A stretch of DNA of 64,000 nt from Hadesarchaea archaeon. GTDB taxonomy: Archaea > Hadarchaeota > Hadarchaeia > Hadarchaeales > Hadarchaeaceae. This document shows, one piece after another, positions 1-64,000 of the stretch; position 1 is the first letter of the stretch; each line of letters opens with the position of its first letter. The stretch spans positions 1 through 64,000 of the forward strand of contig JAPDJH010000005.1 of assembly GCA_029259175.1 (NCBI GenBank), written 5' to 3'. Both the position numbers and the translations under genes were made by a program. The notes beneath the pieces were generated by a model that worked only from the letters and a program-made list of their open reading frames with translations, did not search any database and was not told the DNA's origin.

Positions 1-8
1 CTATTATT

Positions 9-872
9 ATGAAAACTCAAAAGAAGGTGAGTAGAAGTATGTCAGGACGTCTGCCATGGGTAGCGGCGGCAGTAGTGATAGTAATAGTAGCAGGATTTGC
101 AGCACTCTACCTCAGCAACCCGACGCCGACTTTCGGAACCATCGGCTTGACCGTGCCGAAGGTCTCCAGCGCGTCTGCAGTGTGGGCCACCCCAGGAACA
201 CCGCTCGGCACGTGGGTAGCGATAACCGGTCCTGCCGAAGGGGCAGACAACTGTGCGATCGAGAACATCTACATCGTGGATAACATCGCACCTAATCAGA
301 CAAACTTTGGAGTAAACATAGGAGAGAAGTACCGAACCAGTTCTGGCACTGACAACATTTGTCTGGATGGTGCATCTGACCCGATCATCGACAACAACAA
401 CGACACCGCAACGATTCCATACGAAGTGCCCTTCAAGATTGTGGTCGCCGCAGTGCTCTGGGCCGACGCAGACATGACTGGCAACAAAGGACCAGATGGA
501 GCGAGGCACGTTGCTTATGTGAATAAGGAGAACGCTTATGTCTACGCGAGCTTCACCGGTGATGGCTTTGACTACAGCTCCGAAAACACATTGCTTACCG
601 GACACGCGTATGCCTTTGAGAACGATAACCCGTGGACCGCAACTGGGAACTACGGTGGGCAGAACGACTCTGGACTAGCACCCTACGGATGGGCAGCCGC
701 TCCAGGTGGTCTCGACAACGTCAAAAACACCGACCTTCCGAACTATGTCGACTACGCGCGCGTTAACTACGTCCTCTGTGACTGCAACAACGCTGCCGGA
801 GGAGACGGAGAATACCAGTTGCCCGCCGGCGGATCGATGAACATCGACGTCACCCTGTACGTCTGGGTGTAA
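9..872 (+). CDS. Secreted or membrane-anchored surface protein, putative major filament/matrix subunit
   Basis: Basic N-terminus, hydrophobic helix (PWVAAAVVIVIVAGFAALYL), then a Asn/Asp/Gly/Thr-rich beta-type body. C-ending codons are frequent. Directly upstream of signal peptidase genes and followed by a poly-T tract. Confidence 0.6.
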   Translation: MKTQKKVSRSMSGRLPWVAAAVVIVIVAGFAALYLSNPTPTFGTIGLTVPKVSSASAVWATPGTPLGTWVAITGPAEGADNCAIENIYIVDNIAPNQTNFGVNIGEKYRTSSGTDNICLDGASDPIIDNNNDTATIPYEVPFKIVVAAVLWADADMTGNKGPDGARHVAYVNKENAYVYASFTGDGFDYSSENTLLTGHAYAFENDNPWTATGNYGGQNDSGLAPYGWAAAPGGLDNVKNTDLPNYVDYARVNYVLCDCNNAAGGDGEYQLPAGGSMNIDVTLYVWV

Positions 873-926
873 AAGGGAACCACCCACTTCAAACCCTAAA
901 GCTTTTATTTTTTTTTCTTTATTTTA
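873..926 (+). terminator. Poly-T archaeal terminator
   Basis: gcttttattttttttttctttatttt directly after the stop of 9..872. Confidence 0.55.
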
Positions 927-931
927 AAACA

Positions 932-1360
932 ATGCGAGCATATTTCATTTTGGTCGCTCTTTTAGCAATTACAATGGTGACGGGGGCTACTTGTCAATCC
1001 AACGCTCAACTTAAAGACGCTTCTCAAATATTCGGCGGATTTCAAGCATACGTGGACAACCGGATGGAGTTCGTGACGGTAGAGGGAACCAGCATGGCAC
1101 CAGCTTTCAAGCAAGGAGATACATTGATCGCCATTCCATTTTCCATGAATTCTCTCAAAGTCGGAGACATCGTCGTCTGGGAAACCCAAGGACAGCTCAT
1201 AGCTCACAGGATTTATGAAATCTCACAGGAGCATATCTGGACCAAAGGAGACAACATGCCAGCTCCAGATACTGTGCCTGTGTCCTCTCAAAACTATCGC
1301 TGGCTCGTGCTCGGTGTGCTCTTTACCTCTTCTGAAAGCTGGAAAGAGGAAAAAGCATGA
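932..1360 (+). CDS. Signal peptidase I, S26 family (SipW/Sec11-like Ser-His dyad)
   Basis: N-terminal hydrophobic segment; motifs VEGTSMAP (Ser), GDIVV, IAHRI (His), TKGDN..PD. Confidence 0.85.
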   Translation: MRAYFILVALLAITMVTGATCQSNAQLKDASQIFGGFQAYVDNRMEFVTVEGTSMAPAFKQGDTLIAIPFSMNSLKVGDIVVWETQGQLIAHRIYEISQEHIWTKGDNMPAPDTVPVSSQNYRWLVLGVLFTSSESWKEEKA

Positions 1361-2208
1361 AGAGTAAATACCGAAAAGACTTACCGAAAGTTCTGGTACT
1401 AATCATGCTAGGCATAATAACCTTTGCTTCTGTTTATACCATCCGAACACGTCTCCATCCCCCTTCCCCCATAGTCTTCAATTTGATAAGCCTCGATTTC
1501 AAAACTGATTCCTATGCTAGTCTCCAGCTAGAGTATCTCACAACGGGCAGTTGTACCGCCGCATTGCTAACCCCCAGCGGAGCCGAGGTGGTATCGATCC
1601 TCCTCCAGCCCGGACACTCTATTGTTGAACTCCCACTAACCGAAGGGCTTGAAACATTACGCGAGCCCTATTATGTATTGCGAGTAAAGGGTGGCGGGCA
1701 GATCCTCTACGAGTCTTTTCTCAACCGACCGATGATACTGTATGAATACCGTACCACCAAGTGGGGGTGGAACCCCATCGAAAACAAAAACACAATTCGT
1801 GCTTTCGAAGCACGTCTTTCTAATGTCGGAGATCTCCCGGTCTTTGTCCAGAAAATCCGAGTACGCGTTGGATCCGTCAATCTTGGAGAGTATCCAGTTG
1901 AGCGATGGATCATGCCTGGCAAGCAACATACTCTCTCATATTCTACTTGGTCTGAATCCCTAGAACATCCAAAAACATACTCGGTCACAATTGAGGCATT
2001 GGATATAGACAACGAAAAAATTGAACCGCCTTTGGGACGACGAACTCTTTCTCTCACCGCTCCTCCCGGCAAACCAGTGTATTATTGGGAACGTATTGAG
2101 CAATGGAATGGCATCGCTGAAAACCATTTTGGAGTAGAACACTGGAAGGGGATCATCCGCGCGCCAGTGAGGTGGGAGGTAGCAACACGATGGTGGATAA
2201 GAGGATAA
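1357..2208 (+). CDS. Membrane-anchored hypothetical protein with Ig/CARDB-like beta domains and a Trp-rich C-terminus
   Basis: N-terminal TM; LSNVGDLPV...IMPGKQHTL...YSVTIEA resembles a CARDB/Ig pattern; ATGA overlap with the peptidase gene. Confidence 0.6.
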   Translation: MKSKYRKDLPKVLVLIMLGIITFASVYTIRTRLHPPSPIVFNLISLDFKTDSYASLQLEYLTTGSCTAALLTPSGAEVVSILLQPGHSIVELPLTEGLETLREPYYVLRVKGGGQILYESFLNRPMILYEYRTTKWGWNPIENKNTIRAFEARLSNVGDLPVFVQKIRVRVGSVNLGEYPVERWIMPGKQHTLSYSTWSESLEHPKTYSVTIEALDIDNEKIEPPLGRRTLSLTAPPGKPVYYWERIEQWNGIAENHFGVEHWKGIIRAPVRWEVATRWWIRG

Positions 2209-2651
2209 AACGGCGGAGGCGTCAAAACCTCTGGCTCGTGCCCACTGCCACTGCTATCGTCTTCACCCTAATTCTTGTGGGTATTGTAGTACTTCTTTCT
2301 CCAACTAACAAACCCTATCTAATTAATCGCACACCCTATTTCTACGGGTACGCTGCTTATTTGGATTCAAGAATTGAATTTGCCGTTGCGAGCGACTGGA
2401 ATATGGGAAACACCATTGCCCCGGGGGACACGATCATGTGGGTCAGCGCGCCGCAAGAGAGCATCCACGTCGGAGACATCGTGTACTACAAAGCACCAGA
2501 TTCCGGCAAACTGGTGGCCCAGCGCGTCGTGGACAAAACCGACACCGGCCTCTTAGTTAACGGTGACAACAGCTCATCAGAACCAGTCGAAATCCCATTC
2601 CAAAACTTGCGGGGCCTAGTAATCGGCGTCCTCTACCACAGATCGAGCTGA
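2172..2651 (+). CDS. S26 signal peptidase paralog, predicted catalytically inactive
   Basis: Aligns with 932..1360 (AYLDSRIEF/AYVDNRMEF, GDT, VGDIV, GDN, LVIGVLY), but GTSM is replaced by DWNM and AHR by AQR. Confidence 0.75.
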   Translation: MGGSNTMVDKRIKRRRRQNLWLVPTATAIVFTLILVGIVVLLSPTNKPYLINRTPYFYGYAAYLDSRIEFAVASDWNMGNTIAPGDTIMWVSAPQESIHVGDIVYYKAPDSGKLVAQRVVDKTDTGLLVNGDNSSSEPVEIPFQNLRGLVIGVLYHRSS

Positions 2652-2776
2652 CTGCTCTGAAAAACACTTGGAAAAGGCACCGCCCGGTTTTTTATCTTTT
2701 CACAGTAGTGCTCGAATACTAGTCGGGGAGACGCGTGGCTACTCCCGCAGAAGCCGTTCTCAGCCGCTGGTAGTGG

Positions 2777-3345
2777 ATGCGCTGGTGGCTCAAGCAGAAC
2801 TACAAGAACCTTGGAGGCCACACTCGTTATCGGGCTTGTGGTCGTGTGGTGGTTGCTGCCCAAACTACCCCCTGAAACATGGCCACGAATAACAGGCCCT
2901 ATCATTCAAATCACAAGCCGGCGCGGGTACCTGGCAGTCCCTCTTGGGCAAGAAAGCGGGATAGAACGAATCTATATCGCGCCCACCGGTCATTACGACC
3001 CCTGTAAGGATCTCGCAAAACAAAATGTGCTCGCGACCATCAAGGGAAGCAACCAGACCGTTGCCATTCCGCCTAACACCATATTCGACATCGTGGTCGT
3101 GGTGAGGGCATTCGAGCCCGAAGCCATCGCCTGCGCGTCCAAAGAGAACCTTGCTGTCGGAATCAAAGCAACCGGGACGTTCAAAATACCGTTCAAGTAC
3201 TCCACCGACGACTAAGAGTATGTGTTTGAAAACGAAAACCACGGGTCGCCGCAGGGATACGTTACGGTCAACGTGGTGTGGGACAACTACGGTTGGGGAA
3301 TATTTGCTCCCGGGCAATTAGGTAATGACAATAAATAGATGCCGA
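2777..3345 (+). pseudogene. Disrupted paralog of the 9..872 surface protein
   Basis: IERIYI/IENIYI, FDIVV/FKIVV, SKEN/NKEN. After TAA 3213-3215 the frame continues EYVFENEN (cf. AYAFENDN) and TVNVVWD; after a frameshift near 3298 it reads EYLLPGN*VMTI (cf. EYQLPAGGSMNI). Probable ATG 2777 is out of frame. Confidence 0.7.
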
Positions 3346-3524
3346 AATCGAAAAATAGATGATACAAACATCAAAATGATCGCTGTGGTAAAAATGAATA
3401 TCAAAAATGATTGTCTCTATTTTTAACAATACATAACTCTCTCCAATAATCGTGATCACCATTTCATTAGTTCTCATTTTTCTCCTAACGACAAAAATCT
3501 TTTAGGAGTTGAACATAACACTCA

Positions 3525-3860
3525 TTGAGGCTGATGGGCCTGGGGGTTTTGAGATTTGCTAGTTTGATGATTGTAGCGCTTTTCTTTACGAGCATGTTCT
3601 TCACCCCCGTGCAGGCCCAAAACAGAGGTGAAGACACCCCATTAGCTGAAAACAGCGTTGAAAGGAGTAACTTTGCCTTGGGCTCCAATTACGAAGATCG
3701 GTGGTCAGACAGACACGGAACCAACAAAAGCTTCATCCCGCCGGGCCGCGAGCGCAGGAACTCCAACCCATCTGACCACGTGAAAACCCCGTCCAGTCAT
3801 ACTAAGAAAACCTCTAAACCCAGCGAACCCACTCCTTCTGGTAAAGGGAAAAAGCGCTAG
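3525..3860 (+). CDS. Small secreted, basic, low-complexity hypothetical protein
   Basis: Signal-peptide-like N-terminus ending VQA; Ser/Pro/Lys-rich tail. Start may be ATG 3534. Confidence 0.45.
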   Translation: MRLMGLGVLRFASLMIVALFFTSMFFTPVQAQNRGEDTPLAENSVERSNFALGSNYEDRWSDRHGTNKSFIPPGRERRNSNPSDHVKTPSSHTKKTSKPSEPTPSGKGKKR

Positions 3861-3874
3861 CAGAGGGGCATTGA

Positions 3875-4525
3875 ATGAAAAAGATCGACCGCATCTACCG
3901 TGAGATCCTCCACCGGCACTACACCACTGGTGCGCGCTTCTTCAACCAGAAGGAGATCGCCCGGGTGTGTGGCCTCTCCCTCGGAACCGTCAACCCTGTA
4001 GTCACCAAGCTCGAGCAGATCGGGGTGCTCGAGCGAAAGCCCTTGGGATTCCGCCTCATCGACGCTCGCCGGTTGCTCGTCTACTGGGCGGCCACGCGTG
4101 ACCTCTCCAAGGACATCGTGTACACCACCTTCTCCCCTTCGCGGATTTCGGAAATCGAGCAGGTGCTGTCGACCATGGGGTGTCTCACTGCCTATTCCGC
4201 CTACAAGTGGTTCATGAAGCGAATGCCCGTGGACTACACTCAGGTCTTCGTCTACGCCTCCCCTGAAACGGTCTCCCAGACGTTCAAGCCTTCTCCTAGG
4301 CGCAAGCGCAACATCATCGTGCTGGCCTCCGATGAGCACCTGCTCCGGCTCTCCGAGCACGGATACGTTCCACTCGTCCAGGCGTACGTGGATTTGTGGC
4401 AGCTGGGGGCCCCCGCAAGCCGGCTGGTCGAAGAGCTAGAGCGCGAAATCGCCGCCGCGCCCGCACGGGCCCTAGAACACGTCACCCGCGCCTTCGAAGA
4501 GGAGCCGCCCGAACCCGGCCCCTGA
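3875..4525 (+). CDS. Winged-HTH transcriptional regulator (AbiEi-like architecture possible)
   Basis: FNQKEIARVCGLSLGTVNPVVTKLEQIG HTH; LTAYSAY and VQAYVDLW C-terminal motifs. Confidence 0.7.
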   Translation: MKKIDRIYREILHRHYTTGARFFNQKEIARVCGLSLGTVNPVVTKLEQIGVLERKPLGFRLIDARRLLVYWAATRDLSKDIVYTTFSPSRISEIEQVLSTMGCLTAYSAYKWFMKRMPVDYTQVFVYASPETVSQTFKPSPRRKRNIIVLASDEHLLRLSEHGYVPLVQAYVDLWQLGAPASRLVEELEREIAAAPARALEHVTRAFEEEPPEPGP

Positions 4526-5114
4526 AGCCCTTCGCCATAATGTAAACTTCCGCGCTCGCCTTTCTCGAGGCCCGGGGCTTTGAGACCTTCACGAACTCGA
4601 ACCGCTTGCGGATCTCGGCAACGAGCCCTGGGAACTCCTCCCCCTGAAACACTTTTACGAGCAAGCGCCCCCCGCATCTAAGCACGCGCGAAGCGATGCG
4701 CAGCGCACCGCGCGCCAGCTCCACCGAACGCGCGTGATCCACCGTCCACACGCCGGAGATCTTGGGAGAGGCATCGGACAAAACCACATCGGCCCTGCGC
4801 GGCAGGTTCTCACGCACCAAGTCGGCCGTTTGCTCGTCCAGAATGTCCGCCTCCAAGGTGCGCACGTTTTTCCCCAAGGGGGCGATCGGAACCAGATCGA
4901 CTCCGAGCACAAAACCGCTCTCCCCCACGCGCTCGGCCGCCACTTGCAGCCATCCGCCGGGGGCTGCACCCAAGTCGACCACCACATCACCTTCCTCCAG
5001 CAGCCCGTACCGCTTGTCGAGCTGTATCAGCTTGAAGGCGGCGCGCGACCTGTAACCCATCCGCTTCGCCATCCGGTAGTAGTGCTCACGCTTCCTGTCC
5101 CGCGAGCCGCTCAT
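4482..5114 (-). CDS. rlmE: 23S rRNA 2'-O-methyltransferase RlmE/FtsJ
   Basis: GYRSRAAFKL, VVDLGAAPGGW, VLSDASP, KPRASRKASAEVY. Confidence 0.95.
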   Translation of the reverse strand: MSGSRDRKREHYYRMAKRMGYRSRAAFKLIQLDKRYGLLEEGDVVVDLGAAPGGWLQVAAERVGESGFVLGVDLVPIAPLGKNVRTLEADILDEQTADLVRENLPRRADVVLSDASPKISGVWTVDHARSVELARGALRIASRVLRCGGRLLVKVFQGEEFPGLVAEIRKRFEFVKVSKPRASRKASAEVYIMAKGFRGRVRAAPLRRRG

Positions 5115-5557
5115 GCGAGTCCCTTCACCGGCCTCAGCTTTTCCGCCCGCATTGCCTGGAGCACCTCGCGAACGAGCACATGGAGCTCCGGATGGTAGAA
5201 GAGATGGCTCTCACACCGGCAGTCGCTACACCCGAATCCCGGAACGGATTCGAACCGCTCCGCCAGCCTGCGGGCGATCGCACACTCCTTCGGCTTTTCG
5301 GTGGGCGCAACCACCAAGTCTACCACCCGGCTCCGGAGCAACAAATAGTCCACGTGCCAGTGCAGGGTTTTCTCCTTCCGCATGTGACGCGAAACGCGCT
5401 GGCGCACGCCCCCCAGAGCTGACCCCACATAGGCGTAGTGCCCGCCCTTGAACTGCACGGTGCCCAGAGCACCAATTGGTATGGAAAGGGAGAACGGCAC
5501 TCGGAGAAAAAGCACGTAAACGCCTTTCAGGGCCGAACCCGCTCGCTCTGCGCCCAT
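5111..5557 (-). CDS. GIY-YIG (Uri) nuclease family protein, DUF123-like
   Basis: KGVYVL...YAYVGSA...RVSRH..LHWHVDYLL..GFGCSDCRCESHLFY. Confidence 0.85.
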   Translation of the reverse strand: MGAERAGSALKGVYVLFLRVPFSLSIPIGALGTVQFKGGHYAYVGSALGGVRQRVSRHMRKEKTLHWHVDYLLLRSRVVDLVVAPTEKPKECAIARRLAERFESVPGFGCSDCRCESHLFYHPELHVLVREVLQAMRAEKLRPVKGLA

Positions 5558-6000
5558 GCTCCCTCCTCTGGCTTCTCTCCCACCCAAACCGCTACCCGCT
5601 TCACGTTGGAGTGCCGAACCAGCCTCCGCTCGAGTTCCTCCAGCAAATGCGACGCCATCCGCTCCACCGTGATGTTGTCCACGGGGACCACCGCCACATC
5701 ATCCGCCGGAAACACGAACTCCCGCTGGTGAACGCGGATCACGATTTGGGATCCTCGGGACTCGATCCGAACAGCTGGATTCTTTGCCGGAACGAGAACC
5801 CGGTGATCGTAACGCCCGCACAGCTCCCCCAGAATCGCTGAGAGCTCGTTGAAATCCACGACCAAGCCCCTCTGATCGGGCTCGCCCTCAACCACCGCCT
5901 TCACCTCCCAGTTGTGGCCGTGTAAGTGCTCGCACTTCGTGTGGCCCACCACGAAATGGGCCGCCGAAAATCCGGGGGCCTTGAACTCCAGTCGCGCCAT
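5527..6000 (-). CDS. queD: 6-carboxy-5,6,7,8-tetrahydropterin synthase (QueD/PTPS)
   Basis: FSAAHF, KCEHLHGHNW, GLVVDF, YDHRVL, TVERMA. Confidence 0.88.
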   Translation of the reverse strand: MARLEFKAPGFSAAHFVVGHTKCEHLHGHNWEVKAVVEGEPDQRGLVVDFNELSAILGELCGRYDHRVLVPAKNPAVRIESRGSQIVIRVHQREFVFPADDVAVVPVDNITVERMASHLLEELERRLVRHSNVKRVAVWVGEKPEEGAWAQSERVRP

Positions 6001-6127
6001 ACCATTAAACCAACATATGATGAGAGTAATAAACCCCAAACGCGCTTAAAAACCCATCGTAAAGTTTTTAAGACCTTGTAGAATGGGTTAAATCTTGGTA
6101 GCTACTCTGACTTTGAGGTGATGAATT

Positions 6128-7774
6128 ATGGCGAGTTACTTGGGAGGCCAGCCGGTTCTGATCCTGCCGGAAAAGGTGCAGCGCTATGTGGGGCGGGACG
6201 CCCAGCGCATGAACATCCTTGCGGCGCGGGTGATCGCCGAGGCCATCCGCACCACGCTGGGACCGCGCGGGATGGATAAGATGCTCGTGGACAACCTGGG
6301 CGACGTCACCATCACAAACGACGGAGTAACCATTCTGGACGAGATGGATGTGGAACACCCAGCGGCCAAGATGATGGTGGAGATCTCCAAGGCCCAAGAA
6401 GACGAAGTGGGGGACGGGACCACAACCGCCGTCATTTTGGCCGGCGAGCTGCTCAAAAAGGCCGAGGAGCTACTCGATCAGGACTTCCACCCCAGTGTGA
6501 TCACGAGCGGATACCGGAAAGCCGCCCAGCAGGCGTACAAGATCTTGGAAAAGATCGCAAAACCGGTGACTAAGGAGGACAACAAGCTCCTTAAACAAAT
6601 AGCACTCACGGCCCTGAGCAGCAAGGGGAGCGAGATCCGGGGTGAAAAGCTGGCCACCCTGTGTGTGGATGCCGTTCGCCAGATCGTGCAGGAGGTAAAC
6701 GGGAAGTACAAGGCCGACACCGACGACATCAAGGTGGAGAAGAAAACGGGCGGGAGCTCCGCCGACTCGTTGCTGGTCAAGGGAATCGTGCTCGATAAGG
6801 AGGTCGTTCACCCAGGAATGCCCAAGCGGGTGGAGAAAGCCCGGATCGCCCTGCTGAACTTGGCGCTGGAGGTCAAGGAGACCGAAACCGATGCCAAAAT
6901 CCGCATCACCTCCCCTGAGCAGCTCAAGAGCTTCATAGAGGAAGAGCGCAAGATGCTGAAGGACATGGTGGACAAAATCAAGGAGGTCGGGGCAAACGTG
7001 GTGTTCTGCCAGAAGGGGATCGACGACGTGGCGCAGCACTATCTGGCGAGGGCGGGAATTCTGGCCGCCCGCCGGGTCAAGGAATCCGATATGGAGAAGC
7101 TGGCGAAAGCAACGGGCGGCAAGGTGGTCACCAACATCCGCGATCTCACGGAGAAGGATCTCGGGACTGCCGATTCGGTCGAGGAGCGCAAGGTGGCCGG
7201 TGAGGAGATGATCTTTGTGGAGGGGTGCAAGGACCCGAAAGCCGTCACCATTCTGGTGCGCGGTGGAACGGAGCACGTGGTGGACGAGGTCGAGCGCGCC
7301 GTCCACGATGCCGTCTCGGTGATCGCGGCGGCAATAGAGGACGGCAAAGTGCTGGGTGGTGGCGGAGCTCCAGAAATCGAGGTGTCAAAGGGGCTCCGGA
7401 AATACGCCGAAACAATCGGTGGTCGGGAGGCCATCGCCATCAACCACTTCGCCGATGCGCTGGAGATCATCCCGCGCACCCTCGCCGAGAACGCCGGTAT
7501 GGATCCCATCGACATCTTGGTCCAGCTGAGGGCAACGCACGAGAAACCAAACAACGAGTTCCTCGGATTGGACGTGACCACCGGCAAGGTCGTTAACACG
7601 TTCGAGAAGGGAATCGTCGAGCCGCTCAGAGTAAAGATCCAAGCCATCAAGTCGGCCAGCGAAGTGGCCGAAATGATACTGCGGATAGACGATGTGATCG
7701 CCGCCATCAAGCTGGAGAAGGAAGAAGAGGAGAAAGGCAAGTCCCCGTCTTCACCGCCGGGAATGGAGTACTAG
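6128..7774 (+). CDS. ths: Thermosome subunit (group II chaperonin)
   Basis: [32 protein letters not shown]; GAGGTGA SD upstream. Confidence 0.98.
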
Positions 7775-7790
7775 CGCTGGGGGTTCGCTC

Positions 7791-8009
7791 ATTTTTCCGA
7801 AAGAGTTCACCAAGTACGAGAAGGCGCGCATCATTGGGGCCAGAGCTCTGCAGATTTCGATGGGCGCCCCGGTGCTCATAGATCTCCCCGGAGGACTCAC
7901 GGACCCCATCGAGATCGCGATGTATGAGTTCGAACACAAGGCCATTCCGATCACTGTGATCCGAAAGCTGCCGGGAGAGCGCAGAGGAACTATTCCTGTC
8001 GGTGCCTGA
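7791..8009 (+). CDS. rpoK: RNA polymerase subunit Rpo6 (RpoK), probable non-canonical ATT start; absent from the ORF track
   Basis: Manual translation (I)[61 protein letters not shown] contains the Rpo6 signature [17 protein letters not shown]. Confidence 0.92.
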
Positions 8010-8043
8010 GCAATAAAAAGGATTCGAGACTAAGAGTAATTCG

Positions 8044-9069
8044 ATGGGAGTCCAAATCGGCGACATCGTGCCGCACCAGTCGGTGACGCTGGAGCACCTG
8101 CGCGGCAAAGTCATCGCGATCGACGCCCTCAATTTTTTGTACCAGTTCTTGGCCATCATACGCCAGCGCGACGGGGAGCTCCTGAGGGACTCGAAGGGCA
8201 GGATCACCTCTCACCTCTCGGGTTTGTTCTACCGGACGGCCAACTTTGTGGAGGCGGGGATAAGGCCCATCTATGTGTTCGATGGGGAGCCGCCCGTGCT
8301 CAAGCTCAAAACTGTCGAGCACCGGAAAGAGCTACGGGAAGAGGCCGAGCGAGAGTGGAAGCGCGCGCTGGAAGAGGGGCGCATCGAGGACGCGCGCAAA
8401 TACGCCCAGCGCTCCGGAAGGATTAACCAGCTCATGATCGAGCAGGCGAAGCAGTTGCTGGACGCCATGGGCATCCCCTGGATACAGGCGCCGAGCGAGG
8501 GAGAGGCACAGGCGGCCCATCTGGTCAAGCGTGGGGATGCGTGGGCGGCCGCCAGTCAGGACTTCGACAGCTTGCTGTTTGGGGCCCCCACTCTGGTGCG
8601 GAACCTCGGGATCACCGGACGGAGAAAACTCCCGGGAAAAGACGTGTACCGAGAGATCACTCCCGAGATCATACGGCTGGACGAAACCCTGGAAAGCCTG
8701 CAGATCGGCCAAGAACAGCTGATCGCCATCGGAATCCTCGTTGGCACCGACTACAACCGGGGGATCAGGGGGATCGGGCCGAAAAAGGCGCTCGAGCTGG
8801 TGAGAAAGCACCCCTCGCCCGAGAAGCTACTGAAGGGGGAGCTGGCAGAGCGGTTCGAGGTCGACCCGCTCGAGGTCTACGAGATCTTCGCCAATCCCAA
8901 AGTCACGGACTCGTACCGCATCAAGTGGGGCGATCCGGATCCGGAGGCCATCAAGCGCTTGCTCTGCGACGAACACGACTTCTCGGAGGACCGGGTGCAG
9001 ACCGGAATCGACAAGCTACTGAAGGGAAAGGCCGAGCGGGGACAAACAACGCTTGACCGGTGGTTTTGA
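8044..9069 (+). CDS. fen: Flap endonuclease-1
   Basis: IAIDALNFLYQFL, TSHLSGLFYRT, APSEGEAQAA, SQDFDSLLFG, C-terminal PIP box QTTLDRWF. Confidence 0.97.
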   Translation: MGVQIGDIVPHQSVTLEHLRGKVIAIDALNFLYQFLAIIRQRDGELLRDSKGRITSHLSGLFYRTANFVEAGIRPIYVFDGEPPVLKLKTVEHRKELREEAEREWKRALEEGRIEDARKYAQRSGRINQLMIEQAKQLLDAMGIPWIQAPSEGEAQAAHLVKRGDAWAAASQDFDSLLFGAPTLVRNLGITGRRKLPGKDVYREITPEIIRLDETLESLQIGQEQLIAIGILVGTDYNRGIRGIGPKKALELVRKHPSPEKLLKGELAERFEVDPLEVYEIFANPKVTDSYRIKWGDPDPEAIKRLLCDEHDFSEDRVQTGIDKLLKGKAERGQTTLDRWF

Positions 9070-9111
9070 GCAACTTTAGGGGTAACTACTTATAGGTATA
9101 GGTAAAGTTAG

Positions 9112-9285
9112 AGAGAACTCGAACAAAGCGAAGGAAAATCTTTGCCTCCGAACGTGTTTTCGGGGTTGCTCACGAACCTCGTGAATGGAGATTTTCTCAA
9201 GAAGGACGGGAGTGGGAACTACTCAATTTCCGATCCGATGCTGGAGTTTGCCCTCAGGTCTAGGATCATCCGGGCCTCTGCTTAG
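9112..9285 (+). pseudogene. C-terminal winged-helix fragment resembling archaeal (Arch_ATPase-type) ATPases
   Basis: RELEQSEGKSLPPNVFSGLLTNLVNGDFLKKDGSGNYSISDPMLEFAL; preceded by an in-frame TAG, with no P-loop domain. Confidence 0.5.
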
Positions 9286-9944
9286 TACGCCTTTTCCTTC
9301 CACCCGTGAGCGCCTATGAGCGGAACGAACGCGCACCCCCCGTGCTCGCGTTTCTCGAGCTTTCCGTCGGCGCGTTTTTTCACCACCGTCCACGTCTGAT
9401 ACATGTGCTCGGGACCCACCGGGGCTCCAAGCACCCCCTCGACGGCGAGCTGCTCGATCAGCGGCTGAGGGATTTGGGGGGCGCAGGCGGTGACCAAGAT
9501 CCGGTCCCATGGGGCCCCATCGGGATAACCCAGCGTGCCGTCTCCGACCACCACCTTGACCCACGAGTAGCCCGTCCTTTTCAGGTTCTCCCGTGCAAAA
9601 CTCGCAAGTTCTGGTATCCGCTCGATCGTCACCACCTCGCCGCGCTTGCCGACCACTTCGGCTACCAGCGCCGCGTTGTACCCCGAACCCGCGCCTATCT
9701 CCAGCACTCGAAGTCCCTCTCGGAGCTCCAACGTTTCCATCATTATGGCAATCATGCTGGGGGCCGAGATGGTCTGTCCGTGCCCGATGGGGAGGGGGTG
9801 ATCCGCGTATGCCTCATCTACCAGTTTTTTCGGGACAAACTCGTGCCTTGGAACCCTGCGGAAGGCTTCAATGATTCTGGGAGATCGCAGATACCCCCAA
9901 CGCACCAAGCTCTGCACCAGCCGCTCCCGCGCCTCCTCCAACAT
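9282..9944 (-). CDS. pcm: Protein-L-isoaspartate O-methyltransferase
   Basis: VPRHEFV, IGHGQTISAP, VLEIGAGSGYNAA, GDGTLG, AFVPLIG. Confidence 0.96.
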   Translation of the reverse strand: MLEEARERLVQSLVRWGYLRSPRIIEAFRRVPRHEFVPKKLVDEAYADHPLPIGHGQTISAPSMIAIMMETLELREGLRVLEIGAGSGYNAALVAEVVGKRGEVVTIERIPELASFARENLKRTGYSWVKVVVGDGTLGYPDGAPWDRILVTACAPQIPQPLIEQLAVEGVLGAPVGPEHMYQTWTVVKKRADGKLEKREHGGCAFVPLIGAHGWKEKAY

Positions 9945-10180
9945 CCATTAAATATGGGCCGTGCGTGCCTAAAGGTTTGGTGAACAGAGGAGGGTTCTGC
10001 GAGCCCGAAGACACTCGAATGTCACGGCCGCTCATCGAACAACTTTCATGACCACCAGATCCGGAGATCGGCCTCGCGACCACTGGATAATCGGTGCAAA
10101 AGCCGAAGTGGGTGTTGTGGACATAGAGAGATTCTAACACCACGGCATTACAGATGAAACAACCGAAGTGGATCAAATCC

Positions 10181-10741
10181 TCAAGCCATCACATTTATCC
10201 TCAATTTTCCATCCGTCTCCGTTATGGAAACTTTGTGTGGTGACATCTCAAACAATCCCTCGAAGAACTCTCTTATGAATCTCTTAGCTTCCCTGACATT
10301 AAGTACTAATGTGAAGCCCCTCTCTGAATCCACACTCAGTTTATACCAGTTCGCCTTCTCAACATATTCCAAAATCTCTCTGACGGTCCTTAGCCCCTTG
10401 TCGTAATATTCGCCCCAGTGATATCTTCCTATTTCACGAACTTTTTCCCAGAACTCTCTGTTGCCCTCTCCTATTTCATTGAATATTGCACGCCAATGCT
10501 CGACATCGACTATAACGTGTTCGCCTTTTCCCAAAAAATCCAGCCACGCTTTTATCGTCTCTGGCGAAGTTAATCCAACTTTCTCGACTATGTCCAGACA
10601 GAAAATCGCTTTTCTTAGTACATCCGCTTTTGAGGTCTTGTACTTCTGCTGCAGCTGTTCAATCAACGCCCAGCTTTCTTGATCTAACGATATGGTCAGG
10701 CGTACTGGTAATTGCTTTATTCTTTTCTTGGGTCCCCACAT
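10181..10741 (-). CDS. Ribbon-helix-helix (CopG-like) regulator with a C-terminal domain
   Basis: VRLTISLDQ...SKADVLRKAI RHH pattern followed by GEHVIVDVEHW; divergent from 10898. Confidence 0.75.
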   Translation of the reverse strand: MWGPKKRIKQLPVRLTISLDQESWALIEQLQQKYKTSKADVLRKAIFCLDIVEKVGLTSPETIKAWLDFLGKGEHVIVDVEHWRAIFNEIGEGNREFWEKVREIGRYHWGEYYDKGLRTVREILEYVEKANWYKLSVDSERGFTLVLNVREAKRFIREFFEGLFEMSPHKVSITETDGKLRINVMA

Positions 10742-10760
10742 ACCATCTTCATGCTTCTTC

Positions 10761-10830
10761 CGCTGGAAAATTAATTCTTTCGATGCAAAATGATGAAAAA
10801 TCGTGAAAAACGGTGAAAAATTATTCCTTT
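10761..10830. repeat. 10-bp-phased direct repeats (nnnTG(A/C/G)AAAA) in a divergent promoter
   Basis: cgctggaaaa|ttaattcttt|cgatgcaaaa|tgatgaaaaa|tcgtgaaaaa|cggtgaaaaa|ttattccttt. Confidence 0.7.
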
Positions 10831-10897
10831 TTCTCAACTACTCTTTTGAACGTTCTTGTAGATGTTCGCTTGAAAAAGGGCAAAGAGGGTTCCAACA

Positions 10898-11419
10898 ATG
10901 GTGGTAACCAAAAAAAGATGTCGTGAAGTTAGCATTGCGGCCATTGATGAAGAATACTGGATCGCCTTTGGCTCCGTAGTTAATGAAATAAAGAATTTGC
11001 TCAATTCCGGGAACGAAAAATGTGTTGAAGAAGGTGTGAAAAAAGCTCTGGCTTTAATCCCCCTCTATCCGGAAATCTTAGAGGATCTCTTTATCCCGCT
11101 CGCCTCTGGGGTATGGAGGTGCGAGAAATACCAACTACGTTTTGAGGAGATGTTGTCCGAACTTGCTAAAACTAGACCGACCTCTTTCTCGTCAGATACT
11201 CTCCACACTTGGAGCAAAGATGAATTTTGGTATGTCAGGTGGCTGGTGCTCTGGATACTGAATGGCATCTCATACAGGAATCCGACTCTAGTGCCAACGG
11301 CTCTGCTCGAAGAACTACTGAACGATGAAAAATGGTGGAATCGAGAGTTTGCAGAAACGATATTCAACAGAGTTATGCGCGCTAAAATGAATATCGCTAA
11401 AAAAATGCCGGAAGAGTGA
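10898..11419 (+). CDS. Alpha-helical HEAT-repeat-like hypothetical protein
   Basis: Two HEAT-like motifs, WSKDEFWYVRW and LLNDEKWWNRE. Confidence 0.55.
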   Translation: MVVTKKRCREVSIAAIDEEYWIAFGSVVNEIKNLLNSGNEKCVEEGVKKALALIPLYPEILEDLFIPLASGVWRCEKYQLRFEEMLSELAKTRPTSFSSDTLHTWSKDEFWYVRWLVLWILNGISYRNPTLVPTALLEELLNDEKWWNREFAETIFNRVMRAKMNIAKKMPEE

Positions 11420-11423
11420 TACA

Positions 11424-12881
11424 TTGATCGAAGCATGCCCAGAGTCCCGAAAAAATATTGTAGAGTCGTCGCAGGTCCCATCTGATCAGCTCGAAAAATT
11501 TTTCAACCCCCGAAATGTTGCCGTAATTGGGGCTTCTAGAAATCCGCAAAAACCAGGACGCGTTATCCTCGAGAACTTCTTGAACCCAAAGTTCAGGGGA
11601 AAGGTATACCCAGTGAATCCGAACGCTGAAAAAATAGCTGGCTTGAAATGCTACGCCAATTTAAGCGAAATACCTGCAGAGCTGGATTTTGTGGTTGTCG
11701 CGGTGCCCGCAGAAAAAGTTCCTCCAGTGATTCAGGAATGTGTGAACTGCGGCGTAAAAGCGGTTGTTGTAATATCTGGGGGCTTTAAAGAAACTGGCGA
11801 ACGTGGAAAGAAGCTGGAAGAAAAGATAGCCCAAATAATAACGGGCAGCGACACAAGAGTGCTCGGTCCAAATTGTATCGGCATTTACGATGCACACAGT
11901 GGTGTTGACACTCTTTTTTATCCGCCTCACAGACTTCCCAGACCAAGCGCCGGAAAAATTTCTTTTATTTCCCAGAGCGGAGCGTATGGGGGAGCCCTGC
12001 TGGGCTGGGCCGCAACACGAGGGATTGGAATAAGCAAATTCATAAGTTGCGGAAACATGGTGGACGTCAACGAAATAGAGCTTTTGGAATACCTCGGAAA
12101 CGACCCCACGACCCAGACAATTTTGATGTATTTGGAACAAACAACCGATGGAAGGAAGCTAATTGAGGCTGCGAGAACCATTGTACGTGAAAAGCCGATT
12201 ATTGCCTTGAAAGCCGGCAGAACCACTGAGGGTGCACGGGCCGCACTTTCACACACGGGGGCGATAGCGGGGGTTGATCAGATCTATTCTGTAGCGTTCA
12301 AGGAGGCCGGGATTATACGCGCAAACTTGTCGGAAGAGCTTTTCGATTTTGCTTTCGCTCTCTCGTTGCAACCTCCTGCCCAGGGCAACCGAATAGCAAT
12401 AATAACGAATGGTGGCGGATTTGGAGTGCTCGCGACCGACTACGCGGTTTATCACAAACTGCAACTCGCGGAGCTGCAGTTAGACACCATAGCAGAACTC
12501 AAGAAAAGGCTACCGCAAAGGGCGAGCGTTGAAAACCCAATAGACCTGACGGGAGACGCCAGCGTTGCAGATTATGAAATCGCTCTGAATATGGCCCTCA
12601 GCGACCCAAATGTAGATGCCGTGCTAGCAATCATACTCTTCCAGTTCCCTGCGATCAACCTTGGGATTGTGGAAACCATCGAGCACGCGGCTAAAAAATA
12701 TGAAAAACCTGTTGTTGTGTGCACGGCTGGTGGCGGCTTCGCGGAAGATTGTAAAAAAATGTTGAAGTCAAAAAATATTCCTTGTTATTCAGACCCGAAT
12801 CGGGCCGTGCGGGCAATGGCCGCGCTCGCATCGCGAGGTGCCTATCTCCGGAAACACGGCGCAAGAGTGCGCGTGCCTTAA
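11424..12881 (+). CDS. acdA: ADP-forming acetate/acyl-CoA synthetase alpha subunit
   Basis: VAVIGASRNP CoA-binding, GPNCIG, ISQSGA, AALSHTGA (phospho-His), TNGGGFGVLATD, NPIDLTGDA. Confidence 0.9.
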   Translation: MIEACPESRKNIVESSQVPSDQLEKFFNPRNVAVIGASRNPQKPGRVILENFLNPKFRGKVYPVNPNAEKIAGLKCYANLSEIPAELDFVVVAVPAEKVPPVIQECVNCGVKAVVVISGGFKETGERGKKLEEKIAQIITGSDTRVLGPNCIGIYDAHSGVDTLFYPPHRLPRPSAGKISFISQSGAYGGALLGWAATRGIGISKFISCGNMVDVNEIELLEYLGNDPTTQTILMYLEQTTDGRKLIEAARTIVREKPIIALKAGRTTEGARAALSHTGAIAGVDQIYSVAFKEAGIIRANLSEELFDFAFALSLQPPAQGNRIAIITNGGGFGVLATDYAVYHKLQLAELQLDTIAELKKRLPQRASVENPIDLTGDASVADYEIALNMALSDPNVDAVLAIILFQFPAINLGIVETIEHAAKKYEKPVVVCTAGGGFAEDCKKMLKSKNIPCYSDPNRAVRAMAALASRGAYLRKHGARVRVP

Positions 12882-13030
12882 TACTTTTTGGCGTTAAATT
12901 GTTAGCAACTGGAAATTCTCCCCACATTCGGGAAGAGTTGCTGGTGGATTCTCTACGCGCTCTGACCTTAGATCCAAAACTCCGTTCAAAGCTTTTGAAC
13001 CAAGGGCGTAGAGAAGTGGGGTGGCGAAGG

Positions 13031-13447
13031 GTGAAATGGATCGTGCGTGCGCGTGGACACCCAAACATAAGGGGAACGCACCGAACCACGTTTATGATAA
13101 CCAAAGATCCGGACGTGGGCCCGCGCGGAGACTGCATAATTGGAGTGAAGGCTGAAATGGGCGCGAGCGATCTGCCGGAGGAGCTCAAGGCCCTGTTGCG
13201 GAGCGGAAGTGGTGTGCTCATCCGGATAGCGGCTGGAGGACTAGAAGAAACGGTGAGAGCGAAAGGACACCCGGAGCTGAGTCTCGATCACCCGGACGAC
13301 TTGGTGGTGAGAAAAAGCCGCTTTCTCTGCGGACGGACTGTTGCTATCGAGGCCGATAAAGCCGCTGGTGATCTCTCAAGAGGGCTGGTGCGCTTGCTGA
13401 GAAATCCGGATGTCACCGTCGAGATCGAGTTCCGACCTCTGCCATGA
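13031..13447 (+). CDS. DUF371 family protein
   Basis: ARGHPNIRGTHRTTFMITKD..RGDCIIGV..VVRKS..ADKAA; GTG start after GGGGTGG. Confidence 0.88.
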   Translation: MKWIVRARGHPNIRGTHRTTFMITKDPDVGPRGDCIIGVKAEMGASDLPEELKALLRSGSGVLIRIAAGGLEETVRAKGHPELSLDHPDDLVVRKSRFLCGRTVAIEADKAAGDLSRGLVRLLRNPDVTVEIEFRPLP

Positions 13448-13607
13448 GCTCGTCGGGCAACATGTAGGGGATTCCGTCGACTATGGGGTAGCGCCGCCCG
13501 CACTTCGTGCACACGAGCTCTTGACCCTCCAGCTTCACATCCGCCTTGCACATCGGGCAGGCCAGAATCTCCAGCAGTTCCTTGCTTATAGGGGGTTTTG
13601 CTACCAT
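13413..13607 (-). CDS. Trm112-family methyltransferase activator (zinc finger)
   Basis: LLEILACPMCK..LVCTKCGRRYPIVDGIPYMLP. Confidence 0.9.
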   Translation of the reverse strand: MVAKPPISKELLEILACPMCKADVKLEGQELVCTKCGRRYPIVDGIPYMLPDELMAEVGTRSRR

Positions 13608-13818
13608 CTTTTTCTCCTCTGACCGAGCTTCTTTTATAGCTTGGGGTTTACTTCACACGGATGTGTTGGTTCGCCCACGATCTCGAACCTTTTGCACTGT
13701 TTGGGGTTTCTCTTTCTTTCGGTGGGTAGAGCCATCACAACACTGCCTCAAACCTGAAAGATCCTCTTTTTCCTCTTGGTATGGCTTTGCGTGCTGACCC
13801 TGATCCCCGTCGAACCCC

Positions 13819-14505
13819 TCATGTCCGCGCTATCCACGGTCTCAACACTGCTCGTGCTTTACCTCTGGTACTCCTCTTCCTAACCACCGTCTCCGCAGCC
13901 GCCACCAAAACGCACCCCGCATACCCGTAGAGAAGACCGCTGACCACGTCTTGCCAGTAGTGCTCACCCAAGTACAAGGTCGAAAACGATAGAAGGACAA
14001 ACAACAGGACCCAAGTCTTTCTTATCCGGCCCCCGTAGGGGGAGAGCATGAACACCCCCACCAGAGCATTTGCCACGTGCAAGCTGGGGAACGCGCCATA
14101 CGGATAGGGATTAAAACTCTCGGTGAAACCCCCCAGCTCGGCTCGGATATCTCTGACCCCTCCCACTCCCATTCGCGGTGGGATCACCGGAAACAGCCAC
14201 CACGTAAGAACGCCCAGAGCTTGCACCACTATGAAAATCTTTATGTAACGCTCGCACTCGTGGAACTCGCGTTTCCACAACAGATAGGCCGCGGTTCCGT
14301 AAACTATCAGCGGATAGCCGGCCGAGTATATGATGAAAAACAGCCAGTCGAGCCACGGATTGGAGAGATGCCCTTGTAAAAACACGACCACAGATCCGTC
14401 AAAAACTGTCCCTCCGTCTTGGGGCAACAGACGCGGGAAAATCTCATAAACCAGAGTAGCGATGGCAAGAAGCAGAACCAGCTTCCAGAGATCGGTGCGC
14501 TTCAC
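13819..14505 (-). CDS. PAP2-superfamily membrane enzyme (AUR1/inositolphosphorylceramide synthase-like)
   Basis: Multiple TMs; FPVIPPR, AFPSLH, LGEHYWQD. Confidence 0.8.
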   Translation of the reverse strand: MKRTDLWKLVLLLAIATLVYEIFPRLLPQDGGTVFDGSVVVFLQGHLSNPWLDWLFFIIYSAGYPLIVYGTAAYLLWKREFHECERYIKIFIVVQALGVLTWWLFPVIPPRMGVGGVRDIRAELGGFTESFNPYPYGAFPSLHVANALVGVFMLSPYGGRIRKTWVLLFVLLSFSTLYLGEHYWQDVVSGLLYGYAGCVLVAAAETVVRKRSTRGKARAVLRPWIART

Positions 14506-14565
14506 GGAGTAGAATTTCGGCCTGCAATTCTTAAGTGCTCTGGTACTTACTCCAAAAAGGTGGGG

Positions 14566-15603
14566 ATGAGAAAAACCAAGATTTCTCGAACGACCAAGCT
14601 TCTGTTGTTCTTAGTGTTCATTATTCTGGGCCTCACGTTCGTCATGGTAAAAATAGGGCTTCCGCGCCTGCTGAGCACGCTCGCTGAAAGCAATCCTGTC
14701 TACTTCTTGGCCGCTTTCGCCATCTACCTTTTCACTATCGTGAACTTGGCCAACCGATGGCACATCGCTTTGCTGGCCACCGGTCATCGCACACGGATAC
14801 GCGACCTCTGGCTCGTCATCCACGGAAGCGTCTTCATAAACAATCTGACACCCATGACGTACGCGGGGGGTGACCCGATAGCCAGGGTCTACATGTTGCG
14901 AAAGGTGCTGGGTATCCCCTACGCGGCAGGAAGTGCGTCGGTCATATGTGAGTACATGCTGGAACTCCCGGTGTCCGTGTCGCTGGTGTTCATCGGGGTG
15001 CTGCTGGTCCTCGCCAAAACGGTTCTGGCCAAGCTCCTGTCCCTCGCGTTGTGGGTCGGTATGTTGGTAGGGTTTTTCTACCTCATCGTGTTCTTTTTCC
15101 CGCGCAGGAAAGCCAAGCGCTTTGCCGTGCGCTCCATCATGAGGATCAGGCGGTTCTTTAAGCGCGAGCTCCCACGGGCAAAGGTGGAGAGAGATATCGA
15201 GCGGTTCTACCGGGGTGCGCACCTCATCACGGGGCACCGCAGAACGGCGCTGACCCTCTTCTCTTACTCGGTGGTTCTGTGGACACTCGCTCTGCTGCGC
15301 CTCCTCTTCGTCTTTCTATCGCTCGGGTATCATCCGAGCCTGCCGCTGCTCATGCTGGGCGTTACTGTGCCCCCCGTAGCGGGAATCGTCCCCCTCCTGC
15401 CCGCAGGGCTCGGACTAGTGGATGCCACCTATGTCTCGGTGTTCACGCTGCTGGGGGTTCCCTTCAATGTCGCCGTGCTCGCCACGCTGCTGGAGCGCCT
15501 AATCATGCTTGGCCTCGGCACGGCGCTTGGAGCTGGTGCCCTCTCTTACCTAGGAGTCGGGGTGTGGAAGGGCTGGCTGGGAAAGATCCCGGCAAGGGTG
15601 TGA
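14566..15603 (+). CDS. UPF0104 flippase-like membrane protein (LPG-synthase TM domain)
   Basis: RWHI, FINNLTP..AGGDP..R, PAGLGLVD, LLERLI. Confidence 0.88.
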   Translation: MRKTKISRTTKLLLFLVFIILGLTFVMVKIGLPRLLSTLAESNPVYFLAAFAIYLFTIVNLANRWHIALLATGHRTRIRDLWLVIHGSVFINNLTPMTYAGGDPIARVYMLRKVLGIPYAAGSASVICEYMLELPVSVSLVFIGVLLVLAKTVLAKLLSLALWVGMLVGFFYLIVFFFPRRKAKRFAVRSIMRIRRFFKRELPRAKVERDIERFYRGAHLITGHRRTALTLFSYSVVLWTLALLRLLFVFLSLGYHPSLPLLMLGVTVPPVAGIVPLLPAGLGLVDATYVSVFTLLGVPFNVAVLATLLERLIMLGLGTALGAGALSYLGVGVWKGWLGKIPARV

Positions 15604-15607
15604 GCGG

Positions 15608-16603
15608 ATGCGTGTGTGCCTGTACGCAGAGCTGGAGGCCCTCTCGGCGCAGAGCGGGATTGGCTCCGCCATTCGCAATCACAAGCGCGCTCTCGAACTC
15701 GTGGGGGTTGAGTGGACCTCCAGCCTGAAAGACAACTTCGACATTCTGCACATCTGCTCCGTCGGTCTGAAGTCCATTCTGATAGCTCAGCGATTTCGAA
15801 AGAAAGGAAAGAAGATAGTAATCCACGCGCACACTACGGCCGACGATTTTCGCAACAGCTTCATTTTCAGCAATGAGGTCTATCCGTTGCTCCAGCGCTA
15901 CCTCCGGTTCTACTACAGCTTGGGAGATGTGGTGCTCTGCCCATCGGAGTACACCAAAGGGGTGCTCGAGAGCTACGGTATTCGGAGGCCCATTCGCGTG
16001 GTGAGCAATGGTGTCGATACCGAAAGGTTTTGCTACTCTCCAAGGCGGAGAAAAAAATTTCGTAGAGAACACGGACTGGAGGGAGTGGTCCCGCTGGCGG
16101 TGGGACACGTGTTCGTCCGGAAGGGTATTGAGACCTTCACCAACGTCGCGCGAAAGTTTCCAAATCTAACGTTTCTATGGATTGGCAAGCGATACCCCAA
16201 AACCGAGGACCGCCGAACATCCAGAATTGTGAAAAACGCCCCCTCCAACGTGCGCTTCGTCACCCGGTGGGTCGAGAACATAGTGGACGCTTACTGTGGG
16301 TGCGACATCTTCTTTTTCCCCTCGTACTGTGAAAATCAAGGAATCGTGGTGCTGGAAGCCGCGGCCTGCGAGCGCCCGCTGTTGCTGAGAGATATCCCTG
16401 TCTATAGGGTGCTCAAACACGGGAAGGAGTGCTTAAGGGCACGAACCGACGACGAATTCGTGACACACCTGCAAGAACTCGTGGAAAACCCAAAGCTGAG
16501 AAGGAGATTGGCGCGAAGGGCACGCCGATTTGCTTTGCAGCACTCGCTGAAAAGAGTGGGGATGCGATTGAAGCAGATATACGAGGAGTTGTTCAGGAAG
16601 TGA
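15608..16603 (+). CDS. Glycosyltransferase family 4 (CpoA/LafB-like)
   Basis: SGIGSA, HAHTTADDFRNSF, VSNGVD, FFPSYCENQGIVVLEAAA. Confidence 0.9.
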   Translation: MRVCLYAELEALSAQSGIGSAIRNHKRALELVGVEWTSSLKDNFDILHICSVGLKSILIAQRFRKKGKKIVIHAHTTADDFRNSFIFSNEVYPLLQRYLRFYYSLGDVVLCPSEYTKGVLESYGIRRPIRVVSNGVDTERFCYSPRRRKKFRREHGLEGVVPLAVGHVFVRKGIETFTNVARKFPNLTFLWIGKRYPKTEDRRTSRIVKNAPSNVRFVTRWVENIVDAYCGCDIFFFPSYCENQGIVVLEAAACERPLLLRDIPVYRVLKHGKECLRARTDDEFVTHLQELVENPKLRRRLARRARRFALQHSLKRVGMRLKQIYEELFRK

Positions 16604-16607
16604 GCCC

Positions 16608-17735
16608 ATGCGCGTAGCGCTTGTCGGTGACGAGTTCCCTCCGGACATTGGGGGCGCGGCCATCTACACATACGAGCTCGGAAAGGCGCTGGCGAAAAAG
16701 GGGATCGAGATCCACTTTCTGACCCACTGGCACCGAAATCAACCACTAGAAGAAGAAATCGACGGAATACGGATCAAGCGGGTAAAGGGCTTCGTCGTTC
16801 CCAGGTTCAACCGTGCGATCTCGCCGTACTCGTTCAGGAGGCTGCACTCGGTTATCAAGCATGGAGGATATCACGTAATCCATGGTGCAGACATTTACTC
16901 GCCGCTCGCCTGCGGTGGGCTGTGGAGCGCCCGAAAACGAGGCATTCCGTCGGTCTTCACCTGCCACACGGCGCTGACCTACAATCCACTCGTCGCGATC
17001 GCCCACTTCCCGATCCTGAGGATTCTCCGACGGGTTCCCGCCGTCATCGCGGTGAGCCACGCAGCAAAGCTCTTCAGCCAGATGCTGGGGATCCGGGCAG
17101 AAAAAATCCGTGTGATACCCAACGGGGTGGATTTGAAGACTTTCAATCCCAGAGTCGATGGTGCGAAGCTCAGGCGCAGGATCGGGGCTGGAACCTCGCC
17201 TCTGATAGTCACGGCGTCAAGATTAACCCCGTACAAACAGGTGGGGCTTCTCATCCGGGCGTTCAAATTCGTGCAAAACGAGCTTCCGGACTCCCGACTC
17301 GTAATAGCCGGAACAGGGGTTGAGGAAAAACGGCTGAAAAGACTTGCGAGAGAACTGGAGCTAGAAAATTCAACTGTGTTTTTGGGGAAGCTTTCTCACA
17401 AAAAAATCGCTGAGCTGATCGCTGCCGCAGATGTCTGTGTTATTCCTTCCAAAGTAGAATCGATGTCGCTCTTCGCTCTCGAGAGCTTGGCGTGCGGCAA
17501 GCCGGTGATCGGGCCAAACCGCGGGGGAATAACCAGTGTCGTGGAGCAGGGCGTGACGGGAGTGCTTATCCCGATGAGAGACCCGGAGCTGCTGGCGAGA
17601 ACCCTCGTGGAGACCGTTCAAGACACCGAGTTGCGGAGATCCGCCAGAAGAGAGGGGCCAAGGTTCGTCCGGAAGAGATTCAGCTGGGAGCTGTGCGCAT
17701 CGAGGACTCTGGAGGTGTACCGAGCGCTTAGGTGA
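16608..17735 (+). CDS. Glycosyltransferase family 4
   Basis: EFPPDIGGA, IPNGVD, PSKVESMSLFALESLACGKPV. Confidence 0.9.
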   Translation: MRVALVGDEFPPDIGGAAIYTYELGKALAKKGIEIHFLTHWHRNQPLEEEIDGIRIKRVKGFVVPRFNRAISPYSFRRLHSVIKHGGYHVIHGADIYSPLACGGLWSARKRGIPSVFTCHTALTYNPLVAIAHFPILRILRRVPAVIAVSHAAKLFSQMLGIRAEKIRVIPNGVDLKTFNPRVDGAKLRRRIGAGTSPLIVTASRLTPYKQVGLLIRAFKFVQNELPDSRLVIAGTGVEEKRLKRLARELELENSTVFLGKLSHKKIAELIAAADVCVIPSKVESMSLFALESLACGKPVIGPNRGGITSVVEQGVTGVLIPMRDPELLARTLVETVQDTELRRSARREGPRFVRKRFSWELCASRTLEVYRALR

Positions 17736-17742
17736 GAATCCG

Positions 17743-18453
17743 ATGGTGATTTCCTTCACGGTCGATGTGGAGCCCGATGCCCCGCCCTATCTCAACACCT
17801 GGCGGGGTGTGGAAGAGGGGCTTCCAAAACTGATCAACGTCTTGGAAAAATGCGAGATCCCAGCCACTTTCTTTGTGACCGGAAAAACATGTGAGAGGTA
17901 TTCCAGAGCGATAAGGGAGATTCCGAGGAAGTTCGAAATCGGTTGCCACGGCTACGAGCACGAGCGGTTCGACAGGCTGAGCGAGAGTGAGCAGAAGCGG
18001 CGGATCGGACTTGCAACCAAGGTTCTTCGACGGGTTGTGAAGAGGAAAATCCTCGGGTTTCGTGCACCCAATTTCAGAGCCGGACCGAAGATTGGCCGCC
18101 TCCTGAAAAAATTCGGCTATCTCTATGACTCCTCGTGGGCTGTATATCATCTCAGAAATCCGCCGCCGCCACGCGAGGTTGTGGAGATACCGAACACCGT
18201 CTTCTCAAGCGTGCTGCGCCTCCCCCCATGGCTCACGGTGCGCTTGGTCTCGGCTCTCGCTCACCGAATGCCCGTAGTGGTGCTAGACTACCACGTGTGG
18301 GAGATCGTGGAGATGAAAAACGTGCGCTTTGATTGTCGCTTCGCCACCGGATCCAAGGCGCTCCAGCGGCTTGAGCACGTGCTGGGCGAACTAAAAAAGA
18401 AATTCGAGTTCGCAGACCTCCAAACGATTGCACGGGCACTCAGGTGCGAATAA
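17743..18453 (+). CDS. Polysaccharide deacetylase (NodB/CE4)
   Basis: FTVDVE, ATFFV, EIGCHGYEH, GFRAP, YDSS. Confidence 0.9.
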   Translation: MVISFTVDVEPDAPPYLNTWRGVEEGLPKLINVLEKCEIPATFFVTGKTCERYSRAIREIPRKFEIGCHGYEHERFDRLSESEQKRRIGLATKVLRRVVKRKILGFRAPNFRAGPKIGRLLKKFGYLYDSSWAVYHLRNPPPPREVVEIPNTVFSSVLRLPPWLTVRLVSALAHRMPVVVLDYHVWEIVEMKNVRFDCRFATGSKALQRLEHVLGELKKKFEFADLQTIARALRCE

Positions 18454-19540
18454 GACGGCGGTAAAGCTTGACGAGCTTTGACACCATCCGGTCAACCGAA
18501 TACTCCGAAGCCGTGCGCCGCGCGTTGGTGCTCATCGCCTCCGTGGGTTCGAAGGAATCGAGCATTTCGGCGAGTTCGTCCGTATTATCGGGCTCGAAAA
18601 GAAGACCATTTCTGCGAGGTTTAACGATCTCGGGAATCGCGAGCGCCCGGGCACCAATGACCGGAGTACCGCAGGCCATGGCTTCGAGCATCACCACGCC
18701 TTGGGTCTCGCTCGTGGACGCCACGACTAAAGCGTCGGCCGCCGAGTAGTACAGTGGCTTGAGCTCTTCCCTCACAAATCCGTGAAACACCACCTTTCGG
18801 GACAATCGCTCGCGACGCACCAACTCTTTGAGCCTTGAGGCGTGAGGACCGCGTCCGCAGACGACCAGTTTCCCGTTGACGCGCTTCATGGCTCGGATCA
18901 CCACATCTACTTTCTTCTCGTAGGACAGACGGCCGAGCGAGAGAAAGACTCTCTCGTTTCCCAGCCCGAGTTTTTTCCTCGCAAGATGCTTGGGGTGAGG
19001 ACGGTAAAAGGACGTGTCTATTCCGTTGGGGACGACTTCGATGGGGCGCTTTATGCCCTTCTCCCTCAAAACGCGCTTCAGAGTGCGGCTTGGGGTGATC
19101 ACCCGGTGCTGCCAGTTGTAAAAGACACGGCAGAACTCCCACGTGAAAAACTTCATCAGAGGAGCGCCCACCCGGAATGCGTACCGGAGGTACTCGGTGA
19201 GTAGAGTGTGAAAGCTTGCAACGCGGGGGAGTCCGTGGTGCTTCGCCACGCGAATGCCGAAGAATCCCATGGTAAAGGGAGAGTGCGAGTGGACCAGGTC
19301 AAGGGGTGGGACACGATCCTTGCCCTGGGGTACGGCGATCCGGAACTCCGGATAGGGTCTGAACCTGACGGCAGGATAGGAATACACCCGAATTCCATTG
19401 ATCTCCTTCACGCGCGTCTTGGGACAAAACACGTGCACCTCGTGGCCTCTGCGAACCAGCTCGGACCCAAAGCTGAGGACGGAAGTGACCACGCCATTTC
19501 GCTGGGGGAGAAAGGTGTCGGTAAAGAATCCCAGGCGCAT
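18440..19540 (-). CDS. Glycosyltransferase family 4 (monoglucosyl-diacylglycerol synthase/LafA-like)
   Basis: MRLGFFTDTFLPQRNGVVTSV, HSHSPFTMG, GRLSYEK, STSETQGVVMLEAMACG. Confidence 0.9.
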   Translation of the reverse strand: MRLGFFTDTFLPQRNGVVTSVLSFGSELVRRGHEVHVFCPKTRVKEINGIRVYSYPAVRFRPYPEFRIAVPQGKDRVPPLDLVHSHSPFTMGFFGIRVAKHHGLPRVASFHTLLTEYLRYAFRVGAPLMKFFTWEFCRVFYNWQHRVITPSRTLKRVLREKGIKRPIEVVPNGIDTSFYRPHPKHLARKKLGLGNERVFLSLGRLSYEKKVDVVIRAMKRVNGKLVVCGRGPHASRLKELVRRERLSRKVVFHGFVREELKPLYYSAADALVVASTSETQGVVMLEAMACGTPVIGARALAIPEIVKPRRNGLLFEPDNTDELAEMLDSFEPTEAMSTNARRTASEYSVDRMVSKLVKLYRRLIRT

Positions 19541-19594
19541 GCGATTCCCCAATCTTAAAACGGGCACCGGATATGTAAGTTTGAGCGTGGGGTA

Positions 19595-20521
19595 ATGATC
19601 GGCATGATTCTCTGCGGCGGAATGGCCAAGCGGTTGCGGCCGCTCACCCAACGGGTTCCGAAAGTTCTGCTCGAGCTCAAACCGGGATACACTTTGCTGG
19701 ATCGCCAGTTGCTACAGTACAAGAGCGCGGGAATCGAAAAGGTCATCCTGCTGACCGGACATCTGAGCGAAAAAATCGAGAGGCGCATTGGGCGGGAGCG
19801 GTTTGGTGTCTGCATCGACTATGTCAGGGAACGAAAGCCGCTCGGAACGCTGAACGCGATCCGATTGGGAATGCGAAAAGCCAAGGACGATGTGGTGGTG
19901 AGCAACGGAGATGTCGTGTGCGATCTCAATCTCCGGAGGATGTGGATGCGATGGAGGCACAGCAAAGCCTGGGGCTCCATGTACATCGTGCGGATGCGGA
20001 GTCCCTATGGGGTGGTCAAGACCAGGGGTGGACGGATAACGGGTTTTGAGGAAAAGCCCCTGCTCAGCTGTTATATCAATGGGGGGTTCTACTGCCTCTC
20101 ACACCGCGTGCTCCCGCTTTTGGAACGCTACAAAACGGGCGATATAGAAAAAACGGTGTTTCCGGAGCTCGCGAGGGCTGGAAGATTCACCTATTACAAA
20201 GAGGACGGGATCTACTGGATCTCCGTTGATACTCTCAAGGATTTGGAAGCCGCGCAAAGGGAGTACTCGAACAGGCGGGACACCGAGTGGGGATACGAAA
20301 AAGCGGTGGGTAGTGGGAAAAGACTTTTCTATGTGATGGCCGGGCACAGCATGAGCACGCGCGGCATCCGGGTGCTAAAAGTCGTGAGAGGGCGTGGTGT
20401 TTTGAGGTGTGGAAACCGTTCGTGGAGAGTGAGAACCGGAAGTCGCGTCTTCCTGAAAAGCTCCGAGGAATACACGCTCAGAGCACGAGCGAACACATGG
20501 GTCGAGGGACTAAGCAGCTGA
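19595..20521 (+). CDS. Sugar-phosphate nucleotidyltransferase with a degenerate C-terminal cupin
   Basis: ILCGGMAKRLRPLT..PK, PLGT, NGDV, FEEKP, INGGFY; C-terminal WGYEK. Confidence 0.85.
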   Translation: MIGMILCGGMAKRLRPLTQRVPKVLLELKPGYTLLDRQLLQYKSAGIEKVILLTGHLSEKIERRIGRERFGVCIDYVRERKPLGTLNAIRLGMRKAKDDVVVSNGDVVCDLNLRRMWMRWRHSKAWGSMYIVRMRSPYGVVKTRGGRITGFEEKPLLSCYINGGFYCLSHRVLPLLERYKTGDIEKTVFPELARAGRFTYYKEDGIYWISVDTLKDLEAAQREYSNRRDTEWGYEKAVGSGKRLFYVMAGHSMSTRGIRVLKVVRGRGVLRCGNRSWRVRTGSRVFLKSSEEYTLRARANTWVEGLSS

Positions 20522-20531
20522 GAGGACACGT

Positions 20532-21161
20532 ATGAAGAAGGGGGTCTTGAGTTCAGTCGGTATTATCATTGGTCTGGCCGTTGCTTTTTCGATAATCTTC
20601 TATTTGGGGGCTCAAGTGCCGCCGGAGGGCTTCTGGGAGGATCTGGGATACGGAGGTGTGCTGTTCCTGAGTTTTGTTGGATCGAGTTCGGTAATCCTGC
20701 CAGTTCCATACACGGTTGTGCTATTGTCCATCGCTCCAGCGTTTGAGCCGGTGCTCTTCGCGGTGGCGGTGGGGGTCGGGTCGGCGCTGGGCGAAATGGT
20801 CGGCTATGGATTGGGATACGCCGGGCGAGTGGCGCTAGGGGAAAAAGAAAAGAAAAAACTCCGGGCCATGCTTCAGGTGTTTAAGCGCTATGGGCCTTGG
20901 GCCATTTTTCTGTTCGCACTCACCCCGCTGCCAGACGATCTGCTCTTCGTTCCTCTGGGACTGATGCGCTACAGCTTGCTGAACGCGCTGGTGGCGTGTG
21001 CTCTCGGAAAGTTCTGCATGGGGCTGATTCTGGCTTATTCGGGTCATGTAGCGGAGTCCTTTTTCAGCTCGAGCTGGCTGATGGCCCCGATCACAGCGGT
21101 GGTACTGGCCCTGATCGTGGTCTTGGTGTTCAGGATCGATTGGACTCGGCTCGCGCGATGA
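20532..21161 (+). CDS. DedA/VTT (SNARE-associated) membrane protein
   Basis: ILPVPY, GSALGEMVGYGLG, ALTPLPDD. Confidence 0.85.
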   Translation: MKKGVLSSVGIIIGLAVAFSIIFYLGAQVPPEGFWEDLGYGGVLFLSFVGSSSVILPVPYTVVLLSIAPAFEPVLFAVAVGVGSALGEMVGYGLGYAGRVALGEKEKKKLRAMLQVFKRYGPWAIFLFALTPLPDDLLFVPLGLMRYSLLNALVACALGKFCMGLILAYSGHVAESFFSSSWLMAPITAVVLALIVVLVFRIDWTRLAR

Positions 21162-22280
21162 TCACGCTGGCTTGAAGCGCTCGCGCAGTTTTTCTAGGAC
21201 TTTTGGAAGGGTGGTGTACTCCATGGATTCCTTGCCGAGACGCGCTGGCTCGAATTCTCCCATTCGTCTTATCCAGCGGGCGAGTTCGGCGGCCTCTCGG
21301 CGGGCTGGTTCAAAGGACGGATCGTCGAACAGGTCGCTTATCATTGGCTTGCCCTCGTCGTCTTCAGCGATTTTGCCGTTGCAGATCTGGAAACCGAGAG
21401 CCACTATGCGCGGCGGGCCGTCGAAGGCGCAGCACCGGGCGTCGCGCAGGCTCACAGGCATGAGCGGACCCCAGTGGCTTCCGCGCATCCATCCCTCAAC
21501 GAAATAGCTGTGCATAAAGGGGGCCAGTGCCTCGCCCACTGCGGGCAGGCCGTGCTGGCAGCGCACGATGCACACTGGGTCGTCCTTGCCCACGTACTTG
21601 CCGGCTATCAGGGAAAGGCGGGTGGTGCTCGTCGCAGCACACACGAGATCGTCTGAAGCGCGCCACACGTGGGAGACCACGTACTGGCCGGGAGCTCCGA
21701 TGAGGGCGATGAGGTCGTAGGTTTCCTCCGGGCACTTGAGCACCACTTTCTTGTTCTCGTACACGTCCATTACTTCGAACTTGAAGCCGCCGGTCATGTT
21801 GGGATCGATGACAAGGCCTGCGGTGTTGAAGGGATCGGCAAAAATCTTGAAGAGCGGGAAGTTGAAGGCTCCGGGCTCCGTCTTGTCTGCGGCGAAGACG
21901 ATGATGGGGTCGGACTTGCGCTCCTCGATCTCCATCTCGGCAACTCCGGGACCCATTCCACGGATGTTGCCGCTGAAGGAGGTCTTGAGGATGTCCTGTC
22001 CCGCGGCGTACAGCTTCAGGTCGACTGCGCGCTTTGCTGCTTCCTGGAAGGTCTCCCAGGCAAGCTTGTGGATTTCCTCGTTGGTCTCGCCCCGCTGGTG
22101 GACCATCAGGAGTTCGAGATCGTCGCCGGCGTGGAAAACGAAGTAGTTGTTGATCAGACCGCTCTGCTGGGCCTCAGAGAGCTTGCGTTCTGCGATCTGG
22201 AGCAGAGGTTCTGGAACGGTGTGGTGGCCTGCTAGCGAACCGACATCACACTTGATTATGGAAATAGTAGTTTTCGCCAT
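21162..22280 (-). CDS. fbp: Fructose-1,6-bisphosphate aldolase/phosphatase (class V)
   Basis: IKCDVGS..GH, LYAAGQD, DKTEPGAFN, YVGKDDP, GWMRGSH, FDGPPR. Confidence 0.97.
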   Translation of the reverse strand: MAKTTISIIKCDVGSLAGHHTVPEPLLQIAERKLSEAQQSGLINNYFVFHAGDDLELLMVHQRGETNEEIHKLAWETFQEAAKRAVDLKLYAAGQDILKTSFSGNIRGMGPGVAEMEIEERKSDPIIVFAADKTEPGAFNFPLFKIFADPFNTAGLVIDPNMTGGFKFEVMDVYENKKVVLKCPEETYDLIALIGAPGQYVVSHVWRASDDLVCAATSTTRLSLIAGKYVGKDDPVCIVRCQHGLPAVGEALAPFMHSYFVEGWMRGSHWGPLMPVSLRDARCCAFDGPPRIVALGFQICNGKIAEDDEGKPMISDLFDDPSFEPARREAAELARWIRRMGEFEPARLGKESMEYTTLPKVLEKLRERFKPA

Positions 22281-22336
22281 TTCTACTCCTCCTTATCCAC
22301 TACTCCGCTCCGCTCTCTAAAAAGGTTGTTGTGGGT

Positions 22337-22903
22337 TCAAGCAGCGTAGGAGACGGCAAAGGCACCCAGCAGTCCTAGGATCACGGAAATCGCGAGCAAA
22401 ACCATTAGGCTTCCGACGAGGCCTTTCTCCGGACGAATGGCTTTCCCATACAAACGCTGCAGAGCTCGGAAAGAGCGAGAGACCCCCAGATGCGAGGCCC
22501 AGAGACACAGGGGGAGGTTGCCGACGAACACTAGGATGTAGTAAAACAATACCCAGATCTGGCCCCCTGTGGTCGATGTGATATCCATGCCCTGAAGGGT
22601 TTTCTCCAAGCTGGAAAGCACCACGCTGTCCCACACCCCTCGGGAAAACACGAACACGGGGGCCAGTGCGCCGAACAGCAGCTCTGAAACGACAAAAGCG
22701 GCGACAACGGTTAGCGGGAAGTAGAGGAATGGTTCCCACCAGAGCTGGCTTTCGGGAAGAGGAGGTCCGAGAGCACCGCCCAGGCAGGAAAAGAGGGTTT
22801 CGGATCCGCCGGCCCAGCGGCCAAAGGCTAGACCAGCGGACCACGCACCGATCAGCAACAGCCAAGCGAGCTGGCTGAAGGTCTCTTGGCGCACGTGACT
22901 CAC
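22337..22903 (-). CDS. Multi-pass membrane protein (possibly SpoIIM-like)
   Basis: Several hydrophobic segments; GTG start overlaps the upstream TGA. Confidence 0.6.
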   Translation of the reverse strand: MSHVRQETFSQLAWLLLIGAWSAGLAFGRWAGGSETLFSCLGGALGPPLPESQLWWEPFLYFPLTVVAAFVVSELLFGALAPVFVFSRGVWDSVVLSSLEKTLQGMDITSTTGGQIWVLFYYILVFVGNLPLCLWASHLGVSRSFRALQRLYGKAIRPEKGLVGSLMVLLAISVILGLLGAFAVSYAA

Positions 22904-23118
22904 TTGGAGCGTTCGTATTGGCGCTTGGCGTCCATTATGGCCCGGGTGAGGTAGGTGTGACGGACCGTGGGGGTACGGGCAGGAGTGCTGGAAGGGGGCG
23001 ACTGAGGCCTCACAATCCCCATGCGTCGCTCGAGGGCCTCTACGCGGCGCTCGAGCTGGGAGAGCTTCAAAAGTATCGCGTCGAGTGCGGATTTCACAGA
23101 AGCGATTTCTTCTGGCAT
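22900..23118 (-). CDS. Small coiled-coil hypothetical protein
   Basis: MPEEIASVKSALDAILLKLSQLERRVEALERRM heptad pattern; overlaps the start of the next gene. Confidence 0.6.
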   Translation of the reverse strand: MPEEIASVKSALDAILLKLSQLERRVEALERRMGIVRPQSPPSSTPARTPTVRHTYLTRAIMDAKRQYERSK

Positions 23119-23196
23119 CCACTCACACTCAGGGGGACAGATTATAAGGATTGGCCTGCAAACCCTTTTTTGGAAAAACGCGCTGGTCTTAATCGA

Positions 23197-23274
23197 GCCG
23201 CCGTAGCTGAGCTTGGTTACAGCGGCCGCCTCGTAAGCGGCAGATCGTGGGTTCAAATCCCACCGGCGGCTCCA
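23197..23274 (+). tRNA. tRNA-Thr(CGT), CCA encoded
   Basis: Acceptor gccgccg/cggcggc, anticodon arm gccgc-ctCGTaa-gcggc, T-loop ttcaaat. Confidence 0.95.
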
Positions 23275-23326
23275 TCATCTAAGAAATTCTTAAATAATTG
23301 AATTCCAGAGTACTCTTGGTGGCAAA

Positions 23327-23602
23327 GTGACTGATGCTTACGTCTGCAAAGTAACATCCGTAGGTCAAATAACCTTGCCAAAGGAAATTAGAAAGGAGTT
23401 AAACATCAAAGGAGACGATTTCGTTATTTTGGAGAAAATCGGAGAAACATACTTCCTGAGAAAGGTTGGGATCGAGAAGGACCTCCTGAAAAAAATCCGG
23501 GCGAAGGTAAGGAAAAGCGGGCTGACGAAAGAGAAGCTCGCTAAGATACTTGAGGAGGTCTCCGAAGGGACGTGGAGAAAAACGTATGAGGGTCTTCGTT
23601 GA
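23327..23602 (+). CDS. AbrB/MazE/SpoVT-type antitoxin (VapB)
   Basis: KVTSVGQITLPKEIRKELNIKGDD. Confidence 0.88.
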   Translation: MTDAYVCKVTSVGQITLPKEIRKELNIKGDDFVILEKIGETYFLRKVGIEKDLLKKIRAKVRKSGLTKEKLAKILEEVSEGTWRKTYEGLR

Positions 23603-24023
23603 CGCCAACACCATCGTGAGCGGATTACTCTTTGAGGGCAACGAAGCCACTTTGCTCGAACTCGGAAGATTGAGGGCTCTTCGCTTAATAACAAACGAAT
23701 ACGTCTTGAAAGAAGTGAAGGCGGTTCTGGAGAGGAAAGAATTCGGCCTGAGCGAGGGTGAATTGCGGGGCTTGGTAAGATATGTATCTGAATGCATTTC
23801 AATCGTTGAAAATCCTCCGGAGAAAGAAATCAGGGGGCACTACAACTTGTTGAGGGACAAAAAGGACCTGCCCGTTGTGGTGGGAGCAAAAATTGAAAAT
23901 TCTGATTACTTGGTTACGGGCGACAAGGAACTGCTTTCAGAGAAAGTTAAACGTTTCGTGAACACGATCACTACATCAGAGTTATTGGAGAAGTTAACGA
24001 GGGAAAAGTCCGTCCAGTTTTGA
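23586..24023 (+). CDS. PIN-domain toxin (VapC-like)
   Basis: VFVDANTIVS, LRDKKDLPVV, LVTGDKELL; overlaps the antitoxin. Confidence 0.9.
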   Translation: MRVFVDANTIVSGLLFEGNEATLLELGRLRALRLITNEYVLKEVKAVLERKEFGLSEGELRGLVRYVSECISIVENPPEKEIRGHYNLLRDKKDLPVVVGAKIENSDYLVTGDKELLSEKVKRFVNTITTSELLEKLTREKSVQF

Positions 24024-24048
24024 GAGGGCAATCCGGTGTTGGCTTTAG

Positions 24049-24076
24049 TACGAAGCCTACCGGCGACTCTATCAAC
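24049..24076 (+). repeat. Degenerate direct repeat of the tRNA-Thr 3' end (att-like)
   Basis: tacgaagcctaccggcgactctatcaac vs ttcaaatcccaccggcggctccatcatc; 21/28 identical by manual alignment. Confidence 0.45.
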
Positions 24077-24133
24077 ACCTAGGTGTTAAAAACCAAAAAC
24101 GTTCTATTTGCTCAAAAACGGAGAATAAGTGAT

Positions 24134-24889
24134 ATGTGGGGATACGTGGGAGAAGTGTTCAGCTCTATCCAAGGAGAAGGAATTCATCTCGGATGCAGAC
24201 AGGTATTCGTCAGGCTAGCGGGCTGTCCGTTGCACTGTGTGTACTGTGACACTGTGCGATTCAGAAGTCCTGTGCGGCGATGGTGCGTGGTGGAGTGCAG
24301 GCCAGGAAGTCAGGAATTCAAGAAGGTGAAAAATCCGGTGGAGACCTCTCGAGTAGTGGAATGGGTAAGAGAACTGTGGACTTCCGCGACACACAGCGTG
24401 GCACTGACGGGCGGCGAACCACTCGCAGCCGGAGAATTCCTGGTGGAGCTAACGCGTGCGCTCAAACAAAGAGGGTTCAGGAACTATCTGGAGACGAGTG
24501 GGGTGTCAAGCCCGGTTTTTGAGCGGGTAGCGGAACACATCGATTTTGCGGCCATCGATATCAAATTGCCGGAGCATCGGGCGGTCGAGCGCTGGGGGGA
24601 GCTTTTGAAGCACGAACTGGGGTGCGTGCGGCTGGCGTTGAAGCACAGGGTAGACACGTTCGTGAAGCTGGTGGTGCTCGAGAGCACTGAGGCAAGCACC
24701 GTAATCCGGGTGTGCAGGAGGTTGAAGCGGATCGGGAGGGTACCGGTGGTGCTCCAGCCGGTGACTCCGCGGCGTGGGATGAAGAGACCAAGCTGGGAGC
24801 AGCTCCTAAAAATCACGGAAGAGGTGGCGCGGCTGGGGCTGGATGTACGTGTGATCCCTCAAGTGCATCGACTGGGTGGGTGGAAGTGA
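24134..24889 (+). CDS. queE: 7-carboxy-7-deazaguanine synthase (radical SAM)
   Basis: EVFSSIQGEG, FVRLAGCPLHCVYCDT, LTGGEP, LQPVT, IPQVH. Confidence 0.88.
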   Translation: MWGYVGEVFSSIQGEGIHLGCRQVFVRLAGCPLHCVYCDTVRFRSPVRRWCVVECRPGSQEFKKVKNPVETSRVVEWVRELWTSATHSVALTGGEPLAAGEFLVELTRALKQRGFRNYLETSGVSSPVFERVAEHIDFAAIDIKLPEHRAVERWGELLKHELGCVRLALKHRVDTFVKLVVLESTEASTVIRVCRRLKRIGRVPVVLQPVTPRRGMKRPSWEQLLKITEEVARLGLDVRVIPQVHRLGGWK

Positions 24890-24926
24890 AACAAAGGGTA
24901 CAACTGGAGAGTTGTATTCCTGCTGG

Positions 24927-25214
24927 TTATACAACCGAGGAGTTGTGCTCGTGGGTGCGGTTCTGATACCGGAGATGACCCAGCTGAAGTCCCATCTCCA
25001 CGAATGCCCATCCCCACACCAAACACTCGAAACTGCGCACGAGATCAGAACGATCATAAAAGTAGGTCGAATCGCTGTAATAGGCCTTGGCGTTTTCCAA
25101 CATGGAGGACCCAATATCATTGGTCGGTACGACCTCAGACAAGCGCTTTTCTAATCGCTCTGACCATTTGCGGATTTCCGATTTGAGCTCATCTGACAAG
25201 CTGGTCGACGACAT
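24927..25214 (-). CDS. DUF357 family protein
   Basis: NAKAYYSDSTYF..DLVRSFECLVWGWAFVE; follows dph5. Confidence 0.8.
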   Translation of the reverse strand: MSSTSLSDELKSEIRKWSERLEKRLSEVVPTNDIGSSMLENAKAYYSDSTYFYDRSDLVRSFECLVWGWAFVEMGLQLGHLRYQNRTHEHNSSVV

Positions 25215-25980
25215 CAGCGGGTGCCCCCCCAAATACTTTTAGGGCCTCTCCCTCCATGAAGTGCAATGCACCTGGAACAACAAGCGAATGCGGAGGGTCG
25301 CCGAAATCTTGAGAGGCCAACTCCCGAATCATGGCGGCGCGCACCCTTGCGTCGGGATCACCCACACGGGCCACGACAACGGCCAGAGTTTCTGGGAGAA
25401 AGACCTTTTTGCCGTGCTTTCTCTCGAGACCCGACATGATTTCGATCGCTTGGTTAGCTGTCATGGCTCTCTCCTCCTCAGCTCGAAAATCTAGCAAAAG
25501 CAGAGTGTGCAGACCCCTTTGCTTGTTCTGAACCAATATCTCATATGGACGCGACGAAGGATTGTCAGGAAAAGGAATGGTAGCCGATGCCCCGAACTTG
25601 TAGCTTTGGAGACCCGCAGCGCCCGCGACCGCTGATAAAATCGAGCCCGCATGTACAATTTCAGTTTGAATATTCATGCGGTGTGCTCTGAGACGCAAAT
25701 CAACATGAGTCGTGGCGACCATGGGGTCTCCCGGAACCAAAAAAACAACCCGCTCTCTCTTTGCCCGGCGGAGGATTTCGTCTGGGTTTTCCTCCACCGT
25801 TTTTCTATCTACGACTCGAACCGGCTTTCCTATCAGCTGCTGGAGTTCCTCAACGGACAGGCGGGGCACTATGCTCGTGTAGAACTCCGCATACACTGCG
25901 TCGGCTCGCCTAGCTTCTTCCAGTCCACGAACCGAGATGCCGGCGCGCTCAAGACCCAATCCGACAAATATCAGCGGCAT
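25189..25980 (-). CDS. dph5: Diphthine synthase
   Basis: FVGLGL, YAEFYTS, GDPMVATTH, GLQSYKFG, GLHTLLLLD. Confidence 0.95.
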   Translation of the reverse strand: MPLIFVGLGLERAGISVRGLEEARRADAVYAEFYTSIVPRLSVEELQQLIGKPVRVVDRKTVEENPDEILRRAKRERVVFLVPGDPMVATTHVDLRLRAHRMNIQTEIVHAGSILSAVAGAAGLQSYKFGASATIPFPDNPSSRPYEILVQNKQRGLHTLLLLDFRAEEERAMTANQAIEIMSGLERKHGKKVFLPETLAVVVARVGDPDARVRAAMIRELASQDFGDPPHSLVVPGALHFMEGEALKVFGGAPADVVDQLVR

Positions 25981-26054
25981 CGGGCGTACCGCTAAGCCTT
26001 TCGGACAAAGAGTTTATATAGGAAAAGCATAAACCGTCTAAAAAGGCGGTGCTC

Positions 26055-26270
26055 ATGGGACCAACAGAAACAGAGATCAGAACCGTGCTGGAGGACATAC
26101 GGGCGGCTAAAGCACTCCAGATAAAGCAAGAGGAGGGAAAAATCGTTGTAAAGATTCCGGAGACCCTCATCCTCAGCAATGAGGACTTCGGGCGCATCCA
26201 CGAGCGGCTGGTAGCAATGGGCGGCACTTACATCAAGGGAGCGCAGGCCTGGGAGATACCCCTCAGGTGA
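26055..26270 (+). CDS. Small hypothetical protein
   Basis: Clean ORF in an intergenic gap, after a TATA-like tttatata and a GGCGGTG SD-like motif. Confidence 0.6.
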   Translation: MGPTETEIRTVLEDIRAAKALQIKQEEGKIVVKIPETLILSNEDFGRIHERLVAMGGTYIKGAQAWEIPLR

Positions 26271-26313
26271 GGCTTGCACTATTTTAAAATCGGGGCGGAA
26301 AAAGAAAAACTTG

Positions 26314-26391
26314 GGGCCCGTAGCTCAGTCTGGTCGGAGCGGCCGGCTCTTAACCGGCAGGTCGGGGGTTCGAATCCCCTCGGGCCCGCCA
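26314..26391 (+). tRNA. tRNA-Lys(CTT), CCA encoded
   Basis: Acceptor gggcccg/cgggccc, anticodon arm gccgg-ctCTTaa-ccggc, T-loop ttcgaat. Confidence 0.96.
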
Positions 26392-26442
26392 TTGTAGACG
26401 GTTTAGTAGTATAGAACATAAAGACAACTGAAAATTCATCGC

Positions 26443-26877
26443 TTAGCCTTTCTTAGTTAGGCGGGTTATTTCTCTGATCACGATCTCTGCGCTTTTGATG
26501 GCTTCTTCAGCTTCTTCTTTGGTGACGAAAAAATCCAGTTGGTACAAATCCGTGTGTCTAAGATTCCTGAATCTATCCAGCAAGTCTACGACCAGCTTGG
26601 GTAACTTCTCCCTCTTCACATACTTCTCTTCCAAATATCTTGCAACGCAGTAATGACTTTTCTCTCTAAAGCCGTCCCTGAAGAGCAGAGCCCTGGCCGC
26701 GTGGAACATTGCCGAGTAAGAGCTGACTAGACAGCTGTCCAACAAACCGTACTCGAGATTTTTCTTAGCCTCTTTTAACCACCTATTCGCCTTGACTATG
26801 CTTTTCAGCGCTTTCTCTTCAGATGCCGGGATTTTTCTTATCAAACCTTTCTCGAAACACTCATCGAGTTCACTCAA
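26443..26877 (-). CDS. HEPN domain protein (toxin of an MNT-HEPN pair)
   Basis: SYSAMFHAARALL..REKSH..FRNLRHTDLY. Confidence 0.9.
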   Translation of the reverse strand: MSELDECFEKGLIRKIPASEEKALKSIVKANRWLKEAKKNLEYGLLDSCLVSSYSAMFHAARALLFRDGFREKSHYCVARYLEEKYVKREKLPKLVVDLLDRFRNLRHTDLYQLDFFVTKEEAEEAIKSAEIVIREITRLTKKG

Positions 26878-27400
26878 TCGTCTCACCGCAGAGCACGATC
26901 GATCCAAATGCTAGGGAGTAGTAAAAAGTTGGATCTTCCTTTTTCAGCCTCTCGACGTTATCTGGTGTGAGCACCAACATTTGCACGTTCGTTCCGATAC
27001 TTTTTCTGATCTCGCCCACGAGCGAGCCTATTTTCACCTCCCCCGGATGTTTTTCGACTTTTATCCAGATATCGAGGTCGCTGTCTTCGTAGTTGGTTCC
27101 GCTCGCCCAAGAACCGTAAACTCCTGCGCTGATAACGTTCAACGATTTTATCTTATCGATCACATTTTTCTCAACTAGTTTTTTCACGTTCAAGAAAATT
27201 TTCAACGCTCTCACGAGAGGAAAACTCAAATCCACCCTGTTGTTTTTGATTATTCCTTCGTTGCGCAGCACTTTCAAAGTCTTGCTGATGTGGGACGGGC
27301 TTAGGTTGAGTCTCCTAGCCAGCTCCCTTACTTTTATTTCGGCTGTTGGGTTATCCAGCACGAATTCCAATACCTTTTCTCTTCTCAAAAGTGTTGACAT
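26870..27400 (-). CDS. HTH-fused minimal nucleotidyltransferase (MNT antitoxin)
   Basis: VRELARRLNLSPSHISKTL HTH; VYGSWASG..EDSDLDIWI. Confidence 0.9.
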   Translation of the reverse strand: MSTLLRREKVLEFVLDNPTAEIKVRELARRLNLSPSHISKTLKVLRNEGIIKNNRVDLSFPLVRALKIFLNVKKLVEKNVIDKIKSLNVISAGVYGSWASGTNYEDSDLDIWIKVEKHPGEVKIGSLVGEIRKSIGTNVQMLVLTPDNVERLKKEDPTFYYSLAFGSIVLCGETIE

Positions 27401-27552
27401 ACAGTAAACATTTTGTTTCCTATTTATAAACACTTCGTTTCTTTTGAGATAACAGAGATCTGGGTTTGAATTCGGGGAGGGTCCAAGGCGCGATTTGCCA
27501 CCCGTGTCTTTAACCGTTAAGAATAAACCAAGTGAAAAAAACCGGGAAAACT

Positions 27553-28175
27553 ATGCAAGAGCTCATAGTCTCTGTGACTGAGCTGGCCGCCTTTTACTGT
27601 CCTCGGTGTTTCTGGCTCCAGCTGCACGGACTGGCGCCTCCAGAATTTCATCCACCAGCTATTTTGAGCAGGATGGACTCGATTGTTAAGCGGTTCATGA
27701 AGCAGTTCATAGGGCTCGATCAGCTTCCTGAGTGGTTTCCCATAAGTGGAACTTTCTTGGGGAACCCGAGCTTCTTGAAGTCGGGACGAAGCGAGTGGAG
27801 TGACGCTACGGGGAAGACCCGATGCACTAGTGCTGGACGAACGGGGAAGATACCACACTGTTGACTACAAGACCGCGCGGGCCAAGTTCCAGAGTACTGC
27901 CAGATACAACTGGACGCTTACGCTTACCTGCTCGAACGAAAAGGACACCAAATTGGCAGGTGCTTTCTGCTTTACATAATGCCCTCGGAAGTGGGAGCCG
28001 ACGGGGATTCCCTAAAAATCGAAACAAGCCTGTTGAGGTCAGGGTTAACCTTCAGCGCATTCCATCACTTCGCGAAATCAGACGGATTGCCGACTCGCAC
28101 GAACCACTGGAAGCTGTCCCAGGTTGCGAGTGGTGTGCGTGGCGAAAGCGGTTGCTGGAGGAACTTGCTCGATAG
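27553..28175 (+). pseudogene. PD-(D/E)XK nuclease (Cas4/RecB-like, Cys-containing), triple frameshifted
   Basis: Pieces in successive frames: YCPRCFW; LRGRPDAL..VDYKT; QIQLDAYAYLL; GCEWCAW. Shifts near 27780, 27888 and 28030. Confidence 0.8.
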
Positions 28176-28209
28176 GACTTTAATCGGTAACATCCAAAGT
28201 CCTTACGGC

Positions 28210-28285
28210 AGCCCCGTGGGGTAGCGGTCAATCCTGCGGGCCTTTGGAGCCCGTGACGCCGGTTCGAATCCGGCCGGGGCTACCA
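28210..28285 (+). tRNA. tRNA-Gln(TTG), CCA encoded
   Basis: Acceptor agccccg/cggggct, anticodon arm cgggc-ctTTGga-gcccg, T-loop ttcgaat. Confidence 0.95.
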
Positions 28286-28316
28286 CCACTCATAAATCAA
28301 AGATCGACATAGTAGT

Positions 28317-28826
28317 GTGGAGCGTGTCATCGTGTTGGAAGTCATTGGTTCCGCCTTGTGGTTTATATTGCCCGCTTACGCTGCTAATGCTACACCGGTG
28401 CTCGCTGGTGGTGGAAGACCGCTTGACCGCGGTCGCAAGCTCTCGGATGGGGAACCCATCTTTGGCTCTGGAAAAACCGTTCGCGGTCTTTTAGCAGGAA
28501 TAGTCACGGGATCGGCGGTGGCAATTGTGCAGGGAATCCTCACCAACTCATGCAGGTGGCCGCTGGTCGGGCTGTTGCTGGCGCTCGGTGCATTAGTGGG
28601 CGACTTGATCGGGAGTTTCATCAAACGGCGGCTACACATCCCGCGTGGAAGACCCGCCCCCCTGCTCGACCAGCTAGACTTTTTGCTTGTAGCCCTGCTC
28701 TTCGCCAGTCCACTGGCGGTTCCATCTTGGCAAGAGATTGCAACTCTGCTGATCATCACACCGTTGATCCACTTGGGCACGAACGCTGGGGCTTACGCTC
28801 TCGGACTGAAAAAGCACCCGTGGTGA
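28317..28826 (+). CDS. carS: CDP-archaeol synthase
   Basis: PAYAANATPV..GGGRPLD..FGSGKT.RG..GDLIGSFIKRR..LDQLDF..LGLKKHPW. Confidence 0.93.
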   Translation: MERVIVLEVIGSALWFILPAYAANATPVLAGGGRPLDRGRKLSDGEPIFGSGKTVRGLLAGIVTGSAVAIVQGILTNSCRWPLVGLLLALGALVGDLIGSFIKRRLHIPRGRPAPLLDQLDFLLVALLFASPLAVPSWQEIATLLIITPLIHLGTNAGAYALGLKKHPW

Positions 28827-29788
28827 AGGGGTTGAAGGTCCTCGACGTAGTTGGAATCGGGACTCCAGTAGTAGACTGCTTTGCGACAATTACCGATGAC
28901 TTCCTGAAATCCCGAGGGCTCAGAAAGGGAGCCACCAATTTTCTGCCGCGAGCGGAGCTGGACGCTCTGGAAGGAGCTGTAAAGGTAAAACACGTGTTAC
29001 CAGGAGACAACGCAAGAAACGTGTGTGAGGGAATCAGCATGTTGAACGGGAGCGCTGCGTACGGCGGTTGCGTCGGAAAGGACTGGGAGGGTCGGTTCTT
29101 CTGCCGGACGTTGGAGATGTTGGAAATTCATTCCGAAGTCGTTTTCGAGCGTGGAAGAACTGGAAAAATTCTGGTGCTCCTCACGCCCGACAAGGAAAGA
29201 ACGTTCGCGGTGGATTTAGGAAACAGTACTCAGTACCGCCGGGTTGCTAGAAAAGTTTTGCGGAGAACCCGATTTCTTTATCTCACATCGATAACGGCTT
29301 TGACCTCTGGGTCGCTGAGACGCACTGCCCTAACATGGATGGAGCAAGTGCTGGAATCTGGCGGGCGGATCGCCTTATCGCTGGAAAGTCCTCCGATGAT
29401 TCGAAAACACAAACAAGAAATTGTCCGACTCATAGACCAGACGCACATCCTTTTCGCAAACAAGGTAGAATACAGAAGTCTTGGTATGTCCATCGAAACC
29501 ATTCGACGGAAAGTTGAATGTTTCTTTCTCAAGATGGGAAAGCAGGGATCCAAAGTAGTGTGGGGTCGGTCCACTGCTCGGATTCCTTGTCTTTCTAAAC
29601 GAGTAGTTGACACCACCGGGGCTGGGGACTACTACGCTGCTGGCGCGCTCCACGGCTTGGCACGCGGACTCTCTCCGGAAAAGGCGGGAGTACGAGGCGC
29701 CGAACTGGCGGCGAAAATAGTGGCTAGAACGGGAGCTAGCTTTTGCGGCTTAGCTCCCAAGGGAAAACGATCCAATCGCTCGTTTTGA
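28823..29788 (+). CDS. PfkB-family carbohydrate/nucleoside kinase
   Basis: VVGIGTPVVD, FANKVE, VDTTGAGDYYAAG. Confidence 0.88.
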   Translation: MKGLKVLDVVGIGTPVVDCFATITDDFLKSRGLRKGATNFLPRAELDALEGAVKVKHVLPGDNARNVCEGISMLNGSAAYGGCVGKDWEGRFFCRTLEMLEIHSEVVFERGRTGKILVLLTPDKERTFAVDLGNSTQYRRVARKVLRRTRFLYLTSITALTSGSLRRTALTWMEQVLESGGRIALSLESPPMIRKHKQEIVRLIDQTHILFANKVEYRSLGMSIETIRRKVECFFLKMGKQGSKVVWGRSTARIPCLSKRVVDTTGAGDYYAAGALHGLARGLSPEKAGVRGAELAAKIVARTGASFCGLAPKGKRSNRSF

Positions 29789-30179
29789 ACAAAAAATAAT
29801 CGGGAACAAGCTTTGAGCGCGGCTTGTATGCAAGGGCGGCGGTCTTGACGTTCTTAACTCCTCTGCCTGATAGAAAGCACTTAGCGAAGCGCAAGGTGAC
29901 TCCTGTATCGGCGACATCGTCTACAATCAAAACCCGGCCTTTCAAATCGCCAGGGGCCGAAATCAGCTTGGGTCGGGAGAGCCTTCGCTCGCCAGCGTAG
30001 TGCCTGATGTGGACTACCCGGAACTCGCATCCCAAGAGATGGGAAAGCATCACCGCCACAACGAGCCCCCCGCGGGCGATTCCGATCACGACATCCGGCT
30101 CGAAGTCCTCGCGAACAAGATTGGCAAGTTTTTTGACCAGCGACTCGGTTTGTCGCCAAGAAAGGTATTTCTTTTTCAT
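29736..30179 (-). CDS. Type I phosphoribosyltransferase (purine PRT-like); may carry a 98-aa MITE-derived extension from ATG 30473
   Basis: GIARGG, VLIVDDVADTGVTL, WIVFPWE. Confidence 0.9.
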   Translation of the reverse strand: MKKKYLSWRQTESLVKKLANLVREDFEPDVVIGIARGGLVVAVMLSHLLGCEFRVVHIRHYAGERRLSRPKLISAPGDLKGRVLIVDDVADTGVTLRFAKCFLSGRGVKNVKTAALAYKPRSKLVPDYFLFKTSDWIVFPWELSRKS

Positions 30180-30185
30180 CCCATC

Positions 30186-30470
30186 GGTTCTCTTCAGAAC
30201 TCTAGACCCGCAAATACTTTCGCCGGCCTCTCCCCGAAACGGGCTTAAACGGGAAGGCGGAACCGTTTTACGGGATGCCCGGGCCAGTGATTCCAGCGCG
30301 CGCTTCCCGCACCGTCCGTGGCGCTCTGCGGGAAGCAGAACACGCACAGATCGGCAAGCCCGGGGAAGAGGTTCCCGAAGCAGCGCTCCGGGAACGGGGC
30401 CGTGCGGGTTCCGGCCCTGAAGGCGGCCTAGAGCCGTCAACTTCGGAGGTCGAGACTTCCGAAGAGAACC
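30186..30470. mobile_element. MITE: 285 bp, 23-bp imperfect TIRs, 9-bp target-site duplication
   Basis: TSD catcccatc at 30177-30185 and 30471-30479. Left end ggttctcttcagaactctagacc vs reverse complement of right end ggttctcttcggaagtctcgacc (20/23). GC-rich internal hairpins; no transposase. Confidence 0.88.
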
Positions 30471-30565
30471 CATCCCATCGAGATTACAATAAACACTCGA
30501 GAGTAAAAGAGTTTAGTTTCCCAAAACCGCTAAAATAATGAGTTGTGGAAAAACACTCAGGGAAA

Positions 30566-30991
30566 ATGCGGACAACTGCAGAAACTCTGGAAAAAGTGCT
30601 GGCCCTGCTGGAGGAGATCAGAGAAAGATCTTCGAGCGGCACAGCAATTTTGGTAGAAGGGAAAAACGATGCAGCGGCCCTGAAAAGACTTCAGATAAAA
30701 GAAAACATCCGGATTCTGAAGAAAAAGGAGACTCTCCTTAACGTGCTGGAAAACATCGGAGAGTTCAAAGAGGCCATTATACTGACCGACTTCGATAAGC
30801 GAGGAACTCGAATCGCCGGTTTCTGTGCAAAACACCTGCGCGGTCTAGGCGTGAAACCGGATTTGGAAACCAGAAGGAAGCTGAGAGGTCTCGTGGGGAA
30901 AGAGGTGAAGGACATAGAAGGACTGGCAAGCTACGTCGAGCATCTGCGGGCTAAATGCCTTCCCGTTCGATCCATGAGAGGAACTTTTTGA
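30566..30991 (+). CDS. Stand-alone TOPRIM domain protein (UPF0292-like)
   Basis: ILVEGKND, IILTDFDKRG, KDIEGL. Confidence 0.85.
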   Translation: MRTTAETLEKVLALLEEIRERSSSGTAILVEGKNDAAALKRLQIKENIRILKKKETLLNVLENIGEFKEAIILTDFDKRGTRIAGFCAKHLRGLGVKPDLETRRKLRGLVGKEVKDIEGLASYVEHLRAKCLPVRSMRGTF

Positions 30992-31556
30992 CGAGGCCCG
31001 GGCGGACACCGATCTCGATTAATCGGTGCTCGATCTCCTCGCGCGACTTGCCTTCACCTTTCAGGCGAACGTACACTTTCTTCATAGTCTCATACACCTC
31101 GTGGGGGAACCATATCCAAGCGTCGGTCTCGCGAGCACAGAAATCGGGGATCACGATCGACCACGGCTTGCGGTAAATCGAACAGATCTTGACCTCCTTG
31201 GCCCCCTGTTTGAGCAAGTGGTCGCGAACGAGGCGAAGGCTTTTACCGGAGTCCGCAATGTCGTCTATCAGCAGAATCCTCTTCCCGCTCACGTCAATGG
31301 GTATCGGCTGGGTGATGCGGGGCTCGTCCATCGTCTTGTAGATGTCGAGGTAGTGCTCGACTTTGATGGTGGCGATGTTGGGGTTGTCCAGCAGATCCGA
31401 CAAAATGCGCCCGGGAATCCACCCCCCGCGAGACAGGGCCACCAGCAAATCCGGCTTGTACCCTGATTTTTTGATTTGGTCCGCAAGCTTAACACACAAT
31501 TCGTAGATGTAATCCCAGCTTGGGACCTCGTGCTTGTCCGGGCGTTTTTCCGCCAT
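30951..31556 (-). CDS. Type I phosphoribosyltransferase
   Basis: ALSRGGWIPGR, ILLIDDIADSGKSL, WIWFPHE. Confidence 0.9.
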   Translation of the reverse strand: MAEKRPDKHEVPSWDYIYELCVKLADQIKKSGYKPDLLVALSRGGWIPGRILSDLLDNPNIATIKVEHYLDIYKTMDEPRITQPIPIDVSGKRILLIDDIADSGKSLRLVRDHLLKQGAKEVKICSIYRKPWSIVIPDFCARETDAWIWFPHEVYETMKKVYVRLKGEGKSREEIEHRLIEIGVRPGLVKKFLSWIEREGI

Positions 31557-31640
31557 GCAGGACATCTATCTCTAGAAAAATCGCTTGTTTAAATTTTTTG
31601 GGAAAAATCAGACCACCTTTATACCTCGAATCCTAACTGT

Positions 31641-32105
31641 GTGAGGGTGAATACCATCGAGTGGCTCGTTCTCCTGCTAAACCTCGTGCCCTTTCTCGAA
31701 CTCCGGGCAGCGCTCCCACTCGCAGTTGCCATGGAAATCGCTCCTCTTCTCGCCCTGATTATCTGTATCGCTCTGAATCTGCTGGTCATTCCACTTGCTT
31801 TTGGTGTGCTTGATCTTGTCGTGCCTTCTCTACGAAAGCGGTGGTCGGTGGTAGATACCCTTTATCGGTGGTCGGTGCGGCGAGCGAAAAAACACGAAAA
31901 CGTGGGGGCAATCGGACTCTGCCTGTTGGTCGGCATCCCCTTGCCGGGAACGGGCGCCTATGCCGGTGCTCTCATCGCCCACATCGCCGGAATAAAGAGA
32001 AAGCTAGCATACCCCGCGATCGCTGCTGGAGTCGTGCTCGCAGGTATTCTGTTGTGGGTTTTCGCCTCGCTCGGAATAATCTTCATCGAAGGAATAAGCT
32101 CCTAA
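31641..32105 (+). CDS. COG2426 small multidrug export-like membrane protein
   Basis: PFLELRAALP, VGIPLPGTGAYAG. Confidence 0.88.
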   Translation: MRVNTIEWLVLLLNLVPFLELRAALPLAVAMEIAPLLALIICIALNLLVIPLAFGVLDLVVPSLRKRWSVVDTLYRWSVRRAKKHENVGAIGLCLLVGIPLPGTGAYAGALIAHIAGIKRKLAYPAIAAGVVLAGILLWVFASLGIIFIEGISS

Positions 32106-32106
32106 A

Positions 32107-32448
32107 TCAAGCGGTTTCGGATTTCAGCTTCACAATGGCTTCTGCTAGATCCCCGCCCGTCTCCTTCAATGTCCGCACCACCTGTTCCCGGCTGGCCCCC
32201 GTCTGCTCCATCACTAGTTTCACGTCTTCCTCTGCCGGCTCGAACTCGCGTGGGCGTTCCTTTTCCTCTCCTACCACCTGATAGGTGCGTTGACCACCGA
32301 ACTCCACCAGCACGACCTGAGCATTAGAAATCACGAGTTCCTTATCGGCCAATCGAATAACGACTTCTTCAACACCTTCGAGCTCCTTACTCTTCATTCC
32401 CATCTGGCGCATCAATCGCTCCATCTGCCGCCGGTCCATTCGAAACAT
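32107..32448 (-). CDS. nac: Nascent polypeptide-associated complex protein
   Basis: MERLMRQMGM..VEEVVI..TYQVVG..DVKLVMEQTG..GDLAEAI. Confidence 0.93.
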   Translation of the reverse strand: MFRMDRRQMERLMRQMGMKSKELEGVEEVVIRLADKELVISNAQVVLVEFGGQRTYQVVGEEKERPREFEPAEEDVKLVMEQTGASREQVVRTLKETGGDLAEAIVKLKSETA

Positions 32449-32473
32449 CAACTCAACTTCTCTCTCAACCTGT

Positions 32474-32972
32474 TTAAATCCTCCCCGACCCCCTGCGCTT
32501 CTGCGCACCTTGCCGGATACTCCTCACCAGTTTGCCGCTCGAACAGGCAAGAATGCCGGCAACGTCCGTCCACCCTTTCACACTTTGCTGTGCCAAGCCT
32601 CGAACAATTAAAACTTCTGGAGGTGCGAGCCGAACGGCTGTCCCGAAAAATCGGGCCACCTTGCTCCGTTTTATCGCTTCTAGATCTTCATTCGATCTCG
32701 CCATAAGAAATCTGATTCTGAATCCTTCTCTCGCTTCCGCTCGAAAATCTTTCAAATCTCGTCCCGGTCTGTCCACCAATACGAAATCGTGTTTGTAGTC
32801 CGCTGAGCAGCTTTTTGATCGACGCCCAGCTCGGAAAAATCAATACCTCTATCTCGCGCGTTGATCGGGGAAGCCCATAATATCCCACCGCCAGCAAGCC
32901 CAGCGCACAGCGCTTCGCTTCAGCTTCTCTGAGAACCTTCGCCAACCGCTTGACTACCGCTCGGAAAGCCAT
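32474..32972 (-). pseudogene. Frameshifted nucleotidyltransferase-like gene (DUF6036/AbiEii-like)
   Basis: GLLAVGYYGLPRSTREIEVLI, then after a shift near 32795 ..VRLAPPEVLIVRGL..KGWTDV; catalytic DxD appears as ExE. Confidence 0.55.
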
Positions 32973-33158
32973 TCTTCCACGTCCCACATACTTCAGATGG
33001 ACTTTCTACGGCCACGTGTTCGAGCTACAGAAATTCCAACTTCCAAGGCGCTGTCCGACAAATCTGCCACTCAGTTGACCGTAACAGAACCCTTCACATC
33101 GCGCAGGGACTCGGCCAACACGCGCACACTTTCCAGCTCCTTATCCCTTATGGGTAGT

Positions 33159-33659
33159 CTAGACCTCAACATTCATTCCTCTCCGTACTCTGACCGCTTG
33201 TCCCGTCTGGAACGCCACCATTTCTTCCCCCGATAGAAGTGCCTTTCCAACTGCCAGAAGTCTGTCTTCCGGATCTACTACAAGCACCTCCTCGCCCGGT
33301 CTTATGGAGCGGTCGGCATCAATCACATGTTTACAAAAAGCCGTGCGCCCCTGCGAGACGAACTCCGCTGCTCTGGTCTCGATCACCACTCTCCGCTTTG
33401 GAAACTCCAAAACACGGTGGAGCACCTCAGCACCCCCGCGGTTGAGTACAATCATGCCATCGTTTGCCCGAATCGAACAGAGGGGGGAACCTCTAAACCA
33501 CACCTGCCGTATTCTCTCACGGCTTTTTCTTAGCTCCACACCCTCCGCAAACAGGGCCGCTCCTACACCGCGTCCAAAGAGGTAATCGGCCATCGCTCGC
33601 AGCTTCTGCAATTCAGCAGGCCCCGCTAGCTCCGAACTCATCGAAAAACGGTTGTTCAT
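33159..33659 (-). CDS. Stand-alone C2/PUA module of archaeosine tRNA-guanine transglycosylase (split TGT C-terminal part)
   Basis: MADYLFGRG, SIRANDG, AFCKHVIDADRSIRPGEEVLVV, GKALLSGEEM..F..G.AVRVRRG. Confidence 0.85.
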   Translation of the reverse strand: MNNRFSMSSELAGPAELQKLRAMADYLFGRGVGAALFAEGVELRKSRERIRQVWFRGSPLCSIRANDGMIVLNRGGAEVLHRVLEFPKRRVVIETRAAEFVSQGRTAFCKHVIDADRSIRPGEEVLVVDPEDRLLAVGKALLSGEEMVAFQTGQAVRVRRGMNVEV

Positions 33660-34510
33660 CTCCTCCTAAAGTCTTTATCCGAGGTGTCTGCCGGCCCTAC
33701 CAAAACATCTAGCACTACGTGGTTCACCCCGGGAGAATACCGTTTTACCACCCGCTTTTCCAAAAACTCTATTCTTCTTGTCCCCGCAGCTTCTCTCACG
33801 CGCTTCATCGCACGCTCAAAACCCAACCGGCAGGGGGAAGTCTCGTGATAATGAATTATGCCTCCAGAGGGTCTCAGCGTTTTTAAAGCTAGCGGCAGGT
33901 AGAGATGACCTACATGGAGGATCCCCATCACAACGCGATCAGCAACTCCAACAGGAGCCATTTCACGACAATCACCGTAAATAGGAACAACTACGTGTCC
34001 TACCTTGTTTATCCGAATGTTCTCGCAAAGGTAACGATATGCTACCGGATTCTTCTCGATTGCAAAAACGCGTGAGGGGCGTGCGTGCTTCGCTATCTGG
34101 ATTGCGAACTGACCAATGCCCGCGAACAGGTCCACGACCACCTCTCCATCACGAACGAGCTTCGCGACCCTCTGCCTCTCGTAAGTGTTTCCCTTGGAAA
34201 ACATTACGCGAGCAACGTCTAACTTGTAATAGCAACCGTTTTCTTTATGGAGGGTTTCGGTTTGGTTCTCCCCCGCAACCACCTCTACAACCGGTTTGCG
34301 CGCCCATCCATGGATCGGTCCTCTCCTAACAGCGACTGTTCGTACACCTCCAACATCTAACACTGTCGACGCAATGACGGCAGTCCAGGGTTCAAGCTCT
34401 GGAGGCAGAGAGAGTATGGCCACATGGCCAATGTGTTCAAATCCCCGTGGTACTAGCTCAAGCTTGTCCGGTGGCAGTTTATCGGCCAACACTTTTCTGA
34501 GCCAGCTCAT
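33656..34510 (-). CDS. Trm5/Taw2-family SAM-dependent tRNA-modifying transferase
   Basis: HKENGCYYKLD..MFSKGN, VVDLFAGIGQF, IEKNP, VKRYSPG. Confidence 0.85.
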   Translation of the reverse strand: MSWLRKVLADKLPPDKLELVPRGFEHIGHVAILSLPPELEPWTAVIASTVLDVGGVRTVAVRRGPIHGWARKPVVEVVAGENQTETLHKENGCYYKLDVARVMFSKGNTYERQRVAKLVRDGEVVVDLFAGIGQFAIQIAKHARPSRVFAIEKNPVAYRYLCENIRINKVGHVVVPIYGDCREMAPVGVADRVVMGILHVGHLYLPLALKTLRPSGGIIHYHETSPCRLGFERAMKRVREAAGTRRIEFLEKRVVKRYSPGVNHVVLDVLVGPADTSDKDFRRR

Positions 34511-35967
34511 CTGGCCTTCTTCCTCTTGCGTCTCCGCTGAGGTCTTTTAACACCTGCTGCCGTCAGGACTTTGCGTCTCACAAAACCATCTATGCGGCGT
34601 TTGAGTCCGGCTTTTCCGGGCTTAAACCAGCTGACAGGAATACTCGCTCCCGCCATGTTGGCGTGTCCTCCCGCATACTCTTCTCCAAAGGCTTCTCGCA
34701 ACAGATTTCCCAAATGAATTGAAGCCAGGCTCGTGCGCGCCGACACATAGAGCCTATCTCTTACCACACCATAGGCAACAACAGTGTTCACTCCTTCTTG
34801 ACCCACCAGTGAATCAGCGACCAACGCTATGGCCTCTCTCGTGTCCACTTCACCCAGATTGGCAAACCGGAAGTCTTCATACACTTTGGATGATTTGAGA
34901 GCCCTCATGAAGAGATCCACATGGTCCGGAATGAGAGTCGGAGAAGTAAGCTTAGCGTAAAGAGTTCGGTCCATGCGCGAGTTGAGGTACTGAAACGCCT
35001 CCATATCGAGAGACGTGAACTGGCGAGCCATCATCATGGTGTCAGTAACCAAGCCCAAGAAAAGAGCTGTCGCGAGTATTGGATCTGGCTCGATTCCAGA
35101 GAGTCTGAGAAAAGTCGTCAAAATCGTTGCGGTGGCTGCCACCGGGGCGATCTCAACAAATATACCACGGACCTCGGATAAAGGAACCGCGTGATGGTCT
35201 ATCACTATGGTGGGGGTTTGATCTGGGGGCAAAGCACAGTTGGCGGGTGTTGAGACATCCACAAGAGCGAACCACCGATATCTAGTGGTCAAATCTACCT
35301 CCGCCGCATTCAAAAGATCCACTCCCAGCAAATTGACCAACGCCCGATTCTGAGGATGACCAATCACTCCATCATAAATCAAATCCGCATCTATGTTCCT
35401 CGCCTTTGCGTAGAGCTTGAGTGCCAGTCCGCTTGCTATACTGTCCGGGTCGGGGTTGGTCTGAAGAATTATCGCCAGCCGACCAAGTTTCCAGTTCTCG
35501 CGTAAAACTTTATCCAAGCGGCGCTCGCTGACCCTCAGCTTTATTTTATCAATCGCGCCAAGAGTTGCCGCGGCCAGCAATTGGTTCGCGGAAAACACCT
35601 CGCTGGCACCAAGTTTCTTGAGTTCTGGACCTTCGGCGTCATCCTCTGCTCTTACGATCACCACCGGATTCAACGGAATGGGTCTCGGCTCACTTTTGAT
35701 AGCATTAAGCGCTGCGAGCACTTTTTTGATTTTTTCAAAATCAGTCAGGTTCACAATTATGACCTCTATGCTCTCCATCCTCACCTGCTGAAAGGGAGAA
35801 GAGGACTTCAAATCCAAAATCAAAGTTTCGTCTTCTTTCATGCCCAAGCGTCTGAGAAGCTCCAGCCTCTTGGGGCTCTCATCCATTACGACCGTATGGA
35901 CCTTGCGTTTCCTGAACTCATCCAGAATAGCAAACCCTAAGTCATCACACCCTATGAGCAGATACAT
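34507..35967 (-). CDS. DHH/DHHA1 phosphoesterase with an N-terminal RCK(TrkA-N)-like domain
   Basis: LIGCDDLG Rossmann start; NPDPDSIAS, IVIDHH, VSART, AGGHANMAGA. Confidence 0.85.
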   Translation of the reverse strand: MYLLIGCDDLGFAILDEFRKRKVHTVVMDESPKRLELLRRLGMKEDETLILDLKSSSPFQQVRMESIEVIIVNLTDFEKIKKVLAALNAIKSEPRPIPLNPVVIVRAEDDAEGPELKKLGASEVFSANQLLAAATLGAIDKIKLRVSERRLDKVLRENWKLGRLAIILQTNPDPDSIASGLALKLYAKARNIDADLIYDGVIGHPQNRALVNLLGVDLLNAAEVDLTTRYRWFALVDVSTPANCALPPDQTPTIVIDHHAVPLSEVRGIFVEIAPVAATATILTTFLRLSGIEPDPILATALFLGLVTDTMMMARQFTSLDMEAFQYLNSRMDRTLYAKLTSPTLIPDHVDLFMRALKSSKVYEDFRFANLGEVDTREAIALVADSLVGQEGVNTVVAYGVVRDRLYVSARTSLASIHLGNLLREAFGEEYAGGHANMAGASIPVSWFKPGKAGLKRRIDGFVRRKVLTAAGVKRPQRRRKRKKAR

Positions 35968-36046
35968 TCTCTCCGGATATTATGGGCAAGCGATACCTTT
36001 AAAAGGCCTCTACCTATAAAAACTCAGCCAGATTGGGAGGGATTCA

Positions 36047-36304
36047 ATGGAGTTCTGTCCCAAATGCGGAGGAATGATGTTGCCTCAAAAAGTCGGAAAA
36101 AATAAAGTTTTAGTGTGCCAGCGATGTGGCCGGAAGATGAAACCAAAAACGCGTTCGGGATACAGATTCCGGGAAAAAGGGAAGGAAAAAGTGGAAGTGG
36201 GAGTAATAGAGGAAAAGAAGAAAAAGAAGACCAAACCCATCCAGCAGGAATTCGAACTAGAACCCGTAGAGTACTACGAAGAGTTTTTTGAAGAGTCCGG
36301 TTAA
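36047..36304 (+). CDS. TFS/RpoM-like protein with the N-terminal zinc ribbon only, Lys-rich linker and acidic tail
   Basis: MEFCPKCGGMM..LVCQRCG; no C-terminal ribbon or SADE motif. Confidence 0.75.
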   Translation: MEFCPKCGGMMLPQKVGKNKVLVCQRCGRKMKPKTRSGYRFREKGKEKVEVGVIEEKKKKKTKPIQQEFELEPVEYYEEFFEESG

Positions 36305-37098
36305 GCTCTCATTCGACCCTGTTCTGCAGCTTCTGCGCAGCGGCACGAGCGTTTCGAAGGGATGTGCTTAATGCTTTCCAGAATCAACCGCTGAGTTTTG
36401 TGTATGTTTTTCTTCATCAACGCCAAGACCTCGGCATGCGAGACCGGCTTTTTCACCAATCCAGCACCATAGTTTGTTACTATTCCGATGGCGGCATAAC
36501 ATATGCCTAGTTCTCGAGCAAGCACGCACTCGGGAATATTGGTCATTCCAACCAAATCAGCGCCTAGGATCTGAAGTGCTTTAATCTCCGCTGGGGTTTC
36601 AAACCGAGGCCCCTCCATACACGCATAAGTGGCTCTGGGATGCACTTTTATTCCCAATCTCCGGGCGGTCTTCTGCAGGACTGCGCGTAGCTCGGGACAG
36701 TAGGGTTCCGTCATGTCAACATGGACGACCCCCGCTTTGCCCCCCTCATAAAACGTCTGAGAACGCGATTTCGTGAAATCAATGAATTGGGTAAGCAATG
36801 CGAGTTCTCCGGGCTTCATTCTTTTGTTCACAGTTCCAGACGCCGTAGTGGCGAGTATGCGCGAAACCCCTAACTTCTTAAGAGCCCAGATATTCGCTCT
36901 ATAGTTTATACGGTGCGGGGGGACTGTGTGCCCTTTCCCATGTCGAGGAAGGAAAGCAACAACGCGATCGTGAACCCGCGCAAGAGCAATCTGGGATACA
37001 CGACCATACGGTGTTGAAATGGACACTTCCTTTAGTTTTTTTACGCTCTCCAGCGAGTAAACTCCAGACCCTCCAATCACCGCGATTTCGGGTCGCAT
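36301..37098 (-). CDS. mtnP: Methylthioadenosine/methylthioinosine phosphorylase
   Basis: IGGSG, PRHG..HTVPPHRINYRANI, EGPRFETPAE, VGMT, VTNY. Confidence 0.9.
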   Translation of the reverse strand: MRPEIAVIGGSGVYSLESVKKLKEVSISTPYGRVSQIALARVHDRVVAFLPRHGKGHTVPPHRINYRANIWALKKLGVSRILATTASGTVNKRMKPGELALLTQFIDFTKSRSQTFYEGGKAGVVHVDMTEPYCPELRAVLQKTARRLGIKVHPRATYACMEGPRFETPAEIKALQILGADLVGMTNIPECVLARELGICYAAIGIVTNYGAGLVKKPVSHAEVLALMKKNIHKTQRLILESIKHIPSKRSCRCAEAAEQGRMRA

Positions 37099-37143
37099 CT
37101 AAACTTTCTTAAAGGAGTTGGTTAAAAGTGTTCCGACAAAAAA

Positions 37144-37950
37144 CTATCTGCCAAACCTGCGCTCCCGTGCTTGATAATTTCGAATCGCTCTCAAAAACTC
37201 GAGTTTGGTAAACTCGGGCCAATTGGCTTCGCAGAAATAGAACTCGGAATACGCGGACTGCCACAACAGAAAGCCGCTTAATCGCTCTTCTCCACTCGTT
37301 CGGATTATGAGATCTGGATCCGGAAGGCCCGCTGTGTAAAGATTCTGCTCAATCAATTTTTCATTCACTTGATCTGGCTTGAGCTCTCCTCGCTCGATTC
37401 GCTCACAAATCTTTCTCACAGCATGGGCCAGCTCCGCACGCCCGCCGTAACCAATAGCGATGTTGAGAGTATGTCCATCGTAACCGCTTGTTGCTTTTTG
37501 TGCAATTTCTACCGCTTCGCGCACATCGCTGGGGAGCTTGTTCAAATCCCCTATGACCCGAATACGAACCTTGTATTTGTGAACCCGCTCGTCCGCTGCC
37601 GCCTGTTTAAATCTTTCTGCGAAAAGCTTCATCAACGCGCTCACCTCCTCGGGAGACCTCCGAAAGTTCTCTGTTGAAAACGCATATACTGTAACGTGCT
37701 TTATGCCCAGTTCCTGACACCACTCGAGTACCTCTTCGAGCTTGTTGGCTCCTCTCACGTGCCCTGCCACGGGGGGGAGTCCCTGTTTAGAAGCGAATCG
37801 TCTGTTCCCATCTAAAATGATTCCCACGTGTTTTGGTACGCGACCGTGTGCTTTAATTTCTGCTAACAATTGACGCTCATAAGCTCTTGTTATGATACGC
37901 CGCAACCGGGGAATTCCTAGCAACCGGGCTAGGGGGATCTGTTCTATCAT
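37144..37950 (-). CDS. uppS: cis-Prenyltransferase (undecaprenyl diphosphate synthase family)
   Basis: HVGIILDGNRR, YAFSTENFRR, IRTSGEERLSGFLLWQ. Confidence 0.95.
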   Translation of the reverse strand: MIEQIPLARLLGIPRLRRIITRAYERQLLAEIKAHGRVPKHVGIILDGNRRFASKQGLPPVAGHVRGANKLEEVLEWCQELGIKHVTVYAFSTENFRRSPEEVSALMKLFAERFKQAAADERVHKYKVRIRVIGDLNKLPSDVREAVEIAQKATSGYDGHTLNIAIGYGGRAELAHAVRKICERIERGELKPDQVNEKLIEQNLYTAGLPDPDLIIRTSGEERLSGFLLWQSAYSEFYFCEANWPEFTKLEFLRAIRNYQARERRFGR

Positions 37951-37999
37951 CTCACTACTTCTTATGCATCTTGTAAGAAAAAAATTTATTCTTTGGACA

Positions 38000-40657
38000 T
38001 TACAGATATCTCTCGCGATCGGGTTTCGAACGCAACGCCGCCTGTGCTGCGGCCAACCGAGCCACGGGAATACGGAATGGAGAACACGACACGTAATTCA
38101 AGCCTATCTCGTGGCAAAACTCTATAGATTCGGGATCTCCCCCGTGTTCTCCACATATCCCGATTTCCAGATCCGGCCGGCGTTTTCTCCCCAGCTCCAC
38201 AGCGATACGCATCAGCTTCCCTACCCCCACCCGATCCAACACCTGGAAGGGATCATTGGACAAAATCCGCTTCTCCACGTACTGGAACAAGAAGCTGCGC
38301 TCAGCGTCATCACGAGAAAAAGCAAAAGTCATTTGAGTGAGGTCATTCGTGCCGAAAGAGAAGAACTCAGCGTGCTCAGCGATCTCGTCTGCGGTAAGGG
38401 CTGCGCGCGGAACTTCTATCATCGTGCCAAACTTGTACTCGACCTTCACCCCGTACTGTTCCATCACCTCGCGCGCAACACGTTCCAACTGCTCTCTCAC
38501 TACTTTCAGTTCGTTCACATGGGAAACGAGCGGAATCATGATTTCTGGCCGAGGATTCTTGCCCTCCCGCCTTAGTTCACATGCAGCTTCCATGATTGCC
38601 CTAACTTGCATCTCGTTTATTTCTGGTCTCGTTATACCAAGTCGGCACCCGCGCAACCCCATCATCGGGTTCGCTTCCCGCATCTCCTCCACCCGCTTGA
38701 GCAGCTCTTCTACCTCCTTTAGCTTCTCTTTGTCACCGCTGAGTTTTCTTGTGAGCACTTCTTCAAGCAGCTTCTCGTATCGTGGTAAGAACTCGTGCAA
38801 TGGTGGATCCAGCAAACGTATCACGACCGGCAGACCATCCATTATCCGCAGGATTTCCTTAAAGTCGGATTTCTGGAACTGTTGAAGAGTTTTCAGCAGT
38901 TCTCTTCTTTTCTCTGGCGACTCTTCTAGAATCACCTCGCGGAATATGGGCAATCTCTCCGGCTCGAAAAACATGTGCTCCGTACGGCAGAGCCCTATCC
39001 CCTGAGCCCCGAGTTCTCTGGCCTTCTGGGCGTCGCGCGGATAGTCGGCATTGGCCCAGTTCTCCAACCGCTTCACTTCGTCGCACCACTGCAGAAGAGT
39101 CAACAGTTCCTTGGAAAACCCGGGCTCGATGAGTGGGGCTTCGCCTAAAATCACGTCTCCAGTCGTTCCATTGATGGTTATCAGGTCCCCTTCCTTGATT
39201 ACCATATCACCGACGCGTATCTCTTTCTTCTCCAAATCGATGTCTAGCGCCTCACATCCAACGACAGCTGGTTTTCCGAGCCCTCGTGTCACAACAGCTG
39301 CATGACTTGTCATCCCCCCTCGCGACGTAAGCACACCCTGCGATGCTATGATTCCGCCCACGTCGTCGGGATTCGTCTCCGGGCGAACCAAAATGACCTT
39401 CTCCCCCTGCTCTCCCAATTCCTTGGCCCGCTCCGAATCAAACACAACTTTACCTACGGCTGCACCTGGACTCGCGTTGAGGCCTTTTGCAATAATCTTC
39501 ACTCTGGCTTTGGGGTCTACTTGTTTGTGTAGTAACTGGATCAGTTGGGCCGGTTCAATCCGAAGAATGGCCTCTTCACGCGTTATCAGACCTTCGGTCG
39601 CCATGTCAACGGCTATCTTCACGGCCGCTTGAGCTGTGCGCTTTCCGGTCCGTGTCTGCAACATGTAGAGCTTTCCACGTTCGACTGTAAACTCCATGTC
39701 CTGCATGTCACGATAGTATTGCTCCAGCTTATCGGAGATCTCGACCAGTTGGCTGTAAATCTCTGGCCAGCGTTGCTGGAGTTCGGAAATCTTTAGAGGA
39801 GTGCGTATGCCTGCCACAACATCTTCGCCTTGGGCATTAAACAAAAACTCTCCATACAATCCCTTTTCGCCAGTGGCGGGGTTCCGGGTGAACGCAACAC
39901 CCGTGCCCGAGTCCTCACCCATGTTTCCGAAAACCATGGTCACGATGTTCACAGCGGTGCCCAAATCGTGCGGGATTTTGTAGAAGTTTCTGTATTCTAT
40001 GGCCCGCTTATTGTTCCACGATTTGAAAACCGCTGCTATCGCCAACTCCAATTGTTTCCAAGGATCTGTCGGGAACTCTTGGCCCGTCTCTTTCGCGACC
40101 AGTTTCTTGAACTCCTTTACGATTCCCTCCAAATCCTTAGCAGAGAGATCCGTGTCTTTTTCCGCGCCTACTTTTTTCTTCCAGCTTTCAAAAATCTCGT
40201 CGAATTTTTCGCCCGGAATACCGAGCACGACTTTTCCGAACATATGGATAAAACGACGATACGAATCATATGCAAAACGTTCATTTTTGGTTTGCTTAAT
40301 AAGGCCCTGAACCGTTTCGTCGTTCAGGCCCAAGTTGAGGATAGTATCCATCATGCCTGGCATAGAAAGCATTGCCCCGGAACGAACCGAAACCAGCAAA
40401 GGGTTTGTAGGATCTCCGAACTTTTTACCAGTCAAGTCTTCCAATTTCTTCATTGCCTGCTTCACTTCGTCCATCAGTCCCTCCGGTAGCTGTTCGCCGA
40501 GTTCATAGTATTTTCGGCACACCTCAGTGGTTATGACAAAGCCCGGCGGTACCGGGATGCCCAGTTGCGTCATTGCACAGAGACCAGCACCCTTTCCTCC
40601 TAACAAACGCTTATTGGAAGGATCGCCCTCGTCATAGAAATACAGGTTTTTACTCAT
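38000..40657 (-). CDS. ppdK: Pyruvate, phosphate dikinase
   Basis: LGGKGAGL, VSVRSGA..SMPGMMDT, GGMTSHAAV, GLCRTEHMF, FSFGTNDLTQ. Confidence 0.97.
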   Translation of the reverse strand: MSKNLYFYDEGDPSNKRLLGGKGAGLCAMTQLGIPVPPGFVITTEVCRKYYELGEQLPEGLMDEVKQAMKKLEDLTGKKFGDPTNPLLVSVRSGAMLSMPGMMDTILNLGLNDETVQGLIKQTKNERFAYDSYRRFIHMFGKVVLGIPGEKFDEIFESWKKKVGAEKDTDLSAKDLEGIVKEFKKLVAKETGQEFPTDPWKQLELAIAAVFKSWNNKRAIEYRNFYKIPHDLGTAVNIVTMVFGNMGEDSGTGVAFTRNPATGEKGLYGEFLFNAQGEDVVAGIRTPLKISELQQRWPEIYSQLVEISDKLEQYYRDMQDMEFTVERGKLYMLQTRTGKRTAQAAVKIAVDMATEGLITREEAILRIEPAQLIQLLHKQVDPKARVKIIAKGLNASPGAAVGKVVFDSERAKELGEQGEKVILVRPETNPDDVGGIIASQGVLTSRGGMTSHAAVVTRGLGKPAVVGCEALDIDLEKKEIRVGDMVIKEGDLITINGTTGDVILGEAPLIEPGFSKELLTLLQWCDEVKRLENWANADYPRDAQKARELGAQGIGLCRTEHMFFEPERLPIFREVILEESPEKRRELLKTLQQFQKSDFKEILRIMDGLPVVIRLLDPPLHEFLPRYEKLLEEVLTRKLSGDKEKLKEVEELLKRVEEMREANPMMGLRGCRLGITRPEINEMQVRAIMEAACELRREGKNPRPEIMIPLVSHVNELKVVREQLERVAREVMEQYGVKVEYKFGTMIEVPRAALTADEIAEHAEFFSFGTNDLTQMTFAFSRDDAERSFLFQYVEKRILSNDPFQVLDRVGVGKLMRIAVELGRKRRPDLEIGICGEHGGDPESIEFCHEIGLNYVSCSPFRIPVARLAAAQAALRSKPDRERYL

Positions 40658-40679
40658 GTTCTCTCTACTCACCAAGTTG

Positions 40680-43600
40680 TTAATGGTTTTTTAACTTTTT
40701 GTCAAATCGTGTTCGGACAGAAGCGACCTCGCGATAAAACTCTTTCAAAACCTCAATGTAGTCCTTTTTCCCGTTTTCAACGTCGTCCATTGCCTGCTGT
40801 ACCACTCTCGTTCGCTCTTCTGAAATTAAATCGGCAAAGTGCTTGGTGAGAAAACGGTCAACCAGCATTCCTCGAGATGTGGGCAAGAGCTTGGATTTTC
40901 TTTCTACCACGTATTCTCGTGTAAACAATTTCGATAGAAGGGTTGAAAAGGTAGAAGGCCGGCCTATTCCTCTCTCCCTCATTTTGGTGACCACCTCTGC
41001 TTGGGTAAAGAGATCGACCTTGCTCTTTCTGGTCCAAACCAACAATCCCTGTTGTCTACCGGGAGTGAGAGGCTTGTCTACACGAATCTGCCAAGGATAA
41101 AGCTCAAGTGCCGTTCCTTTTGCAGAGATCGTACGAACTTCCTCTTTCTCGATGCGCACTGGCCAAACTTTGATCAAATATTTGACCCGTTCCAACTGGA
41201 ACTTGGGGGATTGACTCGCCATAAAACGGCGGAAAATGAGATCATATGCTTTGAAGTGCTTCAACGTGAGTGGAACCGAAACTTGAATAGCCCCCCGGTA
41301 CACCATGTCTCTCAAAGCGTGGACATTTACTGGTCGTGTAGGTCTTATGCACTCGTGGGCGCCTTCTTCGCCCATCGACCATTTTCTGCCTTCGAAATTC
41401 TCACCGAGATATTGACGTGCGATTTGTAATCCTCTATCGGAAACCCTAACACTATCAGTCCGGTGATAGGTGATCAGACCGTTCTCAAAAAGATCCTGCA
41501 ACAACCGCATGGCCTCATCGGTTCCTACTCTCAAGAACCTGTTTAAATCTCTCAACACCGTGTCGGTAGAATAAGGAGGCAAAGGAGTCTGGTCCGATCT
41601 CTCCCGTTGCACCTCGACTATCTCTACTGTGCAATGTAATGGTCTATACAGCCGCAATCGGAGATCCTCTTCACTTCCGAGGAAAATCCAGCCATCGGAT
41701 AGCTTTAACAAATAGTGTTTGATTTTCTGTTGATATTGTCGATAGCGTTCGATTATCCAGCTGAGTACGGGAGATTGTGCTCTGCCAGCTGAAAGATTCC
41801 TTTCCCGAAAATGCTGTTGAAGGAGTGTTGACAATTCAAATCCTATCCACCGGTCTTCTATCCTTCTAACAAGCTGGGCTTTTACTCTGTTCTCATTGAT
41901 CTCGCGCAGGTTTTCAAGAGAGTGAGTTATGGCTCTCCTAGTAACTTCGTGAAACTCGGCTCGTCTTACAGCAATCCCTGGGCCTGCTGCGAGATTGGCG
42001 AGATCCCAAGCTATTTTTTCTCCTTCCGTGTCTGGATCGGTGGCTAAAATCAACATACCGGTCGCCCTTACCATCAGCGCTATGCGACGAATTCTCCTAG
42101 CAGAATCGTCGTCCGCTATTTTACCGCAAATGGGACACTTTTCTCCTGCGACCCATTGAGCCCCATCAGCGCGGCACTTTTTGATCGATCCGTAGACGGG
42201 AACAAAACGCGTTGGCTCTACAATGATTCCATGATAATGTCCGCGTTCCACCAGATCGACCACATGGCCAAGCGATGCTGTGATAACCAGTACAAAATTC
42301 TCGGTCATCACTTCGTAAAACGGCTGCTCATCTACGAAGAAGATGGCTGGCTTTCCGAAGAACCTCGATATTTGCTTGGCCTTAGTCGGGCTTTCAACCA
42401 CAAAAACTGCTGGATAGACCACGTCGCGTGTTTCCTCCATACTCCGCGCGTATTGTTCTCTGCTCTCCACCAGCTCTCTTTTCTTCTGACCCAGCTGATC
42501 TATGGGGATGGAAGGTTTCACCTCTATATCGTAATAGGAGGCTCGAAGACGAAAAGCCTCTATCATCTCTTGGCGATCCAAAATTATTGCCAAGCCTTTG
42601 GTAATCCCCCCCGCGAACAGCCTTGACGTTCTCCCACTCGCTTGTATGTAGGTCGCGATATCGGGGACTATCAGACTCTGCTCTTCTACGACCACATCTT
42701 CGGTTCTTAACTCGAACTGTCTTTTTTCGAATATCTCTTTTATCCGCTGACGCGCTTTTTCTCTTTTGACCTTGTCGGTGAGTATGTACGGAATCAAAGA
42801 CTCGAGTTGTTTGTCCCTACGAAAGACCGACGCGAGCAACAAAAGCATGCGTGGAGAGGCTTCACTCACGTCTCTTATACTAACACGAAAGCTCGGAATC
42901 GACAAGAAAACAGCGTACTGAATCCTGCGAGGGTAATCGAGTCCCCGAACCAACAATCCGTAGTGAGATGCTACACCAACGAGCACCGCAGTCTTGTCTT
43001 CCAAAAAACGATCTATCTCGTTTTCTACCTCTTTCTTGCTTATGCCCGAGACTATAGCAGCCGCTGGAATCCCATTCTCTGAGAGAAATAACGCGACGCA
43101 CTTCGCCTCTGCTTCTCCGGAAACAAAAACCAAACCGCCTGAGCCCAATGCGTTGAGAATTCTCAGCAGAACCTTTTGTTTCTCCTCTTCATTTTTAACC
43201 ACTATGAAATAATCGTCAATATTTCGCAGTGCGGACCTGCTCGAACCAACAGAGAACCCCAGCAACTTCGTAAAGAGAGCGGCTTTCCTGCCCGGTCTAG
43301 CTGTTGCTGTCGATACCATTATCTGGCCACGGGGCGAATCGTTCGTCCTCTCTTGAGATTGGATTTCTTTTTCCGTGAATCCCAGCAAATGCAGTACTCG
43401 CTCCACGTTTTTCGAAGCTTTAAGAATGGCGTCAACATCGTCGACAAAAATGAAGTCGAACAATAGGTGCTTCATACTATCAAAATTCTTAGAAAGAAAA
43501 GCGCTGCTCGTCAAAAGAATGTCAAAATCTCCTTCGCCCAATTTTTTGCGGAACTCCTCTTTTTCACTCTTCTTCATGTTTGGCAAGTATCCAAGAATTC

Positions 43601-44000
43601 TCACGTTTTTCGTTATCTTTCCGAGCTGTCGAAAAATCTGCTGCAGAAGCGAAGTGGTCGGCACGATGATATAGCTTTTTTTCCCTTTTTCTTCAGCCAG
43701 CCAAGCGGAATACATAGTACCGAAAAACGTTTTGCCCACCCCCGTGGGAGCTACAGCGGCAAAGCTCAGACCCAGTGACAGCTTTCTAAACCAATACCGT
43801 TGCAACTTTTTCAGTTGCCTGCCTGTGCGCTCTCGAAAATATCGCTCGAAACTCTCAATATCTCGTATTCTGAATCTCTCATCAATGGTCTTTCCCGTAT
43901 GAGCACATCGGCCTTCACGCAATTCATCAGTGGTGATGGCGCCTCCGCACACTGGACACAATCCCTCATAGACTGCTGGGATCTCTGAGCCCCGCCACAC
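40680..44000 (-). CDS. rgy: Reverse gyrase (start uncertain: GTG 44000 or ATG 44033)
   Basis: N-terminal CPVCGG Zn finger; APTGVGKT; DDVD; YIQASGRTSRL; VESPTKA TOPRIM; ITYHRTDS catalytic Tyr; GIGRPST. Confidence 0.96.
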   Translation of the reverse strand: MWRGSEIPAVYEGLCPVCGGAITTDELREGRCAHTGKTIDERFRIRDIESFERYFRERTGRQLKKLQRYWFRKLSLGLSFAAVAPTGVGKTFFGTMYSAWLAEEKGKKSYIIVPTTSLLQQIFRQLGKITKNVRILGYLPNMKKSEKEEFRKKLGEGDFDILLTSSAFLSKNFDSMKHLLFDFIFVDDVDAILKASKNVERVLHLLGFTEKEIQSQERTNDSPRGQIMVSTATARPGRKAALFTKLLGFSVGSSRSALRNIDDYFIVVKNEEEKQKVLLRILNALGSGGLVFVSGEAEAKCVALFLSENGIPAAAIVSGISKKEVENEIDRFLEDKTAVLVGVASHYGLLVRGLDYPRRIQYAVFLSIPSFRVSIRDVSEASPRMLLLLASVFRRDKQLESLIPYILTDKVKREKARQRIKEIFEKRQFELRTEDVVVEEQSLIVPDIATYIQASGRTSRLFAGGITKGLAIILDRQEMIEAFRLRASYYDIEVKPSIPIDQLGQKKRELVESREQYARSMEETRDVVYPAVFVVESPTKAKQISRFFGKPAIFFVDEQPFYEVMTENFVLVITASLGHVVDLVERGHYHGIIVEPTRFVPVYGSIKKCRADGAQWVAGEKCPICGKIADDDSARRIRRIALMVRATGMLILATDPDTEGEKIAWDLANLAAGPGIAVRRAEFHEVTRRAITHSLENLREINENRVKAQLVRRIEDRWIGFELSTLLQQHFRERNLSAGRAQSPVLSWIIERYRQYQQKIKHYLLKLSDGWIFLGSEEDLRLRLYRPLHCTVEIVEVQRERSDQTPLPPYSTDTVLRDLNRFLRVGTDEAMRLLQDLFENGLITYHRTDSVRVSDRGLQIARQYLGENFEGRKWSMGEEGAHECIRPTRPVNVHALRDMVYRGAIQVSVPLTLKHFKAYDLIFRRFMASQSPKFQLERVKYLIKVWPVRIEKEEVRTISAKGTALELYPWQIRVDKPLTPGRQQGLLVWTRKSKVDLFTQAEVVTKMRERGIGRPSTFSTLLSKLFTREYVVERKSKLLPTSRGMLVDRFLTKHFADLISEERTRVVQQAMDDVENGKKDYIEVLKEFYREVASVRTRFDKKLKNH

Positions 44001-44058
44001 GAAGTATTCTGGACACGAGCGCTTAAGAGGCATTGCGAGCCATAACAATGGGAAATCC

Positions 44059-44940
44059 ATGGAGGAACTGATTCGGATATCGCCTGGATTCGGAGGATTC
44101 GACTTCCCCTATGACAAAGCGGAAGTGGTTTTTCTTGGTATCCCGCTCGATGTTACTTCTAGCTATAGGGCTGGTTATCGTTTCGCTCCAGCCAAGATTC
44201 GCGAAGCTTCGGCAAATTTGGAAACGTATCTTCCAGAATTCGGACTCGATGTCTTCGAAACTCTAAACATAACAGACATGGGCGACGTAGTTCCAACACC
44301 AACCGATATGGAAAGTACAGGAGAGAGGATAAAGAAATTTGTAAGCCGTATTGTCAAAGATGGCAAGTTCCCCATCCTGCTTGGAGGAGAACACACGTTG
44401 ACCTACTTCTCAATCCAAGCTTTCGATGATCTGTTTCTGATTCACCTGGACGCTCACAGAGATTTGCGCGATGAATATCTTGGCGATCGAGTCTGTCACG
44501 CAACTGTCGCACGTAGAGTCCTAGATTTGCTCGAAGCTGACCGACTAATCCAAGTTGGCATTCGCTCGTGCTCAAAAGAGGAAGCGGAATACGCGAAGAC
44601 CAAAAAAATCAAGAGCTTTTCTTCGGCAGAACTTCAAGCTAGTATAGCCCGAATTGTTTCAGAAGTAAAACAAACAGTTGCTTCACATCCAGTGTACCTC
44701 ACGATCGACTTGGATGTGCTCGATCCAGCATTTGCTCCAGCTGTTGCGACTCCGGAACCAGGCGGGCTCACGGTCTCCGAACTCTTCACATTCATTCGTG
44801 AGTTGCGCGACTTGAACCTTGTGGGCTGCGACATAGTAGAGTTCGTGCCGCCTTATGATAACGGAAACACAGCATTCGTTGCTGCAAAAACCGCGTATCA
44901 CGTGCTTGGTGTGCTCTCCCTCAAAAAAGCAACTACTTGA
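44059..44940 (+). CDS. speB: Agmatinase
   Basis: [28 protein letters not shown]. Confidence 0.92.
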
Positions 44941-45451
44941 TTAGGTCTGCTCCTTTGTCGATCACCACACGAGTGGGCATTGGGAACTTCATCGAAGCCC
45001 TTCGCAACGCCTCTTTTGCCCACTGAACAAACTCTGGATTTACTCGAACCGTCATTATTTTCTGACCCGGCCGCACACGTGCTGCAGAACCGATGGGCTT
45101 TCCAAAAGCTCTCCGCATTCCGTCCGAAATCCGGTCAGCGCCAGCGCCCGCTGCCATCGGATTTTCTCTCAAAACATGGTGGGGAAAAATCCTTATCTTG
45201 AAGTGATAGTTTTCTTTTCCCACTTTTGTCTCCAAAACTCGATTTGCCGCCACCCTAGCCGCTTCGAGAGCGTTGTGCCGAATCTGTCCTTGCTCGCTGG
45301 ATACCAAAGAGAGCTCCACCGCGAAATCTCCTTTTGGATTACCCATATCGTAGAAAGTTACTCTCGGCGGAGGGGCACCTTTGATGAACTCTCTACGCGT
45401 ATAAGCCGGCCCGCTAAAGTACCGATAGGTCTTAGCTGGTCTTAGCGGCAT
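44933..45451 (-). CDS. rpl10e: 50S ribosomal protein uL16 (L10e)
   Basis: [35 protein letters not shown]. Confidence 0.97.
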
Positions 45452-45527
45452 GTCTATCCACCAACCTACGAAGGAAGATTTACTATAAAAAACCAAAAGG
45501 TGATAGTTAGAGAGGCTGGGAGGTCAC

Positions 45528-46187
45528 ATGTACGTGGTAATCGTTGGAGGAGGTAGAACAGGTTTCCGTTTAGCTAAGAGACTAAGCGAGAGGGGTCACA
45601 ATGTAGCTCTTATTGAAAAAGACGAGAAACGTGCAAACGAAATCGCCGCTCAGCTGAACGTTTTAGTGATAAAGGGCAACGGGGCCGAGTTGGACGTGTT
45701 GAAAGATGCGGGCATCCAACGAGCGGACGCTCTCGTTGCTCTGACTGATGCCGATGAGGTAAATCTGATGTCTTGTGAGCTGGCAAAGAAGATGGGAGTG
45801 CCGCGGGTCATCGCAAGAGTAAACGAGGAAGAACACGCCAGAATGTTCGAAACCCTAGGCATCGACGTAGCGATAAGCATACCGAGTACTGTCGTGATGA
45901 TTTTTGAAAAAGTCGTAACGGGTCCTAAGGGAGCATACAGTCTCTTGGGAATCGGAGGAGGAAAAGGAGAGGTTGTCGAGGTCGTGGTAAACCCGGAATC
46001 GAAAGTGGTTGGAAAAACAATAAAGGAACTGGATTTGCCGAAAGATGTCACCATCGGAATAATTGTGCGAAACGATGAGCTTGTGCCACCACGAGGGGAC
46101 ACGGTCATTCAAGCTGGTGACATGCTGACCATCCTCGGAAAGCCTTCAGCTGTTTTAAAATTTGCAAAGCTCGTGACCAAATCTTAG
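45528..46187 (+). CDS. trkA: TrkA-family K+ transport regulatory protein (RCK N+C)
   Basis: IVGGGRTG, DAGIQRAD, PRGDTVIQAGD. Confidence 0.88.
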   Translation: MYVVIVGGGRTGFRLAKRLSERGHNVALIEKDEKRANEIAAQLNVLVIKGNGAELDVLKDAGIQRADALVALTDADEVNLMSCELAKKMGVPRVIARVNEEEHARMFETLGIDVAISIPSTVVMIFEKVVTGPKGAYSLLGIGGGKGEVVEVVVNPESKVVGKTIKELDLPKDVTIGIIVRNDELVPPRGDTVIQAGDMLTILGKPSAVLKFAKLVTKS

Positions 46188-47335
46188 GCGTGGAGTTCTA
46201 CAATATCCCCATCCCTCACTTCGTAACTTTTGGAAACTTGTTGGCCGGGAAACTTGGTGGACCCCCACACGCGTGCGTATTTCAGATTTCTCGCTAGGTC
46301 TTTGTGTACAGCCTTTGCCACGTCGAGGATTGTAGAGTGCTTCTTCAGAACCAAAGGACGGTCTGAGGGCTCGCCATCAGGCGGTTTGGTAAACACCCTG
46401 ATCAAGTCCAGTGATTTGAAGATCTTGCGCTTCACTTCCTCCAAATCTTCTTCACCTACCATGATTATCTCGAAATCCTTACCGAAGCGTTCAAGCAAAG
46501 CTGACAACTTTCTCTCGATATCGGGAATATCTTTTCTCGCCACCAAAACAAAGGCTTTTTTGAACGCCACCGATTTTCCTACTAGTTCCCGCAGTTGAGC
46601 AGGAGAGACGGGCTCCCAGATAACCACATGAGCATTGAACACCCCGTGATCTTGCAGAATTTCTCTTACGTGCTCTTCTCCGCCGGAAACCAAATGTGCG
46701 CCCACAACCTCTATCCCGCCCGACGATCTTTCTTCTATTTTGACCGCAGGGGGCTTTTTGTTCACTTTAATCCCAACTCGCTCGAGTTCTCGGAGAAGGA
46801 CATTCAGTTCCTCTACCGGATCATCAGTCGCACCCAAGACAAGTCCAATCGCATCAGCAGTTCTAGCTAAACTCAGGGGTTTCAAACCAAGACCACGACC
46901 TTCGGATGAACCCTCCACCACACCAGGGGCCTCGACCAACTGAATCTGAACACCATCGATTTCCATCATCGCAGGAACGGGTTCAAGCGTTGTGAACGGG
47001 TAATCTGCTATTTCCGGCTTGGCTGCCGTCAGCTTACTCAGAAGGGTCGATTTGCCAGAATTTGGAAAGCCTAAGAAAACGACTTGCGCAGCGCCCTCTT
47101 TTTTGATCGCAAACGCTTGAGTGCTCTTTCCTGCTCGCTTTTTCTCCTTTTCTTTGAGCTCTCGCTGAAGTTTGGCCAATCGTTGTTTCAACATTTTAAG
47201 CAATTTTTCAGTGCCTTTGTGTTTCGGCGCCAACCGGATGAGCTCTCGGGTGAGCTCTATCCGCTCTTCCAACGTCTTGGCGCGAGCATATTGTTCTTCC
47301 ACCTTCAGATACTCGGGCGGGAGATTTGCAGGCAT
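46184..47335 (-). CDS. DRG/OBG-family GTPase with a TGS domain
   Basis: MPANLPPE, PKHKGTE, GFPNSGKS, YPFTT, ARVWG. Confidence 0.9.
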   Translation of the reverse strand: MPANLPPEYLKVEEQYARAKTLEERIELTRELIRLAPKHKGTEKLLKMLKQRLAKLQRELKEKEKKRAGKSTQAFAIKKEGAAQVVFLGFPNSGKSTLLSKLTAAKPEIADYPFTTLEPVPAMMEIDGVQIQLVEAPGVVEGSSEGRGLGLKPLSLARTADAIGLVLGATDDPVEELNVLLRELERVGIKVNKKPPAVKIEERSSGGIEVVGAHLVSGGEEHVREILQDHGVFNAHVVIWEPVSPAQLRELVGKSVAFKKAFVLVARKDIPDIERKLSALLERFGKDFEIIMVGEEDLEEVKRKIFKSLDLIRVFTKPPDGEPSDRPLVLKKHSTILDVAKAVHKDLARNLKYARVWGSTKFPGQQVSKSYEVRDGDIVELHA

Positions 47336-47350
47336 ACTATACCACCCATG

Positions 47351-48523
47351 CTAATATTGAGTGCCAAGAATTTTCTTGATTTTAGACCACAAAAAGGAAA
47401 AACCGAACCGAGCCATCAGAGAGGGGGCTCGCTTGAAAAAGGCAGAAGCGAGAGAAGAGTGGCGATCGAAATCGAAGTTGTTTAAAATGATTTGTTTTAT
47501 TTCTGGTTCGGCCAGCATGGCGATTATTTTATCTAACTCTGAATCCGACAAACGCCAGAAAAATTCGCGCAACATCATTCCCACTTTTATCTCCCTCCCA
47601 AGTTTTTCTTCCACAGCTTGCGAATATGTCTCTCCGATTTTCTCGATATCGGGAGAGGTGAGTCTCTCAGCAATTACGTCAGCTGCCAAAGCTGAACATG
47701 AAAGTCCATAATAAAGCCCGCCGCCCGTCATCGGTTTTACCTGACCAGCAGCATCGCCGACCAAAAGTGTTCTCCCAGCTCCTGGTGATGAAACGAAAAA
47801 CCGCGGTATGAGTCCCGAACAACTACTGAGAATCTTGACGGCAGTCTGTCGGCAAAACGGGTGAGTTTTAAGTAAGAAAAGAGGATTTCCTGAAGTGCAA
47901 CCTAAACCCACTCTGGTGATTTCGCCTCCGGGAATAGCCCAAGCGAAAAAACCGGGAGCGATGCTTTTCCCCAACCACACGGTTACCTTATCTTGCTCCC
48001 AAGTGTTGCTGATCTCGGCTTGAGAGCAGAAAAAGTACTCACGTCTCGACACAAATCTGCGCGCAAGCCTCGATGTCGGACCGTCTGCACTCACCAACAC
48101 GTCACAGAATATCTCATCGCTCACAAATCCTTGTGTCCTGATCTTTGGGATTTTCTTGACACTTGCTTCTATCCCTCTGGTTTTGAGAAAAATGGTCGCG
48201 CCAGCGGCAAGTGCCCGTTCGGCTAGCGCTCTATCAAAAGCAGGTCTATTGATTACCCAGGCCTGTGGCTCCGCTTTAAATTCGATACTGGAACCGTTTG
48301 GTGACACAAACTCCGCCCTGCTGACAGTCGAGATGACCCAATCCTCCTTCCTGAAACCTAGTTCTTTCATTCCCTTGATGCCGACCAATCCGCCGCAACA
48401 CGAGGGATTCCCTATCTGAGGATCCTCTTCGATTACCGCCACATCTACTCCATGCTCCGCCAATTTCCAAGCGAGAAAAGTGCCCGCTGGACCGCCCCCC
48501 ACCACGACCACATCAAACCTCAT
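47351..48523 (-). CDS. Geranylgeranyl reductase family flavoprotein
   Basis: VVGGGPAG, CGGL, RPAFDR, FFAWAIP, VGDAAGQVKPMTGGG. Confidence 0.88.
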   Translation of the reverse strand: MRFDVVVVGGGPAGTFLAWKLAEHGVDVAVIEEDPQIGNPSCCGGLVGIKGMKELGFRKEDWVISTVSRAEFVSPNGSSIEFKAEPQAWVINRPAFDRALAERALAAGATIFLKTRGIEASVKKIPKIRTQGFVSDEIFCDVLVSADGPTSRLARRFVSRREYFFCSQAEISNTWEQDKVTVWLGKSIAPGFFAWAIPGGEITRVGLGCTSGNPLFLLKTHPFCRQTAVKILSSCSGLIPRFFVSSPGAGRTLLVGDAAGQVKPMTGGGLYYGLSCSALAADVIAERLTSPDIEKIGETYSQAVEEKLGREIKVGMMLREFFWRLSDSELDKIIAMLAEPEIKQIILNNFDFDRHSSLASAFFKRAPSLMARFGFSFLWSKIKKILGTQY

Positions 48524-48780
48524 TGTTTCTCCTCCTCGGATTCGGCCGATTTTTCTGCCACTATTCGCTCCACGTAAATTTCAACTCGTGGGCTAGCTCC
48601 ATCGGCGGACTTCTCAAAAGTTGGAGTGGATGTGTCCACATTTTCTCCATTATAAGGACGCAGGAATGAAAAAGAAGTTGGTCGCCCTTGGATTGGCATC
48701 GCCACTAGTGCCGTCGCGCAAAGCACGAGCACTAGCCATAAGCACCTCCATCGCGTATTTTTGCCCATTTGCTCCCTCAA
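48520..48780 (-). CDS. Short secreted hypothetical protein, possibly a truncated surface protein
   Basis: Signal-like hydrophobic stretch, then PTSFSFLRPYNGENVDTSTPTF; ATGA overlap with GGR. Confidence 0.4.
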   Translation of the reverse strand: MREQMGKNTRWRCLWLVLVLCATALVAMPIQGRPTSFSFLRPYNGENVDTSTPTFEKSADGASPRVEIYVERIVAEKSAESEEEKQ

Positions 48781-48859
48781 AAATTTGCACAGAATGTGAA
48801 AATAGATTGGGGCATCATGTTTTTAGGAGATTTGGAGAAGACTAAAGCAGTGGAGTTCG

Positions 48860-49372
48860 ATGCTGGCAAAAATCGGATATGTGATCGCTGGGTTATTATT
48901 GATAGGAGTGCCAGGATTCCTTTTCTCGGTGGCACTCTATCCTAACCGAAAATCCCTTGGCTTCTGGGAGAGAACAGGAGTCAGTATCGGGCTCGGTATC
49001 TTAGTGGTAATCTACGAGGTCGCTACGTTAGCCAAGCTCAAATCCATGACTTTGGAACCCTTTCTGGCTATGGCGACCGGTGTTGGGGTGGCTCTCGGTG
49101 TGATGGCTATTATCCGGAAAGGAACAGGTGCCGTTCAAGAATATATCGAAGAAATCAGGATTGGTCTCGCTAAGATTGGCGGTCGAATACCGAAACCCGT
49201 GAAAAAAATGGAGAAACCTTCTGCCCCAATCGAACAGAAATGTGAGGCCTGTGGAGAAGCAAACCCCCCGGATGTCGTCTATTGTATCTACTGCGGAAAT
49301 CCATTGAAGAAGCCACAGGAGAGTGAAAAAAGCGATGTTCAAGTTCAAGCAAGTGATAGTGGTGCGGTCTGA
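48860..49372 (+). CDS. Membrane protein (DUF1616-like N-terminus) with a C-terminal zinc ribbon
   Basis: [22 protein letters not shown]; CEACG..NPP..YCIYCG. Confidence 0.7.
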
Positions 49373-49691
49373 TCTTGATATGAGTTCTGGGAAACTGGCG
49401 GCTCAAGTTGCTCACGCCGCAGTTGGAGCCGCTGAACAAACGAGAAAAGAAAAAAATGAATGGTTTAAGGGATGGCTGAAGGAAGGACAGAAGAAAGTTG
49501 TGGTTAAGGTTTCCTCCGAAGAAGAGCTCAGGAGTCTTTGTGAAAAAGCGAGCGAACTGGGACTCCCCTTCCAGCTAATCGAAGATGCGGGTTTGACTGA
49601 GCTTCCGCCGGGCACCGTTACTACCTTGGGAATCGGGCCAGGACCATCCAACCTCGTAGATCAAGTGACAGGTCGATTACCTCTGCTTTGA
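49335..49691 (+). CDS. pth2: Peptidyl-tRNA hydrolase Pth2
   Basis: [34 protein letters not shown]. Confidence 0.96.
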
Positions 49692-49702
49692 GGTCGATCA
49701 AG

Positions 49703-50683
49703 ATGAAACTAAAAGACGTGGGAGAAAGGACAATCATAGAATTTGCTAGAAAAGTGTGCAAAACCCGAACTCCGGTAAAGGTGGGTGTTGGGGACGACGC
49801 CGCGGTTCTCCGTTTGGGAAATGTCAAAGTAGTTGTTACTACCGACATGTTGGTGGCGGAAACACACTTCCCAAAAAATGTTTCACCAGAGGCGATCGGA
49901 GAAAAAGCCGTTGCCGTGAACCTCAGCGATTTGGCTGCGATGGGTGCACGCCCATTGGCTGTTTTGTTCTCGGTAGGATTTCCAACAGATACTAACGTGA
50001 AATTCGTGAAACAGCTTATTCGAAGTATGTATCGGACTGCAAAGCGCTATGGATGCCAAGTGGTGGGTGGAGATGTCTGTGAGAGCCCCGTTCTGACCGT
50101 TGGCGGGATTGCCCTCGGGATTTGTGAGGGAAATGTTCTGAAAAGGAGCGGTGCAAGGCCTAGAGACCTCATAGGAATCACGGGTAAAACAGGTGCTGCC
50201 GCGGCGGGACTCGATTTGATGAAGAACAAAAGACTTGCGAGAAAATTTCCATCACTTGTGGGAGCACAGCTCAAACCGAGGGCACGTGTTGCTGAAGGAC
50301 TCGCACTGGCCAAAACGCCGGGAGTCACATCCGCGATCGACATAAGCGATGGTCTGGCGCGCAATCTTTGGCAACTGGCAAAGGAAAGCGGAGTCAAGAT
50401 GGTTCTCGAAAGAATCCCCGTCGACCCACGTGTGGAAAAGGCGAGCAAACACGCCAGAAAAAGCGCGGCAGAATATGCTCTTTACGGGGGAGAAGACTAT
50501 GAGCTCCTATTCACCTTTAGACCTGGTGCAATCACTGCACTAAAACAAGCGTTTGCAAAGATCGGATCACGGTTCCTAGTGATTGGACGTGTAGAGAAAG
50601 GCCGGGGAGTTTATTTGAGGATCGACAAAAAACTTGAGCAAGTTCCCGACCGAGGATTTGAACATTTCACAATCAAAACATAA
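49703..50683 (+). CDS. thiL: Thiamine-monophosphate kinase
   Basis: GDDAA, NLSDLAAMGA, GGD, IDISDGL, GGEDYEL. Confidence 0.94.
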   Translation: MKLKDVGERTIIEFARKVCKTRTPVKVGVGDDAAVLRLGNVKVVVTTDMLVAETHFPKNVSPEAIGEKAVAVNLSDLAAMGARPLAVLFSVGFPTDTNVKFVKQLIRSMYRTAKRYGCQVVGGDVCESPVLTVGGIALGICEGNVLKRSGARPRDLIGITGKTGAAAAGLDLMKNKRLARKFPSLVGAQLKPRARVAEGLALAKTPGVTSAIDISDGLARNLWQLAKESGVKMVLERIPVDPRVEKASKHARKSAAEYALYGGEDYELLFTFRPGAITALKQAFAKIGSRFLVIGRVEKGRGVYLRIDKKLEQVPDRGFEHFTIKT

Positions 50684-50723
50684 TGTTCAAAACCCAGCAA
50701 ACGCTTGTTGGTGAGGGGTCGAA

Positions 50724-52232
50724 ATGAATCTCGATAGGTACGAACGGAAAGTCTTGGGCGTGCTAGCCCAGTATGAAGGTGCCGTCTTGGTAGAAGATGT
50801 TACAAAAAAACTGCAAATCGATCAAGCTACTGTCATGCGTGCCTGTTTGTCCCTACAAGAAAAGAACCTAGCAAAAATAGAGGGGAAAGAAATCGGCTAT
50901 GTAAAGCTAAGTGAGGAAGGAAGAAAATATGCACAAAAAGGACTTCCCGAACGAAGACTTCTCAAAGCGCTCGTCCAGGCTTCAGGGAAGCCTCTTCCAG
51001 AAATATTTTCACTCGCTTCTCTCGATCCAGACGAACAACAGATCGCACTTGCATGGATCAGGCGTAGAGGGTGGGCAGAGTTCAGAAAAAAAGATGGAGA
51101 AACTGTGCTCGAAATCACTCAAAAAGGAAAAGATGAGCTAGAAGGAAAAACCCCCGAAGAAGAGCTGATAGAAAGCGTGAGAGAAAAAGCGCTGGAACTT
51201 GATTCTGTACGTTTAGATCTGAGGGATGCTTTACAGACTTTGCAAAGGAGAGGCTTGCTAGAGATTCTAACAAAAAAGAAGAGATGGGTAGAGCTCAGCG
51301 GACAGGGAAGAGAATTAGCAAAAAAGGGTTTAGAAGAAATCGAGGAAATCACTGAGCTAACCCGTGAGGATTTGATAACTGGAAGATGGCGAAAGGCCAG
51401 ATTGAAAAAATACGATGTGACTGCTCCGGGGCCAGCAATATATCCTGCCAAAATTCACCCGCAGCGCCGAGTAATAGAGGAACTCAGGGAGATCTTGTTA
51501 GAAATGGGCTTCACAGAAATCAAGAGCAGAATAGTGGAAACGGAGTTCTGGAACTTCGATGCACTGTTTCAAGCGCAAGACCATCCAGCCCGTGAGATCC
51601 ACGATAGTCTCTCTGTGAAAAAACCCAAAGAGGGAAAACTCCCGTCTAACAGGCTTCTGCGACGCGTTGCTCAAGCACACGAAAAAGGGGTTGTAGGGTC
51701 GACGGGCTGGGGGTACAAGTTCAATCCGGCTATTTCCAAACGACTGGTGCTGTGCTCTCAGACCACGGCTGCCACCGTCAGATTCCTCGCCTCAAAGCCA
51801 GAACCACCTGTGAAAGTATTCTGCATCGATAGGGTCTATCGGCACGAACACATCGATTACAAACACTTGGCAGAGTTCTACCAGTGCGAGGGAATAGTGA
51901 TGGACAAAGGACTCACACTTCGCGACATGTTGGGTTATCTCAAACTGATAGTTAACAAGCTAGGGCTAGAGAAAATAAGATTCAGGCCTGGATACTTCCC
52001 CTATACTGAGCCATCGGTAGAAGCTGAGGTTTACTTTCCGGAAAAAAATGAATGGATAGAAGTGCTCGGAGCGGGAATGTTCAGGCCGGAGCTTTTGAGA
52101 CCGCTAGGGATCAAGTACCCAGTGCTCGCTTGGGGTATCGGCTTCTCGAGACTGGCGATGATTAAGCTGGGAATCAGCGATATCCGGGATCTATACTCCT
52201 GTGATCTTGAGTGGATCAGACAGCAGAGGTGA
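50724..52232 (+). CDS. pheS: Phenylalanine--tRNA ligase alpha subunit
   Basis: FWNFDALFQAQDHPARE, HLAEFYQCEG, YFPYTEPS, GAGMFRPE. Confidence 0.97.
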   Translation: MNLDRYERKVLGVLAQYEGAVLVEDVTKKLQIDQATVMRACLSLQEKNLAKIEGKEIGYVKLSEEGRKYAQKGLPERRLLKALVQASGKPLPEIFSLASLDPDEQQIALAWIRRRGWAEFRKKDGETVLEITQKGKDELEGKTPEEELIESVREKALELDSVRLDLRDALQTLQRRGLLEILTKKKRWVELSGQGRELAKKGLEEIEEITELTREDLITGRWRKARLKKYDVTAPGPAIYPAKIHPQRRVIEELREILLEMGFTEIKSRIVETEFWNFDALFQAQDHPAREIHDSLSVKKPKEGKLPSNRLLRRVAQAHEKGVVGSTGWGYKFNPAISKRLVLCSQTTAATVRFLASKPEPPVKVFCIDRVYRHEHIDYKHLAEFYQCEGIVMDKGLTLRDMLGYLKLIVNKLGLEKIRFRPGYFPYTEPSVEAEVYFPEKNEWIEVLGAGMFRPELLRPLGIKYPVLAWGIGFSRLAMIKLGISDIRDLYSCDLEWIRQQR

Positions 52233-52236
52233 GAAG

Positions 52237-53871
52237 ATGCCCACAGTCAACACCACCTATGAAGAGATAAGCCGGTTGCTGAAGAAAGAAATACCAAAGC
52301 CAGAACTCGTCGAACGACTGGCACTTTTGGGAATCGAGAGCGAAGAAAGCGAAGAGGGATTGAAACTGGAGGTCCCCCATAACCGGCCAGACTTGCTGAG
52401 CGTTGAAGGAATCGTGCGTGCGTTGAAGGGAGTCCTCGGCATAAAAACCGGACTCCCACAATACCCTTTGAGAAAACCAAAAATCGAAGTGGTGGTGGAT
52501 CCAAGCACAAGCACAGTCCGTCCTCATATCGCGTGCGGGGTGATAAGAGATGTAAAGCTGGATGAGGAAACAGTTGCTTCCCTGATGCAAGTCCAAGAAA
52601 AACTACACGCCACATACTGTCGAAAGCGAAAAAAGGCGTCGATAGGAGTATACGATCTGGATACTCTTCAGCCACCCATTACATACACTACGGTGGATCC
52701 GGAAGGAATCAAGTTCGTGCCTCTGGAATACACTCAAGCACTCACTCCCGCGGAGATCCTTCGACAGCACCCCAAGGGAGTGGAGTACGCCCATCTGTTA
52801 GAAGGATTATCACGGTATCCCGTCCTGATCGACTCCAAGGGAACCGTTCTGTCCCTTCCACCCATAGTGAACAGCGAAGACACCAAGGTGAGCGCAAACA
52901 CGAAAGCTCTCTTCATCGATGTCACGGGGCTGGATCGCCGAGTGGTTGAGTCAGCTCTCAAGGTTCTCATGACCTCGCTGGCAGAAAGAGGATTCGTGCT
53001 AGAAGGAGTACGGATCAAACAACGAAAAAAGACTAGAGTGACGCCTCAGCTAAAACCCGTAAGAAAGGCGCTCGCAGTGAAAAATACGAACCAAATGTTA
53101 GGTTTGACGTTAAACGCACGTCAGATCGCCCAGCTCGCAAAGAAAATGAGATACGGCATCGCCCGAGTAACTGATACACATGTAGACCTTCTAGTCCCGC
53201 CATATAGGGTCGATATCTTACACGAAGTGGATCTCATAGAAGATATCGCCATAGCGTACGGATATGATAAGTTGGAGCCCACCATTCCGCCTGTGTGCAC
53301 CATCGGTTCCGCTGCCGAGATCGAAAAGATGAGCACCAAGATTCGGCTAACAATGATTGGGCTGGGATTCACAGAACTCATGACGTATTCGCTCATAAGT
53401 ACGAAAAAAGCCCAACTCTTCAACAAAGAGGTCGTGGAAATCGCCAATCCAGTATCCGAGGAGTACTCCGCGGTACGAAACAGTTTGATACCCTCGTTGT
53501 TGGATGCCGTGTTCAAAAATCAGCAATATCCGACGCCGCAAAAGCTGTTTGAAATCGGTGATATCGTAGTATTCGACGAAGCGGATGAAACAAAAACGAG
53601 GACTGTGAGATGCGTGGCCGGAGCAATAGTCGGAAAGAGTGCCACGTTCACTAATGTGCGTTCGGTTGCAGAAGCAGTGCTCAGAGAACTGGGCATACCA
53701 TTTCAAACAGTGGCGGCCAACCCGGAGGGCTTCATAGAGGGGAGATGTGTCTCTTTCATCCATGAACAGGAAGTGGTGGGGAAAGCTGGAGAAATCCATC
53801 CCGAGATGCTCGAACTTTACAGAATAGAGAACCCGGTCGCGGTTTTCGAACTTGTCCTAGGGACTATCTGA
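52237..53871 (+). CDS. pheT: Phenylalanine--tRNA ligase beta subunit
   Basis: NRPDLLSVEG, QEKLH, PPIVNS, RVDILHEVDLIEDIAIAYGY. Confidence 0.96.
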   Translation: MPTVNTTYEEISRLLKKEIPKPELVERLALLGIESEESEEGLKLEVPHNRPDLLSVEGIVRALKGVLGIKTGLPQYPLRKPKIEVVVDPSTSTVRPHIACGVIRDVKLDEETVASLMQVQEKLHATYCRKRKKASIGVYDLDTLQPPITYTTVDPEGIKFVPLEYTQALTPAEILRQHPKGVEYAHLLEGLSRYPVLIDSKGTVLSLPPIVNSEDTKVSANTKALFIDVTGLDRRVVESALKVLMTSLAERGFVLEGVRIKQRKKTRVTPQLKPVRKALAVKNTNQMLGLTLNARQIAQLAKKMRYGIARVTDTHVDLLVPPYRVDILHEVDLIEDIAIAYGYDKLEPTIPPVCTIGSAAEIEKMSTKIRLTMIGLGFTELMTYSLISTKKAQLFNKEVVEIANPVSEEYSAVRNSLIPSLLDAVFKNQQYPTPQKLFEIGDIVVFDEADETKTRTVRCVAGAIVGKSATFTNVRSVAEAVLRELGIPFQTVAANPEGFIEGRCVSFIHEQEVVGKAGEIHPEMLELYRIENPVAVFELVLGTI

Positions 53872-54049
53872 CCTTGAGTGCGTATTTTCCCGGTTTGGTT
53901 ATTTGAAGCTTCTTGGCGATTTGAGAATTTTCTGGATCTCGGATTATCACATATCCCGACCAATCAAGTGAAAGAGATGTGCTCCCACAGTTCGGACAAC
54001 TTTCTCCGGTAGTTATGAGGCGACAATTTCTGCAGGCTCTCTCCTTCAC
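53864..54049 (-). CDS. spt4: Transcription elongation factor Spt4 (RpoE'')
   Basis: ACRNCR..CPNCGS..WSG..PGKYALKVR. Confidence 0.95.
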   Translation of the reverse strand: MKERACRNCRLITTGESCPNCGSTSLSLDWSGYVIIRDPENSQIAKKLQITKPGKYALKVR

Positions 54050-54600
54050 GAACTCCCACCTTTCTTGCCCTGCTCTTCTAGCCACTCAAGCTTGCCGAGA
54101 CCGGGTTGTCTCATGGTTAAACCAATCTTGCCCGTTTTTCCTTTCTTGGTGCCTATACCCACCACTCGGGCCCTCACCTTGTCTCCTTCTTTCAAGCTCA
54201 GCTTTTTCTCTTTCCCGTAGAGAACCCTTTTCTTGCGATCATAACCCACGAAATCATCCATTACCTGAGAAACGTGAACAAGCGCATCCACCGGGCCTAT
54301 CCGAACAAACGCTCCAAAATCCACAATTTCTACGACTTCCCCTACTACGACCTCATTCAGTTCTGGCTTGTACACCAGAGCATCGAAAATCACGTCATGA
54401 TAGCTCGCGCCGTCCCCCATTATTATTCTTCCTTCTCCGATCTCTTTCACTTCGGTGATTGCCAGAATTGTTCCTACGTCTTTATCTGTGATTCCCAAAT
54501 AGTTTTTGTTCAGTAAATCTACTATCACCTCTTCTAGAGGTTCGCCGAAACGATTGGGAGGGACTCTTACCGTGTCCTCCACTGTTATTACTTTAAACAT
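54046..54600 (-). CDS. rpoE1: RNA polymerase subunit Rpo7 (RpoE')
   Basis: VRVPP..GDGASY..FGAFVRIGP.DALVHVSQ..LTMRQPGLGKLEW. Confidence 0.96.
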   Translation of the reverse strand: MFKVITVEDTVRVPPNRFGEPLEEVIVDLLNKNYLGITDKDVGTILAITEVKEIGEGRIIMGDGASYHDVIFDALVYKPELNEVVVGEVVEIVDFGAFVRIGPVDALVHVSQVMDDFVGYDRKKRVLYGKEKKLSLKEGDKVRARVVGIGTKKGKTGKIGLTMRQPGLGKLEWLEEQGKKGGSS

Positions 54601-54667
54601 TTAACAACACCAACCCGTTGCCCCTTTCTCCTATTCACTCTCTCTTATAAACACTAATCGTGAGAGT

Positions 54668-56674
54668 TTACAGCAAGAGGGGCAAGAAGAGCAGCGACGC
54701 CATCGACATCAGCTTTATTAAAATGTTAAGTGATGGGCCCGAGGTGTCCTTGAAGGGGTCGCCCACCGTGTCTCCTATAACGGCCGCAGCATGGGCTTCG
54801 CTTCCTTTGCCCCCAAGGTGTCCTTCTTCAATATACTTCTTGGCGTTGTCCCACGCTCCTCCAGCGTTCGCCAGAGTCACTGCTAACATGAGTCCGCTTA
54901 CAATGGCGCCCGCAAGCAAGCCAGCCACCATCTCTAAACCAATGGTCTTGTCTAAACCAATCACCCCAGGAACAGTTCCCAGCAACAAGGGGGTCAAAAC
55001 TGCTATCGCTGCTGGAGCGATCATGTTACGCAGGGCTGCGCGAGTGCTTATGGCGACACACTTATTGTAATCCGGCTTTGCTTTTCCAGCCATGAGTCCC
55101 TTAATAGTTCTGAACTGCCGGCGGACCTCTTCTACAATGAGGCTCGCTCCCTTTCGCACCGCGCGCATGGTTAGAGCACAGAAAAGGAACGGCAACATGC
55201 CACCAACAAACAAACCGACTACCACCTTTGGATCCATCAACTCGAGCGAAAGAGTCACGCCTTTGTCCCCAACTGCTTGCACATAAGCAGAAAAGAGGGC
55301 GAGCGCAGTGAGCGCCGCTGAGCCTATTGCAAAACCTTTTCCAATCGCGGCGGTAGTGTTGCCCACGGCGTCTAATCGCTCTGCTCTTCGACGTACTTTG
55401 GAACCCATTCCTGCCATTTCGGCTATGCCTGCCGCGTTGTCAGCCACGGGACCGTAACAGTCAGTTGCAAGCGTTATACCGAGCGTGCTGAGCATTCCCA
55501 CCCCAGCTATGGCAATACCGTAAAGGCCCTGGAAGTGGTAGGCTATCAGAGTGGCACCACAGATGGCAATAATCGGGATCACTGTGCTCAGCATTCCTAC
55601 TGAAAAGCCCTCAAGAATATTGGTGGCTGGACCGGTCTCAGCTGCTAGCGCTATGTTGCGTGTGGGACCAAATCTATTTTCGGTATAGTACTCAGCGGAG
55701 AGACCAATAACAATTCCTGCTATCAAGCCTGCTAGAAACGCATAGAATGGTTCCAGCACGTTTACCGTTTGATTTGTTATCCATGCACCGCCAATGACTG
55801 CCAGCGCTGCTGCACCGAACACCCCCCGGTTCAGTGCGCCGTGGAGTGCTCCAATATCCGCCTCTCTTCCCGTCCTGACTGCAAACGAACCCAAAATGGA
55901 ACTGATTATCCCCCAACCGGCCAGAAGTAAAGGAAGCAAAACCCAATTTAACCCTCCCGCGGGCAGTAGAGATCCAAGCACCATCGCCGCAATAATAGAC
56001 CCCACGTAGGATTCAAAAAGGTCAGCGCCCATTCCAGCAACGTCGCCAACGTTGTCTCCAACATTGTCAGCTATCACGGCAGGGTTGCGCGGATCGTCTT
56101 CCGGAATTTTTGCCTCAACTTTGCCCACGAGGTCGGCGCCCATGTCTGCAGATTTGGTATAGATTCCGCCGCCCACGCGCGCAAACAAAGCTATGGAACT
56201 GGCACCGAATCCGAAACCTACCAAAACGTTGACATCTTCTAATAGCCAGTAAAACACGCTCACGCCCAGCAGGCCCAGACCAACAACACTTAGGCCCATC
56301 ACTAGACCACTGGAAAAGGCCGTTCGCAAACCTTCTCCAATACTGTGCTTAGCCGCCTCGGCTGTACGGGCGTTAGACTTGGTGGCGACCCTCATTCCAA
56401 CGTTTCCAGCCAAAGCAGAACACGTCGCGCCCACCACAAAGGTTATCGCTGTAAGGTAGTTGATGTATGCCAAAACTGCTGCAACAATAATAACATAGAC
56501 AATCATTACTCGATACTCCTGGTTCAAAAACGTCATGGCGCCGTGGTAAATCGTGTCAGACAGCTCACGCATTCGAAGTGTTCCGGGAGATCGGCGTAAG
56601 ATCCGAGCGGTAGTTATGCCCGCATAGAGAAGACTCAATACAGCACATATGATTGGGATATAGATATATTCCAT
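54668..56674 (-). CDS. hppA: Membrane-bound, K+-dependent (probably Na+-translocating) pyrophosphatase
   Basis: DMGADLVGKVE..PEDDPRNP..DNVGDNVGD, GNTTAA (Ala = K+-dependent type), DTVGDPFKDTSGP. Confidence 0.96.
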   Translation of the reverse strand: MEYIYIPIICAVLSLLYAGITTARILRRSPGTLRMRELSDTIYHGAMTFLNQEYRVMIVYVIIVAAVLAYINYLTAITFVVGATCSALAGNVGMRVATKSNARTAEAAKHSIGEGLRTAFSSGLVMGLSVVGLGLLGVSVFYWLLEDVNVLVGFGFGASSIALFARVGGGIYTKSADMGADLVGKVEAKIPEDDPRNPAVIADNVGDNVGDVAGMGADLFESYVGSIIAAMVLGSLLPAGGLNWVLLPLLLAGWGIISSILGSFAVRTGREADIGALHGALNRGVFGAAALAVIGGAWITNQTVNVLEPFYAFLAGLIAGIVIGLSAEYYTENRFGPTRNIALAAETGPATNILEGFSVGMLSTVIPIIAICGATLIAYHFQGLYGIAIAGVGMLSTLGITLATDCYGPVADNAAGIAEMAGMGSKVRRRAERLDAVGNTTAAIGKGFAIGSAALTALALFSAYVQAVGDKGVTLSLELMDPKVVVGLFVGGMLPFLFCALTMRAVRKGASLIVEEVRRQFRTIKGLMAGKAKPDYNKCVAISTRAALRNMIAPAAIAVLTPLLLGTVPGVIGLDKTIGLEMVAGLLAGAIVSGLMLAVTLANAGGAWDNAKKYIEEGHLGGKGSEAHAAAVIGDTVGDPFKDTSGPSLNILIKLMSMASLLFLPLLL

Positions 56675-56678
56675 TCAA

Positions 56679-57068
56679 TCAGCCCCGAAGCCCGTCTATC
56701 ATCAAATGACTTCGTTCTCGTAAAAAGATTACTGGGATGCCGCGCTTCCTGAGTTTTCGACGCAGGACAGAATCGTTGGTAGCGACAAGAGCTTCTTTTT
56801 GTTCAGCCAGCTGCAAAATCACATCGTCTGTTTTGCCTTCTGCGGGCACGATCTTCATTCTTTTGCTTAGTTCCAGCGCGACATTTGCAGCGGCACGCTC
56901 TCGCGGGGACCCCTGGCTTCGCAGTCTTTCTAGTTCTCTTATCACTGGTTGCGGAACCAGCAATTCGTATTTGGACTCAAGCACTCGATCGAGTTCCTTG
57001 AAGATATCCACCTTAAAGGAAGCTGGAACCATCAAAAAGTTTGTATCGACTATCACCTGAAGAACCAC
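56679..57068 (-). CDS. PIN domain protein, Fcf1/Utp24-like
   Basis: VIVDTNFL, DDVIL, VATND; conserved position after aIF2gamma. Confidence 0.88.
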   Translation of the reverse strand: MVLQVIVDTNFLMVPASFKVDIFKELDRVLESKYELLVPQPVIRELERLRSQGSPRERAAANVALELSKRMKIVPAEGKTDDVILQLAEQKEALVATNDSVLRRKLRKRGIPVIFLRERSHLMIDGLRG

Positions 57069-57080
57069 GTGTCTCGCCTT

Positions 57081-58295
57081 TTACTGGATTATGCCATAAC
57101 CTATCAATCGCCACCGGTTGGCAACACGTCTACTGATCGCCGCGCGCCATCCGTGGTCCGCGCAGACAGGATATTTGAGCACTATCGAAACACGCTCTCC
57201 TTTGATCGCAGTTATTACCCCCACGCGCGCGGCAGTACCAATGCTCAGCATCAGAGGCTCGTTCATCGCGAGCGGTTTTACCTCCACCTCTTTTTCAAGG
57301 CCCACGACCCTGTCCAACAGGTGGGCTTCTATCTCGATTCGAGTTGCAACATCTGGGAGAGAGTGATGGTGACCAACCACGGAGCCCACGAGAGCGTCAG
57401 ATTTGGTCAGAGAGGGATCGAGACTCGTGCCTACACCGATGAGACCACCGGGGCCTGCGGAGTCCAAAAAGGAATCCATCGCGCGCAAGCTGACAACTTT
57501 GGTATCGAGGTGCTGCCAAGTCGTCTGTCCACCCTTTGAGGATATTATGCCCGGACGGATGGAGATCTCATCTCCTACCGACAGAATACCCTGCATTAGA
57601 GTTCCGCCAACAACTCCTCCTTGGAGATTCTCGGGACGAGTACCAGGCTTGTTGATATCGAAAGAACGGGCTACAAACATTAATGGAGGTTTATCGGGAT
57701 CACGAGGAGGGGTAGGAATGTGCTTCTCAATCGCTTCAATCAGTTTATCGATGTTTACGCGGTGTACCGCGGAAACTGGGATTACAGGGGCGTCCGAATA
57801 TCCGACAGAATTGAGAAACTCTTGGATTTGGCGATAATTTTCGAGAGCCTTTTCTTTTGAAACCAAATCGATCTTGGTCTGAACCACCACCACATTTTTC
57901 ACGCCGATTATCTGGAGAGCCATCAGGTGTTCCTTGGTTTGGGGTTGAGGACAAGGCTCGTTGGCGGCGATGACAAGCAGAGCCCCATCCATCAGGGCCG
58001 CGCCTGAAAGCATCGTGGCCATCAGCATCTCGTGGCCGGGGGCATCCACAAACGAAACACGGCGAAGCTCTTTCGTGTTTCCACCGCAGTAAGGACACTT
58101 AGGCTTTGTACCACATCGCCCGCACTCTTCACATCTGTAAAAAGTGGTGTCGGCATATCCGAGCCGGATAGTTATGCCTCGCTTGATCTCCTCACTATGG
58201 GTGTCGGTCCACACGCCGGAAAGGGCTTCGGTCAAAGTGGTCTTGCCATGATCGATGTGTCCGACCATCCCAATATTTACTGTAGCTTGTGGCAT
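57081..58295 (-). CDS. eif2g: Translation initiation factor 2 gamma
   Basis: [36 protein letters not shown]. Confidence 0.97.
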
Positions 58296-58334
58296 GTACT
58301 CACACCACTACACCGCTCTGAAATGATAAAAACT

Positions 58335-58748
58335 TCAGGATTGGGACTGGGAGGATGCTGACTCCTCTTTTTTACCAAAAACTTCTTCTAGCGGTTTTTC
58401 TCCTTTCTTCACAACTTTTGTGTTTATCTGGACTATGGCGTCGGAGATTTGACGTCCGCGAACACGTTTTCTTCTCCGCTCGCCGCGCTTCATCGGTCTG
58501 AAACCCGGAGGCGAGCTGAGCAATATAGTTTTTCGACCTGGGCCAGCAACGTCGGGGCGCATCGGAAAACCGTCGCGATCCGTCCCGCCTGTTATTTGAA
58601 GCTCATAACCAGGGAGACCCACGATAGAACCATCGAATCGATCCCCGATTTTGAGACCGATGAGTCTCCGGGACTCCGGTTCTTTTACTTCCACCTGATA
58701 GCTTCGGCCACTCTCCGGATCTGAGATCACTATCTTAAACGGCACCAA
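58335..58748 (-). CDS. rps6e: 30S ribosomal protein S6e
   Basis: ITGGTDRDGFPMRPD, GERRRKRVRG. Confidence 0.96.
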   Translation of the reverse strand: MVPFKIVISDPESGRSYQVEVKEPESRRLIGLKIGDRFDGSIVGLPGYELQITGGTDRDGFPMRPDVAGPGRKTILLSSPPGFRPMKRGERRRKRVRGRQISDAIVQINTKVVKKGEKPLEEVFGKKEESASSQSQS

Positions 58749-58863
58749 CCATCACCTTTGCATCACTGGAGTGCGCGGGATTAAAAACTTACGTGTGGGT
58801 GTTGGATCTCACCAGGAGACTTGCCACAACCCCGACCCTCTACGGTAAAACGTGAAATATCGT

Positions 58864-60654
58864 TCACATCACACCATATGTCGGATCCTTTCGTTGCTTG
58901 ATGGCAATAATTTCATCTAGAACCGCTAGTTCGTCGCCGGAAAGCAAGTCTCTCAAGTCTTTTTTGAGAACCAATACGTGATCTCGCGGAACGTCTGTAT
59001 AGAGAGTGTCTCCCTCTCTTATGTTACGCCCCACTACGCCCCCATCGATAGAAATCGCCAGTTCATCGCCTAGCCGAGCCTCTTGGACCGACTGCTTCTC
59101 CTTCTGGAGTTCGCGCACCGTGCCCACTTCTTTTCCATCGGAGCGAATCAGCGGCACTTTTGGCTTCAACACGCCTCCCACCACATCGATCCCTACTATC
59201 GCAGGGTCGCTTCTCCTAAACACGTACCCGGGCTTGATCACCAGTTTGGCCGGTCTGATAAAGGCACTCAATCGTTCTGCACGGATTGCTTCTCTTTTCT
59301 GCTGCATCCATTTCTTATAATTCTCGAACAAACGGTAGATCACCTGATCCTCAACTATTTCTACACCTTCCTGTGAGGCAATGGTGCGTGCTTCGGGCAG
59401 GACTTTAACGTTGAAACAAAGAACTACTCCGTAAAGCGGCTCCGCCTGCGCGACCGATGCCGCTTCCATCACGTCGCGCTTTGACACATCACCTATATCT
59501 GCAAGTCTTATCGGAATGTTCTCGGCGGCCAATTGATTTTCTATTGCTTCCAGCGATCCCAGAGCGTCGGCTTTGACCACCACACCGTTGACATCGGAGC
59601 TTATGCGGACTTTTTCCATCTCTTGTTGCATTTCTCTCCAAGCTTGTTCCCCCTCTTTCTCGCTTTTTATGACCAAGAATGGAGCTCCAGCCACTGCTCC
59701 TTCTAGGTTGGGAGCTGCGATTTTTACTCCAGCGGCAGCATAAGCCGCGGGAACTGTCCGAAAACGGTCCTCGGGATCGCGGATTTCGTCCAATGGTTTG
59801 GGCTTAAGGATGGCACGCACCTTTGAAATGATGGGTTTCTCTAGGCCCCCAACCACAAACATGTCTCCGCGCCTGACACATCCATCATAAATGATCACAT
59901 CGAGTGTTTTGCCCAAACCCGTGGTCTCCTTCACCTCCAGCACCGTTCCTCGCGCTGGTCCGGAAACCTCTAGTCTTAGCCGATCTTCGAGAAAACGCTG
60001 GGCCAAGCCAAACAATATCGCAAGCACCTCGGGGATCCCCTCCCCCGTTTTGGCGCTGGCAGGAATTATCGAGACCTGTCTTCGGAAATCCGAGACCCTG
60101 TCAAAGCGCTCGGATTCGAAACCCAAATCGTAAAGCTTGCCTATAAGCTCGTATACTTTTTCGTCCAAGAGCTGTTGAACTCTCGAAGGCTGGGAAGCAA
60201 ACGAGTCCAAAAAACATGACTTCGGCTGGACTTTCCATCCGGGTAACAGGTCTATTTTGTTCGCCACAAGCACAAAAGGTGTTCGATAGCTTTTCAGGAT
60301 GGTTATGGATTCGAGCGTTTGAGGCATGAATCCCTCATTGATATCTACCACAAGCGCCGCCAAATCAGCGAGCGCCCCACCGCGTCGTCTCAAATTGGTA
60401 AAAGCCTCGTGACCAGGGGTATCAATAAACAACAAGCCTGGAAGCTTCAGTTCTATGTTGAATCGTTTGAGAAGCGGACCACATAGCTGCCGGATTGTCT
60501 CAGCAGGAACCTCTGTAGCGCCTATATGTTGAGAGATGCCCCCAGCTTCGCGGGCTGCAACAGCGGTGCCCCTGATGGTGTCGAGCAAAAGAGTTTTTCC
60601 GTGGTCCACGTGGCCTAAGACCGATATTATGGGCTGCCGGACACATTTCTCCAT
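58864..60654 (-). CDS. infB: Translation initiation factor aIF5B (IF-2)
   Basis: LGHVDHGKT, GGISQHIGA, DTPGHEAF, NKID. Confidence 0.97.
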   Translation of the reverse strand: MEKCVRQPIISVLGHVDHGKTLLLDTIRGTAVAAREAGGISQHIGATEVPAETIRQLCGPLLKRFNIELKLPGLLFIDTPGHEAFTNLRRRGGALADLAALVVDINEGFMPQTLESITILKSYRTPFVLVANKIDLLPGWKVQPKSCFLDSFASQPSRVQQLLDEKVYELIGKLYDLGFESERFDRVSDFRRQVSIIPASAKTGEGIPEVLAILFGLAQRFLEDRLRLEVSGPARGTVLEVKETTGLGKTLDVIIYDGCVRRGDMFVVGGLEKPIISKVRAILKPKPLDEIRDPEDRFRTVPAAYAAAGVKIAAPNLEGAVAGAPFLVIKSEKEGEQAWREMQQEMEKVRISSDVNGVVVKADALGSLEAIENQLAAENIPIRLADIGDVSKRDVMEAASVAQAEPLYGVVLCFNVKVLPEARTIASQEGVEIVEDQVIYRLFENYKKWMQQKREAIRAERLSAFIRPAKLVIKPGYVFRRSDPAIVGIDVVGGVLKPKVPLIRSDGKEVGTVRELQKEKQSVQEARLGDELAISIDGGVVGRNIREGDTLYTDVPRDHVLVLKKDLRDLLSGDELAVLDEIIAIKQRKDPTYGVM

Positions 60655-60697
60655 TTTAAATCCCGCTTCTATTTTGACAACGCCCTAGATAAAACAA

Positions 60698-61099
60698 TCA
60701 GAAAAAAAGAGAAAGTTCTCGTTTCGCGCTCTCCGGTGAATCTGCTGCATGAATCACGTTCTGAGTTACTGTTGTTCCGTAATCCCCACGTATGGTGCCC
60801 TTGGGCGCCTTCGCGGGATCTGTAGGTCCTATCAGAGCACGCACTCTGGCCACAGCATTCTCTCCTCTCACCAGCATGAGGACGACATCGCCAGAAATCG
60901 TGAACTGAATCAGGCGCTCAAAAAATTCTTTTCCCCGATGGGGCTCGTAAAGCCTCTCGGCTTCATCACGGGTTAATCGTTTTCTCTGCTTCCTCACTAT
61001 CTCCAATCCTGCTGCTTCGATTCGTCTAACAATCTCGCTCTCCAGTCCTCGGGCTACACCATCTGGCTTTATCATTACCAAAGTTTCTTCTACGACCAT
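60698..61099 (-). CDS. ndk: Nucleoside diphosphate kinase
   Basis: IKPDGV, GTIRGDYG, NVIHAADS. Confidence 0.95.
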   Translation of the reverse strand: MVVEETLVMIKPDGVARGLESEIVRRIEAAGLEIVRKQRKRLTRDEAERLYEPHRGKEFFERLIQFTISGDVVLMLVRGENAVARVRALIGPTDPAKAPKGTIRGDYGTTVTQNVIHAADSPESAKRELSLFF

Positions 61100-61194
61100 C
61101 GGTTAACATAATGTTAAACGACTTTTAACTTTTTGTCATCGGCTTTTCCTAACCGCAAAATCACATTCCTAAAACCTGAGTTAAAAGAATCGTG

Positions 61195-61389
61195 TCATGT
61201 TAGCTTTCCTCGCAGTTTGCGCGAACGCTCTGTCCATCTAATCTTCTGTGGCTTGCGGCCCAATCGATAATTGCGTTCGCACTTGCTGGCACAGAAAAAA
61301 AGCACCGTACCATCATTACGAACAAACATAAGCCCTCGTCCCGGTTCTATTCTGCCACCGCAAAACGAACACTTTCTAACCTGTGGCAT
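61195..61389 (-). CDS. rpl24e: 50S ribosomal protein L24e
   Basis: CSFCG..IEPG.G..FCASKC. Confidence 0.96.
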
Positions 61390-61391
61390 CG

Positions 61392-61613
61392 CTATGGCAC
61401 CTTTATCTCTCTGGCCTCGCGCTCCGTCTCGCGAAGCATGAGAATGTCCCCCACACGCACGGGCCCTTTTACGTTGCGAGTGATGATCCTCCCCTTATCC
61501 CGTCCATCCAGTATTCTGCACTTTACCTGCAGGATCTCACCAGTAACGCCCGTCCGCGCTCTAACTTCAATTACCTCAGCCGGATATCCCAAGCCCTCCT
61601 CTTCTTCAGGCAT
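61392..61613 (-). CDS. rps28e: 30S ribosomal protein S28e
   Basis: [29 protein letters not shown]. Confidence 0.96.
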
Positions 61614-61617
61614 AGAA

Positions 61618-61989
61618 TCACTTCTTGAGTTCCTTGATGCGCTCAACTATTTCGTTCACCAAGTCCGCTGCCTCTCCGGGCTCGATTATTGCCGCCGATG
61701 CCGCTGCGACTTCGATACCACTCGCTGCTCCCAGTTCCTGTTTACTCGGCACGTAGACATAGGGAGTCTCTTTTTCATCGCAGAGCGGGGGTAAGTGGGC
61801 CACTACTTCGGGCGGGTCCACATCTTCCGCTATGACAACCAGCTTCGCTTGTTTGCGTTCGACTGCCTTGGTAACCTCGTTCGTGCCGCGCTTGACTTTC
61901 CCCGTGTCGCGTGCGCGTTCGATCGCCTCGTATGCCTTGTCGGCGAGTTCCTTCGGGACTTCAAACCGCACGTATATCGGCTTGGCCAT
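61618..61989 (-). CDS. rpl7ae: 50S ribosomal protein L7Ae
   Basis: [26 protein letters not shown]. Confidence 0.97.
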
Positions 61990-62030
61990 TCACACACCTC
62001 CTTCGGGTTATACCTTCATCATTCATTAGC
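61990..62030 (-). promoter_or_regulatory. Putative k-turn in the rpl7ae 5' UTR (autoregulation) next to the SD
   Basis: Minus strand AUGAUGAAGGUAUAACCCGAAGGAGGUG: GAU bulge, tandem GA/AG, GG/CC stem, then GGAGGUG SD. Confidence 0.55.
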
Positions 62031-62079
62031 GTAAAAGGATTATGGCGAGCCCATAAAAAGGATTTGGATGAGAGGTCTT

Positions 62080-63549
62080 TCACCGCTTCATTTTCTCCCA
62101 TATCTCTAGCAGTCGCTCTTTCCATTCTCCATCTGCCAAAACTTCGATTCCAACGTACCTGTGTTTGTTCCGTTCAAGAAACCGTCTAACGGCGTCCAAG
62201 GTCTGACGGATCGTTTCCTCTTCCACCTCTTCTGGGATCTCATGCTGCCACAGCGGGTACATCTCCTCCAATTCCTCCGGAATGGGGCCGAACGGGGGTA
62301 CAACTTTAACAAAATGAGGATTGGGGGAAGTGCTCTTGGGTTTCGCCCGGTCTCCAAAAGCAACGTACAGAACCAACGTCTTTCCTTCCGGAGGTGAGTA
62401 TTGTTCCAGTCTCTGCCGGTATCTCAACACTTCTGGCCTATGGCGACAATCGGGTCCGAGATAGAAAAATGCCGATGATTTGCTCACCGGATCATAGCGT
62501 TCGATAAAATCGGCGTGTCGGTAGAACTCCTTCAACCCTTCCAGCAATCGCGGATGTGCCCGACACCTCTGCTCGAGGAGTTCGAACAGCCACCCCTCCC
62601 ATATTGCCTGCCGGATAGTGCGGATTTCAGCAAAAGTCACGTAAAGGTTGTGGCGGCTCAAAAAATCGATTTGCTCGGATTCTGACATCTCACGGACCTC
62701 TCGGGGGGTGTTCTTGACACACATTGGACAGTCGCAAGGAAACCATTCCAATTCACTTAGCTGATGAGTACCGTGAACGGTGAGATATCGGCCGTCCTTT
62801 GCGTACAATGCATACGCTGCAGAATCGAACAGGTCACAACCCATTGCAACCCCTAGAGCTAAAAACATTGGATGGCCTACACCAAAAAGATGAACCGGTC
62901 TCTCCACCGGCAAATTGCGCTTAGCCGCCATCGTGAGGCGAACCACATCACGGAAGCGATAGTTTTCTAAAAGCTCGACCGGACTTCCGATCGCATGCAC
63001 ATGATATTCCAGCCGGCCCATCTCTCGAGCGCACGTCTCTACTAGATCTGTGAAAAGCCCTCCCTGGATTGGGCCACACCAAAGCATGTCTGTCCGAGTC
63101 CTGATTTGTTGTGCTCGCTTTGCCCTCTCGACAGTTATTCTCACCGTCTCCTCTGCTTTTTCTCTGGTGGCTGTAGCACCTGTGGGTACATCGAGAATGG
63201 TGGCGATATCCGAACCAATGCTTTCCTGATACTTCACTATTTCATCTGGATCCACCTCTATCACGCCGTGGCGCAACAACTGGTATGCGCCGCTATCGGT
63301 CATTATAGGGCCGTCGAATTCCAAGAGATTGTGAACGCCTTTCTCGGAGGCGGAGGGGCCAAAATTGCGCCATATCAGATAAGCGTTGGTAATCAGGATT
63401 TCTGCGCCAAATTTCTTTAGTTCGGAACAAGGGATGGTAATCCGCGCCGGGTTTATTACCGGCATCAGAGTAGGGGTTTCCACTATCCCGTGGCGCGTCC
63501 GAAGTCGGCCTATTCGGGCCAAACCATCATGACACAGTACCTCGAACAT
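62080..63549 (-). CDS. tgtA: Archaeosine tRNA-guanine(15) transglycosylase, lacking the C2/PUA domains
   Basis: ETPTLMPV, MTDSGAYQ, HLFGVGHP, DLFDSAAY, CDCPMC..HNL. Confidence 0.94.
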   Translation of the reverse strand: MFEVLCHDGLARIGRLRTRHGIVETPTLMPVINPARITIPCSELKKFGAEILITNAYLIWRNFGPSASEKGVHNLLEFDGPIMTDSGAYQLLRHGVIEVDPDEIVKYQESIGSDIATILDVPTGATATREKAEETVRITVERAKRAQQIRTRTDMLWCGPIQGGLFTDLVETCAREMGRLEYHVHAIGSPVELLENYRFRDVVRLTMAAKRNLPVERPVHLFGVGHPMFLALGVAMGCDLFDSAAYALYAKDGRYLTVHGTHQLSELEWFPCDCPMCVKNTPREVREMSESEQIDFLSRHNLYVTFAEIRTIRQAIWEGWLFELLEQRCRAHPRLLEGLKEFYRHADFIERYDPVSKSSAFFYLGPDCRHRPEVLRYRQRLEQYSPPEGKTLVLYVAFGDRAKPKSTSPNPHFVKVVPPFGPIPEELEEMYPLWQHEIPEEVEEETIRQTLDAVRRFLERNKHRYVGIEVLADGEWKERLLEIWEKMKR

Positions 63550-63588
63550 CAAACAACAACACGTGCTGAAAAATAAGAGTCTTCGTGT

Positions 63589-64000
63589 TCAACACACCGA
63601 ATGCTTGCCCTCTGCTAGTTCTTTGCAAAAAACGTCTATTCGCTCCAGCTCCGAATCGATGATTTCACGGATTTTCGGTTCAACTTCTTTTAGTTTTGTT
63701 CCCTTTGCAGGGATTACCCGTGCTGCTGCCAGCGCCGGCTGGTCGATCGGTTTTCCGATCTGGCTAACCAGCCACACATAGACCTCTCGTAGGCCGGGAA
63801 CTTGAGAGTGGATTTCCTTCGCTATTCTGTGGGTGAGGAGGTTGTATATTTTGCCCACGTGGCTCACAGGATTCTTGCCAGCCGCAGCTTCAGATCCCAT
63901 GTGCCGGTTGAGGGGGATAACTCCATTTGGCCTGTTCCCACGACCAACTTGGCCCGAATCAGCGCCATCGGCGCTCGTACCAAGCACTGTAAGATAAATG
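63589..64000 (-). CDS. mat: Archaeal methionine adenosyltransferase, 3' part (runs off the window)
   Basis: [39 protein letters not shown]. Confidence 0.93.

Follow-up and report, generated by a model that had tools for sequence, protein, structure and literature searches.

[quoted passage not shown] The tapA-sipW-tasA operon of Bacillus subtilis, as outlined in the part of the source available, places an archaeal/ER-type S26 peptidase gene beside those for a β-rich major subunit and a minor anchoring partner (PMC9245690). For the Tat-fimbriae (Tafi), the available text describes a deletion showing that the signal peptidase I TafD is needed for TafA processing (PMC11821415), and taf-like clusters are noted in Thermococcales and Archaeoglobales (PMC11821415, PMC12337348). 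The Sulfolobus thread (Saci_0406) and the Pyrobaculum AbpA pilus, in the excerpts considered, are assembled from Sec-exported β-sandwich subunits processed by a general signal peptidase I, with a similar minor paralog adjacent and a donor-strand assembly solved by cryo-EM (PMC9715654, PMC9245690). The first-pass annotation of the DNA described here had cited both Bacillus TasA and archaeal bundling pili as products of SipW-type peptidases encoded beside their substrates. The Bacillus half of this precedent holds; the bundling-pilus half is wrong because the pilus authors, in the portion of their paper available, state that the abpA operon has no gene for a dedicated signal peptidase in its vicinity (PMC9245690). 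Among archaea, TafD provides the better precedent (PMC11821415).

The window analysed here is a 64,000-nt stretch of a Hadesarchaea archaeon genome and forms the start of contig C4. Six open reading frames lie on its + strand at or near the coordinates first assigned to them, so the co-oriented gene order initially read at 9..3860 is borne out, with corrections to genes 1, 4 and 5.

3..872, + strand: SUB_L (gene 1), large subunit gene; the reading frame runs open to window base 3, and the contig start cuts off the 5' part with zinc ribbon and promoter
24..41, + strand: candidate internal start of SUB_L, with a Shine-Dalgarno sequence AAGGTGA (24-30) and a conserved in-frame ATG (39-41)
903..925, + strand: poly-T tract (T4, T9, T3, T4) just 3' of the SUB_L stop
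932..1360, + strand: SP_A (gene 2), predicted active-type S26 signal peptidase I of 142 aa with one N-terminal hydrophobic segment
1357..2208, + strand: O3 (gene 3), predicted membrane-anchored protein of 283 aa; its start overlaps the SP_A stop (ATGA)
2190..2651, + strand: SP_B (gene 4), S26 paralog; open reading frame 2172..2651, probable start ATG 2190, Shine-Dalgarno sequence GGTGGGAGGT at 2171-2180
2709..3338, + strand: SUB_S pseudogene (gene 5), small subunit class; open reading frame 2811..3215, lacking an ATG or GTG start
2736, no strand: population breakpoint; in one sample a more abundant variant has the DNA from here onward in common and is different upstream
3525..3860, + strand: O6 (gene 6), small, basic (pI 10.5), low-complexity orphan with a signal-peptide-like N-terminus
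3875..4525, + strand: O7, winged-helix (MarR/Crp-like) regulator with Pfam helix-turn-helix matches; a recurrent module neighbour, with homologs in 8 of 22 loci

We read this locus, with a probability of about one half, as a lineage-specific, strain-variable surface module in which SP_A would cleave SUB_L, the SUB_L ectodomain would form an extracellular structure, and SP_B and SUB_S would act as an accessory pair. As in the available description of tapA-sipW-tasA, a dedicated archaeal/ER-type S26 gene stands beside genes for a secreted β-rich major subunit and a minor partner, the filament being a predicted counterpart here. The module differs from that operon in having two peptidase paralogs, one of them lacking the nucleophile, and a SUB_L precursor with both a zinc ribbon and an internal start; SUB itself has no Peptidase_M73/TasA match. 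Like the Tafi loci, as far as the available text describes them, it combines a dedicated signal peptidase I with small secreted subunit paralogs (two or three), a transcription regulator close by and a protein of roughly 300 aa, a layout represented here by SP_A/SP_B with SUB_L/SUB_S and the helix-turn-helix gene at 3875..4525. The parts differ, however. TafD is described there with two domains, four helices and a DUF5305 partner, whereas SP_A is short with one hydrophobic segment, and no TafD-type peptidase with such a partner was found, O3 and other cluster genes having no Pfam match. The taf subunits are described as DUF1102 proteins or Tat substrates; SUB, in contrast, has no Pfam match, and no inactive peptidase paralog comparable to SP_B appears in the available Tafi text (PMC11821415, PMC12337348). 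Thread and AbpA subunits resemble SUB in predicted Sec export, processing, β-sandwich fold and adjacent minor paralog, but depend on a general rather than a dedicated peptidase in the excerpts available, and their donor-strand assembly is solved, a mode of assembly that for SUB would be hypothetical (PMC9715654, PMC9245690).

By its sequence, SP_A is assigned to the archaeal/ER-type signal peptidases I (S26B). It scores 67.1 bits against TIGR02228 (cut-off 51.85) and 34.4 against Pfam Peptidase_S24 (23.3), and its closest solved relative is human SEC11A (7p2p_A, E 3.6e-6), with which the SM.PAF, HR and KGDN..D motifs align and, in them, the catalytic Ser, His and Asp (GDN..D). SP_A is shorter than SEC11A and is not known to belong to a multi-subunit complex. 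All three residues are kept in 17/17 class A (SP_A) sequences. The original reading of 932..1360 as an S26 peptidase beside an unassigned secreted β-rich protein is thereby upheld. Separate housekeeping-type S26 genes are present in this genome on contigs C5 and C3.

The pairing of peptidase and subunit recurs. SUB turned up in 34 of the 66 phylum genomes, and a diverged second copy of the four-gene module lies on contig C13 of this same genome (amino acid identities 67, 57, 42 and 45%). SUB genes mark 22 loci in all, 17 of which have an S26 gene; one of the other five sits at a contig end, so that a dedicated S26 gene lies within 2 kb of SUB in 17 of 21 assessable loci, counts that overstate the support since kin genomes are not independent. 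Around the SUB genes L027, L028, L029 and L030, no peptidase appears within some 9 kb. Failure of peptidase and subunit to co-occur in relatives had been named beforehand as grounds for rejecting the proposal, and the 17 of 21 loci speak for it instead. Together with the second copy on C13, the SUB-peptidase pairs in 17 loci place the arrangement far beyond chance. It is very improbable that the peptidases serve other substrates and that their adjacency to SUB is synteny without function. Giant Ig-repeat surface proteins, the candidate substrates in that case, neighbour the module at 11 of the 22 loci; yet peptidase genes occur in 17 loci, including the window locus, L015, L016, L021, L022, L024 and L032, where the fetched stretch holds no giant neighbour. 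The module genes are moreover tightly packed, with SP and SUB genes overlapping or abutting in operons, and gene order is common to three families of the phylum.

SUB_L remains a subunit without a known family, as first supposed: gene 1 matches no Pfam family at E ≤ 1. Its AF2 model (pLDDT 75.5) predicts an Ig-like β-sandwich ectodomain, and comparison with the PDB (Foldseek, VIA-align) listed weak matches to Ig-like domains, the C-terminal Ig-like domains of Gram-positive sortase pilins (Spy0128, 3b2m/3gld; PitB, 4s3l) being among the closest known. The suggested likeness to TasA or AbpA was not recovered, no such fold appearing among the matches listed for this model. The TasA/camelysin family PF12389 was absent from a six-frame search of this genome that found the Bacillus control, and is not among the best 25 of 41 families matched by 82 relatives. 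PF06510 (DUF1102) was found in 0/41 related genomes, with control genomes likewise silent, and an Atlas lead to DUF1102 scored only 0.80. Neither a C-terminal sorting signal nor a conserved isopeptide triad, as expected of a sortase pilin, was found in gene 1. Compact members of the family appear by reading to have a simple N-terminal hairpin and no obvious extended donor strand.

The window truncates SUB_L. Its frame is open to base 3, the contig ends there, and SUB_L in relatives has some 35 additional codons at its 5' end, starting with a zinc ribbon, so the ATG at 9 is not the true start codon. Of the secreted β-rich protein first annotated at 9..872, the β-rich character (AF2 secondary structure) and the N-terminal hydrophobic segment stand, while the gene proves to be cut by the contig start. 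Judging by the sequence, the real signal peptide probably begins at the internal ATG 39 (MSGRLPW...) rather than ATG 9, and translation from there would yield a shorter product headed by a canonical signal peptide, MSGR followed by LPWVAAAVVIVIVAGFAA. A Shine-Dalgarno sequence of at least 5 bases lies 8-9 nt upstream of this conserved ATG in 15/16 zinc-ribbon SUB_L genes, and L031 and L025 retain the motif in a different codon phase. At about 21 residues, the hydrophobic segment has a signal-anchor-like length, and in most SUB_L genes it is followed by a small residue, Trp, then Ala or Thr. Gene 1 also has three N-x-S/T sequons. Upstream of SUB_L, 16/16 loci have a TATA-like box together with a conserved promoter motif, the latter being unique in this genome. 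The poly-T tract noted at first reading is confirmed: runs of at least 5 T follow the SUB_L stop in 15/15 loci examined, likely an archaeal terminator or attenuator.

Large SUB genes have a conserved N-terminal zinc ribbon, predicted to be cytoplasmic. It is kept at the protein level, with synonymous codon changes, and is nearly invariant where the ectodomain is hypervariable. L025 has a CcdA-type domain in its place (PF07362, 33.4 bits against 22.4), and a stand-alone zinc-ribbon-plus-helix protein is encoded on contig C2. The signal peptidase-mediated cleavage of the anti-sigma factor RsiV is a precedent for a different role, in which the long SUB_L would be a membrane-tethered signalling protein with a nucleic-acid-binding head (the zinc ribbon or, in one genome, a ribbon-helix-helix), a single helix and an external sensor, and SP_A the site-1 protease that starts its release. 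Protein-level conservation of the ribbon, the CcdA-type replacement and the stand-alone protein on C2 would all suit such a role. We nevertheless consider it improbable, given a sensor domain far more variable than its head, the strong private promoter and terminator, small paralogs that lack a cytoplasmic head altogether, an internal start that would make a head-less form, and no site-2 protease as a recurrent neighbour among the SUB loci. Conservation of the ribbon does imply that a long anchored form matters, which a simple secreted-subunit model does not explain.

Gene 4 is the second S26 paralog of the first-pass annotation, and its kinship to gene 2 is real (30% identity, tblastn E 2e-14); as an enzyme it fares differently, its catalytic Ser being Asn and its His Gln. 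It falls below the TIGR02228 cut-off (33 bits against 51.85) and has no signal-peptidase match among PDB sequences, 7p2p_A included. Class B (SP_B) genes form one clade (support 100/99) in which 11/11 have G, D, N or E instead of Ser, 5/11 have lost His and 11/11 keep the Asp of GDN, a pattern that marks SP_B as a putative conserved pseudo-enzyme. SP_B adjoins SUB_S in nine of the 11 loci, the other two ending at an IS-like repeat or a contig end.

SUB_S at gene 5 had been called a decayed copy of the first protein. It is indeed broken and related to gene 1 (HMM E 1.1e-34), but belongs to a separate class of small paralogs, in whose clade it is nested (SH-aLRT 98). An in-frame TAA at 3213-3215 interrupts homology that goes on to 3335, and the last ~19 profile positions (the last strand) are missing. 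One independent DNA contig and two RNA-library contigs show the same TAA. Members of this class mostly lack the small-residue cleavage site. With one copy of SUB_S in this genome broken and the other replaced by an IS-like repeat, the SP_B/SUB_S pair would be dispensable or decaying here. O3, a putative Ig-like protein at first reading, has an N-terminal hydrophobic segment by reading and no family match, Pfam included; the true homologs detected are limited to C13, L015 and L016. Elsewhere, genes next to the SUB-SP pairs of other genomes contain repeats of the Trp-rich stretch (about 40 aa) at the C-terminus of O3.

In the surface-module reading, SUB_L would be the major product, expressed from its own conserved promoter up to the poly-T stop and exported by the Sec pathway via its N-terminal signal peptide. 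A long form from a leaderless start would carry the cytoplasmic zinc ribbon, and a short form from the internal Shine-Dalgarno-led ATG would be a canonical pre-protein. SP_A would free the ectodomain by a cut immediately after its hydrophobic stretch, near G-x-W-A|L or, in the window, GFA|A, and the released Ig-like domain would enter an extracellular structure, for which a polymer or matrix is favoured, the weakest step of the scheme. SP_B, its nucleophile lost, would team up with SUB_S, its accessory partner from this tight operon, binding SUB_S without cutting it to make a membrane-bound base or adaptor; in the window SUB_S is decayed and O3 takes its place in the operon. Alternatively, SUB_L may be a non-polymerising surface protein (an adhesin, S-layer-associated or phage-decoy protein), anchored by its helix or shed by SP_A, with no filament. 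This alternative is somewhat unlikely: an ectodomain made of one generic Ig-like sandwich whose fold matches are weak, the long hydrophobic segment behind a conserved cytoplasmic ribbon, the giant Ig-repeat neighbours and a strain-variable cassette, as expected of an exposed surface antigen, nevertheless all agree with it. A dedicated peptidase, large and small paralogs, a strong private promoter and a terminator, on the other hand, make up the usual layout of fibre loci as the available accounts describe them (tapA-sipW-tasA, taf clusters; PMC9245690, PMC11821415), and the internal-start form has no anchor except a cleavable peptide.

A more specific version of the surface-module reading, doubtful at present, would have one gene encode both anchor and building block: the leaderless long form would stay tethered, the abundant short form, cut by SP_A, would polymerise on it, and SP_B would clamp or chaperone the minor subunit without cutting it. 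If true, this would be a new self-contained principle of archaeal fibre assembly around an enzyme/pseudo-enzyme pair. More generally, the locus extends the dedicated-peptidase idea to a deep-branching, uncultured archaeal phylum and gives access to the cell surface of organisms that metagenomes alone have revealed. Three features go beyond the known systems as described in the source text available: a subunit family that lacks annotation, a conserved signal-peptidase paralog that is catalytically dead and accompanies a minor subunit, and a precursor gene that combines a cytoplasmic zinc ribbon with a nucleotide-conserved internal translation start. A full-text literature search returned no paper combining 'Hadarchae' and 'signal peptidase', and nothing on inactive signal-peptidase paralogs with pilins was among the 15 listed of 52 literature matches. 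The module offers a clean case for what a pseudo-signal-peptidase does and, at three to five genes, is small enough to be testable by heterologous expression.

The cassette is variable, with low GC and the population breakpoint at 2736: a 20,469-nt contig (depth 17.2) spans 2736-3900 with a loose end before 2736, and the window's form (1579-2765) has depth 4.2. RNA-library contigs map to genes 1, 3, 4, 5 and 6, weak evidence of expression because such libraries may contain DNA. O6 has no homolog in other SUB loci; its N-terminus and pI agree with the small secreted basic protein first proposed at 3525..3860, and one of the RNA-library contigs covers 3436-3817.

We read the cluster at the start of contig C4 as a surface-subunit module that has its own dedicated peptidase, a conserved pseudo-peptidase and a proposed two-start precursor. 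The archaeal assembly comprises 1.3 Mb in 23 contigs, and the window spans the initial 64 kb of C4. Its genes are arranged as follows:

3/9..872, forward strand, ORF of gene 1, the large subunit SUB_L
932..1360, forward strand, ORF of gene 2, the active-type S26 peptidase SP_A
1357..2208, forward strand, ORF of gene 3, a membrane-anchored protein
2172/2190..2651, forward strand, ORF of gene 4, the Ser-less S26 paralog SP_B
2811..3215, forward strand, ORF of gene 5, a pseudogene of the small subunit class SUB_S
3525..3860, forward strand, ORF of gene 6, a small basic protein
3875..4525, forward strand, ORF of gene 7, an HTH regulator

Thermosome, FtsJ, DUF123 and PTPS genes come after the cluster, which has a GC content of 0.44-0.55 against 0.55-0.65 in the flank. 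No Rfam family was found in window positions 1-6200, and a repeat search returned nothing notable. A viral origin was considered. Genes 1, 3, 4 and 6 have no PHROG match and a BFVD search gave 0 matches at E <= 0.001. The sole PHROG match of gene 2 is to the S24 fold of CI-like repressors.

Coupling of subunit and peptidase extends well beyond this locus. Twenty regions were taken from 17 of the 22 matching relatives (G014, G018, G029, G035 and G039 were left out) and their ORFs searched with profiles built in this analysis. Dedicated S26 genes accompany the subunit in 17 of 22 non-redundant loci, which bears out the co-occurrence that the first-pass annotation set as a check. In one locus without such a gene, L026, the sequence stops 122 nt past the subunit gene; in L027, L028, L029 and L030 a dedicated peptidase was not found within the stretch fetched. 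The usual order is SUB_L - SP_A - SUB_S - SP_B (L013, L014, L018 and L020), with variant orders in L015, L016, L021, L022 and L032, while six loci carry SUB_L - SP_A only (L017, L019, L023, L024, L025 and L031). This genome itself holds a second, diverged copy of genes 1 to 4 on contig C13, at 67, 57, 42 and 45% amino acid identity respectively.

Gene 2 encodes a signal peptidase I of the archaeal type, scoring 67.1 bits on TIGR02228, where the cut-off is 51.85. Its SMAPAF, AHR and KGDN..D motifs align with the catalytic Ser/His/Asp region of human SEC11A (7p2p_A, E 3.6e-6). Gene 4 had been described as a second S26 paralog. It is indeed paralogous to gene 2 (30% identity, E 2e-14), but scores 33 bits, under the TIGR02228 cut-off, and has Asn at the Ser position and Gln at the His position. 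A word-index search with gene 4 matched only itself and one close relative. Among 28 dedicated S26 sequences, 17 retain Ser, His and Asp. The remaining 11 have Ser replaced by G, D, N or E, with His retained in six and Asp in all 11, and form one clade (100/99). A long-branch gene on C3 with both Ser and His groups with this Ser-less clade, a placement flagged as unsure by the tree tool. Nine of the 11 SP_B loci have a SUB_S gene beside the peptidase paralog; in the two exceptions the sequence runs into an IS-like repeat (C13) or off the contig (L032). In all, this genome encodes seven S26-like genes: two housekeeping-type, two SP_A, two SP_B and one divergent gene with a C-terminal helix. The housekeeping-type genes lie on C5 and C3, with the divergent third also on C3 (C3 14399-15622, C5 81087-81695).

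Gene 1 matches no family in Pfam or NCBIfam, and a word-index search returned 11 proteins, three labelled Candidatus Hadarchaeales. At E <= 0.001, a profile search matched 81 proteins among 1.84 billion representatives. When 10 distant members were looked up by cluster, one more Hadarchaeales label emerged, the rest being hypothetical or plainly wrong names. In six-frame searches 23 of 41 relatives carry the family, and at E <= 1e-5 it occurs in 34 of 66 phylum genomes and three of six families (f1 25/45, f2 6/6, f5 2/3), with none detected in f3 (0/1), f4 (0/9) or f6 (0/1). Across 82 members scanned, the 25 listed of 41 matched Pfam families include weak N-terminal zinc-ribbon matches and none that covers the ectodomain. 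Gene 5, previously taken for a decayed copy of gene 1, is decayed: it lacks an ATG or GTG start, carries an in-frame TAA at 3213-3215 beyond which homology runs on to 3335, and is missing the final profile positions. Two RNA-library contigs and a DNA contig from a separate study carry this TAA without change. In the tree, gene 5 falls in the SUB_S clade (SH-aLRT 98) and off the branch of gene 1.

An AF2 model of gene 1 built with 82 sequences reached a pLDDT of 75.5, with core blocks at 82-93; with 11 sequences the value was 53.9, too poor for use. Searches of PDB sequences with gene 1 and its profile matched nothing, and Foldseek against the PDB with the model gave 0 hits at E <= 0.001. The proposed comparison with TasA and AbpA yielded no such subunit among the matches listed by Foldseek-PDB and VIA-align (wide search and second look), nor were thread, Tafi or cannula subunits among the listed matches, neither result amounting to an exclusion. 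A search of this genome for PF12389 gave no match. For PF06510 the count was 0 of 41 genomes, an uninformative result, as the control genomes gave no match either. ESM Atlas leads for gene 1 were DUF1102 and Peptidase_M73 at 0.80, all leads being below 0.9.

In 16 of 30 non-redundant subunit proteins the N-terminus is a zinc ribbon, CPRCGYEW...CPRCK, followed by a linker and a hydrophobic segment. The contig start truncates gene 1, whose first 127 bases equal C13 10083-10209, an identity that looks like an assembly-graph overlap. By eye, a TATA-like box lies ~26-33 nt 5' of the ribbon ATG in 16/16 loci and, with a Shine-Dalgarno sequence (SD) absent before that ATG in 14/16, this suggests a leaderless start. 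Further 5' of the box, again by eye, all 16 ribbon loci share a motif of consensus ATCATAATCATAGTAGTAG, at which the HTH regulator encoded nearby may act as on an operator. The motif region is at 9884-9927 of the C13 locus (L004), and the window's counterpart falls off the contig. In this genome the motif is unique, the 13-mer ATCATAGTAGTAG having one exact and one one-mismatch occurrence, both 5' of the C13 gene, compared with 0 and 0 in the reversed genome.

A second start is suggested by an internal SD 8-9 nt 5' of a conserved in-frame ATG, itself immediately 5' of the hydrophobic segment, in 15/16 SUB_L genes (the exception is L024). The SD reads GGAGGTG in fourteen, and in the window AAGGTGA at 24-30 precedes an ATG at 39. 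In L031 and L025 the SD letters are identical in another codon phase, and the constraint therefore acts on nucleotides; the ribbon codons vary synonymously, and the ribbon is therefore translated as well. Initiation at the internal ATG would yield MSGR followed by LPWVAAAVVIVIVAGFAA, a canonical signal peptide. Genome-wide, GGAGGTG occurs 375 times against 159 expected from uniform composition, a rough control, and is followed by ATG or GTG at 5-10 nt in 100 cases. The poly-T tract noted after the first gene recurs, with T runs of at least 5 past the SUB_L stop in 15/15 loci; the window has T4, T9 and T4 at 903-925. The ribbon module also varies: L025 9421-10185 has a CcdA-type ribbon-helix-helix domain in its place (PF07362, 33.4 bits > 22.4) and retains the internal GGAGGTG. 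A 141-aa stand-alone protein on C2 (44574-44996, reverse strand; L003) has the ribbon, linker and hydrophobic segment of SUB_L with only a short low-complexity tail outside the membrane, and the anchor module therefore occurs independently.

Our results provide a model in which, we infer, SUB_L is cleaved, exists as two isoforms and polymerises. The precedent of a dedicated peptidase beside archaeal bundling pili does not hold, as the ABP paper states that there is none near abpA (PMC9245690). Deletion has shown that TafD is required for TafA processing in Tafi (PMC11821415), and taf-like clusters combine DUF1102 subunits, a DUF5305 partner and a regulator (PMC11821415, PMC12337348). The present locus resembles Tafi and taf-like systems in its working but lacks their sequence-defined features.

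The cassette varies within the population. An independent DNA run matches window 18-3900 at >=99%. A 20.5-kb contig from a different sample (depth 17.2) agrees with the window over 2736-3900 and departs from it upstream, and in that sample the window's form has a depth of 4.2; the gene 1 to 4 cassette is therefore polymorphic. A 30-letter loose end 5' of 2736 was not found in this assembly. RNA-library contigs, which show neither transcript ends nor levels, lie on genes 1, 3, 4, 5 and 6 as weak evidence of expression; gene 2 has none, a gap in contig cover that proves nothing. Between the pseudogene and gene 6, window 3216-3524 is AT-rich (GC 0.44) without a convincing gene; an RNA-library contig spans 3158-3454, and one sample has a 16-nt deletion at 3414. 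A repeat at the C13 end is common to C23 and the C1 end, and a 127-nt overlap links the C13 end (L004 12796-12922), the C1 end (249656-249782) and the C23 start. C23 (1-1046) appears to belong to a mobile element present in several copies, and it occupies exactly the expected small-subunit-gene position 3' of SP_B on C13.

True gene 3 homologs are confined, in a single-sequence search, to C13, L015 and L016. The iterated profile drifted onto giant Ig-repeat proteins, matches that were rejected, and a word-index search returned gene 3 itself only. ESM Atlas leads were DUF1616 and CARDB, all below 0.9. The Trp-rich C-terminal ~40 aa of gene 3 (window 2074-2196), a stretch with no Pfam match, occurs elsewhere as tandem repeats in 434-805-aa proteins, and may be a surface-binding repeat. 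Such proteins come after SUB_L-SP_A pairs at L017 11058-14422, L025 11174-13590 and L019 11693-13534. Upstream of the C13 cassette (L004 128-4938) is a second secreted-protein set that includes two proteins with PKD domains (495 and 592 aa), both with a C-terminal helix and a basic tail, and L004 8379-9881 (reverse strand) encodes a 500-aa Big_1 protein with a C-terminal cytoplasmic zinc ribbon.

Follow-up and report, generated by a model that had tools for sequence, protein, structure and literature searches.

A predicted catalytically inactive paralogue of signal peptidase I retained beside its active counterpart in a hadesarchaeal gene cluster

We analyzed a window of 64,000 nucleotides from a Hadesarchaea archaeon (GenBank assembly GCA_029259175.1, contig JAPDJH010000005.1, positions 1 to 64,000 of the forward strand), which opens with a cluster of genes that includes an active signal peptidase and a second peptidase-like gene, hereafter the pseudo-peptidase (Table 1). 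The list of open reading frames gave the latter as 2172..2651 on the forward strand, 159 aa when begun at GTG. An in-frame ATG lies at 2190 with GGAGGT 9 nt to its 5′ side, and the matching entry in the protein collection is the 153-aa product from this ATG (100% identity and coverage), which makes 2190..2651 the likelier gene; the GTG start was dropped in its favor. A contig from a metatranscriptomic library spans 2172-2623 with no differences, a weak sign of expression; contaminating DNA could be its source. The sequencing runs were used as contigs, from which transcript ends, strand, and level are not readable, and the stretch 771-1694, without cover in both RNA libraries, is uninformative on expression.

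Table 1. Features of the gene cluster and of the pseudo-peptidase.
Feature	Position	Strand	Details
A-type cluster protein, presumed substrate	3..872	+	frame open at contig start
Active dedicated signal peptidase I, archaeal/ER type	932..1360	+	142 aa; GTSM, AHR, GDN
Protein C, membrane-anchored	1357..2208	+	283 aa; end overlaps pseudo-peptidase start by 19 nt
Pseudo-signal-peptidase	2190..2651	+	153 aa from ATG; alternative GTG start 2172
Pseudo-peptidase architecture			basic N-terminus, one TM helix (model residues 19-36), S26/LexA-fold ectodomain
Trp70-Asn71-Met72 codons, TGG AAT ATG	2397..2405	+	Asn71 at nucleophile Ser position
Asn71 codon, AAT	2400-2402
Gln111-Arg112 codons, CAG CGC	2520..2525	+	Gln111 at general-base His position
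Gln111 codon, CAG	2520-2522
Box-E Asp126 codon, GAC	2565-2567
E-type cluster protein, broken	2811..3338	+	in-frame TAA 3213-3215, where relatives have R/K/L/M
Small basic protein	3525..3860	+	111 aa; predicted N-terminal signal peptide (…VQA/QN)
Winged-helix (Crp/MarR-like) regulator	3875..4525	+	recurs adjoining these clusters in relatives

The active peptidase passes the NCBIfam model TIGR02228 (peptidase family S26, ER/archaeal type signal peptidase I) with 67.1 bits against a cut-off of 51.85 bits; it also matches the SipW model NF046067 (E = 4.8e-10), far below that model's cut-off. Neither Pfam nor NCBIfam had a match to the A, C, E, or F protein, and the 111-aa protein had no family match. 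The same two collections gave no sortase-like match among the seven cluster proteins scanned, and Pfam on 16 relatives gave sub-threshold zinc-ribbon matches and one CcdA-like match only. An N-terminal CxxC...CxxC zinc ribbon precedes the TM segment in the A-type paralogue of contig C13 and in most relatives. The A-type ectodomain is a β-sandwich that matches no known family. A homologue search with the A-type protein gave 8 matches, and its fold model was middling (pLDDT 68, pTM 0.69). Foldseek with this model found no PDB match at E ≤ 0.001, the A-type profile (A3) found nothing below E 0.2 among PDB sequences, and VIA-align against 48,161 chains returned generic β-sandwiches only, the best at Z 5.1 (IL-18 receptor Ig domain); TasA and AbpA were absent from the VIA-align rows, by which neither is excluded. 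The Atlas placed the 283-aa C protein near clusters named DUF1616 (0.86) and CARDB (0.80), both below the level above a mere lead, and homologues of it occur in the C13 cluster and ~2 kb upstream of peptidase pairs in genomes G012 and G019. In the E-type gene, homology to relatives runs in frame past the TAA, which was seen in all four sequencing runs compared, to a TAG at 3336-3338, and the last strand is missing.

The original prediction held that the pseudo-peptidase aligns with its active neighbor and keeps the scaffold motifs of the family, and both points were confirmed. In BLASTP against the neighbor (932..1357), the two proteins shared 30% identity over 132 columns with an E value of 4e-19, far beyond chance. 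Every quoted motif was found: the pairs, pseudo-peptidase first, are GDT/GDT, VGDIV/VGDIV, GDN/GDN, and LVIGVL/LVLGVL, together with DWNM/GTSM and AQR/AHR. The nucleophile Ser of box B (S-M-x-P) is absent, Trp70-Asn71-Met72 (in W-N-M-G) standing for Thr-Ser-Met, and the general-base His of box D (H-R) is absent from this copy, which has Gln111-Arg112 for His-Arg. Box E (G-D-N) is retained as Gly125-Asp126-Asn127, with an Asp that is invariant in 14/14 members of the clade described below. TIGR02228 matched the pseudo-peptidase at 33.0 bits (E = 4.9e-8), below its cut-off, and the Pfam S24/S26 models matched the active neighbor only. The AlphaFold model (pLDDT 88.5) has a LexA/signal-peptidase β fold with an N-terminal anchor helix at residues 19-36. 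With this model, the best Foldseek match was streptococcal SipA (E = 1.7e-4), and VIA-align gave Z 11.7 for SipA (4n31_B; rmsd 1.9, 88 aligned), 10.9 for E. coli SPase I, and 8.9 for SEC11C, the scores of SipA, LexA, and E. coli SPase I being tied within about 1. On its sequence, 2190..2651 encodes a membrane-anchored paralogue of the archaeal/ER-type (Sec11/SipW-like) signal peptidase I in the same cluster, predicted from the dyad positions to be catalytically dead.

A homologue search with the single pseudo-peptidase sequence returned itself and one 138-aa protein, 85% identical, and a pattern search of genome contigs gave 83 matching stretches, none of them confirmed; the clade to which it belongs became visible with a profile search. 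Of the 66 genomes available for the phylum, 13 carry a member of the clade, for a total of 14 copies, as defined by a score gap and the W-x-M motif, a definition that is partly circular with the feature counted. At the nucleophile position, Ser was found in 0/14 copies, with N, G, D, or E instead, and the Trp before this position and the Met after it are invariant. Eleven residues are invariant in the clade (n = 14): W70, M72, T75, D80, W84, D96, R112, D126, G142, G146, and Y149. In an alignment of 28 sequences, W, M, T, D, R, D, G, G, and Y still are. The general-base His is present in 9/14 members, the remainder having Q (twice), K, R, or G. When 1.84 billion representatives were searched with a profile, the best 14 of the 150 matches listed all lacked the Ser, and nearly all the lower-ranked ones carried S-M and H-R. 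The representatives add A or Q at the nucleophile position. The His has given way in separate lineages to Q, K, R, G, S, or A.

In the tree, the pseudo copies clustered with a support of 87/92, one long-branch intruder included, and the partner active peptidases formed their own group (82/79); the branch lengths of the pseudo copies were similar to those of the actives. The phylogeny indicates that one duplication of the dedicated peptidase gave rise to the pseudo clade without the nucleophile Ser, a residue lost in a single event at the root of this clade. Judging from the alignment, the clade gained the invariant Trp adjoining the nucleophile position and retained the structural boxes, namely the Met, the Thr, the box-C Asp, the box-D Arg, and the box-E Asp. 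Since His is retained in 9/14, the His-to-Gln change seen in the window is later and lineage-specific. The His was lost repeatedly (Q, K, R, G), in what looks like relaxed constraint on a base without its nucleophile. A targeted loss of the catalytic pair, as first suggested, is therefore not borne out, the Ser having gone once and the His later and more than once. The replacement of both dyad residues stands for the window copy and not for the family, in which only the Ser loss is common to all; likewise, the proposed check on conservation of the N/Q pair in orthologs found no Ser in 14 relatives but a retained His in nine.

What did hold up is the claim of a retained, selected, and noncatalytic paralogue. 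The dN/dS of the pseudo-peptidase was 0.09-0.45 (10 pairs, one genus) compared with 0.17-0.46 for the partner active peptidase, which is not the pattern of neutral decay and points to purifying selection that matches the partner's in strength, and the reading frames are intact in 14/14 copies across three families of genomes. A neutrally decaying duplicate, a pseudogene in the making, would explain the lost catalytic residues and the score under the curated cut-off of TIGR02228, and the adjoining E gene in the window is genuinely broken; given the intact frames, the dN/dS values, the 11 invariant residues including the clade-specific Trp70, and the unremarkable branch lengths, we consider decay extremely unlikely. 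We also give little credence to the protein still being a peptidase, or another enzyme, that works with different catalytic residues. Such an enzyme could draw on the His kept by nine members and on the box-E Asp and box-D Arg present in all, and whether the inactive-looking SipA might still be an enzyme has been seriously asked (PMC4049620). However, the residues at the nucleophile position, N, G, D, or E in the genomes and A or Q in the representatives, have no common chemistry, Gly being without a side chain, and the His is replaced in separate lineages. Thr75, which carries the sole invariant hydroxyl, corresponds to the box-B Thr normally present in active enzymes. Two candidate residues were rejected: Asn71 as an Asn-lyase-like catalytic residue, because the position is G/D/E in orthologues, and the Ser of ASDW as a nucleophile. 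The original prediction had allowed that this upstream Ser might rescue activity, but a Ser three residues upstream occurs in only 1/14 members.

The active peptidase adjoins the pseudo copy at 14/14 loci, and an E-type gene does so at 12/14, the other two loci stopping at a contig edge just past the pseudo gene. At 17 related loci, an A-type gene is accompanied by one active peptidase from this family and by no pseudo copy. The pseudo clade is co-distributed with the E-type proteins, a distinct clade among the membrane-anchored β-sandwich surface proteins of the cluster, and these form one side of a 100/99 branch in a tree of the ectodomain columns. As judged by eye from motifs, the cleavage sites of the two types differ: the A-type TM segment ends in [AG]-W-[AT] in 17/23 rows and the E-type segment in 0/9, and the E-type anchor has no small-x-small cleavage motif, with a Pro-rich stretch after it in 9/9 rows. 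The only E-type gene found in this genome is the one with the TAA stop and the missing last strand. The pseudo-peptidase beside it is intact, so its role cannot depend on that E copy alone; a second E copy, unassembled past the end of contig C13, may exist, or the 283-aa protein may be a replacement.

The constant adjacency of the active peptidase could also mean that the pseudo-peptidase is its obligate noncatalytic subunit, in a heterodimer of two S26 paralogues that stabilizes the enzyme or shifts its substrate choice. The pseudo and partner clades are co-inherited with broadly congruent trees, and the genes overlap (C starts at 1357, and the peptidase stops at 1360; C in turn overlaps the pseudo-peptidase gene). 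Mitochondria have paired S26 paralogues in Imp1/Imp2, though both are active. We regard this explanation, which is compatible with a role in assembly, as rather unlikely: the 17 loci with a lone active peptidase imply an enzyme without need for a pseudo partner, the distribution of the pseudo clade follows the E-type clade and so points to a client, and linkage alone predicts congruent trees. A complex prediction with G037 chains (active 19-136, E-type 32-217, and pseudo 20-139), each entered as an alignment with most of the TM segment cut off, gave scores of 0.87, 0.87, and 0.86; replacing the pseudo-peptidase partner gave 0.00 and 0.00, and replacing the E-type chain gave 0.87. The three-chain design is unlike the tool's calibration, and the outcome is evidence neither for nor against binding.

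The cutting residue is long lost, yet the gene is intact beside a working peptidase and surface proteins; the protein therefore probably holds rather than cuts. We give about an even chance to a noncatalytic assembly or anchoring factor, comparable to SipA in streptococcal pili, that would bind a cluster protein via its groove. In such a mechanism, the pseudo-peptidase would keep the peptide-binding groove of the fold, and the groove would hold a segment of a cluster protein beside the membrane, uncut. The E-type subunit would be the likeliest client, given its anchor without a small-x-small motif and the proline-rich stretch thereafter. Once held, it would remain in the membrane as an anchor or nucleator, and the active peptidase would free the A-type subunits. 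No cluster protein resembles a filament family, so that assembly of a surface structure by the cluster is itself only a proposal. A decoy or negative regulator would have use for the same conserved fold and groove-forming boxes with the nucleophile gone: it would bind the signal regions of precursors and shield them from cleavage by the active peptidase, and would thereby set the timing or extent of surface-protein release, and a regulator gene does recur in the cluster. We found no specific sign of inhibition, and co-origin with a dedicated E-type paralogue speaks more for a partner in building than for a general brake, which makes a decoy quite improbable. The assembly reading may be extended to a new archaeal surface-assembly system built on a live/dead Sec11-type pair, an extension that we think unlikely as a whole. 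The live enzyme would cut A-type proteins at A-W-A, freeing their β-sandwich domains, the dead one would clamp the proline-blocked E-type anchor as a membrane base or nucleator, and the cut A-type stubs could report secretion to the adjacent winged-helix regulator. The cytoplasmic part ahead of the A-type signal anchor is a zinc ribbon, with an RHH domain in one relative, so each cut would leave a DNA-binding-like stub.

The pseudo-peptidase is a new, archaeal variant of the inactive signal-peptidase homologues known in Gram-positive bacteria, which are known as assembly factors from streptococcal pili; no archaeal homologue of this kind acting as an assembly factor was found in the literature searched. 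Within the family, its activity would have been lost independently, on the Ser/His (eukaryote-like) side. With live and dead copies adjoining, 17 live-only loci, and a co-evolving client candidate, these clusters offer a natural comparison that could reveal what the signal-peptidase fold does when binding only. They also flag uncharacterized secreted proteins, with cytoplasmic zinc ribbons before signal anchors, in a little-studied archaeal phylum of vents and marine sediments.

Among known systems, the active peptidase, a small ER-type enzyme beside its presumed substrates and separate from the housekeeping enzyme, resembles SipW of the TasA cluster in Bacillus and TafD of the Tafi cluster in Haloarcula. 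TafD is the dedicated signal peptidase of the Tafi filament cluster (PMC11821415); in the portions of the sources available, it differs in having four TM segments and pairing with a DUF5305 protein, and no inactive second peptidase is described for the SipW and TafD clusters, unlike the hadesarchaeal cluster. Pfam gave no TasA/Peptidase_M73 or DUF1102 signal in the A, C, and E proteins and 16 relatives, a search of the genome for PF12389 and PF06510 was negative, and the Atlas features yielded nothing beyond leads at 0.80 to both the TasA (Peptidase_M73) and DUF1102 families. The eukaryotic signal peptidase complex likewise has membrane proteins that do not cut beside its catalytic SEC11, the likeness named in the original prediction. 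No search showed a relationship to these noncatalytic subunits, and they are not known to be paralogues of SEC11/S26, whereas the pseudo-peptidase is one; the likeness is therefore loose, and SipA is the closer precedent.

SipA (LepA) from the pilus islands of Streptococcus pyogenes (PDB 4n31) is, like the pseudo-peptidase, a single-pass membrane protein with a signal-peptidase I fold and no catalytic dyad, and its gene likewise sits among those for surface proteins and their processing machinery. It is without Ser/Lys and peptidase activity, keeps a peptide-binding cleft, and is essential for pilus polymerization (PMC4049620). The archaeal cluster appears to differ in being without a sortase, of which the seven cluster proteins scanned gave no sign, and without LPXTG pilins and a cell wall; its putative clients match no known family, and its assembly role is a proposal. 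The two proteins also differ in descent, SipA coming from bacterial P-type (Ser/Lys) enzymes, with Asp/Gly at the dyad, and the archaeal protein from the ER/archaeal type (Ser/His). The structural scores of SipA, LexA, and SPase I are tied, but the clade profile, run against PDB sequences, matched SEC11C (5.4e-4), SEC11A, and one bacterial SPase I (E 3.5e-4 to 2.7e-3), and not SipA. With SEC11C and SEC11A as the best sequence matches, indicative of ER/archaeal descent, and with the Ser/His enzymes of the same cluster as nearest relatives, the loss of activity looks independent of that in SipA.

The open reading frame at 2172..2651, described in the original prediction as an intact S26 paralogue lacking both catalytic residues, could be read in the window sequence and is real. 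ATG 2190, with a GGAGGT 9 nt upstream, is the better start, and the exact 153-aa product from this codon is present in the public collection (P0001). The protein aligns with its 142-aa neighbor over 132 columns with 30% identity (E 4e-19). With 67.1 bits against TIGR02228 (cutoff 51.85) and matches to Pfam S24/S26, the neighbor qualifies as a genuine signal peptidase I of the archaeal/ER type. The dead peptidase reaches 33 bits against TIGR02228 (E 4.9e-8), under the cutoff, and matches none of the Pfam peptidase models. The original observation is confirmed: the nucleophile motif T-S-M-A-P has become W-N-M-G and the general-base motif A-H-R has become A-Q-R, while the scaffold boxes G-D-T, V-G-D-I-V, and G-D-N and the C-terminal G-V-L strand are retained. 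The source genome (1.31 Mb, 23 contigs, 90.9% complete) contains seven TIGR02228 matches. Four of these make up two live/dead pairs: the pair in the window and a second one, which belongs to a paralogous cluster on contig C13. The C13 dead copy also reads D-W-N-M but retains the His, and its box E is A-D-N.

Features of the window, in gene order, and of the related loci
Feature	Location	Description
A-type gene (presumed substrate surface protein)	3..872	window opens inside gene
Active peptidase	932..1360 (+)	142 aa
Membrane-anchored protein		283 aa, no family
Dead peptidase	2190..2651 (+)	153 aa
T-rich run	2652..2720	ccggttttttatctttt, ~25-45 nt after dead peptidase stop
E-type gene (paralogous cluster protein)	2811..3338	broken by in-frame TAA 3213-3215
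Small secreted basic protein	3525..3860	111 aa, no family; between broken E-type gene and regulator
Winged-helix regulator
Paralogous cluster	end of contig C13 (L001)	A-type (L001:300-1328), peptidase, 299-aa protein, dead peptidase
Third peptidase pair, both seemingly active	L002 (G000:C3:13577-16828)	general-type 176 aa, SDSM/THR; beside it 171 aa, NTSM/CHR with GDAQN
General-type enzyme	source genome	199 aa, SNSM/THR
A/E-family protein with RHH domain	L023:596-1357	CcdA-like ribbon-helix-helix (Pfam E 6e-8)

We searched 61 related genomes, and then all 65 of the order and 66 of the phylum, for relatives of the dead copy. Across the 66 phylum genomes, the dead clade comprises 14 copies in 13 genomes and three families, scoring 133-201 bits against the clade profile compared with at most 115.6 bits elsewhere, a gap that is partly circular because the profile was built from the same sequences. 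The nucleophile position is occupied by N, G, D, or E, and Ser is found in none of the 14. Invariant in the clade are the Trp before this position, the Met after it, T75, D80, W84, D96, R112, D126, G142, G146, and Y149; the 14 adjoining active peptidases share invariant G, S, M, P, D, G-D, H-R, T, and G-D. The His is retained in 9 of the 14 dead copies and replaced elsewhere by Q (the window and locus L015), K (L016), R (L018), or G (L034). On the tree, these replacements require no fewer than four independent losses (in the window copy relative to its sister on C13, in L015 relative to L022, in L016, and in L018 with L034). Loss of the catalytic pair holds for the window copy, but the family is defined by loss of the Ser only, the His loss being secondary.

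When 1.84 billion representative proteins were searched with the clade profile, 7463 matched at E <= 0.001. The best 14 of the 150 matches listed (E 2e-53 to 1e-29) all lack the Ser and all carry W-x-M, and among the matches listed from E 1.6e-28 downward S-M and H-R prevail, with exceptions (W-x-M in P0035 and P0108; oddities in P0056, P0091, and P0111; fragments without the column). On this evidence, the dead clade is small and lineage-restricted. Among the oddities, the 236-aa P0056 has two tandem domains with Ala at the Ser position in both, P0091 has Ala at the His position, and P0111 has F-D-F at box B. Another protein, P0048 (1877 aa), contains nine matches to profile positions 72-106.

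The selection data contradict neutral decay of the dead copy: the reading frame is open in each of the 14 copies, and dN/dS (Nei-Gojobori) is 0.09-0.45 over 10 pairs from five genomes of one genus, as compared with 0.17-0.46 for the active neighbor in the same genomes. Together with the absence of the Ser, these values indicate that the retained noncatalytic role originally proposed was right in outline. Residual catalysis is unlikely because the clade has no chemistry in common at the nucleophile position and the His is dispensable. In the maximum-likelihood tree, the dead copies form one group (support 87/92) and the partner actives a separate one (82/79), peptidases from 17 further loci that have a single copy fall outside both, and terminal branch lengths are alike for dead and live copies. 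One long-branch active sequence from contig C3 lies inside the dead group, probably as an artifact. The most parsimonious scenario is that a single duplication was accompanied by a single loss of the Ser, after which constraint on the His relaxed and the remainder of the protein continued under selection. At the third peptidase pair (L002), the 171-aa protein has a very long branch (1.86) within the dead clade, and the pair adjoins a 169-aa membrane protein and a 391-aa protein with an acidic segment of ~33 residues, repeated twice.

An AlphaFold model built from the 14-sequence alignment (pLDDT 88.5, pTM 0.70) comprises a TM helix (residues 19-36) and a beta core. Foldseek returned two matches at E <= 0.001, both chains of Streptococcus pyogenes SipA (4n31), followed by LexA/UmuD, SEC11A, and SpsB. 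The VIA-align Z scores for SipA (11.7; rmsd 1.9, 88 residues), the LexA C-domain (11.4), Escherichia coli SPase I (10.9), and SEC11C (8.9) are effectively tied for this predicted model. Among solved chains, the clade sequence profile matched SEC11C, SEC11A, and one bacterial SPase I. The box-D Arg and box-E Asp, which are linked by a structural salt bridge in E. coli SPase I, have their counterparts in the invariant Arg112 and Asp126. This pattern fits a scaffold that has been kept around a dismantled active site.

The window contig starts inside the A-type gene because the C13 paralogue is identical to it over the first ~40 residues. In C13 and in most relatives, full-length A-type proteins consist of an N-terminal CxxC...CxxC zinc ribbon followed by a linker, then a TM segment and an ectodomain of ~200 aa. 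The ribbon (MxCPRCGYEW...CPRCKGRLDY in the window, C13, and aligned relatives) precedes the signal anchor and is cytoplasmic; at L023, the ribbon-helix-helix (RHH) domain takes its place. A nucleic-acid-binding-like domain before a cleavable signal anchor is unusual and suggests that the stub remaining after A-type cleavage may itself serve a function. Homologues of the 283-aa protein occur on C13 and ~2 kb upstream of the pairs in two related genomes (G012 and G019).

E-type proteins share the ectodomain motifs GIENIY, FDIVVAV, and RVNVVWDN-G-GY with A-type proteins, from which they differ in three ways: they have no zinc ribbon, their N-terminus is basic, and their TM segment is followed by a Pro-rich stretch. 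A tree of the ectodomain columns alone places them on one side of a 100/99 branch. A small-x-small site, [AG]-W-[AT], ends the A-type TM segment in 17 of 23 rows and was found in none of the E-type rows of the alignment. The E-type gene adjoins the dead peptidase at 12 of 14 loci, the other two stopping at a contig edge just after the dead gene. The neighboring A/E-family protein at the seven single-peptidase loci read has a zinc ribbon (five), an RHH domain (one), or an N-terminus cut by the locus edge (one), so that none of the six with a readable N-terminus is E-type. Given this distribution, the dead peptidase and E-type protein look like a module co-duplicated from an A-type gene and its peptidase.

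In the window, the E-type stop codon replaces an R, K, L, or M of the relatives, and the last, C-terminal strand is missing. It is present in all four runs compared (DNA contigs of two studies and RNA-library contigs), and no second E-type gene was found in the 91%-complete source genome. The T-rich run may end the transcription unit ahead of this broken gene. The 111-aa protein beyond it carries a classical signal peptide (…TPVQA/QN), and its tail is very basic and rich in Ser, Pro, and Lys. A 20-kb contig from a related strain in sequencing run X4 is joined to different sequence immediately ahead of window 2736, and the window contig and C13 both break at or near A-type repeats; more than one arrangement may therefore exist downstream of the dead peptidase. 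Three studies, on metagenomes of hydrothermal vents and marine sediments, have sequencing runs that contain the window stretch. A metatranscriptomic-library contig spans 2172-2623 with zero differences, and others cover parts of the A-type, 283-aa, E-type, small-protein, and regulator genes, a hint of transcription, given that DNA can occur in such libraries.

In sum, the dead peptidase has a signal-peptidase fold that is anchored in the membrane, lacks the nucleophile, and is conserved under selection; it always adjoins a live enzyme, and its distribution matches that of a special paralogue of the presumed substrate proteins. We propose that it would bind, but not cut, a peptide segment, most likely the seemingly uncleavable anchor region of the E-type protein. 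Held in this way, the E-type protein could remain at the membrane as a base subunit while the live enzyme would free A-type subunits. The main alternative, that the dead peptidase serves the live enzyme as a structural or regulatory partner, is compatible with such client holding.

The eukaryotic signal peptidase complex had been suggested as a likeness; the closest precedent is instead SipA of streptococcal pilus islands, an SPase I fold in which Ser/Lys became Asp/Gly, which is inactive, has an intact peptide-binding cleft, and is essential for pilus polymerization (PMC4049620). SipA may serve as a working analogue, but we do not assign the dead peptidase to the SipA family, as it appears to derive from the Ser/His enzymes of the cluster in which it lies, and no sortase was found among the seven proteins of that cluster that were scanned. 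A dedicated live peptidase beside filament subunits is known from SipW with TasA/TapA (PMC9245690) and TafD in haloarchaeal Tafi (PMC11821415); the excerpts of these papers describe no dead second peptidase, and the excerpted account of Pyrobaculum bundling pili reports no dedicated peptidase at all. Among the papers listed in full-text literature searches, none, judged by title or abstract, concerned an archaeal inactive signal peptidase. The dead peptidase is an apparently independently evolved archaeal form of a known kind of pseudoenzyme, set in an uncharacterized surface-protein cluster, and it is the archaeal form that is new.
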